Source: Pyrolobus fumarii 1A (lineage in GTDB: Archaea > Thermoproteota > Thermoprotei_A > Sulfolobales > Pyrodictiaceae). Taken from it: DNA of 32,000 nucleotides. Location: contig NC_015931.1 in NCBI RefSeq assembly GCF_000223395.1, positions 1,380,001 to 1,412,000 on the forward strand. The letters are read 5' to 3'. Below are positions 1-32,000 of this stretch, piece after piece. The position numbers were made by a program, and so were the translations under genes. Within the stretch, counting starts at the first letter, position 1, and every line of letters begins with the position of its first letter. The notes beneath the pieces are model-generated. The model was not told the DNA's origin and searched no databases. It saw only the letters and a program-made list of their open reading frames with translations.

Positions 1-1064
1 CATACCCAGTGATTATAGGCAAGGATCTTGTCAAGGATCTCGGAGACATTCTAGCCGAGTATACCCGCCTCAATCCACTCAACTGTCTAGTTGCATACCC
101 GCAGCCCCTGGAGTGGCTCGCCAATACGGTCGTACAGGGCTTGTCCAGTTTCTGCACGCACGTGTACAAATTTGCTCTACCAGACGGCGAGGACGCTAAA
201 CGTCTCGAAAAGGTCCTAGAGCTTGTGGAGTTTATGCATAGACTGGGCTTCTCGCGCAGGGACTTAGTCGTAGTCGCTGGGGGAGGCGCTGCAAGTGATT
301 CTGCAGGTTTCGCGGCTGCCATCTATAAACGTGGCGTACCATACGTCAATATTCCTTCAACTCTTCTCTCAATGGTTGATGCTGCTATTGGAGGCAAGGT
401 TGCAGTTAACCATGCCGGCCTTAAGAACCTCTTAGGCACTTTTTACCAGCCACGAGCGGTCATAGAAGATGTGTCGCTACTTGCCACTCTACCAAAACTC
501 GAGGTTCTAAGTGGTCTTGGCGAGATAGTGAAGTACGCATATACGTTAAGCGCAGAGCTACACGACATGCTCGTCAAGCACGGTACTAAGGTTGTTGAGG
601 AGCCCAACCTGCTAGCCGAGGCGGTTAGCTACTCTGTCAACTCTAAAGCTAGGATAGTAGAGCTTGACGAGAGGGAGGAATACGGCCTACGCGAGATTCT
701 CAACTTTGGTCATACTTTCGGCCATGCGCTCGAGGAGGCAGCCAAAGGAGAGGTTAAGCACGGCATAGCTGTGGCGTGGGGCTGCGTTGTTGAGTCTTGG
801 GCAGGTGTGCACCTGGGGTTTACTCCGAGGTGGGTAGCCGAGGAGCTAGAGTCGCTGGTTCGTAGACTCGGATTTCCCCAGCCAAAGCTACCAGAGTTTG
901 ATATCCTCACTACGCTAATGGCCAAGGATAAGAAGGTACATGGCGACGTTATTAGGGGTGTGTTCCCACTTGCTCCTGGAAGGGGCCTAGTCGTAGACGT
1001 GAGGTTAAAGGATTATGTCGAGGCGGTTAGACGCGCGGCTGCAAGAGTCTGGAGGGGAGAGTAA
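1..1064 (+). CDS. aroB: 3-dehydroquinate synthase; 5' end probably lies outside the window
   Basis: ORF 9..1064 carries GGGAASDSAGFAAA, IPSTLLSMVDAAIGGKVAVN and NFGHTFGHALE, as in DHQ synthases. The frame stays open back to nt 3 (..YP-VIIGKD), so the GTG at 9 is probably internal. Confidence 0.9.
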   Translation, partial: YPVIIGKDLVKDLGDILAEYTRLNPLNCLVAYPQPLEWLANTVVQGLSSFCTHVYKFALPDGEDAKRLEKVLELVEFMHRLGFSRRDLVVVAGGGAASDSAGFAAAIYKRGVPYVNIPSTLLSMVDAAIGGKVAVNHAGLKNLLGTFYQPRAVIEDVSLLATLPKLEVLSGLGEIVKYAYTLSAELHDMLVKHGTKVVEEPNLLAEAVSYSVNSKARIVELDEREEYGLREILNFGHTFGHALEEAAKGEVKHGIAVAWGCVVESWAGVHLGFTPRWVAEELESLVRRLGFPQPKLPEFDILTTLMAKDKKVHGDVIRGVFPLAPGRGLVVDVRLKDYVEAVRRAAARVWRGE

Positions 1065-1074
1065 TACTCTTAGC

Positions 1075-1093
1075 GGGGGTGAAGCCCACCCCC
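1075..1093 (+). other. 7-bp GC hairpin in the aroB-tkt spacer
   Basis: GGGGGTG-AAGCC-CACCCCC read directly, followed by GAGG..GAGGAA before the ATG at 1117. Function unknown. Confidence 0.5.
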
Positions 1094-1116
1094 CTCCCAC
1101 CACGAGGGCCGAGGAA

Positions 1117-1902
1117 ATGAAGATAAGCGAGCTACGCGATATAGCGTTGAGGATCAGGAGACGCATACTACGGATGGCTGCGGTAGACAAGAGTGTGCAT
1201 GCTGGCGCATCACTTAGCGTTACCGATATTCTTGTGGCTCTTTACTTCGGCATAGGTGTTAGACTGGAGGGTCCTAAACCAACGCATCGCGACTGGGTGA
1301 TACTCAGCAAGGGTCATGCCGTGCCCGCGCTTTACGCTATTCTTACAGAGTTGGGTCTCCTCGAGGAAGCGGAGCTAGACAAGATACGCACTATTGATGG
1401 CTTGGAAGGGCACCCTGACTTCACTACGCCAGGCGTCGATGTCTCTACGGGTAGTCTGGGTCAAGGGCTTAGCATTGGAGCTGGCATAGCATACGCTATG
1501 CGCCTTGACGGCACAGAGGGCAAATACAATGTGTTCGTGATACTGGGCGACGGTGAACTCGACGAGGGTCAAGTGTGGGAGGCAGCCACAACCGCCGCTC
1601 ATCTACGCCTACGTAGCCTCGTGGCTATCGTAGACGTGAATGGATTCCAGCTAGACGGTCCTACGGACAAGATAAAGTCCAAGGGTTCGATTGCAGCACG
1701 CTGGTCCAGCATAGGCTGGCATGTCGTAGAGGCCGATGGCCACAGTTTCAAGAGCCTCTTATCCGCACTTGAGGAGGCAATCGCCTATCCTGGCCCAGCT
1801 GTTGTTCTCGCATACACGCGTCGAGGTAGAGGCCTAGGTATACTCGAGAAGACAGGTGGTCAGCATGTCAACCCTGAGTACGCGAAACAATTCATCGAGT
1901 AA
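1117..1902 (+). CDS. transketolase, N-terminal (TPP-binding) subunit
   Basis: Contains GHAVPALYAIL, GSLGQGLSIGAG and GDGELDEGQVWEA. I chose the ATG at 1117 (MKISELR..) because the longer ORF from 1015 overlaps aroB. Confidence 0.9.
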   Translation: MKISELRDIALRIRRRILRMAAVDKSVHAGASLSVTDILVALYFGIGVRLEGPKPTHRDWVILSKGHAVPALYAILTELGLLEEAELDKIRTIDGLEGHPDFTTPGVDVSTGSLGQGLSIGAGIAYAMRLDGTEGKYNVFVILGDGELDEGQVWEAATTAAHLRLRSLVAIVDVNGFQLDGPTDKIKSKGSIAARWSSIGWHVVEADGHSFKSLLSALEEAIAYPGPAVVLAYTRRGRGLGILEKTGGQHVNPEYAKQFIE

Positions 1903-1927
1903 CCTATCCGAGGTTCAACGCTTGACT

Positions 1928-2857
1928 ATGAGGGATGCCGTTGGAAGAGCACTTGTCGAGCTAGGCGAGGAAGATCCAGACATGGTAGTAGTTACTGCCG
2001 ACGTTGCGAGGTCTACACGCACGTCATGGTTTGGAGAGAAGTTTCCAGAGCGTTTTGTCAACGTAGGCATAGGAGAGCAAGATCTAGTAGATTTCGCGGC
2101 AGGGTTAGCGCTGGCAGGTAAACGCCCCTGGGCAGCCGCCTTTGCAATGTTCATGATGCGTGCCTGGGAGCAAATAAGGAACACCATAGACCGTATGAGG
2201 CTTAACGTCAAGCTACTAGCTACACATAGCGGGTTCAGTGACCACAGTGACGGGAGTAGTCATCAAAGCTTAGAGGATGTCGCACTGATGCGCGTACTTC
2301 ATAACATGGTGGTTGTAGTCCCCGCCGACGCTCTAGAAGCGTACAAGGCTGTCAGAGCTCTACACTGGGATGTTAACGGACCAGCATATCTACGTGTTGG
2401 TCGCGACTACTCCCCGGTAATCACAGAACCCGAAACACCCTTCAGGATCGGAAACGCCAATATCCTGCGCGATGGCGACGATCTAGCCATTGTGGGGTGT
2501 GGCCCCATACTCTATCAGGCGCTACGCGCAGCAGACATACTAGAGAAGAAGATTGGCGTAAAACCCGCTGTTATAGACATGCACACGATCAAGCCCATTG
2601 ACAGACACACTATAGTCAAGTATGCCCAAAAGACAGGGTTCATAGTGACCGTTGAGGAGCACTACACGCGTGGTGGGCTTGGTGGAGCTGTTGCCGAGGT
2701 GCTAGCCGAAGAGTACCCGACACGCATTTTGATGATAGGCGCTAGAGGTTACGGCCACAGCGCTAGAAGCATAGAAGACCTTTATCGTGCACACTGCCTC
2801 GTTGCAGAGTGCATAGCTAAGCGCATAGAGGAGGCGTTAAGAGGTGTAAAGAATTGA
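1928..2857 (+). CDS. transketolase, C-terminal (pyrimidine-binding) subunit
   Basis: MRDAVGRALVELGEEDPDMVVVTADV.., GIGEQDLV and the C-terminal domain are present. The ATG at 1928 follows the tktN stop at 1902. Confidence 0.9.
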   Translation: MRDAVGRALVELGEEDPDMVVVTADVARSTRTSWFGEKFPERFVNVGIGEQDLVDFAAGLALAGKRPWAAAFAMFMMRAWEQIRNTIDRMRLNVKLLATHSGFSDHSDGSSHQSLEDVALMRVLHNMVVVVPADALEAYKAVRALHWDVNGPAYLRVGRDYSPVITEPETPFRIGNANILRDGDDLAIVGCGPILYQALRAADILEKKIGVKPAVIDMHTIKPIDRHTIVKYAQKTGFIVTVEEHYTRGGLGGAVAEVLAEEYPTRILMIGARGYGHSARSIEDLYRAHCLVAECIAKRIEEALRGVKN

Positions 2858-3885
2858 GTCAAGCAAGTGGAGCAATTCATAGCATTCGTTCAAGCATAAC
2901 AGAAGTCGACCGTGCTATATTGTCGTTACTAGCAGCTAGAATGAGACTAGTGTCGCTAGTAGGTGAGGCCAAAGTCGCGCAAGGCATGCCGGTCTACGAT
3001 CCAAGCCGTGAGGTGGAGGTACTATCGATAGTCAGGGAGGAGGCTGCAAAGAGAGGCCTACCGCCAGACCTCGCATCCGAAATATATTCAATCATAATGT
3101 CATACTCTAGATGCGCGCAGGTTACGTGCCCCGAAAGGCTCCGTATAGCATTCTACGGCTATGGTGATATGGCACGCACTCTAGCACGTCACGCTGCAAG
3201 AGGCGGCTGTTGGGTTGCAATCACGGGCCGTAACCCGAAGAAGGCCGAGGAAGCGGCACAGACAACAGGCGTTGAGTACATGAGCGTCGAGGAGGCACTG
3301 GACTGGGCTGATATACTCATATACGCTGTTCCATGGGATGTGGTGCCTGAACTCCTCCGCGAGCATGCTAAGATTATACGTGAGAGCATGTTAGTGGCAG
3401 ATATAGCCTCGGTCAAGAAGCCTCTCGTGGAACGAGTATCAAAGTTGCTACCAGATGGTGTAGAGTACGTAAGTTTACATCCGCTTTTCGGGCCCGTTGA
3501 GTGCCCTGCTGGCGAGACCGTGGTTGTTGTACCTATCAGGCTTGACTCTTGGAGACACAGGCTAGAAGCATTGCTTGAGGGTCTAGGTTTCCGGTACGAA
3601 TATGTTGATGCCGATACACATGATAGAGTCATGGCTGCCAATCAAGTACTACACCATGCTGTGCTCGAGGCGTTCCGCAGAGCATACCAAGAGCTTCTTC
3701 GCGAATTGAATGTAACTCCTGGCTTGGCGAAATTGCTCGTAACTAGGAGTCTCAGACAGACACTAAGCGTCGTAGAGAGAATCGAGAGTCTCGAGAAGGT
3801 GGTGCAAGAGATACGCAAGGGTAACCCCTACGCTGACAAAGCCCTAGAAGCTCTAAGGAGAGCACTACAAGACCTACACGGCTGA
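2854..3885 (+). CDS. chorismate mutase / prephenate dehydrogenase fusion
   Basis: The N-terminal ~90 aa are AroQ-like (ITEVDRAILSLLAARMRLV..VYDPSRE). The rest is TyrA-like (IAFYGYGDMA, ADIASVKKP, SLHPLFGP). The TTG start overlaps the tktC stop (TTGA). Confidence 0.8.
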   Translation: MSQASGAIHSIRSSITEVDRAILSLLAARMRLVSLVGEAKVAQGMPVYDPSREVEVLSIVREEAAKRGLPPDLASEIYSIIMSYSRCAQVTCPERLRIAFYGYGDMARTLARHAARGGCWVAITGRNPKKAEEAAQTTGVEYMSVEEALDWADILIYAVPWDVVPELLREHAKIIRESMLVADIASVKKPLVERVSKLLPDGVEYVSLHPLFGPVECPAGETVVVVPIRLDSWRHRLEALLEGLGFRYEYVDADTHDRVMAANQVLHHAVLEAFRRAYQELLRELNVTPGLAKLLVTRSLRQTLSVVERIESLEKVVQEIRKGNPYADKALEALRRALQDLHG

Positions 3886-3917
3886 GATGGGCTTCGGCCT
3901 AGTATGCGCTCAGCATC

Positions 3918-3936
3918 GCCGGGCGTATAGCCCGGC
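3918..3936 (+). other. perfect 7-bp hairpin in an intergenic region
   Basis: GCCGGGC-GTATA-GCCCGGC read directly, 33 nt after the stop at 3885. No T-run follows it. Confidence 0.5.
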
Positions 3937-4012
3937 TCCTGCTCCCGGATTCCACCACATCCGCCCGCCATGTAACACGCAATAACAACCGGCCGCTCTT
4001 AACCATGGCTGG

Positions 4013-5398
4013 GTGGGGGGAATCGCTCTAGTTGATGCGGCACTTGTTCTTGCTGGCGGGCGCGGAGAGAGAGCATGGCCTCTAACAGCGACCATATACA
4101 AGCCCTTGCTGCAGCTACCAGGTAACGAGAGCATCTTATCAAGGCTGGTTAGACAGGTATCGCGTCTTGCCAAACGTGTATATGTTCTCGTCCCTCCTGG
4201 AGCCACGGAGGAGTTCAAGAAGCATCTAGACTCCTATGGCTTCACTAACGTTGTTGTAGTGGAGCAACAGCCATACGAGAATGGAGGTTATGGTAGCGGA
4301 GCTGCTGTTAGGCAATTGCTTGAAGTCGTACCTGACATTGACTCGGTACTAATTGTGCATGGTGATACGGTGATACACGACTCTGTTATTGATGATCTTG
4401 TTAAGCTTGCCGAGAATAGAGAATGGGGGCTTGTCGGCTTTCGTACAAACCGCAACGGGAAACGTTACGGCGTTATTGTTGCCGACGGCTCTCGCGTCAA
4501 ACGCATTGTAGAGAAGCCTGGTTGGAGCGGAGAAGTAGTGGCCAACGCAGCGATCTATCTACTTCCTGCTAGGCTTGTACGCGAGGCCGTTATGAACATA
4601 GGCATTAGCGAGCGAGGTGAAATAGAGTTCCCTGATGCAGTCAACCTCGTGGCTAAGCGGTTAGAGGATGAGGGCAAATGGCTACGACTACTACTTATTC
4701 GCGAAGAGCACAGGATCGATGTTGGCCCGTGGTGGGAGTATCTACTAGCATCTAGGATGGTGCTTGACTGGCTCGTCGAGAGCGGATGCAGAGCTGAAGG
4801 TAACATAGCATACAATGTCATAGTAAAGGGCGTTGTATGCGGAGAGGGTTTCGAGGTAGAAGGTCCCAGTGTTCTAGAGGGGCCTATCTGGCTAGGTAGA
4901 AACGCTAGAGTAGGACCTTTCACGCATCTTCGCAAATACACCATACTATACGATGACGTCCAAGTTGGTGCATTTGTTGAGATAAAGGGGAGCGTGCTAA
5001 TGGAGCGCACGGTAGCGAGACACCATGCATACATCGGCGATTCGGTGGTAGGCCCGCGTAGCAACATAGCTGCTGGAACCGTGTTTGCAAACCTTCGCCA
5101 CGACAACGCTACTGTAAGGTCATGCGCGGGCGGGCGCGTCAGAAACACTGGATTGAGAAAGCTTGGTGCCGTACTAGGTGAGGGTGTGAAAACAGGAGTC
5201 AACTCATCTATCATGCCAGGAGCGCGTATAGGACCATGTTCGTGGATTGAACCGGGTGCCGTCGTCAGAGGCGATGTGCCTTCATGCAGCTTCTATAGGA
5301 GAGACGGCGAGATAGTCGATATTAGAGAGGCTGTTGCAAACTGCTGCAGAGGCGTGCGTGGCGGCAGGGGTTATGGACTATGCACAAAACCCGAATAG
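4013..5398 (+). CDS. bifunctional-type sugar-1-phosphate nucleotidyltransferase with a C-terminal left-handed beta-helix (GlmU/ST0452-like)
   Basis: N terminus has LAGGRGERAWPLT..KPLL (NTP-transferase G-loop). The C-terminal half has hexapeptide-like repeats (IGDSVVGPRSNIAAGTVFAN..). GTG start. Confidence 0.8.
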   Translation: MGGIALVDAALVLAGGRGERAWPLTATIYKPLLQLPGNESILSRLVRQVSRLAKRVYVLVPPGATEEFKKHLDSYGFTNVVVVEQQPYENGGYGSGAAVRQLLEVVPDIDSVLIVHGDTVIHDSVIDDLVKLAENREWGLVGFRTNRNGKRYGVIVADGSRVKRIVEKPGWSGEVVANAAIYLLPARLVREAVMNIGISERGEIEFPDAVNLVAKRLEDEGKWLRLLLIREEHRIDVGPWWEYLLASRMVLDWLVESGCRAEGNIAYNVIVKGVVCGEGFEVEGPSVLEGPIWLGRNARVGPFTHLRKYTILYDDVQVGAFVEIKGSVLMERTVARHHAYIGDSVVGPRSNIAAGTVFANLRHDNATVRSCAGGRVRNTGLRKLGAVLGEGVKTGVNSSIMPGARIGPCSWIEPGAVVRGDVPSCSFYRRDGEIVDIREAVANCCRGVRGGRGYGLCTKPE

Positions 5399-5922
5399 CG
5401 GCACTAATCCTTGTAGTATTGTTCGGCGCCACACTTCTAGCTACACAATTATGGTCAACGTATAGCACTCAACCTGCCGACAACGTGAGCATCCCTGTGC
5501 CGGATAGACTGGCAGGATATCCTCTACTTAGACTAGTCAGTGGGGACGAGGCGCTCAGGATGGTAAAGGGGATACACTGGGAGCCCGGCGCTATACCAGC
5601 TTCGGGGGCGGCTGTTGCACTCTACGGAATCAACGATAAGGTGGCATACCGTCTGTGGATTGTAGAGGTTTCTAATGCTTGTCTTGCCGTAGAGAGTATG
5701 GCTAAGAAGATAGCAGAGTATAGCAATCAGCTCCCTTACACTCCACCTCAGCCACATAATTATGGCAGCGTTACGTTCTACATAACACTGGATAGGCGCA
5801 ATGGGTCCTATCACATCTTCTGGTGTGAGGGTAGCTACGCACTATGGTTAGAGGCGTATGATACTAGTACGCTAATGAAGGCAGTGGAGCAACTCATAGA
5901 GTTCTACGGCTCGCACGGCTAA
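5380..5922 (+). CDS. hypothetical membrane-anchored or secreted protein
   Basis: N-terminal hydrophobic helix IAALILVVLFGATLLATQLW. Overlaps the upstream gene by 19 nt. No recognisable family. Confidence 0.55.
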   Translation: MHKTRIAALILVVLFGATLLATQLWSTYSTQPADNVSIPVPDRLAGYPLLRLVSGDEALRMVKGIHWEPGAIPASGAAVALYGINDKVAYRLWIVEVSNACLAVESMAKKIAEYSNQLPYTPPQPHNYGSVTFYITLDRRNGSYHIFWCEGSYALWLEAYDTSTLMKAVEQLIEFYGSHG

Positions 5923-6470
5923 AGCGTTACCTCTCTCTCCTCAAGCACTACTACCTTCCCACCTCTATCTTCGTATATTTTCACGTGGATCTTGCGTCCA
6001 TTAACAGTTATGTAGGCTAGGCTGGGCTTTAGCGAGCCGCCACCCCCTCCCCATACACCGGTGAGACTACCTGGATTTACATGCAGTACACCCTCATGGA
6101 GACGTAGAAGCGGTGCATGCGTATGCCCACTAATCAACATTTCAACGTCTTTCTCCTTAGCGATACGCGTTAACTTGACTATATCGCCACGCGGGTACAC
6201 TTGATGACCATGTATAACGCCAATCTTTACATCATCAGCGGTGAATGTCGCACTTTCGGGTAGCGGAAGGAAGTCCATGTTACCGCTTACCACGTACAAC
6301 TCGCCACCAAGGCTCTTAATCCACTCTAACACTTCCTCGCCACAAAGATCGCCAGCATGCACAACGACCTCATATTCCAGTTTCGATATGAGGTCTAGCA
6401 TTGTTTCTGGCACGCGTCTAGCACGATATGGTATATGAGTGTCGGACATGACTAGTATGCGAGTAACCAT
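5919..6470 (-). CDS. metallophosphoesterase, YfcE/MJ0936 family
   Basis: Contains MSDTH, HAGDL, SGNMD, VIHGH and SGHTH. I chose the ATG at 6470 (MVTRILV..). Its stop shares the tetranucleotide CTAA with the convergent gene. Confidence 0.85.
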   Translation of the reverse strand: MVTRILVMSDTHIPYRARRVPETMLDLISKLEYEVVVHAGDLCGEEVLEWIKSLGGELYVVSGNMDFLPLPESATFTADDVKIGVIHGHQVYPRGDIVKLTRIAKEKDVEMLISGHTHAPLLRLHEGVLHVNPGSLTGVWGGGGGSLKPSLAYITVNGRKIHVKIYEDRGGKVVVLEEREVTL

Positions 6471-6547
6471 CTCCCCCAGGCCCCTATTGATGGGGCTCGG
6501 CCAGCCGTGCATTCATCACTCTTCCCGGTCGGTGCCCAGGGCAGTCC

Positions 6548-7093
6548 TCACAGCCCCTCATCAAACCCGGCGACATCACCATTACTATAATCTTCAACCT
6601 CTACTTCATAGCCTTCATCTTCACCGTCTCCACTATCCTCCACTGTACTACCCTGAACCTCCTCCTGTACCAAAGACGCTGTTGCAACCAGCGTAGCTGG
6701 CAGTAACCCCATCCAGACTAGGAAAGGCACCAGCATTGCAAAGTCCGCGGGAAGTGCCGGATAAGCCTCCTCTTGCCTATCAACGCTACTGGGTGGTGCT
6801 CCTCTCACAGCCTCTATACCGGCTCGTATAGTGTTCGCAAGCTTCTCTAGCACTCTAGTCGCCTCCGGCACAAGTTCTAGACCCTTACCCGTCAGTCGGA
6901 TACGCCTACGCTTTAGGAAAAGGATGCGCTTCTCCTCAACCTCGAGGAGGCCACGCATCGCCAATCGCTTAATAGCGTCTTCCACATCCTCTACGCGAGT
7001 ATTGAACAGTTTTGCTATCTCACGGGGATCATCTACTCCTCGCGCAACCGCGACAAGTATAGCTGCTTCAAGGGGGGATAGGCTGTCGGGCAA
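6548..7093 (-). CDS. winged-helix DNA-binding protein with one predicted transmembrane helix and an acidic tail
   Basis: wHTH-like N terminus (LEAAILVAVARGVDDPREIAKLF..IKRLAMRGLLE). Hydrophobic aa 118-142. The tail has 15 D/E in 39 aa and no K/R. TTG start. Confidence 0.65.
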   Translation of the reverse strand: MPDSLSPLEAAILVAVARGVDDPREIAKLFNTRVEDVEDAIKRLAMRGLLEVEEKRILFLKRRRIRLTGKGLELVPEATRVLEKLANTIRAGIEAVRGAPPSSVDRQEEAYPALPADFAMLVPFLVWMGLLPATLVATASLVQEEVQGSTVEDSGDGEDEGYEVEVEDYSNGDVAGFDEGL

Positions 7094-7152
7094 TTCGTTG
7101 ATACACCCCCTGCACCGCCACGGTAGCTAGAATTGCTCGGGGAGGAATAACC

Positions 7153-7908
7153 ATGTATTTACTCGTGATGGGGCTCGCGGGTTCAGGTAAAACCACGCTA
7201 ACCGGCGCATTCGCTAAATGGATGCGCGAAAATGGACACAAAGTACGCGTCGTGAACCTTGATCCTGGTGCGGAGCACCTGCCCTATAACCCCGATTTCG
7301 ATATTCGCAGCATAGTCACAGTTGAGAAGCTGATGAAGGAACATGGCCTTGGTCCTAATGGGGCAATGTTAAAGGCGAGCGAAGTAATAGTCGAAAATGC
7401 GAAGGAGATACTCAAACATGAAGCTTTCAAGCCGTTCGACGCTACAGTGATTATAGATACACCGGGCCAGCTAGAGATATTCATGTTGCGACACGAGGGC
7501 TACAAATTCACTAGCTTGCTGAAACGCAGAGCGCCAACTGTCGGCGTGTTCCTAGTCGACGGTTCAATGGTATACAACATAGCTGATCTTGTAACGTCGT
7601 GGATGCTAGGCCTACTTGTCCAAGTTAAGCTTGACATACCAACCATACCGGTGTTTAGCAAGTCCGATTTGATAAAGGATAGGAGCCTAGTCGAGAAGGT
7701 AGTCGAGGATCCTCTATCACTCACCGAGGATATCGAGAAGAGCCTTAGCGGCGTAACTGCAGAACTAGCTATAGAGATGGCTAGACTCCTGGCCGAGTAT
7801 AGACAAAGCCTACGTCCCGTACTAGTATCAGCTATCACGGGCGAGGGATTCGAAGAACTCTTCAGCGTTGTACACGAGGCTTTCTGTAGCTGCGGCGACC
7901 TAAGCTAA
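7153..7908 (+). CDS. GPN-loop GTPase
   Basis: P-loop GLAGSGKTT, NLDPGAE, the GLGPNGAM (GPN) motif and DTPGQLE. Confidence 0.9.
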   Translation: MYLLVMGLAGSGKTTLTGAFAKWMRENGHKVRVVNLDPGAEHLPYNPDFDIRSIVTVEKLMKEHGLGPNGAMLKASEVIVENAKEILKHEAFKPFDATVIIDTPGQLEIFMLRHEGYKFTSLLKRRAPTVGVFLVDGSMVYNIADLVTSWMLGLLVQVKLDIPTIPVFSKSDLIKDRSLVEKVVEDPLSLTEDIEKSLSGVTAELAIEMARLLAEYRQSLRPVLVSAITGEGFEELFSVVHEAFCSCGDLS

Positions 7909-9273
7909 CCATGCCGGCCTCTTAACCGTGAAGCGGTACAACCACCTCCATGCCTCGGGGCATAGATTCCACCCGCCAAGAATCGCATCACCTAACGTCG
8001 CTATTGTGACCATCTTGGTCTCGCGGGGTTTGGCTCTAACCGCTATGTCCTCAACAACTACTCGTATCCACCGAAGGCTCCATAACACGCCTTTCTCGTC
8101 CACCCATGGACCGATATCCCCTCTTTCAAGGCTCTTCTGTACGAATCTTGACGCCCTCTCCTCTAGCCATACTTCTGGGCCCCGATGGGGGAGAGGTTGC
8201 GGCAACGGATGCTCCAACACCTCCACAGCAACTAGAACGTACCTGCCTTGCTCACAGTAGAAGGCATCACGGTCAATGACGTAGTAACCCCTTTCCTCCA
8301 AGAGCGACACAAGCCTCCTAGCTGCCGCTCTTGCAACCCCCCAGCCGACATCTGGACTCCTAACGTTGACGTCATAACGCACAACTAGAATTTTCCAAGC
8401 GCGGGGACCAGCCACACTAAGAATTTCATGAGGTTCGCTGGGGTATGATGGCGGCTCGAAGAACTTAATGCTAGGCTGTCGCAGGTACTCCCGAGCCGCT
8501 AGTACAAACCAAGCGAGGCTCTTGACAGAGACTGCTGCTGCGACATTCCGCCGCGGATCAACCGGGTCAATCACAATAAGTGGACTATCACGAAACTTCT
8601 CGAGCACGGCGTCAACAACACCACCATAATGACCCTCTATGTCAATCACTACTGGTGGTTTCCACCTGGCTGCCTTCTCGAGAACGTTACGAAAACAGCC
8701 AAACGCCACTATTAACAACTCTGCAAGGTAACCTGAAAAGCCCTGTACTGCAACCTCGGCGCCATAAACACCGATACCCTTCAGGAACTTTTTCAGAAGT
8801 CTAACTTCGTCACGCTTCTCATCATCAAGCCTCTCTAGTATATACTTCGTGTGGAACGGCGTACGATCTACTGCAGTCTCGGCTTCCAATCCACTTCTAA
8901 CGCGAAGTGCCGGTACAACATCCACCCAGACATCCTCTACTAGCACACGTATGTAAGGGTGCGCCGCATACCGCTCCTCTACTGGAAGGTCACGGAACGC
9001 CTCACGGAATATCTCCTTGGCTTCATTAAGCTTAGCTCGCCACTCGCGATCAAACAACACAAACACGTCTATGTCGAGATCGCCGGAAAGCCACGTGCCT
9101 TTTGCAACACTACCCTGGAGGGTAACCTCGGCATTGATTCCCTTCGCTGCTAGCGTATCTTCAAGCCTCTCGCGTACAAAACTCCACACCCTATTCGCCT
9201 TCTCTAGCTCCCACGGCTTGGGCCGTATCTTGTTGAGAACCTCCTCCTCAACCCTGCTCCTGGGGCACTTCAA
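7900..9273 (-). CDS. cca: archaeal class I CCA-adding tRNA nucleotidyltransferase
   Basis: GSVAKGTWLSGDLDIDVFVLF is the catalytic motif. Size is 457 aa. There is a 9-nt convergent overlap with the GTPase gene. Confidence 0.85.
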   Translation of the reverse strand: MKCPRSRVEEEVLNKIRPKPWELEKANRVWSFVRERLEDTLAAKGINAEVTLQGSVAKGTWLSGDLDIDVFVLFDREWRAKLNEAKEIFREAFRDLPVEERYAAHPYIRVLVEDVWVDVVPALRVRSGLEAETAVDRTPFHTKYILERLDDEKRDEVRLLKKFLKGIGVYGAEVAVQGFSGYLAELLIVAFGCFRNVLEKAARWKPPVVIDIEGHYGGVVDAVLEKFRDSPLIVIDPVDPRRNVAAAVSVKSLAWFVLAAREYLRQPSIKFFEPPSYPSEPHEILSVAGPRAWKILVVRYDVNVRSPDVGWGVARAAARRLVSLLEERGYYVIDRDAFYCEQGRYVLVAVEVLEHPLPQPLPHRGPEVWLEERASRFVQKSLERGDIGPWVDEKGVLWSLRWIRVVVEDIAVRAKPRETKMVTIATLGDAILGGWNLCPEAWRWLYRFTVKRPAWLA

Positions 9274-9355
9274 GCCTATACTGCCTCCCCGGGAGCCCAG
9301 AGCTTATCCAGCCTCGTTTTCAACCGAGGGCCCGAACAAGGGAGGGAAGTTCAAG

Positions 9356-9910
9356 TTGGACAAACCAGGTAGAGGCTTTGAAAAAGAGCCCATAGACGAG
9401 AAAGATCCCAGCATAGACACCGAGGCGCTACTTTACGTGCTTGAGGAGGTTCCTGGCAGGCTGGCACCGTACGTGCCAACACCACATTGGCTTCTTGACA
9501 CAATATCCGAGATTCTCAAAGACATTATGAGAGACACTAGGCTGGATATAGTATACGAGCCTGGGTGTGGTGCTGGCGAGGCAGCCGCAAAAATTGAAGA
9601 AAGTGTACATCCACGCCACTACATATGCTTAGAGATAGACGCATCGCTAGCCAAGATAGCGCGTACAAAGTTGACTACAGGGGATGTGGTTGTAGCCGAC
9701 TTGCGTAACCCTCCCCTGCGTCCACACCCCTTGCTCATCTACTCGTATTTGCTCCCTAGGCCTTTGGAGTACGTGATACAGAAGGCCGAGAAGGGCTCAG
9801 TGATCGTAAGCCTGGAGTACCGAGCGGAACATGCAGAAGTCAAAAAGGAGATTGTGTATCGTATCGAGACGCCACTCACAACACACCATGTGATAGTCTA
9901 CATGGTTTAG
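9356..9910 (+). CDS. small class I SAM-dependent methyltransferase-like protein
   Basis: Motif I is VYEPGCGAGE, followed by ICLEID and VVADL. I chose the TTG at 9356, preceded by GGGAGGGAAG. The listed ORF from 9017 overlaps cca. Confidence 0.6.
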   Translation: MDKPGRGFEKEPIDEKDPSIDTEALLYVLEEVPGRLAPYVPTPHWLLDTISEILKDIMRDTRLDIVYEPGCGAGEAAAKIEESVHPRHYICLEIDASLAKIARTKLTTGDVVVADLRNPPLRPHPLLIYSYLLPRPLEYVIQKAEKGSVIVSLEYRAEHAEVKKEIVYRIETPLTTHHVIVYMV

Positions 9911-9916
9911 ACTGGT

Positions 9917-10597
9917 TTAGGCGTGCGCCTCCTGCCCAGAAGCTAGCGTGCCCGCACTTGGAACCTCTGGGAATTGCTCGCGTAGCTTCTGCTCGGCGAG
10001 CAGGGCAGCCTCCTGTAGTATCTTTCGTGCCTCGCCGCTTGCAGCGGCGGAGACACTGGTCATTGATATGAACTCTCCGCTCTCTACTACTATCGAGTTC
10101 AGAGTCTCTTCTAGATCCATTAGCTCGAGGCTGAGCATCGGCATCACACCTCTTACATAGGCCTTTAGCTCGTGGATTATCCCTGCAAGCGGCGCTATCG
10201 CCGCCATAGTGTCGCCCAGCGTCATTACAGTCTCTAGACGGAGGCTGACCTGCTCAAGTGCAAGCTTTACTATCATGAGCTGCTTTATCGCCTTCCTGAT
10301 TTCCGCAACCTCAGTCGCGTATACAGCCGCCCTCTGCTTGTCACCCTGCTGCAGCGCCTCCACGACCCTTTCGAACAGCATCGCATCCCTCTCACGCAGC
10401 CTCGCTATGTGAGCCTCGAGCCTTGTTACCATAGCCTTTATCTTGTAGTTGACCACCATGAGCTTGTAACGTATCGGCTCACGGTTGACTACATCACGTA
10501 TCCTCTGACGAAAGCTCTTCTTTGGCTCCGGGTTCCAGGCCTTCACAAACTTGTCTATGTTCACGCCGCGGCACCAGCCTAACTCTACCGACGACAC
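9917..10597 (-). CDS. ESCRT-III (Snf7/CdvB-family) protein
   Basis: Helical-hairpin pattern RLRERDAMLFERVVEALQQGDKQRAAVYATEVAEIRKAIKQL..LEQVSLRLETV resembles crenarchaeal CdvB. C-terminal FPEVP at 9959-9973. Start is GTG at 10597, or alternatively GTG at 10564. Confidence 0.7.
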   Translation of the reverse strand: MSSVELGWCRGVNIDKFVKAWNPEPKKSFRQRIRDVVNREPIRYKLMVVNYKIKAMVTRLEAHIARLRERDAMLFERVVEALQQGDKQRAAVYATEVAEIRKAIKQLMIVKLALEQVSLRLETVMTLGDTMAAIAPLAGIIHELKAYVRGVMPMLSLELMDLEETLNSIVVESGEFISMTSVSAAASGEARKILQEAALLAEQKLREQFPEVPSAGTLASGQEAHA

Positions 10598-10610
10598 TCA
10601 CAAGCTTGTA

Positions 10611-10889
10611 TCAGGGGTGGTAACACACACGTTTGTCTCCAACCTCGATGCACACCCTCTCAACGCGCTCAACGTCCCTAAGTCTAAGCCTAACCTCTCC
10701 TCCAGGCAAGAGCCCCAAGTCAAGCTTTACACGCTCAACAGCACGTCTAGGTTCAGAGCGCGGCTCGCGACGATCATAGGATAGAGGAGTTAAGAGGTAT
10801 TCCATCTCAACAGTGTCTATGCGCACACTCTCGTTACTCTCGTTCCGTATGATTAACCTTCCATTCTCTACACGCACACTAAACCTCAA
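10611..10889 (-). CDS. hypothetical beta-rich small protein (92 aa)
   Basis: TTG-initiated ORF ending 13 nt before the ESCRT-III start. Composition is typical of the local proteins. No family recognised and the start is uncertain. Confidence 0.4.
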   Translation of the reverse strand: MRFSVRVENGRLIIRNESNESVRIDTVEMEYLLTPLSYDRREPRSEPRRAVERVKLDLGLLPGGEVRLRLRDVERVERVCIEVGDKRVCYHP

Positions 10890-10963
10890 GAGCCTCAGCC
10901 CCCTCCGGATGGGGCCTTACTCATCGCTTAACGCTCGTACGCGGACCCACTCATCACCGGCTC
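10890..10963 (-). ncRNA. candidate C/D-box sRNA (atypical)
   Basis: The minus strand reads GAGCC-G-GUGAUGA-12nt-ACGA-GCGUUAA-GCGAUGA-22nt-CUGA-GGCUC. It has a perfect C box, a perfect D box and a complementary 5-bp terminal stem. The D'/C' boxes are degenerate and the second spacer is too long. Confidence 0.4.
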
Positions 10964-11012
10964 GGGTTGTTAAACCCCCAGCCACCATTCATTACCCTGG
11001 CCTCGGCGGGTG

Positions 11013-11054
11013 GACCCCCAACAGGGGCCGCATGCCCCAACGGATGAGGGGGTC
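11013..11054 (-). ncRNA. nested GC hairpin with an asymmetric internal loop (structured RNA candidate)
   Basis: The minus strand reads GACCCCC-UCAUCCGUU-GGGGC-AUGCG-GCCCC-UGUU-GGGGGUC (7 bp + 5 bp), read directly. It has the same layout as 27264-27309. Confidence 0.4.
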
Positions 11055-11103
11055 TGCTCTAGCCTATGGGCCCGGGTGTACAACTCGCCTAACCCACTGC
11101 TTG

Positions 11104-11847
11104 TCATATCATCCACTCGGGGAGCGGCTCACCTGGCTTGAAGAACCTCAGCGGCTTGATGCCAACACGCCTAAGACGCTCACGTACATGCGGGTATAGT
11201 ATCACATATTCCGGGTCGAGGTTCTCAACAAGTGCTGGGTGTATCTCGCTAAGCATTCTGATAAACTTGCGTATATCCTCGTCACGATCAAAACTCATCA
11301 TTAGAGCCGGGTAGACCTCGTCGCCAGGCTTTAACCCCTCTTCTATTAGCGTTCTCAACGCTTCTACCTGCACATACCAATAGCGCCTATCGACAAGCGT
11401 TATGCGCTCGAAGGTTTCTGGTTTAGCTCCTTTAATCGATACTCTCACCTCTATGCTACCCATAGACGCGAGATCGGCTATACTACGCGCAAGACGTCTA
11501 TCAAGGCCTATCAGCACACCATTAGTCTCTAGTATGAAGTGTAGCTTGTAATCACTGACTATGATCTTAGCCGCTTTGAGCATATGCTCGAACCATGCTA
11601 TTGTAGGCTCAGCCCCGCTAACACGCACCTGCCTTACTCGCCGCCTCATACAGAGCTCGTATAGCTTCTCAGCTACTTCCTCGGGTCTCGTCAGCTTGCC
11701 GGGTGTGTTAGGGTCCCTGCTGCGCGACCAGCAGAACACGCATCTGAAGTTACACCCGATGACGTCTGCTGTTGCTACACCACCGTACCAACGGTCAACG
11801 CGGAATCTGTAATAACGGCGTTTATCGCCATGTGTTGTAAGCTTCAC
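11104..11847 (-). CDS. small radical SAM protein (QueE/activase-like size class)
   Basis: CNFRCVFC (CX3CX2C) at nt 11731-11754 and a SGAEPTI glycine-rich motif. 247 aa, GTG start. Confidence 0.8.
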   Translation of the reverse strand: MKLTTHGDKRRYYRFRVDRWYGGVATADVIGCNFRCVFCWSRSRDPNTPGKLTRPEEVAEKLYELCMRRRVRQVRVSGAEPTIAWFEHMLKAAKIIVSDYKLHFILETNGVLIGLDRRLARSIADLASMGSIEVRVSIKGAKPETFERITLVDRRYWYVQVEALRTLIEEGLKPGDEVYPALMMSFDRDEDIRKFIRMLSEIHPALVENLDPEYVILYPHVRERLRRVGIKPLRFFKPGEPLPEWMI

Positions 11848-12063
11848 GGCTAGACTGGTAAGGTTTCGGGCATCAAAGGGCAGGGTCTACACCTCCTGTG
11901 GGGTCGGCAACCGGTGCACCATTCATCCCCCTGTACGCCGGGTCTATAGACGGGGTTTCTCCTCAACCCCCGACCTCGGGTTAAGATGGTAGGGGATGAT
12001 GTAGATTGCACGTCCCGGAGCCGGGCATGCCGGCGATGGTGAGCCTCCACCGGTGCTGACCCT
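11848..12063 (-). other. 216-nt GC-rich region with no credible ORF (leader or ncRNA candidate)
   Basis: Hairpins GGGGUU-7nt-AACCCC (11952-11970) and GCCGG-GCAUG-CCGGC (12020-12034), plus two copies of CACCGGTG. The only ORF here (99 aa) is R/C/P-rich and looks spurious. Confidence 0.35.
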
Positions 12064-13776
12064 CTATCGCATCGCTTGCGGTTCAAGATACACCCTGATA
12101 AGCTCCTCCTTAACAACATCAATAACGCGCAGGTGGAACTCCTCCGCATGCTTAAGCAGTGTCACGCCTGCATCCGCATAACCCTTCGCTACGAGCAGAG
12201 CTGCCATACGCGATGATCTAGCTGGGATAGCGTGCTTGAAACTCTCTATGTGCTCGACGAGTATCTGACGTAGGCTTGTGGATGGCGGCGGCATTGCTAT
12301 CACATTTGGCTTTGGGGAGCCCACTATTGCAACATCCCTGGTTACTCTCTCTACCCTACCTGCTCGTGGCTCGGAGAACGCCGGGTGTAGCGGAGACATT
12401 GTCAATACCGCCTTAGTTGCATGCTTCTCGAGTATTTTCGCGGCGAGTGCTGTACCGCCGCCTAGCCATTTACACCCTAGTCTATGTTCATCACCCGTCT
12501 CCTCACCCGCACAGTACATGGTTGCGCGCCACGTACCAGTATGCAGATGGACCTCTACCTCCGCATCCTCTGGCATTACCTCGTGAACATCTTCGGGTAC
12601 TATTATGTAGCCGTCGCTACGAGAGTAAGTTACTATCATGTAGCTCTCGAACTCGATTGGTATAGCGTAGGGCACTCCACTAGACTCTAGCAGCACTACA
12701 GGCTGGTACAGTCTTCTACCACGTGCACCAGGTGCAGAAACAAGCAACTTTGCTCGAAGCACGCCTTCCGGGCTGGGAGGCTCGCCGCCAGCAAGATGCC
12801 ATAATAATGGCCTTACTAGCACGCGGAACACGTTTAGAGCGGATACCGGGTTGCCCGGCAACCCTATCACAAGCTTGTCGCGCACAATCGCTACGGCTGT
12901 AGGCTTGCCAGGCTTCAATTTAAGGCCGTGTGCTACCAGCTCACCCTCGGCTTCCAGCACTCTATACACTACGTCATAGGGACCTGCCGACGTCCCTCCA
13001 GTGAACAACATCACGTCGTGGTCCCGTAGGCAATTATGGAGGGCTCGTGCCACTTGCTCCTCATCATCCGGCAATATCCCAAGGACTTTCGACGGAAACC
13101 CGTCCTTTTCAAGGAAGCCTCGGATGACATATGTGTTTACCTCGTAGACGTGGCCCGGAGGGAGCTGTTCACCAGGCTTTACTAGCTCTACCCCGGTAGC
13201 AGCTATACACACGCGCGGCTTGTCATAGACACGTATCGAGTCTACACCCGTGGCCGCGAGCGCACCTACGAGCTGCGGGTAGAGGAGCTGTCCACGTCTA
13301 ACAACCACTTCGCCTTCAACAATATCCGAGCCGGGCCACGCGACATTTTCGCCAAAGCCGACACTCTTGTAGATCTCTACTACACCGGCTACCTCACGCG
13401 TATACTCTACCGGGACAACAGCATCAGCACCAGAGGGGATCGGCGCGCCAGTATCAACCTCTACCGCTTCACAACCCTCTATGCGCTTACTGGGGACTTC
13501 ACCTACCCTAACCCTCTCTACAACGGGAAGCCTTACGGGAGCCGCCTCGTGCGCCCCAGCAACACAAGTATGTCTCACAGCATACCCGTCAGCGGTTGCA
13601 CGAGGCTCTGGCGGGTAGCTCACCCGCGCCGCAACATCCTCTGCAGCGATGTGCCAAACAGCCTCGTATAGATCGACGATAATCTCGCGGATTCCGCGTG
13701 GAAGCCTAGCCTTTACCTCTTCTAAAACCTCCTCGGGGGCCCTTAATCGAGGAAATAGCTTCCGCCTATCCCTCAT
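12064..13776 (-). CDS. moeA: MoeA-type molybdopterin molybdenum/tungsten transferase fused to a C-terminal periplasmic-binding-protein-like domain
   Basis: DGYAVR, GAPIPSGADAVVPVE and TGGTSAGPYD. The C-terminal ~170 aa end in KGYADAGVTLLKHAEEFHLRVI, as in MoeA-PBP fusions. Confidence 0.8.
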   Translation of the reverse strand: MRDRRKLFPRLRAPEEVLEEVKARLPRGIREIIVDLYEAVWHIAAEDVAARVSYPPEPRATADGYAVRHTCVAGAHEAAPVRLPVVERVRVGEVPSKRIEGCEAVEVDTGAPIPSGADAVVPVEYTREVAGVVEIYKSVGFGENVAWPGSDIVEGEVVVRRGQLLYPQLVGALAATGVDSIRVYDKPRVCIAATGVELVKPGEQLPPGHVYEVNTYVIRGFLEKDGFPSKVLGILPDDEEQVARALHNCLRDHDVMLFTGGTSAGPYDVVYRVLEAEGELVAHGLKLKPGKPTAVAIVRDKLVIGLPGNPVSALNVFRVLVRPLLWHLAGGEPPSPEGVLRAKLLVSAPGARGRRLYQPVVLLESSGVPYAIPIEFESYMIVTYSRSDGYIIVPEDVHEVMPEDAEVEVHLHTGTWRATMYCAGEETGDEHRLGCKWLGGGTALAAKILEKHATKAVLTMSPLHPAFSEPRAGRVERVTRDVAIVGSPKPNVIAMPPPSTSLRQILVEHIESFKHAIPARSSRMAALLVAKGYADAGVTLLKHAEEFHLRVIDVVKEELIRVYLEPQAMR

Positions 13777-15058
13777 TACTCCCGCCTTCGCCCATGCACG
13801 GTGGTATAATCGGGTGTAGTAAGAACACTTCTGCCAGGCTACCCTCGTCGTACCCTGTTACATCCTCGCTCATGAGCAGCACGGCGTTACCCTCAACGAG
13901 TGTTGACAGAACGCCGCTACCGGTGGTACGGAGAGGTTTAACCATCAGGCCATCACTACCTAGGCATAGGTGCACACGTACAACGTCCATTACACCGGCT
14001 GGCGAAGTAACCCTCCTCTCTATCCTACCAATCAACCGAGGGTCTGGAGGCCACCTAATGCCGTACACCCCGTACACTATGCGCTCTATCACTGTGTAAA
14101 CTTGAGCCCACGCTGCCACCGGGAAGCCACTCAGCGAGGCAACAAGCTTGCCGCCCACGATACCGAGGCCTAGTGGCCTACCCGGTCTTAGGAGGAAGCC
14201 GTGGACGAGCCACCCTCCTTCGCCCTTAACGTATGATGATAGTACCTCAATAGTGTAGTCACGATCGCCTACACTAGACCCGCCGATAGCCATGACGATC
14301 TCTGCGCTCTCTAAGCCCTTCTCAAGCATCTCGCGTATAGCGTTAGGGTCGTCACCCACGTGCCCCAAGTCAATCACGTGGAAGCCTCTAGAGCGCAGAT
14401 AAGCCACAATCATCGGGCGCGTTGAGTTGAACACTTTGCCGGGTCTAGGTTCTGAACCAGGCTCGATAATCTCATCGCCCACACTGAAAACCGCTACACG
14501 CGGGAGTGCGAAAACTTCTATCTCGTTATACCCTTGCGCAGCTAATACACCAACATGACCCCATGTTATACGCTCGCCTTTACTAACGATAACATCACCC
14601 TTCTTGTAGTCCTCTCCACGCCTCATTATACCATAGCCTGGTGCAAAAGGCTTGTAGACGAAGAGCGCGCTACCCTCAACCCTGGCAGCTTCTACCGGGA
14701 TTACCACATCAGCACCAGTGGGTAGAGGCGAGCCCGTTGCAACCTTGTACGCTTCACCTGGCTTGATCTGAGGCGGGTTAGCCGCATCTATCCTCACCTC
14801 ACCGGCAATACGGAGTATAGCAGGGTTGGACTGCGAAGCACCCGCAACATCTATGCTCCTCACCGCAAAACCATCCAGGACGCTCTTGTCGACGGGTGGT
14901 AAGTCTAGGCGTGCACGGTACTCTCTGGCAGCATAGCCTCCAACAGCCTCTATGAGGGGTACACTCCTAGCTTCGAGCTTCCATACAGAACGCAACTCGT
15001 TGACGGCACGCTCCACCACGGACCTTATGGGGTTAAGACGTTCAAACCGACGCTTCAA
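13766..15058 (-). CDS. moeA: MoeA molybdopterin molybdenum/tungsten transferase (second paralog)
   Basis: DGFAVR, TGSPLPTGADVVIPVE and GGSSVGDRDY. TTG start. The stop overlaps the downstream moeA by 11 nt. Confidence 0.85.
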   Translation of the reverse strand: MKRRFERLNPIRSVVERAVNELRSVWKLEARSVPLIEAVGGYAAREYRARLDLPPVDKSVLDGFAVRSIDVAGASQSNPAILRIAGEVRIDAANPPQIKPGEAYKVATGSPLPTGADVVIPVEAARVEGSALFVYKPFAPGYGIMRRGEDYKKGDVIVSKGERITWGHVGVLAAQGYNEIEVFALPRVAVFSVGDEIIEPGSEPRPGKVFNSTRPMIVAYLRSRGFHVIDLGHVGDDPNAIREMLEKGLESAEIVMAIGGSSVGDRDYTIEVLSSYVKGEGGWLVHGFLLRPGRPLGLGIVGGKLVASLSGFPVAAWAQVYTVIERIVYGVYGIRWPPDPRLIGRIERRVTSPAGVMDVVRVHLCLGSDGLMVKPLRTTGSGVLSTLVEGNAVLLMSEDVTGYDEGSLAEVFLLHPIIPPCMGEGGSNEG

Positions 15059-15118
15059 GTAAGAAACCGCCCGGGGAGATAGCCAGGCTGGGCTAGGTTT
15101 AGAAGCCTCAAGTTTCTT

Positions 15119-16789
15119 TTACACTATCACCTCTATCACATGCAGTGCAAGCCATATGTATGCTACTACAAGGGTTGCCGCTACCACTATTGCTCCAATC
15201 TTTATCCACTCTTGGAACGATATGCGGAAGCCCCTCTTCTCCGCTATACCAATAGCCACAATGTTAGCAGTGCTACCAATGATGGTCAAGTTGCCACCCA
15301 TGGTGCCGCCGAATAACAGGCTCCAAGGCAGCATTTCACCACCCGGCAACTCTATACTCATTAGCGTTTTCGCTACTGGCGAGAGCGCAACTATAATCGG
15401 CATGTTGTCGACGAAGCCGCTCGCGACGGCCGTGACTACTAGAACTAGTAGGTTAGCATTAAGGCCTGTCCAGACGTTCATCTCGCCCCCCACTGCCGCG
15501 AGTATCAGGTAGGCTAGGACGTCTGTGACGCCGGTATAACTGAGGGTGGCTGCCTCAGCAAATAGGAACATGAAGAATAGCAGCGCCCACCATTCGACGC
15601 GCTCCTCTACTAGCTTTCTCGCAGAGAACCCGGTTCTAGCTATCACAATTGCCGCGGATATCACGGGTACAATCACTAGCATATCGTGCGGCGTTACGTA
15701 CATCATATGCTTCGCATTTTCGCCGTACAAGGCTGTAAGGATTATCTGCACTAACACCGCTAGTTCTGTGTGAAGCGCTATACCTAGTATCGTCAGGACG
15801 AACAGCACAGCCGATAGGTAGAAGTCGGTTTTGTTCTTTACCTCGGCCCACGGGTCAAGCTCTATACGCTTGCCCAACGCTCTCTTCATCTTTCCTATTT
15901 CGCCCCGTCTCTCGAGATAGCGCAATGATATCGGGTACGCCACTAGGAGAGCTGTAAAGGCAGCTGGCGATGCGTAGCGCAGGAAGTCTGTGAAGCCTTT
16001 CTCGAAGAACAGGCCTATGTAGATGCCTATGGGGTTGCCTATCATAGTCGCGGCACTGCCAAGGTTTGTCGCAAATACCGCTACTATGAGCCATGGTATA
16101 GGATTAAGGCCCAGCAGTTCAGCCGTCTCCAACACCAGTAAGGTAACATACACTATGCTGGATACCTCGTCTACAAGCGCGGCTAACACGAACGACAGTA
16201 GCATGAGTATGAAGAGGAATCTGGTAGGACTGCCTCCTGCTAACGCTACAACCTTAACTGTTATGAAGCGCAGGAAGCCGCTCTCTTTCAAGTAGCCAAC
16301 GACAATCATCATAGATATGAGGAATAGTATCAAGCCTAGCTCCATACTCTCAAGTGCCATGCGGAATGGCAATACGCCAGTTAGTATCAGCGCAACGAAG
16401 CCTAGGAAGACTGCTGCTACCCTACGCTCCCAGAAGGTTATAGCTGCGAGTATTGACACGTAGAATATCACTGCCGCTATTGTCTGCTTTTGCTTCACAA
16501 CAGGATCGTTTAGAGAGACGAACTTACACAACTCACTAACGTCGATACTCCCCTTCTCAAGCGCCTCGTGTAGCACCTTACCCTCTAGCACGATTTCGAT
16601 TATGTTCTCCTTACACACCTTCTTGCTGAACACCTTGTGAATAATTAGGAACTCTTCCGTCTCAGGCACATGGAGTGAGGGTAACAGTGCAGCTATGATA
16701 GCCGATCCTATAATCGCTAGCAACACAAACGTCACTATCTTCCTCCTACTAACGCCCTCATTCACATGACTCTCCATCAACATCGCCAC
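15119..16789 (-). CDS. polytopic permease, ArsB/NhaD/CitMHS (ion transporter) superfamily
   Basis: 556 aa with more than 10 hydrophobic segments and an internal repeat-like architecture. A soluble insert follows the first helix. Substrate unknown. Confidence 0.65.
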   Translation of the reverse strand: MAMLMESHVNEGVSRRKIVTFVLLAIIGSAIIAALLPSLHVPETEEFLIIHKVFSKKVCKENIIEIVLEGKVLHEALEKGSIDVSELCKFVSLNDPVVKQKQTIAAVIFYVSILAAITFWERRVAAVFLGFVALILTGVLPFRMALESMELGLILFLISMMIVVGYLKESGFLRFITVKVVALAGGSPTRFLFILMLLSFVLAALVDEVSSIVYVTLLVLETAELLGLNPIPWLIVAVFATNLGSAATMIGNPIGIYIGLFFEKGFTDFLRYASPAAFTALLVAYPISLRYLERRGEIGKMKRALGKRIELDPWAEVKNKTDFYLSAVLFVLTILGIALHTELAVLVQIILTALYGENAKHMMYVTPHDMLVIVPVISAAIVIARTGFSARKLVEERVEWWALLFFMFLFAEAATLSYTGVTDVLAYLILAAVGGEMNVWTGLNANLLVLVVTAVASGFVDNMPIIVALSPVAKTLMSIELPGGEMLPWSLLFGGTMGGNLTIIGSTANIVAIGIAEKRGFRISFQEWIKIGAIVVAATLVVAYIWLALHVIEVIV

Positions 16790-17279
16790 CTGCTATGCAG
16801 GCCGCACCACAAGAGCGGGTTAAACAACTAACTAGTAAGTAGCACATGACATGCCCCGAACAACTAGAGGCTGCAAGACGGAAAAGATGAGACGCGCTCT
16901 CCTTGTCATCGCTAGAGCCGAAACCAGGGATAGGGTCAAACACCGTTGAGAGTACACGCGCTATTCTCTTCTCCGCGTTACAACCAACACTATACACTAC
17001 ACATACAGGCCTTGCATACCCGCTTGCAAGCAACCTATCTATGTGCCAGTGCAGCCTCCGCCGCCTATCCATTAAATGCCTCTTTAGACGCGCTCTTAGC
17101 CCTCCGGGCCCCCAGCCACTCCCCACATAGACATAGAAGCCCGGCTCGAGAACAACTATGCGTTTACCCCGCTTGTCTATACGTATAGCTAGATGCACGC
17201 TTAGTTTCAAAAGTAGTAAATATGTGCCGCCAACCGAGGGTATAGAATTAACATGGTGAAAAGGCGGTCGGCAGAGCAA
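16758..17279 (-). CDS. DUF123 (GIY-YIG/Uri-superfamily-like) protein
   Basis: GGTYLLLL.., GFYVYVGSG, LRARLKRHL, LHWHIDRLL and GFGSSD..SHLF match the DUF123 pattern. TTG start. The tail overlaps the permease start by 32 nt. Confidence 0.7.
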   Translation of the reverse strand: MLCRPPFHHVNSIPSVGGTYLLLLKLSVHLAIRIDKRGKRIVVLEPGFYVYVGSGWGPGGLRARLKRHLMDRRRRLHWHIDRLLASGYARPVCVVYSVGCNAEKRIARVLSTVFDPIPGFGSSDDKESASHLFRLAASSCSGHVMCYLLVSCLTRSCGAACIAGGDVDGESCE

Positions 17280-17392
17280 CTCCTCGTCACACCTCAGCTG
17301 AAAACCGGGCTCCGCATCCCGCCGCGCAAGAGAGGACCATGCACCCTTTTTTATTCCCGGTTACAACAGCTTCCCTACTTTTTCGGGAAACG

Positions 17393-17399
17393 TAAAAAT
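17393..17399 (+). promoter_or_regulatory. TATA-like box for the wHTH gene at 17430
   Basis: TAAAAAT lies about 30 nt before the TTG (17430) or GTG (17439) start, inside the only strongly AT-rich stretch of this divergent spacer. Confidence 0.5.
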
Positions 17400-17429
17400 G
17401 TATCTTTTTGTTACACTACCACGCACTAA

Positions 17430-17861
17430 TTGGGGCCGGTGGAGTTGGCTGCAATAGAGATAGCTGCTCAACGAGTTAAATTACCCAGCGGCCGGGAGAT
17501 AACGCCATTAGAGGCGTTGAAATTCTGCTACAACTTGTCAGAGACCGACATAGAGATACTGATCGTGATGCTGCAAGGTGGTAAGTATGACGTCGAGACT
17601 CTTGCAAACAAACTAGGGCTTAGCAAGGCTACCATTAACCGTTCATTAAACAAGCTAGCGGCGATAGGGTTCGTTGAGCGTGAAAGAGAGACGAGGAAGA
17701 CTGCGGGTAGGCCACGCTACTTCTACTATATACGCGACCCTGCAAATCTGCTATCAAAGATACAGAACGACCTAGACTTCTGTGCAAAAGCGTTCGAAGA
17801 GGGTATAAAGAACATGCTACTATCATCTCTACGCAAGGCTGTAGCCAAGACTAACGAGTAG
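17430..17861 (+). CDS. winged-helix transcriptional regulator (TrmB/MarR-like)
   Basis: ETLANKLGLSKATINRSLNKLAAIGFVERE is an HTH plus wing. 33-nt convergent overlap with the radical SAM gene. Confidence 0.7.
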   Translation: MGPVELAAIEIAAQRVKLPSGREITPLEALKFCYNLSETDIEILIVMLQGGKYDVETLANKLGLSKATINRSLNKLAAIGFVERERETRKTAGRPRYFYYIRDPANLLSKIQNDLDFCAKAFEEGIKNMLLSSLRKAVAKTNE

Positions 17862-18662
17862 ACTACGAGGAACCGAGCAGCAAAACGGATACACCCTTTG
17901 AATCAGCTTTTTCAGTCTTAATGTCGGCACGGCTATCCGGTCAAATACCGACATAACAATCTCTTCATAGTTTTTGAGGAACAGAGGACGCATGCAACCG
18001 AGTGAAACCTCGTTAACATATCCTCTTACCGTTCTAACTGCCAGCAACAATCGGTTGACCACATCCCGAGGCCTATGCTTTGTCTCAAGGTGATATAGCA
18101 TCACTAGGATGTCCGGCTTTACTAGACGAGCCAACATACTCAGCATTTCACTCTCTTCACTTACGCTTACACCAGGCAAGCCTAACAGAACATGAGGTGC
18201 TACATGGAAGCCCATGTCTTTCAACATAGCAGCATTGTATATGTAATCTATGGGCTTACGGTGCCATACATGCATCATGCTAAGATGCGTGTTGGTCAAG
18301 GGCACCTCATAGTCGATTACGTCTACTATGTCAAGCAACATCTTTGCTTGCTTTTCACTAATGAATCCTGTATGCATCGAGATTACAACTCTTGTTTTCA
18401 TTTTGAAGCGCTTTAACACTCCGATAAATGGCTCAAATGGCAGCCTTGCCTCACGGGTAAATCCTCCACTGATTAATATCCCGGTTACACCCTTGGAGAC
18501 AATCTTGTCCAGGAGTCTCTCTAGCATTGCAGGTGTGGGAGCGGGTATCATACCACGGAGCCATCTTCCACGACAGTAATCGCATTGAAGGCTGCAACTA
18601 TGCCCGGTTATGCTAATCGCTAGATACTTGTCACCAGGTTCGAATAGTTTGACTCTCCACAT
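17829..18662 (-). CDS. radical SAM protein, BioB/LipA-like
   Basis: GHSCSLQCDYCRG (nt 18573-18596) and ILISGG. Extra Cys in GCMRP and FCCS near the C terminus. Confidence 0.8.
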   Translation of the reverse strand: MWRVKLFEPGDKYLAISITGHSCSLQCDYCRGRWLRGMIPAPTPAMLERLLDKIVSKGVTGILISGGFTREARLPFEPFIGVLKRFKMKTRVVISMHTGFISEKQAKMLLDIVDVIDYEVPLTNTHLSMMHVWHRKPIDYIYNAAMLKDMGFHVAPHVLLGLPGVSVSEESEMLSMLARLVKPDILVMLYHLETKHRPRDVVNRLLLAVRTVRGYVNEVSLGCMRPLFLKNYEEIVMSVFDRIAVPTLRLKKLIQRVYPFCCSVPRSLLVSLGYSLA

Positions 18663-19579
18663 GCTCTTAGCGCCTCTAGAGCCTCATACACCTCTCGCTT
18701 GTCTGGCTCCCAGGGTATATTGTAGAGTGTGCCTCTTGGGCGCTCGTTGTAGTATGGGCGGTTACAAGCGGGGCACCCGCTGGTCACTATTGCACGCTCA
18801 ACAATCTCTAACGGCGGGGTTCTCTTCAACACCCAACCTTGTGGATTGAAAGGTGATGGTGTTATGTAGGAGTCAGGGTTTACACCCTCATCGAGCAATT
18901 GACGGTATAGTTGGGCGCCCCGATAGTAACATAGGCTTGGTGGCTTACCCCCCAGCTTAGCGCTAGGAGTGTATGCGAACAGAGCTATTCTGCCGCCAAG
19001 CCTCTTGACGTGTCTCATTGTAGCCGCTAGCTCACTGGCCTTCTCTCCAACACCGACTATGAGATGCACGTATACTCGCCTATCTCCAAACACTTCCACC
19101 GCATCTCGCAAAGTACGCATGTACAGGCTATAGGGATATGGTTTGCCTAGCTTCATAGCAAGCCTTGGCGTCGCTGCATCTAGCCCGATTCCCAGTGTCT
19201 CTACGCCTTCGTCTCTAAGCTCCTCTAGGAGCGGTTTACCCGCAACTGCTATCGAGACTGAAATACGGGGATTAACTCTTGCTATAATACGCACTAGCTG
19301 TACTAGTTTCCGTCCCATATTAGGTCCGATGACCGTCTGTATACATACGCGTTCAAATTCACTAAGAGCAGAGACGATCTCGCGCAAATCAACCTTGTAC
19401 CATGTTACTCTAGACAGCTTTACCCTCTCACCTGCAACGGGGGCACCACTCAACTCGCAATAAGCGCATGTAGCTACACACTTTCCGTCCATAAGTAGGT
19501 AGGCTACGCGTCTCATCCAGCGAGGGAGCTTCTCGCCACGCAGTACGAATAGAGTCGCCAACGAGACGTAGACATGCAC
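18620..19579 (-). CDS. radical SAM protein, BioB/LipA-like
   Basis: DGKCVATCAYCEL (nt 19457-19480) and a C-terminal GCPACNRPYYNE. Start is GTG at 19579, or alternatively ATG at 19516. Overlaps the next gene by 43 nt. Confidence 0.8.
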   Translation of the reverse strand: MHVYVSLATLFVLRGEKLPRWMRRVAYLLMDGKCVATCAYCELSGAPVAGERVKLSRVTWYKVDLREIVSALSEFERVCIQTVIGPNMGRKLVQLVRIIARVNPRISVSIAVAGKPLLEELRDEGVETLGIGLDAATPRLAMKLGKPYPYSLYMRTLRDAVEVFGDRRVYVHLIVGVGEKASELAATMRHVKRLGGRIALFAYTPSAKLGGKPPSLCYYRGAQLYRQLLDEGVNPDSYITPSPFNPQGWVLKRTPPLEIVERAIVTSGCPACNRPYYNERPRGTLYNIPWEPDKREVYEALEALRACGESNYSNLVTSI

Positions 19580-19618
19580 GGAAGCACCAGCCGGTAACCT
19601 TCAAAAAGGCGAATGGCG

Positions 19619-20023
19619 TTAAAACATATCGTTCTCGATGCCCTCTTCTGTAACATACTCTGCTATCTTCTCTGCCAGGACATCCTCTAATCTGCGAGCG
19701 TTTGGAGTCGTGTTACACTCGCAGAGGCAAAGATTACCGTCTTTGACTGCACGCGCCACTACCATGTAGTACACTATAGCCTCTCGTATGAACTGGGAGC
19801 GTGAGGTGTACCCCAATTCTTGCCACACGCGGTCGAGTTCCTCAACAAGACTAGACTCCATCTTAACCGACACTACCTTCTTTCTACCACCTGCTGGCAA
19901 TTCAAAGACGGTCGGCATGGAGCGAGGATGCATTATCATTCCAGCGTCACTGCTTGTGACATCATGTGTGAAGCTCTCAGCGTCTCTTTTACGGAAAGCC
20001 TCTCCAGCATTGTATGCAGCCAA
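19619..20023 (-). CDS. ribbon-helix-helix (CopG-family) DNA-binding protein
   Basis: KKVVSVKMESSLVEELDRVWQELGYTSRSQFIREAIVYYM is an RHH. The true start is more likely ATG at 19939, 19933 or 19918 than TTG at 20023. Confidence 0.7.
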   Translation of the reverse strand: MAAYNAGEAFRKRDAESFTHDVTSSDAGMIMHPRSMPTVFELPAGGRKKVVSVKMESSLVEELDRVWQELGYTSRSQFIREAIVYYMVVARAVKDGNLCLCECNTTPNARRLEDVLAEKIAEYVTEEGIENDMF

Positions 20024-20024
20024 G

Positions 20025-20098
20025 GCTCTAACACCGCGCCTACCGGTAACACCTACATACCTTGCTACACGCGCTTGAAGGCTACACCCTTGGCTCTA
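20025..20098. repeat. array of short direct repeats in a divergent promoter region
   Basis: TAACACC occurs at 20029 and 20047, GCTACAC at 20064 and 20081, and GGCTCTA at 20025 and 20092. The core (T/C)TA(A)CAC recurs 4 times, 17-19 nt apart. Confidence 0.6.
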
Positions 20099-20226
20099 CT
20101 TGCCAATCATAATACCAACGCAAGATAGTGTTGCATCAGCTCATTAAAAGCCGTGTGTGGTAGTACCGGCTTACCATTAAATCGGCTTGTAGCTTCGAAT
20201 AGTAACCCGCCGGAGCGTGTAGCTTT

Positions 20227-20826
20227 ATGGAGCAAAGGCTCCCTGAACCGGTAAAACTACACGAGGAGAAGACGAAATGTCCCGCATGCAACAAGGAGAC
20301 ACTTGAAGTACAAGTGTATCTGTACCAAGTACCGATAATCGGACCCGTAACGATGGCTGTAGGCAGATGCTCCAACTGTGGCTTCACGTTCCGCGACGTG
20401 AGAGTAGCCGAGCAGAAGTCTCCACAAATACTAAGACTCAAAGTGACAAAACCGGAGCATCTCAATGTGCTAGTTGTGAGAGCACCTTCAGCAACTGTCA
20501 AGATACGTGGCTTATCCGAAGAGGGCGATCTCGAGATGAAGCCCGGCCCTGTTGCCGACGGATTCATCACCACGGTAGAGGGCGTACTCCACCGTTTCAA
20601 GGAAATTGTTGACTTTCTATGCGAGGATCCCGAAGTGAATCGCGAAAAGTGCCTCCAAGTCAAAAGAGCGTTAGAAGATGCTATTGACGGCAAGAGGAGG
20701 TTCGAGCTTATAATTGAGGATCCAGAGGGCGTCAGCGCAATAGCGTCACACGAGACTATAGTAGAGCCCATGAACATAAAAAACAATACACAGACCGAGA
20801 AAGAGATGCGTGAAGATGAGAACTAG
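20227..20826 (+). CDS. ZPR1-type zinc-finger protein (single module, archaeal form)
   Basis: CPACN..(x25)..CSNCGF is a C4 ribbon, followed by the ZPR1 beta domain. Confidence 0.75.
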   Translation: MEQRLPEPVKLHEEKTKCPACNKETLEVQVYLYQVPIIGPVTMAVGRCSNCGFTFRDVRVAEQKSPQILRLKVTKPEHLNVLVVRAPSATVKIRGLSEEGDLEMKPGPVADGFITTVEGVLHRFKEIVDFLCEDPEVNREKCLQVKRALEDAIDGKRRFELIIEDPEGVSAIASHETIVEPMNIKNNTQTEKEMREDEN

Positions 20827-20833
20827 TTTTGTT
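20827..20833 (+). terminator. T-rich tract immediately after the ZPR1 stop
   Basis: TTTTGTT directly follows the TAG. Archaeal terminators are oligo-T. Confidence 0.4.
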
Positions 20834-20851
20834 CGGCTTGATCACCCGAGC

Positions 20852-21385
20852 TTACTCAACCTTTACCTCGTGACCTTCTTCAATCTCTTCTACCACTTTC
20901 TTTGGCTTCTCCTTCTCGATAACAACCTCTAGCACGCCGTTCTTGTAGCGTGCTTTTGCGGTTTCAGGCTTAACTTTGGCGGGTAACTCGACCTCCTTGT
21001 AGTACTTCTGCCCGTTGCTGGCTCTTATGATGAGTTTGTTGTCCTTAATACGCACCTTTATCTTATCCTTGTCAACGCCAGGCAGCTCTGCGATCACTGT
21101 TATCTTATCCTCATCTTCAAAGACGTCTACAAGAGGCTCCCTCTCCTCTAGTATCTCGGTGCGCCCATACCTTCTCTTGATGTTGCCAAACTCCTCGATT
21201 ATCGGCTTCCCGTCCGGCCCTATCACTATCCTAAAGCCGTAGATATAGGGGCCGCGTACCTCCGCACGACCACTACGCACCAGCTCCATTAGCTCCCTCT
21301 CGAGGGCAGCTATCTCCTCCTCAATGCTACGGAACACCTCGTCAAACCACTCAAATATGCTACGGTATCTCCTACCCCAAGCCAT
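20852..21385 (-). CDS. hsp20: small heat-shock protein (alpha-crystallin/Hsp20)
   Basis: VDVFEDEDKITVIAELPGVDKDKIKV...AKARYKNGVLEVVIEK. Confidence 0.9.
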   Translation of the reverse strand: MAWGRRYRSIFEWFDEVFRSIEEEIAALERELMELVRSGRAEVRGPYIYGFRIVIGPDGKPIIEEFGNIKRRYGRTEILEEREPLVDVFEDEDKITVIAELPGVDKDKIKVRIKDNKLIIRASNGQKYYKEVELPAKVKPETAKARYKNGVLEVVIEKEKPKKVVEEIEEGHEVKVE

Positions 21386-21524
21386 GCTTCTCTCCTTACT
21401 CTGTAGCCACGGTATGGGCTAATATTCAATTGGCTAGACACGATTGCGAGATAGACTAGGAGGCTACAAGACAGCGCCAGGGCTAATACTCTATAGCGCT
21501 ATACATAACCGGTGGTAGACGCTC

Positions 21525-22883
21525 TTGACGCGAGAGTGTCGCTTTGAAGTTCTTATCGCTGGCGGTGGGCCCGCTGGCACAGTAGCCGCATACCATCTGG
21601 CAAGGATGGGATTCAATGTTGCACTTTTCGAGATACGTGGCTGGGATAACGTATGGGGTAAGCCCTGTGGAGACGCTATAGGCGCTCATCACTTCCCTAA
21701 TGCGGGGCTCCCAGAGCCACCCTCTGAAGTCATACACAACAAGATTGATGGCGTCTTGATATATAGCCCGTCACTCGAAACCGTTTACCGTGTTCGAGGC
21801 GAGGGCTACATAATCGATAGGAGAGGCCTAGGCAGATGGTTGCTACGCGAGGCTGAGAGGAGAGGCGCGCAAATCTTCCTAGAGTCTAGCGTGGAGGCAC
21901 CAATAGTCGAGAATGGTAGGGTTGCGGGCTTAAGAGTGAGGCTGAAGAGCGGGGAGCACCTGGAGTGCAGAGGCAACATCGTCATAGAGGCTACTGGTTA
22001 TTCAATGGTCGTTAAGAGAGGGTTGCCCCGCGATTGGCCGGTTGCAGAGAGACTTGACATGAAGGACACCAACATAGCCTACCGTGAGGTTCAGGAGCTT
22101 AGTGATGAAGTTGAAGAGCCGAACTACATTCGAATATACATCAATCAAGAGATTGCACCAGGCGGTTACTGGTGGCTCTTCCCCGAGGGCAAAAACGTGA
22201 TCAACATAGGACTTGGCGTGCAAGGAGGCGTTGGCAATCCACATCCACGTCAACAATTTACTCAACTCTATGAGCGAGGTCTTGCGCCACCCCCACGCCG
22301 TGTAATTGAAGCTGGAGGCGCCGTGGTGCCTACGAGGAGACCAGCAGATACACTTGTAGGCCCAGGTTTGCTCGTCATAGGCGATGCCGGGTTTACAGTA
22401 AATCCGGTGCATGGGGGAGGCATAGGTTATGCATTCTACGCTGCCAGGCTGGCTGCCGAGGCCTACAAGGAGGCTCATGATAAAGGCTGCTTCAGTGAAG
22501 AGTGTCTATGGAGTCTCAACACACGCTACATGAAGAGCCTCGGCGCGAAACAAGCCGCACTAGACATCTTCCGCCTCTTCCTACAAAGGCTTAGCAACGA
22601 CGACATAGAGTATGGCATGTCACAACGTATTATGCCCGAGTCCGACGTCTACTTTACAAGCACGACTGGCGAGCTCCGGCTGAGCGTCGTAGAAAAAGCC
22701 ATGATAATACTACGTGGATTGAGAAGACCGTCTCTACTACTCAAACTCAAGCTCGTAGCCGAGTATATGGAGAAGGTTAGGAAGCTCTACCATGCTTACC
22801 CAGAGGATCCGAGAAAACTGGCACAATGGAGAGAGCAAGTAAAGAGCTTGTTTAACGAGTTCCTCGTAAAGATCTCCAGGTAA
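21525..22883 (+). CDS. FAD-dependent geranylgeranyl reductase family protein
   Basis: VLIAGGGPAGTVAAYHLARMG is the dinucleotide fold. Also has GDAGFTVNPVHGGGI. 452 aa, TTG start. Confidence 0.8.
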   Translation: MTRECRFEVLIAGGGPAGTVAAYHLARMGFNVALFEIRGWDNVWGKPCGDAIGAHHFPNAGLPEPPSEVIHNKIDGVLIYSPSLETVYRVRGEGYIIDRRGLGRWLLREAERRGAQIFLESSVEAPIVENGRVAGLRVRLKSGEHLECRGNIVIEATGYSMVVKRGLPRDWPVAERLDMKDTNIAYREVQELSDEVEEPNYIRIYINQEIAPGGYWWLFPEGKNVINIGLGVQGGVGNPHPRQQFTQLYERGLAPPPRRVIEAGGAVVPTRRPADTLVGPGLLVIGDAGFTVNPVHGGGIGYAFYAARLAAEAYKEAHDKGCFSEECLWSLNTRYMKSLGAKQAALDIFRLFLQRLSNDDIEYGMSQRIMPESDVYFTSTTGELRLSVVEKAMIILRGLRRPSLLLKLKLVAEYMEKVRKLYHAYPEDPRKLAQWREQVKSLFNEFLVKISR

Positions 22884-22895
22884 GGTGATGACTAT

Positions 22896-23696
22896 ATGAG
22901 GGTTAAGCACGAGGCACCTCTCATAAACCCAGATGATAAGCTCGCTGATGTACTCGAGAATATCATAGGTTCTCGTTGCCGCTGCGGGATAGTAGTGAGT
23001 GAGGACAGGATAGAAGGTGTCATCAACCTAATGTCCATTGTCAGAAAGATTGCACTCGAGTGGATTAAGGGTAGGGAACCACATGAGACCATAGAGAGGC
23101 TGTATGTACGAGATGTGCGCTATCAGCCACACATAGTATTCGAGGAGCATGTGGAGCCCGTAAGCGCTCTCATGGATATGCTGACTCACGGATTAGATTT
23201 CGTAGTTAAGATGGACAGTGACAAGTATACGGTTTACACGGTTCTAGATGCGCTTAACGATCTCGTAGAGCTATTGAGGGGCGACCATGTTGGGAGCGTC
23301 GTATCGAGCCAGAGTTGGTGGGTGGCTTATCCAGATATCAGTGTAAGAGACGCATTTCTCCAAACAAGTATGCTCCCAACATGGCGATTGATCGTTATCG
23401 AGAGCGACGGTAGCATACGTGGCATCTTCTCTGCAACAGACTTTCTAAGAGCTATACTCAGGGGTGAAAGACCATATACTGAGCCTATATCATCCTTCAT
23501 CTCTACGACAACGCCAAAAAGCGTTGACTATGACGAGGCTTTGGTAACAGCAGTGAAGATAATGTCACTTCACAACATATACATCATGCCTGTTGCTAGG
23601 GGGGAGAAGGGATTTGCGGGTGTGGTTTTGGCACACGATATCGGCAGATTAGCGGCTATACGTTCGCTACAAAGCTCTTCTAGGGAGCTAAGGTGA
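22896..23696 (+). CDS. protein with four CBS domains (two Bateman modules)
   Basis: Four repeats of the CBS pattern, e.g. GIVVSEDRIEGVINLMSIV and IYIMPVARGEKGFAGVVLAHDI. Confidence 0.65.
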   Translation: MRVKHEAPLINPDDKLADVLENIIGSRCRCGIVVSEDRIEGVINLMSIVRKIALEWIKGREPHETIERLYVRDVRYQPHIVFEEHVEPVSALMDMLTHGLDFVVKMDSDKYTVYTVLDALNDLVELLRGDHVGSVVSSQSWWVAYPDISVRDAFLQTSMLPTWRLIVIESDGSIRGIFSATDFLRAILRGERPYTEPISSFISTTTPKSVDYDEALVTAVKIMSLHNIYIMPVARGEKGFAGVVLAHDIGRLAAIRSLQSSSRELR

Positions 23697-23702
23697 CACG
23701 AT

Positions 23703-23969
23703 ATGGCTCTTCAGTGGGAGCCCCAGTGGGAGGAGCTAGTTATTGAAAAGTGGGGTGTCAAGCTAAAAGTCAAGAAGGACAAAGTGACGGGTATGTATGC
23801 ATGCCCCATTTGCGGCATAAGCGACTCAGCAATATACTTCTTCAGTATAGAGGACTTGCTGAGACATATGCTCACGCACGCTAGACGCGAACGTATAGAG
23901 ACTATCCGTGTAAGCATCGAGGAGGGTGAAGAAGGCGCTAAGCTCGAGGAGATAGGGGAGGAGAGTTGA
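23703..23969 (+). CDS. small C2H2-like zinc-finger protein (88 aa) with an acidic tail
   Basis: C34-x2-C37-x17-H55-x3-H59 (YACPICG...LLRHMLTH). The stop overlaps the start of the next gene. Confidence 0.6.
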   Translation: MALQWEPQWEELVIEKWGVKLKVKKDKVTGMYACPICGISDSAIYFFSIEDLLRHMLTHARRERIETIRVSIEEGEEGAKLEEIGEES

Positions 23970-24859
23970 GCGCAGATAGGCTACACGTGTATGCTAACCC
24001 GACACTTGACGTCAAAGGGAGTCGCATCGAGGCTGGAGGGCCAGCCATCTACGCGGCAATCGCCGGACGTATACTTGGCTTCACTGTCTACGTGTATGGT
24101 GGCGTCGGCAGAGACGGGCACAGGGTAATCGCAGAGTACGTTCGTAGAGGTGTGAGGTTCGGTAAGCTCATCTTTAGCCTTGATGATGAGACAACACGCT
24201 TCCATATAGAGTACCGCGGTGATAAACGAGAAATGATAGTAGAAAGCCTTGGACCGCTAGTCCGTAGCACACCGATCAGAGAGCCGAGGATAGTCTCTCC
24301 CGTTCTACGTGAATATCCTAAGCCTCTGCTTGATCAATTACTGAGCGATGCATTTGTCGATATACAGGGCTTGGTTAGAGAGCGACGCGTCGGCCCATTG
24401 AGGCTCGTCAAAGGCGCATGTCAAGAGTTTAACCTCTCTAAGGCTAAGGCACTCCACGGCGACATTGACGAGATGATAGTATGTTTTAATGATAGTCTAG
24501 AGGCTGTGCTGGAGAAACTCTCTGAGTTGACCGGGGAGGGCGTGGAGATACTGCTATCCATGGGATACCGAGGGTTGCTTCTAGGCTACGATGGCGTCTG
24601 GTGGCATGTTAGGGCCTGGGGCCCACGCGCAACCGACCCGACTGGAATGGGCGATGTGCTAACATCTTCGTACGCCTATGCCAGATACATTCTTGGCCTA
24701 GAGCCTATCGAGGCTGCAAAGTTGGCGGTTGTTACCTGTGGGCTACACGCTAGGCGTACATACGAGGGTGTAGGCCTCGAGGATGTGAGGAAGTTTGCCA
24801 AGGAGGTTATAGCGAGCCGGGTTACACGCGAGGAGCTGTATAAGCATGCAAGTGTGTAA
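23966..24859 (+). CDS. PfkB-family carbohydrate/nucleoside kinase
   Basis: DPTGMGDVLTSSYA is the PfkB signature 2. Ribokinase-like length. TTG start overlapping the upstream TGA. Confidence 0.7.
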   Translation: MSADRLHVYANPTLDVKGSRIEAGGPAIYAAIAGRILGFTVYVYGGVGRDGHRVIAEYVRRGVRFGKLIFSLDDETTRFHIEYRGDKREMIVESLGPLVRSTPIREPRIVSPVLREYPKPLLDQLLSDAFVDIQGLVRERRVGPLRLVKGACQEFNLSKAKALHGDIDEMIVCFNDSLEAVLEKLSELTGEGVEILLSMGYRGLLLGYDGVWWHVRAWGPRATDPTGMGDVLTSSYAYARYILGLEPIEAAKLAVVTCGLHARRTYEGVGLEDVRKFAKEVIASRVTREELYKHASV

Positions 24860-24871
24860 GCTTACCGAGTG

Positions 24872-25324
24872 TTAAGCCATTGCAGCGGCTTCCGCGGGAG
24901 CAGCAAAGTGCCTCCTCCCAAGCGGGGCAAACTCTTGTGGCATGGGTACACGCTCGCTCCTTTCACCTAGTAGTGCTAGCACCGCATCGATTATCCTATC
25001 CTCGTTAAGGCTCTCAACGCCCACAGCTACAAGCTCACCATTAACCACTATGCGGGGGTAAGGCGCGTAACCTGGTGGAAGGTGGCCCCAATATTCAACG
25101 CGAGGCACTATGACCGCGTTAACGCCATACTCTTCGCGTAGCCTCTCCGCCGCGCGTCTCGCAACCTCCAGTGCATTCTCACTCTCGTCGTTAAGCGCCA
25201 TCACAACCTCTATAACAGCATCCTCGTTGGCCTCCAGCTGCATATCCATAGTGTCATACGATAGTAGACCTACGCCTAAGGTGGGAGTGGTGATTTCGCG
25301 CTCGACGTCTAATCCAACAGTCAT
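24872..25324 (-). CDS. hypothetical protein, possibly a thioredoxin-like fold without CxxC
   Basis: 150-aa ORF. YPRIVVNGELVAVG..IIDAVLALL resembles the C-terminal half of small thioredoxin-fold proteins, but no redox Cys is present. Confidence 0.45.
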   Translation of the reverse strand: MTVGLDVEREITTPTLGVGLLSYDTMDMQLEANEDAVIEVVMALNDESENALEVARRAAERLREEYGVNAVIVPRVEYWGHLPPGYAPYPRIVVNGELVAVGVESLNEDRIIDAVLALLGERSERVPMPQEFAPLGRRHFAAPAEAAAMA

Positions 25325-25516
25325 TGGAGAGAGGCACCCCCAACCGAAAGTAACCGCTACTCTGCTCTACACCCCTACACCCTGGTAATTCGCCCGGTAG
25401 TACGGAGGGGCTCTACTTACTACTGTTAACATGCGGCTCGGTGCGCCCGGAACCGGCTCCTCATCGCTATGTGCTCGGACCCCGCTGGGAGCCTCACAGC
25501 CGTTATGAAAAACAGT

Positions 25517-25750
25517 CTAGACAGCCGCCTTAGCCTCAGCTCTAGCTGTGTACATGGCCATTCTCCTAGCCTCAGCTATCCTGAGAGCCTCTATCACAAA
25601 CTCGTATGTCACCGGGTAGCCTAGAGTCTTCTCGTGCTTCACGAGTAGATAGTAAGCCTCAAGCTCATCGCTCACACCGTGCTTGAGTAGCAGCTCTACT
25701 GCTTTCTCGAGCGCCGTCTTACCCTTCTCACTTAGGTGCTCGAGGGGCAT
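25517..25750 (-). CDS. hypothetical helical protein (77 aa)
   Basis: I chose the ATG at 25750 ([10 protein letters not shown]..). The longer ORF would overlap the glyA promoter. No family recognised. Confidence 0.4.
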
Positions 25751-25810
25751 ACACTCTACCCAAGTTATCCGCGTAATACCCACTCCTTTATCCAAAACGG
25801 AGGGTGCCGG

Positions 25811-25816
25811 TTTAAA
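25811..25816 (+). promoter_or_regulatory. TATA-like box upstream of glyA
   Basis: TTTAAA lies about 45 nt before the TTG at 25859. This argues against the ATG at 25736 as the glyA start. Confidence 0.45.
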
Positions 25817-25858
25817 GGATGGGAGACGCTGCACGCTGCACACGGGGCTGGCGAGCTA

Positions 25859-27184
25859 TTGGTCTCGTGGGATGAGATACTCGCACGCCTACCCTCAGAG
25901 GTGCGCGAGGTTATCGAAACCACAAGGGCACATAACCGTTGGAGACGTGAAACAATAAACCTGATTGCAAGTGAGAACGTGATGAGCCCCCTTGCAGAGG
26001 CAGCCTACCTCAACGATATGATGCACCGTTATGCTGAAGGTAAGCCCCGGAAGAGGTACTATCAAGGTCTACGCTACGTGGATGTCGTGGAAGAACTAGT
26101 GATGAAGTATATGGGCGAGCTTCTAGGCGGTGCGTTTATCGAGCCTCGGCCCGTGAGCGGCACAATCGCTAATGCTACAGTTTTCAGAGCACTCGCCTCA
26201 TGCCCCTCTAGCGAGGGGCGTCCTAAGGCTCTGATAGCCCCGGTTCAGGCCGGCGCCCATGTAAGCCATACAAAGTTTGGTACACTTGGCGCCCTCTGCA
26301 TAGAGCATATAGAGTTGCCCTACGACCCCGACAATCTCAACGTCGATGTTGACAAGGCTGTTAAGATGATAGAGGATGTTAAACCCGTCTTTGTCGTGCT
26401 CGGCGGCAGCCTCTACCTATTCCCGCACCCAGTCCGCGAGATAGCTGAGGCCGCACACTCTGTCGGTGCAAAACTCGTCTATGATGCTGCACACGTACTG
26501 GGACTCATAGTTGGCAAGAGGTGGAGGAACCCGCTGGATCACGGAGCCGATATAATGACCGCATCTACGCACAAGACGTTCCCAGGGCCGCAAGGAGGGA
26601 TCATAGCTACGCGTCAAGAGGATCTCTACAAGGCCGTGTCGCGCATAGTGTTCCCGTATTTCGTGAGCAACCATCACCTTCACAGACTTCCAGCCCTCGC
26701 AATAACAGCGCTTGAAATGAAGTACTACGGCGAGGCTTATGCCGACCAAGTTGTGAGGAACGCCAAGGCACTAGCAGAAGCGCTGGCAGCGGAAGGATTC
26801 AAGGTACTCGGTGAGCATCTCGGATACACGCGCAGCCATCAAGTAGCTGTTGACGTAAGGGAGTATGGAGGTGGTGCTAAGGCTGCACAACTCCTCGAAG
26901 AAGCAAACATAATCGTGAATAAGAACCTCCTGCCGTACGACCCGCCAGATGCGATCAAGAACCCAAGCGGCCTGCGCCTAGGGGTCCAGGAGATGACTAG
27001 ATGGGGCATGAAAGAGGATGATATGAGGGAAATTGCGCGATTCATGCGCAGAGTGGTTATCGACGGCGAAGATCCGGCAAAGGTTAGGAAAGAGGTTGTA
27101 GAGTTCCGCAGGAACTTCCAGAAGGTACACTATGCGTTCGACGTAGACCCTACCGAAAATGGTAAGCTATTACTACTCTATTGA
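25859..27184 (+). CDS. glyA: serine hydroxymethyltransferase
   Basis: [28 protein letters not shown] and the PLP-lysine motif [12 protein letters not shown]. Start is TTG at 25859, or alternatively GTG at 25901. Confidence 0.9.
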
Positions 27185-27251
27185 CGCCATCACCGCCGAC
27201 GAGTAAAACACGATAGCTACTGATATTTTGTTGCTCTGAGAGGAGCGTGTC

Positions 27252-27322
27252 GGGGGGCTAAGTGCCCTCCCTCATCCTATCCCCTTTGCAATGGGGTTGT
27301 CGGGAGGGCCGGCGCGCCCCCC
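27252..27322 (+). ncRNA. 71-nt three-tier GC hairpin, small RNA candidate
   Basis: 7 bp (27252-58 with 27316-22), 8 bp (27264-71 with 27302-09) and 4 bp (27281-84 with 27293-96). An ATATTTT box sits 23 nt upstream. The strand assignment is tentative. Confidence 0.4.
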
Positions 27323-27367
27323 AAGTGGTTTACAAAACTAGGTTCCAGTTATACTAGGGGATTTGCT

Positions 27368-28186
27368 TTGACACACAAACCGATTGCATGGATAATAAAC
27401 TTCGGTAACGAGCTCCTTATCGGCAGGATAGTCAATACTAACGGTTCGTGGCTTGCAAGAGAGTTGACTATCAGGGGTTTCGATGTAAGGCGTATCATCG
27501 TAGCCCCGGATGAGGAGGTTGACGCGGTTGAGGTTCTAAGGGAGGCTGGGAGCAAGGCGCATGTGGTTGTGTGCACTGGGGGGCTTGGCCCTACACCAGA
27601 TGACCGTACCGCCGAGTTTCTCGCGAAGGCGACGGGTAGAAAGCTTGTGATAAACGAGGAGGCTAGGAGGATGGTTGAGGAGAAGTACGCTAGACTAGGT
27701 TTGCCTCTTACAGAGAGTAGGTTGAAGATGGCTATGCTACCGGAAGGCGCTACTCCTATCCCTAACCCGGTGGGTACTGCACCAGGTATCCACCTTGTCC
27801 ATGAGGGTACGCATTATTTCTGCCTACCTGGCGTACCTCGAGAAATGGAAGCTATGTTCAAGGGGTATGTTGCGAAAGTCCTGGAGGGTATAGTTAAACC
27901 TCCATGTTTAGTTGAAGCTAGTGTCGTCGTAGAAGGGGTGCCGGAATCGTCTATGGCACCGCACATCAAACGCGTCATGAGAGAGTGCCCGGAGTGCTAT
28001 GTGAAGAGTCACCCACAAGGCGATGAGATATCAAATCCAATTCTGGACATACGTGTACTCGTGTATAGCGATTCGTGCGACAAAGCCGAGAATATAGCTA
28101 GACGCGCTGCTGAAGCTATCGTTGAGGCTGCTAGGGCTGAGGGGGGTCGTATCTCTGAGGTTAGCGTGCGTAGGCTACGAGATTAA
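27368..28186 (+). CDS. CinA-like molybdopterin-binding (MoCF_BD) domain protein
   Basis: CTGGLGPTPDDRTAEFLA and LPGVPREM. No C-terminal PncC deamidase domain. TTG start. Confidence 0.75.
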   Translation: MTHKPIAWIINFGNELLIGRIVNTNGSWLARELTIRGFDVRRIIVAPDEEVDAVEVLREAGSKAHVVVCTGGLGPTPDDRTAEFLAKATGRKLVINEEARRMVEEKYARLGLPLTESRLKMAMLPEGATPIPNPVGTAPGIHLVHEGTHYFCLPGVPREMEAMFKGYVAKVLEGIVKPPCLVEASVVVEGVPESSMAPHIKRVMRECPECYVKSHPQGDEISNPILDIRVLVYSDSCDKAENIARRAAEAIVEAARAEGGRISEVSVRRLRD

Positions 28187-28194
28187 CCCTCTAC

Positions 28195-28611
28195 ATGTTG
28201 CCTAACTTCCGGTGTGTGGGTGTGGGTGTAAACCGCGAGGAGATTAAACGTAAGGTGATAGAGGCGCTTAAAGAGGTGTATGATCCTGAGATACCGGTAG
28301 ACGTTTACAACCTAGGCCTTGTATACGATATCAATGTCGACGATGAGGGTAATGTGAAGGTTGTGCTTGGTGCCACGGCGCCAGGCTGCCCAGTAGCGTA
28401 TATGATCGTTGCTCAAGCTGAAGAGGCTATCCGGAGGAAGGTGCCAGAAGCCAAGAATGTACAAGTGGAGTTGGACTTGTACAGGCCTTGGGATCCTCGA
28501 CGTATAACCAAGGAGGGCAGGGAGAAGCTCAAGGCGTTATACGGCTATGACATAGTGGAGGAGATGATAAAGAGAATGGGATTAGATAGCGATAATCAGC
28601 AAGGAGCTTGA
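28195..28611 (+). CDS. DUF59/MIP18-family Fe-S assembly-related protein
   Basis: IEALKEVYDPEIPVDVYNLGLVYDI..GATAPGCP. Confidence 0.75.
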   Translation: MLPNFRCVGVGVNREEIKRKVIEALKEVYDPEIPVDVYNLGLVYDINVDDEGNVKVVLGATAPGCPVAYMIVAQAEEAIRRKVPEAKNVQVELDLYRPWDPRRITKEGREKLKALYGYDIVEEMIKRMGLDSDNQQGA

Positions 28612-28619
28612 ACAATATG

Positions 28620-28637
28620 ACTCTTTAAACTCTTTAA
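28620..28637. repeat. tandem 2 x 9-nt repeat in a convergent gene junction
   Basis: ACTCTTTAA-ACTCTTTAA read directly. The second copy contains the stop codon of the minus-strand 316-aa ORF. Confidence 0.8.
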
Positions 28638-29584
28638 GATGCTTCGACTACTTGGATCGAGATCCATCCGGGCTCCTCATACAACCCTTCTCGTGTAATG
28701 ACAACATCTAGGCTGCGAGGAGGCCATATCCTGGCGCCACCACATCTACGATAGGCCTCAAATACTGCTTCAATTGCACGTCCAGTACTCAGCTCGTTTA
28801 ACCACGCTAAGGCTACTATGCTCGTTAGCGGCCACGAGCCTACACCGGTCTTCACTGTGTATCCTTCATCGTGGGCTATTGGTATGCGTGCAGTTAATCC
28901 TAGCTCATCTTGTAATCGCTTAGCTGCCCTAAGCTGCGCATCGCTATACACTCTCAGTACTTTGTTAACATCGATTTCCTCTGGCAATGTTAGCTTGTAG
29001 ATGACTCTACAACCAGTACATCCTAGGTAGCAACGAGCCCGGCGTAAAGCAACACGCCCCCGCGAGCCAGGCGCTATGCTTGCATGCACGGGTCTCTCTT
29101 CAATCACGTCCTCTAAATGTGCACTAGTTAGACGCAGAGCTTTACGCCCGTATAGCTCCTCGAGTATCTTCCACCAATACGTCTCAATTAGACTACATGA
29201 CGCGAGGCTATACTCACGAGCAATACGAGAGATGTTCAGCCTGCCTTCCACTATCTGAGCATATATGTGGGCTGCCAGTATACTGTTCACAACCTCTAAG
29301 GGAGACGGTACTATTGTATAAGAGGCGAAGAGTGTATCACACTCTATATTCGATAGCACATCGATTACGTTATGCTCCTCGCATGTTGGTACACGGCCGC
29401 CCCGTAGCATTCTCCGTACACGTCTTGCAGATTGCACCGTACGCTTACCAATACACTCGACACCATACCTCATTAACACTAACTTACCGCCGCGATACGC
29501 ATAGTCTACACCACGCTTCAACACTACATTCGGCGGGTTGGCATAGAAACCAGGCACATACACCCTTACTAGTAGCTCTTGCAT
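28634..29584 (-). CDS. hypothetical protein (316 aa) with an HTH-like segment and a CX3CX2C triad
   Basis: ATG start. RLNISRIAREYSLASCSLIETYWWKILEEL at aa 115-144. CYLGCTGC at nt 29009-29032. No family recognised. Confidence 0.6.
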   Translation of the reverse strand: MQELLVRVYVPGFYANPPNVVLKRGVDYAYRGGKLVLMRYGVECIGKRTVQSARRVRRMLRGGRVPTCEEHNVIDVLSNIECDTLFASYTIVPSPLEVVNSILAAHIYAQIVEGRLNISRIAREYSLASCSLIETYWWKILEELYGRKALRLTSAHLEDVIEERPVHASIAPGSRGRVALRRARCYLGCTGCRVIYKLTLPEEIDVNKVLRVYSDAQLRAAKRLQDELGLTARIPIAHDEGYTVKTGVGSWPLTSIVALAWLNELSTGRAIEAVFEAYRRCGGARIWPPRSLDVVITREGLYEEPGWISIQVVEAS

Positions 29585-30177
29585 AGCTTGTCCAGCACCT
29601 CCTGCACAGCTACACTACCCTCAATAGTTTCACCGTTAACGCGCAAAGCAATGTTATCCACGCTTATCACGCCACAACCCATGAGCCTTAGTCCACCCAC
29701 GATTAGTTCGCCTGCCGACAGAACATCCAATATCCTCTTTACAACCCCAACTTTCCTACAAGGCTCTTCAATTATAATCAACCCTTCAAACACAACATCG
29801 GGTTTCACGACAGTAACGTAACAGCGTACAGGTAACCCAGCCACCCTATCCACAAATGATACGTAACGGAGCTCCACAAACTCTCCAAGTTCAACAACAC
29901 CACGCGCCTCTAGTAGACGTTTTAGTAGCTCACAGGGTGGGTATAGGTCGCTGAATACTACATTCCCATCCTCCACGCCAACCACACGCCGTATCTCTCT
30001 ACCCGGTATACGCGGCACGACAAACACGTTACCGTCACATTTCACTCTTGTCACGCTCGTTACACGTATAGGCGCAGCTATCTCTTCAGAGAAGCCCTCA
30101 AAATACAGACAAGACCTTGACTTAACCCGGTATACAATCTCTACCCGATCCGCCTGCAACCCATAACACCTCCGCAA
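29569..30177 (-). CDS. hypothetical Cys-rich beta-rich protein (202 aa)
   Basis: TTG start at 30177, or alternatively TTG at 30159. GGLRLMGCG at nt 29671-29697. Overlaps the downstream ORF by 16 nt. Confidence 0.55.
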   Translation of the reverse strand: MRRCYGLQADRVEIVYRVKSRSCLYFEGFSEEIAAPIRVTSVTRVKCDGNVFVVPRIPGREIRRVVGVEDGNVVFSDLYPPCELLKRLLEARGVVELGEFVELRYVSFVDRVAGLPVRCYVTVVKPDVVFEGLIIIEEPCRKVGVVKRILDVLSAGELIVGGLRLMGCGVISVDNIALRVNGETIEGSVAVQEVLDKLCKSY

Positions 30178-30568
30178 GCAACTTGAAGATTAGACCCCAG
30201 CGCACGACCCCACGGGGGTTACACGAGCCTGCTCTACAACTCCTTAGAAGAGATACTAGCCTCTCATCCACGAGGAGTTCGCCAACCTCCCTGGCAAGCC
30301 TCTCGTCAACAACACCACGTAGACTATACACCTGGGCCTCAACCGCAAGATCCGTCAACAGCACCTCTAGACTACTGATACGCTCGGCCGAAGGGGGTAT
30401 GCCCGAGCCAAACACATTTTCAATGGCACTTGAGGCACGATACAAGATCCAGGCCAAGGGATACACACGTTCAGCGCCAACACGTGATACAACACTTCGG
30501 ACATCCTCTATTATGCTACCCAACTCTTCTCTCTCAAGACGCGCTACAACATTCTTCAAGCTTAACAT
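30122..30568 (-). CDS. hypothetical helical protein (148 aa)
   Basis: ATG preceded by GGAGGTG. E/L/V/R-rich composition, whereas the antisense ORF is S/T/R-rich. No family recognised. Confidence 0.6.
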   Translation of the reverse strand: MLSLKNVVARLEREELGSIIEDVRSVVSRVGAERVYPLAWILYRASSAIENVFGSGIPPSAERISSLEVLLTDLAVEAQVYSLRGVVDERLAREVGELLVDERLVSLLRSCRAGSCNPRGVVRWGLIFKLLAEVLWVAGGSGRDCIPG

Positions 30569-30577
30569 TCACGCATC

Positions 30578-30584
30578 CACCTCC
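30578..30584 (-). promoter_or_regulatory. Shine-Dalgarno sequence for the 148-aa ORF
   Basis: The minus strand reads GGAGGUG, 9 nt upstream of the ATG at 30568. Confidence 0.6.
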
Positions 30585-30801
30585 TATCACCCGGGGATGG
30601 CGAGCAGGCTGGCAGACAACTGAGGGTAAACCCCGGTGAAGAGCAGGCCACCAGCCGACCCTAAAACAGAGCACAACACATGTGAATATAACAACAAATA
30701 CTCCCCACAGCAAGGGTGGGCAGGGGCGCGCGACCGGGAGAGGTTTGGTGTAAAAATGGAGCTGGGGGTGTTTGACTCCCGGGGCCCGACACGCTGCGGA
30801 C

Positions 30802-31032
30802 TTAGGCGGTGGCGTGCTGCTCGACTGCCTGCTTACCAGCGTCGGTGATCTGGTACCTGCCGTCCTCTAGCCTCTCAACATAGCCTAGCCTCACGAGCTT
30901 CCTCATCTTGGCGGCGACGCGGCGGCCGTCCTCGCCGATCCTCTCAGCGATCTCCTTGGGGCGTAGCGCGGTACCAGCCTCGGCGAGCGCCTTGAGTATC
31001 TTAATGTCTAGCTCGTCTAGGGTGCTAGCCAT
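30802..31032 (-). CDS. small winged-helix DNA-binding protein (76 aa)
   Basis: LDIKILKALAEAGTALRPKEIAERIG..KLVRLGYVERLEDGRYQITDAG. I chose the ATG at 31032. A T5 run lies 46 nt after the stop. Confidence 0.7.
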   Translation of the reverse strand: MASTLDELDIKILKALAEAGTALRPKEIAERIGEDGRRVAAKMRKLVRLGYVERLEDGRYQITDAGKQAVEQHATA

Positions 31033-31252
31033 CCTACACCCACCCATTCCGGTTCTATCATCGATTAGGGATGGGGCGTTTTGCTCTTTTGGTCGGCCCA
31101 GAGCGGAGAAACAGGTATCATTCCTTTAACCACACACGATTATGCTATGCTCCCGCTGCAGCTGGTATTAGTGACCCGTTATGCTTGACTCGTGGTACCG
31201 CCAAGGACGTGACGTGAAGGGTATTATCAAGTGCCCAGATAAAAGTATGGGT

Positions 31253-31531
31253 CTAGAGGCTAACCACGCCTCGAAAGGCTTGCCAGGCTGGCATTCTTGC
31301 AACCCGCTTAGCCTTTGCCAATAAGAGCTCGAGCTCATCGTCTTTGGCGTAGTCTAGTGGCTCGCCGCGTCGGTCGTTCTGCTCCCACCGGTTATAGAGT
31401 TCTTGGAGGATACGGGAGACTTCCTCGTCAGCATAGAAGAGCGCCGAATGCCAAGGGCTCATGTTGCTCAATATCATCTCAAGTTCTTTGCGAGCATCCT
31501 TTCTTACGAAAAACTTGTCAATAATACCCAA
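31253..31531 (-). CDS. hypothetical helical protein (92 aa)
   Basis: ATG ORF starting 4 nt after the serS stop. No family recognised. Confidence 0.45.
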   Translation of the reverse strand: MGIIDKFFVRKDARKELEMILSNMSPWHSALFYADEEVSRILQELYNRWEQNDRRGEPLDYAKDDELELLLAKAKRVARMPAWQAFRGVVSL

Positions 31532-31535
31532 TGGC

Positions 31536-32000
31536 TCACCCCTTCCCGCCTCTCTCCCTCTTCACGGGGTGTATTGCATCCTTCGGCGCCTTTGGGAATG
31601 GTTCGAGATACTTGCGAAGCACCTTAGGGATAACGATGGTACCATCTGGCTCCTGGAAGTTCTCTAGGATAGCCGTTATAGTCCTCGTAGATGCAATTGC
31701 TGTTGAGTTAAGCGTATGGACATACTCCTTCTCCATGTTCTTGCGCACGAGACGTATGTTCAAGCGATAAGCTTGCCAATCGGTACAGTTGCTAGCTGAT
31801 ACCATCTCGCGGTATCTACCCTGTGCAGGCATCCAGGCCTCAAGGTCGTACTTCTTTGCAGCTGGCGCGCCAAGCTCCTGTGCACATATTGCTACAACAC
31901 GGTAGGGGATGCCAAGTCCCTTGAACAGCTCCTCTGCGTTGCGTATAAGCTCCTCGAGTATTTGGCTTGACTCTTCAGGTTTGGCAAATACAAACTGTTC
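31536..32000 (-). CDS. serS: seryl-tRNA synthetase, C-terminal part (gene continues beyond the window)
   Basis: ..[67 protein letters not shown] are class II motifs. The frame stays open to nt 32000. Confidence 0.9.

Follow-up and report, generated by a model that had tools for sequence, protein, structure and literature searches.

In Pyrolobus fumarii 1A, two overlapping radical SAM genes very probably encode a diverged archaeal LipS2-LipS1 lipoyl synthase that serves GcvH. The pair lies in the 32,000-nt stretch of DNA analysed here (contig NC_015931.1, positions 1,380,001 to 1,412,000; hereafter the window). A first interpretation made from the letters of this DNA alone (the sequence-only reading) had proposed a LipS1/LipS2-type enzyme, and the best-family HMMs, the conserved ligands and the reciprocal best matches all agree with that proposal. 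The genes concerned are listed below in window coordinates.

17430..17861, plus strand: Lrs14/Sta1-type wHTH regulator gene, convergent with lipS1
17829..18662, minus strand: lipS1, 277 aa, ATG start
18620..19579, minus strand: lipS2, 319 aa, GTG start
19619..20023, minus strand: RHH gene, upstream of lipS2, 134 aa, TTG start

The sequence-only reading had described three packed minus-strand ORFs, and the ORF list agrees with it exactly: the RHH gene and lipS2 are separated by 39 nt (19580-19618), and lipS2 and lipS1 overlap by 43 nt (18620-18662), with the lipS1 start inside lipS2. The Lrs14-type gene overlaps the 3' end of lipS1 by 33 nt. Judged by homology, the three minus-strand ORFs are real genes and not chance ORFs, since they have strong homologues (E-values down to 1e-82 and 2e-95 for the two radical SAM proteins) and Pfam matches (Radical_SAM, PF04055, E 8.7e-9 for LipS1 and 2.3e-12 for LipS2; RHH_1, E 1.2e-6). 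Homologues also back both lipS start calls. LipS1 (N-terminus MWRVKLFEPG) and the Thermococcus proteins line up from position 1 of the latter, and the YVSLAT that follows the GTG start of LipS2 is conserved as protein in one relative. The database version of LipS2 starts 6 codons later (313 aa); with that start, the gap to the RHH gene would be 57 nt. The G+C content is 45.9% for lipS1 and 51.5% for lipS2, and 54.9% for the whole genome. Low G+C as a sign of recent lipS transfer was dropped, since the conserved neighbours Lrs14, RHH, ZPR1 and CBS are likewise low (47.6-49.2%) and the value is therefore not diagnostic. Scans for bacterial-type promoters and terminators gave shuffle-level results, such bacterial models being uninformative for an archaeon.

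Family assignment and cluster ligands of the radical SAM pair

LipS2 matched the NCBIfam model NF053743 over its full length (E 1.2e-65, 221.9 bits; residues 4-289 on model positions 2-292), and the only strong family match of LipS1 was to NF053742 (E 2.5e-54, 184.7 bits; residues 7-256 on positions 1-257 of the 268-position model). The scores are below the equivalog cut-offs, which are 270 bits for LipS2, an annotation threshold and not a biochemical feature, and 230 bits for LipS1. A PDB sequence search returned no solved relative for either protein.

Jin and colleagues reportedly described the LipS1/LipS2 system of Thermococcus kodakarensis in 2020. In this organism, LipS2 (TK2248) acts at C8 and LipS1 (TK2109) then acts at C6 (Neti et al. 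2022, PMC9585515). The 'two-subunit' enzyme of the sequence-only reading was thus too strongly worded: the T. kodakarensis proteins are sequential enzymes (PMC9585515), and no complex between them is reported in the literature covered. Mutagenesis defined the ligands C85, C276 and C279 in LipS2 and C230, C276 and C277 in LipS1, which also has a conserved H159 (PMC9585515). Every ligand identified in this way is present in the window proteins and near-invariant in the LipS1 and LipS2 alignments.

In LipS2, the radical SAM CX3CX2C motif (C34/C38/C41) aligns with C39/C43/C46 of T. kodakarensis, and the auxiliary-cluster ligands C79 and C269/C272 (GCPACNRP) align with C85 and C276/C279; these positions are 99-100% conserved in an alignment of 124 sequences. 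In LipS1, C23/C27/C30 align with C27/C31/C34 and are 98% conserved among 121 homologues, while the auxiliary ligands C223 (GCMR) and C261/C262 (FCC) align with C230 and C276/C277, and H157 (PH) aligns with H159; all four are 100% conserved columns in the 121 sequences. The T. kodakarensis LipS1 numbering was inferred via a Thermococcus orthologue whose cysteine pattern is that of T. kodakarensis shifted by one residue. Each of the cysteine strings quoted at the outset (DGKCVATCAYC, GCPACNRPYYNE, HSCSLQCDYC, GCMRP and FCCS) is present in the translations, and the earlier suggestion that extra C-terminal cysteines could hold an auxiliary cluster agrees with their alignment with the T. kodakarensis auxiliary ligands in both proteins.

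Reciprocal searches were run with Thermococcus MAG orthologues scoring above the curated cut-offs, in place of the TK2109 and TK2248 sequences. The MAG LipS1 proteins score 342-356 bits and show the T. kodakarensis cysteine pattern shifted by one residue; the exact T. kodakarensis cysteine fingerprint was absent among the homologue matches searched. A LipS2 homologue of T. gammatolerans (P0190) scores 377 bits, also above cut-off. With tblastn, the sole genome match of four LipS1 queries was at 1397925-1398662, and the best match of five LipS2 queries was at 1398668-1399507 (E 3e-36 to 6e-52). Three of these five had a second, much weaker match (E at least 2e-7) to a different, unrelated radical SAM gene. 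The comparison with LipS1 and LipS2 thus yielded reciprocal best matches for both genes, using Thermococcus orthologues.

The RHH and Lrs14-type neighbours

The RHH gene product has the RHH/CopG-type fold first ascribed to it, scoring 28.7 bits on PF01402 RHH_1 against a gathering score of 20.5 (residues 51-83). Its identification as aCcr1 was rejected (the NF053762 cut-off is 60 bits; the protein scan gave 31.5 and the genome scan 33.1), and the true aCcr1 genes are at two other genome loci (78.7 and 71.3 bits). The Lrs14-type gene product scores above cut-off on both NF053606 Sta1 (125.1 bits) and NF040939 Lrs14 (123.9 bits).

RHH orthologues occur in 27 of the 29 family genomes, including genomes in which the lipS pair is hundreds of kb away and genomes without lipS. 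Four other genera were sampled, and in these RHH and Lrs14 are direct neighbours (ZPR1-RHH-><-Lrs14) and lipS genes do not intervene. The lipS pair occupies this position in just two genera, that of the window and one other, having come to lie beside RHH in their lineage. Because RHH directly precedes Lrs14 in the four other genera, the adjacency of RHH and lipS results from insertion. Judged by this gene order, the RHH and Lrs14 genes mark the two edges of the lipS insertion.

The three minus-strand genes might instead form one operon in which the RHH protein is a dedicated lipoyl synthase regulator, for example by Fe-S or redox sensing through its CxCxC tail. They are co-oriented, the gap is just 39 nt, and relatives with ~50% protein identity share the arrangement. 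However, synteny in these relatives extends over the whole 10-kb neighbourhood, so that conserved order there is not specific evidence. Where lipS is adjacent, the CxCxC tail is invariant across the aligned genomes, which are those of the window's genus and two unassigned MAG contigs, but it is also found in one genome with non-adjacent lipS. An 8-mer, GTTACCGG, is present both upstream of RHH and inside the RHH-lipS2 spacer. It was rejected as an RHH operator in this spacer and attributed to chance, given that the window has 2 copies and the genome 54, where about 66 are expected, and that three relatives lack it in the corresponding spacer; the spacer shows no sequence conservation. A T5 run after the RHH stop codon may be an archaeal terminator, and the family-wide occurrence of RHH orthologues and the order in the four other genera also argue against a shared operon, which we consider unlikely.

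Less likely still is a reading for the window's genus and one sister genus in which lipS2-lipS1, acquired horizontally or strongly accelerated, are read through from the promoter of RHH, whose tail carries CxCxC, so that lipoyl synthesis would have been captured by an RHH circuit that senses metal, redox state or Fe-S. If true, the synthesis of the lipoyl cofactor, which consumes Fe-S clusters, would be under such control; a regulatory link of this kind is not described for any lipoyl synthase in the literature covered. The earlier inclusion of RHH in the lipS system did not survive the comparison, since the gene is family-wide and keeps its place beside ZPR1 and Lrs14 in genomes with lipS elsewhere or without lipS. 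From its distribution, the RHH gene is an independent, family-wide conserved neighbour and not a dedicated lipS component.

Lipoylation pathway and alternative functions

The genome has a need for lipoyl synthesis and encodes the partners for it. GcvH is present (166.8 bits, above cut-off) and is the sole Biotin_lipoyl-domain protein, and GcvPA/PB, GcvT and an Lpd-like flavoprotein are also encoded, as is glyA (SHMT), which had been noted as nearby and was found at 25736-27184 of the window. LplA is present, with LplA_large as its best family (200 bits); the LplB-like ORF downstream of it is a weak candidate (24.6 bits; cut-off 65), and this locus is ~720 kb from the lipS pair. No second BPL-family ligase, BirA or biotin carrier was found in the genome. 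A canonical LipA was rejected in the protein scan (TIGR00510, 19.1 bits; cut-off 310), and the top LipA-model match in the genome is LipS2 itself (18.5 bits). The genome check proposed by the sequence-only reading thus found LplA and H-protein genes and no lipA, and what might have contradicted that reading was not found: both genes have reciprocal best matches in Thermococcus, canonical lipA is absent and a lipoate-dependent glycine cleavage system is present. Lipoate salvage is unlikely to suffice, since P. fumarii 1A is a chemolithoautotroph (PMC3156397).

By analogy with the T. kodakarensis enzymes, on which the order of sulfur insertion, the cluster types and the substrate are modelled, the pathway would begin with a split lipoate-protein ligase (LplA and the LplB candidate) attaching octanoate to the lipoyl lysine of GcvH. 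LipS2 would then cleave SAM at its CX3CX2C [4Fe-4S] cluster and abstract hydrogen from C8, and sulfur would be donated from an auxiliary [4Fe-4S] cluster bound by C79, C269 and C272; the predicted product is 8-mercaptooctanoyl-GcvH. LipS1 would act likewise at C6, its auxiliary cluster being held via C223, C261, C262 and probably H157. It is predicted to add the C6 sulfur and so complete the lipoyl group, giving lipoyl-GcvH for the glycine cleavage system.

Of the 29 family genomes, 17 carry LipS1 and precisely these 17 carry LipS2. LipA is confined to two of the 29, both without LipS, and all genomes with the diverged lipS type also have GcvH. In the concatenated tree, the window clade is nested in a Thermococcus-sister group that contains pairs above cut-off, and its stem is long (0.79-0.99 substitutions per site). 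A long-branched pair could have changed function and insert sulfur or another group into a substrate other than octanoyl-GcvH. Both scores are below cut-off, the stem is equally long in both proteins, the pair is not adjacent to lplA, in contrast to most relatives, and an AU test (p = 0.0001) rejects a sister relationship with the lplA-linked pair that is usual in the family. On sequence alone, such a stem would leave room for a shift in specificity. Against this, all catalytic and auxiliary ligands are kept, together with most family-invariant residues, both genes are kept together in every genome of the clade, and the genome of this autotroph retains GcvH, GcvP, GcvT and LplA with no alternative lipoyl synthase. 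We regard a changed function as very improbable, and a lipoyl synthase acting on GcvH as the preferred assignment. That one or both genes encode a biotin synthase, the database name of several homologues, has next to no chance and is already effectively refuted: although Thermococcus LipS2 is weakly BioB-like (47.9 bits), the genome has no BioB-family (TIGR00433) match at E<=0.001, no biotin carrier domain besides the GcvH lipoyl domain and an LplA-like protein as its sole BPL_LplA_LipB member, and Thermococcus proteins that formerly bore a BioB annotation proved to be lipoyl synthases (PMC9585515).

Relationship to known lipoyl synthases

Like the T. kodakarensis LipS proteins, the window pair comprises one protein of about 280 aa and one of about 310 aa, both BioB-like radical SAM proteins with the same CX3CX2C motifs and auxiliary-cluster ligands. 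In both organisms, GcvH is the only lipoyl protein, the LplA/LplB ligase is split and LipA is absent. In contrast, the window proteins are below the NCBIfam equivalog cut-offs and only ~28% (LipS1) and 31-39% (LipS2) identical to the Thermococcus orthologues, LipS2 has a C-terminal tail extending ~30 aa past the model, and the genes overlap by 43 nt, whereas those of T. kodakarensis are >130 genes apart.

A lipS2-lipS1 cluster linked to lplA is the typical archaeal arrangement (Tanabe et al. 2023, PMC10332631); the portions of the supplementary files of that study that were available contain no mention of Pyrolobus, Pyrodictium or Hyperthermus. The window pair shares with the lplA-linked clusters of the same family and order the pathway partners, the order lipS2 then lipS1 and a tight or overlapping junction. 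It differs in that its lplA-lplB locus is ~720 kb away and that it sits between the RHH and Lrs14 genes; relative to the lplA-linked pairs of its own family, identity is ~40% for LipS2 and 33% for LipS1, and the two are not sister groups (AU p = 0.0001).

LipA is a single protein that inserts both sulfurs, C6 first, and carries an N-terminal Cx4Cx5C motif and a C-terminal RSSY. The window proteins would share with it the overall reaction, the radical SAM chemistry and the sacrificial auxiliary [4Fe-4S] cluster. However, their cysteines (34/38/41/79/217/269/272/307 in LipS2 and 23/27/30/223/261/262 in LipS1) include no Cx4Cx5C spacing, and they score about 19 bits or less on LipA models.

The finding is correct but ordinary, a diverged member of a known system. 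It assigns a probable function to two genes whose homologues carry only the names 'radical SAM protein' or 'biotin synthase', and which the NCBI LipS models miss by score. A whole clade of genuine-looking LipS pairs lies under the curated thresholds and could guide adjustment of the models. The locus is also a cautionary case, in that a small, tightly packed and co-oriented regulator gene here reflects insertion beside a conserved neighbour and not a dedicated regulator. Collectively, these results would complete a coherent de novo lipoylation route on GcvH, from LplA and the weak LplB candidate through LipS2 to LipS1, in an autotroph that ranks among the most heat-tolerant known.

Identity of the two radical SAM proteins

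The locus consists of three co-oriented minus-strand genes, for which the ORF list gave the same 39-nt gap and 43-nt overlap as the sequence-only reading:

17829..18662, minus strand: lipS1, 277 aa, Radical_SAM (Pfam)
18620..19579, minus strand: lipS2, 319 aa, Radical_SAM (Pfam)
19619..20023, minus strand: RHH gene, 134 aa, RHH_1 (Pfam)

The cysteine motifs quoted in that reading were each present in the translations. Homologues back the start codons of both lipS genes. The N-terminus of LipS1 agrees with the first residues of Thermococcus orthologues. The residues directly after the lipS2 GTG start are kept as protein in one relative; a database copy of LipS2 is called six codons shorter.

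NCBIfam holds curated models for the two-enzyme lipoyl synthase of the Thermococcus kodakarensis type, NF053743 (LipS2) and NF053742 (LipS1). The 319-aa protein matched the LipS2 model end to end (E 1.2e-65, 221.9 bits) and the 277-aa protein matched the LipS1 model (E 2.5e-54, 184.7 bits). The matches were specific, each protein hitting its own model and leaving the other LipS model unmatched; the LipA model scored 19 bits, and the BioB model matched neither protein. Both scores lie under the equivalog cut-offs of 270 (LipS2) and 230 (LipS1) bits, and the NCBI pipeline would therefore leave both proteins unnamed.

Mutagenesis by Neti et al. (PMC9585515) identified C27/31/34 as ligands of the radical SAM cluster of LipS1 and C230, C276, C277 and the conserved H159 as those of its auxiliary cluster; the LipS2 ligands are C39/43/46 together with C85, C276 and C279. 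At these columns the window proteins carry C23/27/30, H157, C223 and C261/262 (LipS1) and C34/38/41, C79 and C269/272 (LipS2), all 98-100% conserved among the aligned homologues (121 for LipS1, 124 for LipS2). Thermococcus MAG orthologues stood in for TK2109 and TK2248 in the comparisons. The MAG LipS1 proteins scored 342-356 bits, far above the cut-off, one of them showing the T. kodakarensis cysteine pattern offset by one residue, and a T. gammatolerans LipS2 homologue scored 377 bits on the LipS2 model. Whole-genome tblastn with Thermococcus LipS1 and LipS2 returned the window genes as sole or best matches, at low identity (~28% for LipS1, 31-39% for LipS2). Model matches, conserved ligands and tblastn thus agree, and we are highly confident that the proposed LipS1/LipS2 assignment is correct. 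The pair adds a new, diverged member to a known system whose wide occurrence in archaea has already been reported.

At L148:587-1627 (minus strand, genome about 10886-11926) a radical SAM protein of 346 aa is encoded, the genome's only weak paralogue-like match of LipS2. Its best family is TIGR03916, UDG-linked DNA modification/repair, at 182.7 bits, which is under the cut-off.

The RHH gene and the organisation of the locus

The nearest homologues of the pair (47-54% identity) come from MAGs and lie in the same 10-kb order as in the window, PfkB-CBS-GGR-HSP20-ZPR1-RHH-lipS2-lipS1-<Lrs14-DUF123-CitMHS-MoeA-MoeA. The distribution of the RHH gene does not support a role as dedicated lipS regulator. 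RHH orthologues occur in 27 of the 29 family genomes, and in four other sampled genera RHH and Lrs14 directly adjoin (HSP20-ZPR1-RHH-><-Lrs14), with lipS2-lipS1 either absent or hundreds of kb away beside a divergent lplA. A lipS2-lipS1 pair separating RHH from Lrs14 is limited to two genera, that of the window and g38. Since RHH is family-wide and the insertion is confined to two genera, RHH is the conserved resident and the lipS pair the newcomer. No conserved RHH-type operator was found in the RHH-lipS2 spacer.

Behind the RHH stop codon comes a T5 run, and the lipS2 GTG is preceded at ~25 nt by a T-rich box. Judged from these motifs, termination followed by an independent leaderless lipS2-lipS1 transcript would fit; putative read-through co-transcription from RHH into lipS2-lipS1 is a possible alternative. 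The lipS2/lipS1 overlap measures 40-55 nt in two relatives and 4 nt in several other families, and fits translational coupling that balances the amounts of both enzymes. At the other end, the convergent Lrs14/Sta1-type gene overlaps the lipS1 3' end by 33 nt (17829-17861; 33-76 nt in three relatives), so transcription must collide or give antisense overlap.

The C-terminal tail of the RHH protein carries a CxCxC motif (LCLCEC) just past the RHH fold (19697-19735), which we compared with loci L119, L120, L124 and L127. The motif is invariant in the aligned lipS-adjacent genomes (the window's genus and two unassigned MAG contigs), is also found in one g3 genome (RCRCDC) and is missing in genera g2, g4 and g5, where the tails are acidic; it could bind metal or be redox-active. 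A GTGTTACCGG-like element at 20036-20050 lies upstream of the RHH start as annotated, at a distance of no more than about 25 nt. It is kept in three relatives of the same arrangement (L119, L120, L124) despite diverged flanking spacer, and may serve as an operator or promoter element or belong to a mis-called 5' end. The RHH gene was ruled out as aCcr1, for which two better genes exist elsewhere in the genome, L141 (genome 1137170-1137283, 78.7 bits) and L142 (genome 1759289-1759402, 71.3 bits); as both exceed the family cut-off, they are candidate cell-cycle RHH regulators. Two ORFs in the stretch from the CBS gene to glyA, 23966-24859 (297 aa) and 24872-25324 (150 aa), gave no Pfam match at E<=1e-5.

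Origin of the pair

Trees were built for LipS2, LipS1 and their concatenation. In all three, the proteins of the window grouped with their closest relatives in a clade with full support and a long stem (0.79-0.99 substitutions per site), within an order-level radiation sister to Thermococcus. This long stem accounts for the HMM scores under the cut-offs. An AU test rejected (p = 0.00013) the tree that unites the window clade with the lplA-linked pairs of the family, subject to long-branch and composition caveats. This suggests that the pair was replaced by transfer, or at least has a non-vertical history, in agreement with the many LipS1/S2 transfers inferred by Tanabe et al. (PMC10332631). 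The lplA-linked pairs of other family genera (loci L098-L102 versus L096, L101 and L107) group with part of family f10 (100/99 support), a second sign of lipS cassette transfer within the order. The G+C content of lipS1 (45.9%, against 54.9% for the genome) is the lowest of the measured local genes; since several of its conserved neighbours are likewise low (47.6-49.2%), the low value characterises the region and does not mark a transfer.

Lipoylation genes in Pyrolobus fumarii and its family

Pyrolobus fumarii 1A is a chemolithoautotroph (PMC3156397), and its genome is a single contig of 1,843,267 bp with 54.9% G+C. The proposed check for LipA, LplA and H-protein genes yielded an LplA-type ligase and GcvH. 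GcvH scored above cut-offs and was the only Biotin_lipoyl-domain protein found; GcvPA/PB, GcvT and an Lpd-like flavoprotein are also encoded. The single BPL_LplA_LipB protein fits best the LplA large subunit, and the 100-aa ORF directly after its gene weakly matches LplB. Genome searches found no LipA (the best match, at 18.5 bits, was LipS2 itself), no BioB, no biotin carrier and no BirA candidate. Given these presences and absences, the background of LipS is the same as in T. kodakarensis, with one lipoyl protein needing de novo lipoylation.

By analogy with Thermococcus, LplA/LplB would put octanoate onto GcvH, after which LipS2 would add sulfur at C8 and LipS1 then at C6, both presumably using 5'-deoxyadenosyl radicals from SAM and a sacrificial auxiliary [4Fe-4S] cluster. 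We infer the sulfur order, cluster types and protein-bound substrate from the Thermococcus work through the conserved ligands. The sequence-only reading had proposed a possible two-subunit synthase; the pair is better read as two sequential enzymes than as subunits, since the literature does not establish a complex.

Two genomes of genus g5 (G056 and G067, 99% complete) keep GcvH, with LipS1, LipS2 and LipA not found; their GcvH may be supplied by lipoate salvage or an unrecognised synthase. Every genome with the diverged LipS type has GcvH. LipS1 and LipS2 occur in an identical set of 17 of the 29 family genomes, and LipA in only two, both without LipS (G082, 315 bits; G014, a contig-end fragment). 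LipA and LipS thus appear to be mutually exclusive synthase types within one archaeal family, and in P. fumarii the lipS pair encodes the only candidate sulfur-insertion enzymes for de novo lipoylation of GcvH.

Follow-up and report, generated by a model that had tools for sequence, protein, structure and literature searches.

The window analysed here, a 32-kb stretch of DNA from Pyrolobus fumarii 1A, carries on its minus strand a trio of overlapping cistrons, Pyrfu_1502-1504, preceded by a leader and a winged-helix gene. P. fumarii is among the most thermophilic organisms known and grows above 100 °C. The features of the locus, in the direction in which they would be transcribed and with positions given in the window, are as follows:

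30802-31032, minus strand: winged-helix (wHTH) gene, Pyrfu_1505 by position, 76 aa; the mechanical ORF reaches ATG 31047
30752-30756, minus strand: T5 run, after the stop codon of the wHTH gene
30685-30691, minus strand: TATA-like box TTATATT, some 27 nt ahead of repeat 1
30636-30658, minus strand: leader direct repeat 1 (TCGGCTGGTGGCCTGCTCTTCAC), a nearly invariant block
30597-30614, minus strand: leader direct repeat 2 (TGCCAGCCTGCTCGCCAT), its CCAGCCTGCTC shared by almost every lineage
30591-30636, minus strand: CCGGGG/CCCCGG hairpin proposed in the first-pass annotation, with arms at 30631-30636 and 30591-30596
30578-30584, minus strand: Shine-Dalgarno site GGAGGTG of cistron 1, 9 nt before ATG 30568
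30122-30568, minus strand: cistron 1 (Pyrfu_1504), an all-helical protein of 148 aa in which three Cys are invariant; putative Cas11/Csm2-like small subunit
30167-30173, minus strand: Shine-Dalgarno site GGAGGTG of cistron 2, within cistron 1, 7 nt before TTG 30159
29569-30159, minus strand: cistron 2 (Pyrfu_1503), 196 aa, predicted Csm3-like Cas7 RAMP
29671-29697, minus strand: G-rich loop GGLRLMGCG of the Csm3-like protein
29596-29602, minus strand: Shine-Dalgarno site GGAGGTG of cistron 3, within cistron 2, 11 nt before ATG 29584
28634-29584, minus strand: cistron 3 (Pyrfu_1502), 316 aa, predicted Csm5-like RAMP

All three frames lie where the first-pass annotation had drawn them, as overlapping minus-strand ORFs of 148, 202 and 316 aa. 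The first two overlap by 56 nt, or by 38 nt counted from TTG 30159, and the second and third by 16 nt; the 202-aa product belongs to the mechanical ORF of cistron 2, which spans 29569-30177 and begins at TTG 30177. The GGAGGTG described 9 nt ahead of the first ATG is also present. This exact heptamer occurs seven times on the two strands of the window, and three of the seven copies precede the starts of the trio, which supports all three starts and the 196-aa form of cistron 2. The Pyrfu_1503 protein sourced from NCBI is also 196 aa long. Among relatives, GGGGGAGGTG is kept together with the TTG start of cistron 2 in three loci (L005, L008 and L010), and GAGGAGGTG-like sites stand ahead of cistron 3; the site of cistron 1 showed no conservation among them. 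At least six diverged lineages retain the trio together with its two overlaps and its internal Shine-Dalgarno sites, which is more than chance would give, and the compact, co-translated three-gene unit amid housekeeping genes that had been proposed is real.

The gene just upstream on the same strand had been read as a 76-aa winged-helix gene, and this is borne out. Its product matches HTH_24 (E 2.7e-7) and, weakly, Lrs14 and Csa3-type wHTH models, and its relatives (86-91% identical) begin at MAST, that is, at the second ATG (31032), which gives 76 aa. The gene adjoins the trio in every lineage with upstream DNA to inspect. A role as dedicated regulator of the trio is unproven. The wHTH gene evolves three to six times more slowly than the trio, and elsewhere a homologue with 72% identity has another gene behind it.

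Sequence comparisons and predicted folds

The first-pass annotation could place none of the three proteins in a family. That statement holds for sequence libraries, as the trio has no match in Pfam, NCBIfam or PHROGs, but not for predicted structures. Confident structure matches to characterised families had been named as grounds for dropping the first reading, and such matches were obtained: in Foldseek searches with AlphaFold2 models the 196-aa protein matched Csm3 and the 316-aa protein Csm5.

For the 196-aa protein (pLDDT 83, pTM 0.79), the top 50 Foldseek matches in the PDB were all Csm3-length chains of type III-A Csm complexes, with probability 1.00 and E-values from 3.6e-8 to 1e-5, and most of these 50 chains were confirmed as Csm3 by sequence. 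On this evidence, which is mainly that of the model, cistron 2 is a predicted Csm3-like Cas7 RAMP. At the sequence level, PADLOC reports Csm3 at E 0.003, in three of the ten members of the family, and six of the family's seven weak matches are to RAMP models; two members weakly match the Cas5_IIId model, and the fold match is still to Csm3. No curated Csm3 or RAMP match was found for the protein in Pfam or NCBIfam at E up to 1, and the family profile found no Csm3 among PDB sequences. A HMMER profile of the family, run against 1.84 billion representative proteins, likewise found no Csm3, just two clusters of the family itself, both from the same syntenic locus. Comparison by hhalign of the family with the single T. 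thermophilus Csm3 sequence was uninformative.

Within the G-rich loop, G155, R158, G161, C162 and G163 are invariant in all ten sequences, and the GGxxxxGxG spacing of GGLRLMGCG equals that of GGHISRGYG in T. thermophilus Csm3. The suggestion that the loop at 29671-29697 recalls RAMPs was correct. In addition, PRIPGRE of the 196-aa protein aligns with PYIPGSS of T. thermophilus Csm3. Csm3 has its catalytic aspartate (D34 in T. thermophilus) in the loop that follows strand 1. At the presumed equivalent position, judged by motif only, nine of the ten members have D or E with Pro a few residues on, and one (L005) has Q, which makes RNase activity uncertain. The eight cysteines counted earlier are those of the 202-aa form; the 196-aa form has seven.

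The model of the 316-aa protein is less good (pLDDT 68, pTM 0.71): residues 17-90 and 165-185 are poor, and about 30% of residues fall below pLDDT 50. Its top 21 Foldseek matches in the PDB were nevertheless all Csm5 chains (E 2.2e-6 to 0.05), with identities confirmed; the structural matches are to Csm5, not to Csm4 and not to Cmr proteins. Cistron 3 is therefore read, mainly from a moderate model, as a predicted Csm5-like RAMP. We found no matches for the protein in Pfam, NCBIfam, PADLOC or PDB sequences, and hhalign of its family against the single T. thermophilus Csm5 was uninformative. Its homologues, 34-45% identical, occur solely in syntenic loci. The CX3CX2C triad pointed out in this protein (CYLGCTGC, 29009-29032) is present but specific to P. 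fumarii, with just the first Cys invariant; as the triad is not conserved, the idea of a metal cluster was rejected.

The 148-aa protein contains no His, just as its composition had been described, and its homologues (45-65% identical) are again found solely in syntenic loci. It has no family or PDB sequence matches besides designed helical repeat proteins. Alignment of its family by hhalign with single T. thermophilus Csm2 and Cmr5 sequences gave probabilities below 5%, by a method that is underpowered, being uninformative even for the Csm3 pair. Cistron 1 occupies the place of csm2 in a III-A operon, upstream of the csm3-like gene, and its product probably fills the Cas11/Csm2 small-subunit role.

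Taken as a set, the genes for the small helical, the Csm3-like and the Csm5-like protein follow one another as in the csm2-csm3-csm4-csm5 order of Thermus thermophilus, with csm4 missing, and two adjacent genes independently match two different subunits of one complex, Csm3 and Csm5. The RAMP assignment depends mainly on AlphaFold2 models from shallow alignments (8 and 3 sequences), and the Foldseek TM-scores of the 196-aa and 316-aa models are about 0.4-0.55, with large rmsd.

Conservation of the operon and its leader

The trio is confined to Pyrolobus-like lineages. The order of the locus (SerRS, wHTH, trio, FeS-assembly gene) is constant and every relative has the same flanks; a check of co-occurrence and synteny proposed with the first reading found the three genes kept together in fixed order in at least six diverged lineages. 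A scan of genome contigs added just one further Pyrolobus metagenome-assembled genome. By tblastn the trio had no match in phages or plasmids, and a mobile-element origin was rejected.

The trio evolves three to six times faster than its flanks (dN 0.3-0.9 versus 0.04-0.19). Synonymous sites are saturated for most pairs (pS 0.6-0.8), so dN/dS is informative for the closest pair alone, where it is 0.16 and 0.39. Despite this saturation, at least six lineages retain the three ORFs intact, and 16 Cys are invariant across the trio. The genes are under selection and have been vertically inherited as a unit.

Between the wHTH gene and cistron 1, the T5 run (30752-30756) and the TTATATT box (30685-30691) are both at the positions first given for them. 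The T5 run may serve as a terminator of archaeal type or belong to a T-rich promoter element; relatives have a GTTTTTCC run 20-35 nt upstream of repeat 1. The TTATATT box is specific to P. fumarii, which has about 100 nt inserted relative to other lineages. The repeats themselves are well kept. Specifically, the repeat 1 block is nearly invariant across seven to eight lineages, including the deepest one (L015), and its GCTGGTGGCCTGCTC occurs in exactly one copy in each of loci L001-L007; CCAGCCTGCTC of repeat 2 is kept in nearly all lineages. The two repeats start 32 to 39 nt apart, with more variable sequence in between. The duplicated GCCTGCTC that had been noticed in the leader is found as reported, at 30641-30648 and 30602-30609.

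The proposed CCGGGG/CCCCGG hairpin fared less well. Its arms are present, but it is absent from the leader's minimum-energy fold and is not conserved, and the leader folds no better than shuffled sequences (z +0.59); we rejected it as a conserved feature. In five relatives, the 3' arm pairs instead with another GC-rich arm, located upstream of repeat 1, and the pairing shows compensatory changes.

The view that the leader repeats are true CRISPR repeats is not supported. They are short (about 14-22 nt), and the stretch separating them evolves like ordinary sequence. No complementary site was found in the window at up to two mismatches. The leader motif had two matches in viral contigs, both in unrelated bacterial-phage DNA and, by our estimate, within chance expectation.

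Comparison with known type III systems

We found no Cas10, Cas5 or Cas6 in the 32-kb window, and no tandem repeats, CRISPR array or Rfam match. The other ORFs scanned in the window are housekeeping genes or have no Pfam match, with no cas gene among them, and the flanks in relatives are likewise without cas genes. None of the operon's three cistrons is a Cas5-family subunit (Csm4/Cmr3), and there is no Cas5-like subunit in the trio to hold the 5' end of an RNA. No nuclease gene lies next to the trio, nor any adaptation or CARF gene near it.

With type III-A (Csm) systems the trio shares the predicted Csm3 and Csm5 folds, the csm2-csm3-...-csm5 order, the G-rich loop and the PxIPG motif. It differs from them in having no Cas10/Csm1, Csm4 (Cas5), Cas6, array, or adaptation or CARF genes nearby, in a similarity that lies below profile detection, and in a locus fixed amid housekeeping genes.

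Three groups of type III derivatives invite comparison. HRAMP and ARAMP are composed of Cas5 and Cas7 homologues, usually with HNH or PD-(D/E)xK nucleases; like the trio, they are array-less, consist of extremely diverged RAMPs with faint type III affinity, and are each limited to one archaeal group (PMC8730458, PMC12669027). ARAMP is often linked to Cas1 as well, whereas the trio has no Cas5 or nuclease gene; the trio, in turn, has a Csm5-like subunit, and its host belongs to Thermoproteota. The III-E effector (Cas7-11/gRAMP) derives from type III by loss of Cas10 and Cas5; it is made up solely of Cas7-type and Cas11 modules, which bind and cut RNA (PMC8730458). The trio shares with it the lack of Cas10 and Cas5 and the combination of Cas7-type and Cas11 modules, the Cas11 of the trio being putative. 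However, III-E is one fused protein that comes with a CRISPR array of its own and in most cases with a TPR-CHAT partner, while the trio consists of separate cistrons, three in number and each with a Shine-Dalgarno site, and has neither array nor partner. Finally, III-G of Sulfolobales has a locus without array or adaptation genes, as does the trio, and is thought to borrow crRNAs in trans (PMC12669027); it retains Cas5, a Cas10 that includes an HD domain, and Csx26, its signature protein, none of which the trio has.

As a whole the module looks undescribed, with type III backbone proteins at a fixed chromosomal site and no array, Cas10 or Cas5. To that extent the earlier nomination of the trio as a candidate for an undescribed function stands, but its proteins are not family-less, in view of the structure matches to Csm3 and Csm5.

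Proposed role and alternative explanations

We consider it reasonably probable that the trio descends from the backbone of a type III-A-like (Csm) CRISPR effector, from which it has diverged strongly, and that it now stands alone. The best reading, by analogy with HRAMP and ARAMP, would be an array-less, type III-derived RNA-binding module with no Cas10 or Cas5. One mRNA would carry the three cistrons, each behind a strong Shine-Dalgarno site, and their translation would be coupled through the stop/start overlaps, which would give fixed subunit ratios. The products would most likely assemble on single-stranded RNA as a short Cas7-type filament, with Csm3-like subunits, a Csm5-like cap and the helical protein alongside. 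Without Cas10, Cas5, Cas6 and an array, canonical type III immunity would be impossible (no cyclic-oligoadenylate signalling, no 5'-handle recognition), so the trio is probably an RNA-binding, possibly an RNA-cleaving, complex. Its RNA partner might come in trans from the I-A and III-B systems reported for P. fumarii (PMC12195208) or might be a non-CRISPR RNA dedicated to it. A candidate site for binding or autoregulation is the conserved leader, where a covarying stem encloses the two direct repeats.

If this reading is true, the trio would be the third lineage-specific array-less type III derivative, after HRAMP and ARAMP, the first in Thermoproteota, and the most reduced, with unfused Cas7-type subunits and a small subunit and no Cas5, Cas10 or nuclease. 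Structure prediction would have recovered Cas homologues missed by every profile library. The trio would also offer a tractable case for the role of a bare Cas7 backbone freed from CRISPR immunity, and an RNA-binding scaffold from an organism whose growth extends above 100 °C.

A rather unlikely alternative is that the trio is an accessory or alternative backbone dependent on the resident III-B (Cmr) or I-A system, which would load Cas6-processed crRNAs, for example for RNA targeting without Cas10 signalling, or would modulate the resident system. That both systems are reported in P. fumarii (PMC12195208), that type III variants lacking an array, III-G for example, are believed to obtain their crRNAs in trans (PMC12669027), and that fast evolution is typical of defence genes would all fit. 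Against it, there is no Cas5-like subunit to recognise a 5' handle derived from the repeat, the folds match Csm and not Cmr proteins, and the locus is fixed amid housekeeping genes, away from cas genes.

It is doubtful that operon and leader together form a self-contained domesticated ribonucleoprotein. The two repeats and the variable stretch that separates them would then be a degenerate, fixed 'mini-array' or a dedicated scaffold RNA, by analogy with the repeat-like RNAs of CreR/CreA type, bound by the three proteins; this type III derivative, lacking Cas10, Cas5 and an array, would have been exapted for host gene regulation or RNA surveillance.

We regard it as very unlikely that the trio is not CRISPR-derived at all and is a complex of other origin, RNA-binding or not, in which convergence or prediction bias makes ferredoxin-like (RRM) folds look like RAMPs. 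The lack of significant profile-level similarity to any Cas family, the modest TM-scores with large rmsd, and the shallow alignments beneath the models would be expected in that case. However, the top 50 and the top 21 Foldseek matches all come from type III-A Csm complexes, with generic RRM proteins absent; neighbouring genes match distinct subunits of a single complex and do so in the order of its operon; the weak sequence matches to RAMP models are independent of the folds; and RAMP signature motifs stand at equivalent positions.

That the trio is a decaying type III-A remnant, functionless after the loss of Cas10, Csm4 and the array, is highly improbable: the missing Cas10, Cas5, Cas6 and array, the very fast protein divergence and the varying residue at the presumed catalytic position would suit it, but pseudogenes would show stops or frameshifts, and the ORFs are intact in at least six synonymously saturated lineages, dN/dS in the closest pair is 0.16-0.39, the overlaps, TTG start, Shine-Dalgarno sites, G-rich loop and 16 Cys are kept, and the leader element is conserved.

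The trio operon and its products

In this window from Pyrolobus fumarii 1A, the three minus-strand ORFs described in the first-pass annotation have the coordinates given there, and their products have exactly the sequences of Pyrfu_1502 (316 aa), Pyrfu_1503 (196 aa) and Pyrfu_1504 (148 aa). The features of the locus, all on the minus strand, are the following:

31253-31531, 92-aa helical orphan ORF, between SerRS and the winged-helix gene
30802-31032, 76-aa winged-helix (wHTH) gene (Pyrfu_1505 by position)
30636-30658, leader repeat 1
30597-30614, leader repeat 2
30122-30568, first trio gene, Pyrfu_1504, 148 aa
29569-30159, second trio gene, Pyrfu_1503, 196 aa (202 aa as a mechanical ORF)
28634-29584, third trio gene, Pyrfu_1502, 316 aa

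The overlaps are as annotated, 56 nt at the first junction (38 nt from TTG 30159) and 16 nt at the second, and the GGAGGTG 9 nt before the first ATG, the TTATATT box, the T5 run and the peptides CYLGCTGC and GGLRLMGCG were likewise correctly reported. Each of the three starts has an exact GGAGGTG before it, at 9, 7 and 11 nt respectively, and these represent three of the seven copies in the whole window. Because one of them precedes TTG 30159, we place the start of the middle gene there; the NCBI-sourced Pyrfu_1503 protein is also 196 aa long. Related loci likewise start the middle gene at TTG and have Shine-Dalgarno sites inside the genes, and they keep overlaps of 32-41 nt at the first junction and 13-16 nt at the second. 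A Shine-Dalgarno site for each cistron, together with the kept overlaps, is consistent with coupled translation of the operon.

Searches of Pfam, NCBIfam and PHROGs with the trio proteins gave no matches, and the sole hint from a sequence library was a PADLOC match of the 196-aa protein to Csm3 (E 0.003). To that extent the earlier statement that none of the three can be placed in a family holds; predicted structure, however, places two of them, as Csm3-like and Csm5-like, and the Foldseek matches go against the orphan status claimed for the 196-aa and 316-aa proteins. For the AlphaFold2 model of the 196-aa protein (8-sequence alignment, pLDDT 83, pTM 0.79), the top 50 Foldseek matches were all type III-A Csm-complex chains of Csm3 length, with E values from 3.6e-8 to ~1e-5, probability 1.00 and TM of ~0.5. 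The model of the 316-aa protein was built from 3 sequences (pLDDT 68, two regions poorly modelled), and its top 21 matches were all Csm5, with E values from 2.2e-6. A PDB sequence search with Thermus thermophilus Csm3 and Csm5 confirmed the chain identities, for Csm3 in most of the chains.

When each member of the 196-aa family was scanned with PADLOC, seven weak matches were obtained, six of them to RAMP models (three to Csm3, two to Cas5_IIId and one to type IV Cas7). PRIPGRE of the 196-aa protein aligns with PYIPGSS of T. thermophilus Csm3, and GGLRLMGCG aligns with GGHISRGYG at identical spacing; the presumed catalytic position of the Csm3-like family is occupied by an acidic residue in nine of ten members and by Q in one. 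From AlphaFold2 models of shallow alignments and Foldseek, short of profile-level confirmation, we consider it highly probable that the two larger proteins are RAMPs. The 148-aa protein had profile matches to designed helical repeat proteins only; it is a putative Cas11/Csm2-like small subunit, judged solely by its size, its helical character and its position.

Distribution and divergence of the trio

Relatives of the trio are few: only 3-8 per product among 5.8 billion clustered proteins, and only two clusters in a full HMMER profile search with the 196-aa protein against 1.84 billion representatives. Every one is from a metagenome assembly, titled Pyrolobus sp. where a title is given. The first-pass annotation had treated the genes as one module, and in all relatives found in these Pyrolobus-type assemblies the three do occur together and in the same order, within the arrangement SerRS, (92-aa ORF), wHTH, 148-aa, 196-aa, 316-aa, convergent FeS_assembly_P, MoCF_biosynth, SHMT.

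By Nei-Gojobori analysis, most pairs of lineages have saturated synonymous sites (pS 0.6-0.8), and dN is 0.3-0.9 for the trio, 0.04-0.19 for the wHTH gene and 0.11-0.16 for the FeS gene; the flanks are thus outpaced by the trio 3-6 times. In spite of this fast divergence the trio ORFs are intact, and for the least-saturated pair of loci (L008 and L010) dN/dS is 0.16 and 0.39. Invariant cysteines number sixteen over the three families (three in the 148-aa, seven in the 196-aa and six in the 316-aa family). Stabilising disulfides have been described for hyperthermophilic Crenarchaeota, and the trio cysteines may form such disulfides or metal sites. His is absent from the 148-aa protein, as annotated, and also from the 196-aa protein. 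Judged by sequence comparison, the trio are functional, fast-evolving genes that remain under selection and are vertically inherited as a unit.

The 92-aa ORF at 31253-31531 has no Pfam match. Its counterparts are only 37-47% identical to it, so its pace of change equals that of the trio; it is present in most lineages, with no ORF found at that position in the related locus L005. It might be part of the same fast-evolving island.

The leader element and the winged-helix gene

The spacer from the wHTH stop to ATG 30568 is 233 nt long. Two blocks within it hardly vary in any lineage, even the deepest (L015, at 33-47% protein identity):

Block 1, TCGG(C/A)TGGTGGCCTG(C/T)TC(C/T)TCAC
Block 2, TGCCAGCCTGCTC..CA(C/T)

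The direct repeat RGCCTGCTCYNCAY is common to both blocks, and the duplicated GCCTGCTC annotated in the leader is indeed present. The repeats are spaced 32-39 nt start to start, with less conserved sequence between them; the window has a single occurrence of them and, at up to two mismatches, no site complementary to them. Matches to the leader motif in viral contigs were rejected as chance matches in bacterial-phage DNA.

Five lineages have a GC-rich stem, 8-12 bp long, that closes around both repeats and whose end lies ~12 nt before the ATG. In a 7-sequence alignment 90% of the cells pair, against 38-52% in slid controls, compensatory changes occur at four pairs, and the covariation score exceeds that of all 500 shuffles. 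This covariation is suggestive only, because the seven sequences are related and the structure was derived from the same alignment. The P. fumarii leader is missing the upstream stem arm, and its predicted folding does not exceed that of shuffled sequences (z +0.59). The arms of the CCGGGG/CCCCGG hairpin annotated there are present but lie outside the minimum-energy fold; the hairpin may substitute for the missing arm. The leader element is a real, conserved cis-feature. Its possible roles include that of an operator bound by the wHTH protein, of a structure that controls translation, or of a platform to which the encoded complex binds.

The 76-aa wHTH gene is present as annotated, with an HTH_24 match at E 2.7e-7, and its product weakly resembles Lrs14/Csa3-type winged helices. 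It adjoins the trio in every lineage for which the upstream DNA is available, and at 81-96% identity it is conserved far above the trio. Its synonymous divergence is also unusually low (pS 0.32-0.61 versus 0.65-0.90 for the neighbouring FeS-assembly gene), which points to additional constraint, for instance from high expression or from an RNA or DNA element inside the gene. A dedicated regulatory link from the wHTH gene to the trio is possible. On another metagenome contig (L019), a 72%-identical homologue has different neighbours on both sides. Downstream of it, at 5232-5330, a GGTTTTCC run is found together with the motif GGCTGCTCCTCCCC, and the gene after these is a different one; by eye, the motif matches the leader repeat at 12 of 14 bases, which hints weakly at a repeat linked to the wHTH gene and not to the trio.

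Relation to type III systems

In structure the trio is nearest to type III-A Csm3 and Csm5, and its gene order in Pyrolobus (small helical, Csm3-like, Csm5-like) follows that of the III-A operon in T. thermophilus, cas10-csm2-csm3-csm4-csm5, minus cas10 and csm4. The locus nevertheless falls outside the type III definition, with Cas10, Cas5 and an array all absent. The 32-kb window contains no tandem repeat or CRISPR array, and no Rfam family or tRNA was found in it. Its other scanned ORFs have housekeeping functions or lack a Pfam match, in agreement with the annotated setting, and hence no cas gene or nuclease is near the trio; Cas10, Cas5, Cas6, Cas1/2, a CARF effector and a nuclease are missing nearby in P. 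fumarii and from the flanks of its relatives. The housekeeping genes include aromatic amino-acid synthesis enzymes, a split transketolase, a CCA-adding enzyme, two MoeA paralogues, three radical-SAM proteins, geranylgeranyl reductase, HSP20 and SHMT, among others. Because P. fumarii 1A appears in a 2025 survey with subtypes I-A and III-B (PMC12195208), canonical CRISPR systems and crRNAs are probably located elsewhere in the genome.

The nearest conceptual relatives are HRAMP of Haloarchaea and ARAMP of Asgard archaea, together with III-E and III-G, and all differ from the trio in composition. Both HRAMP and ARAMP lack an array and are type III-derived, with Cas5 and Cas7 homologues and linked nucleases (PMC8730458, PMC12669027); III-E has lost Cas10, yet consists of a single fused protein and has an array (PMC8730458); and III-G, although array-less, keeps Cas10 and Csx26 (PMC12669027). 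Since the literature searched makes no mention of Pyrfu_1502-1505 either, we class the trio as a CRISPR-derived RAMP module outside every defined subtype.

The trio products would form a short filament of the Cas7 type on single-stranded RNA, in which the Csm5-like subunit is the cap and the helical 148-aa protein the minor filament. We put the case for and against a single complex with a Cas11-like small subunit at about even. Lacking Cas10, it would have neither cyclic-oligoadenylate signalling nor an HD nuclease, and lacking Cas5, no canonical 5'-handle recognition; because both are absent, an RNA-binding, possibly RNA-cutting particle seems most likely. Its RNA might come from the CRISPR systems resident in the genome or be a dedicated one, such as its own leader. 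Any specific biological role is proposed with low confidence.

Other minus-strand features of the window are the following:

9917-10597, 226-aa ORF with a weak Snf7 (ESCRT-III/CdvB-like) match, E 1.8e-4, below the Pfam cut-off
12064-15058, tandem MoeA-family paralogues (570 and 430 aa) with overlapping ends, adjoining a CitMHS-type transporter
11104-11847, 17829-18662 and 18620-19579, radical-SAM proteins, two of the three adjacent and overlapping

In the vicinity of the radical-SAM genes, 16758-17279 encodes a DUF123 protein and 17430-17861 a TrmB-like regulator.
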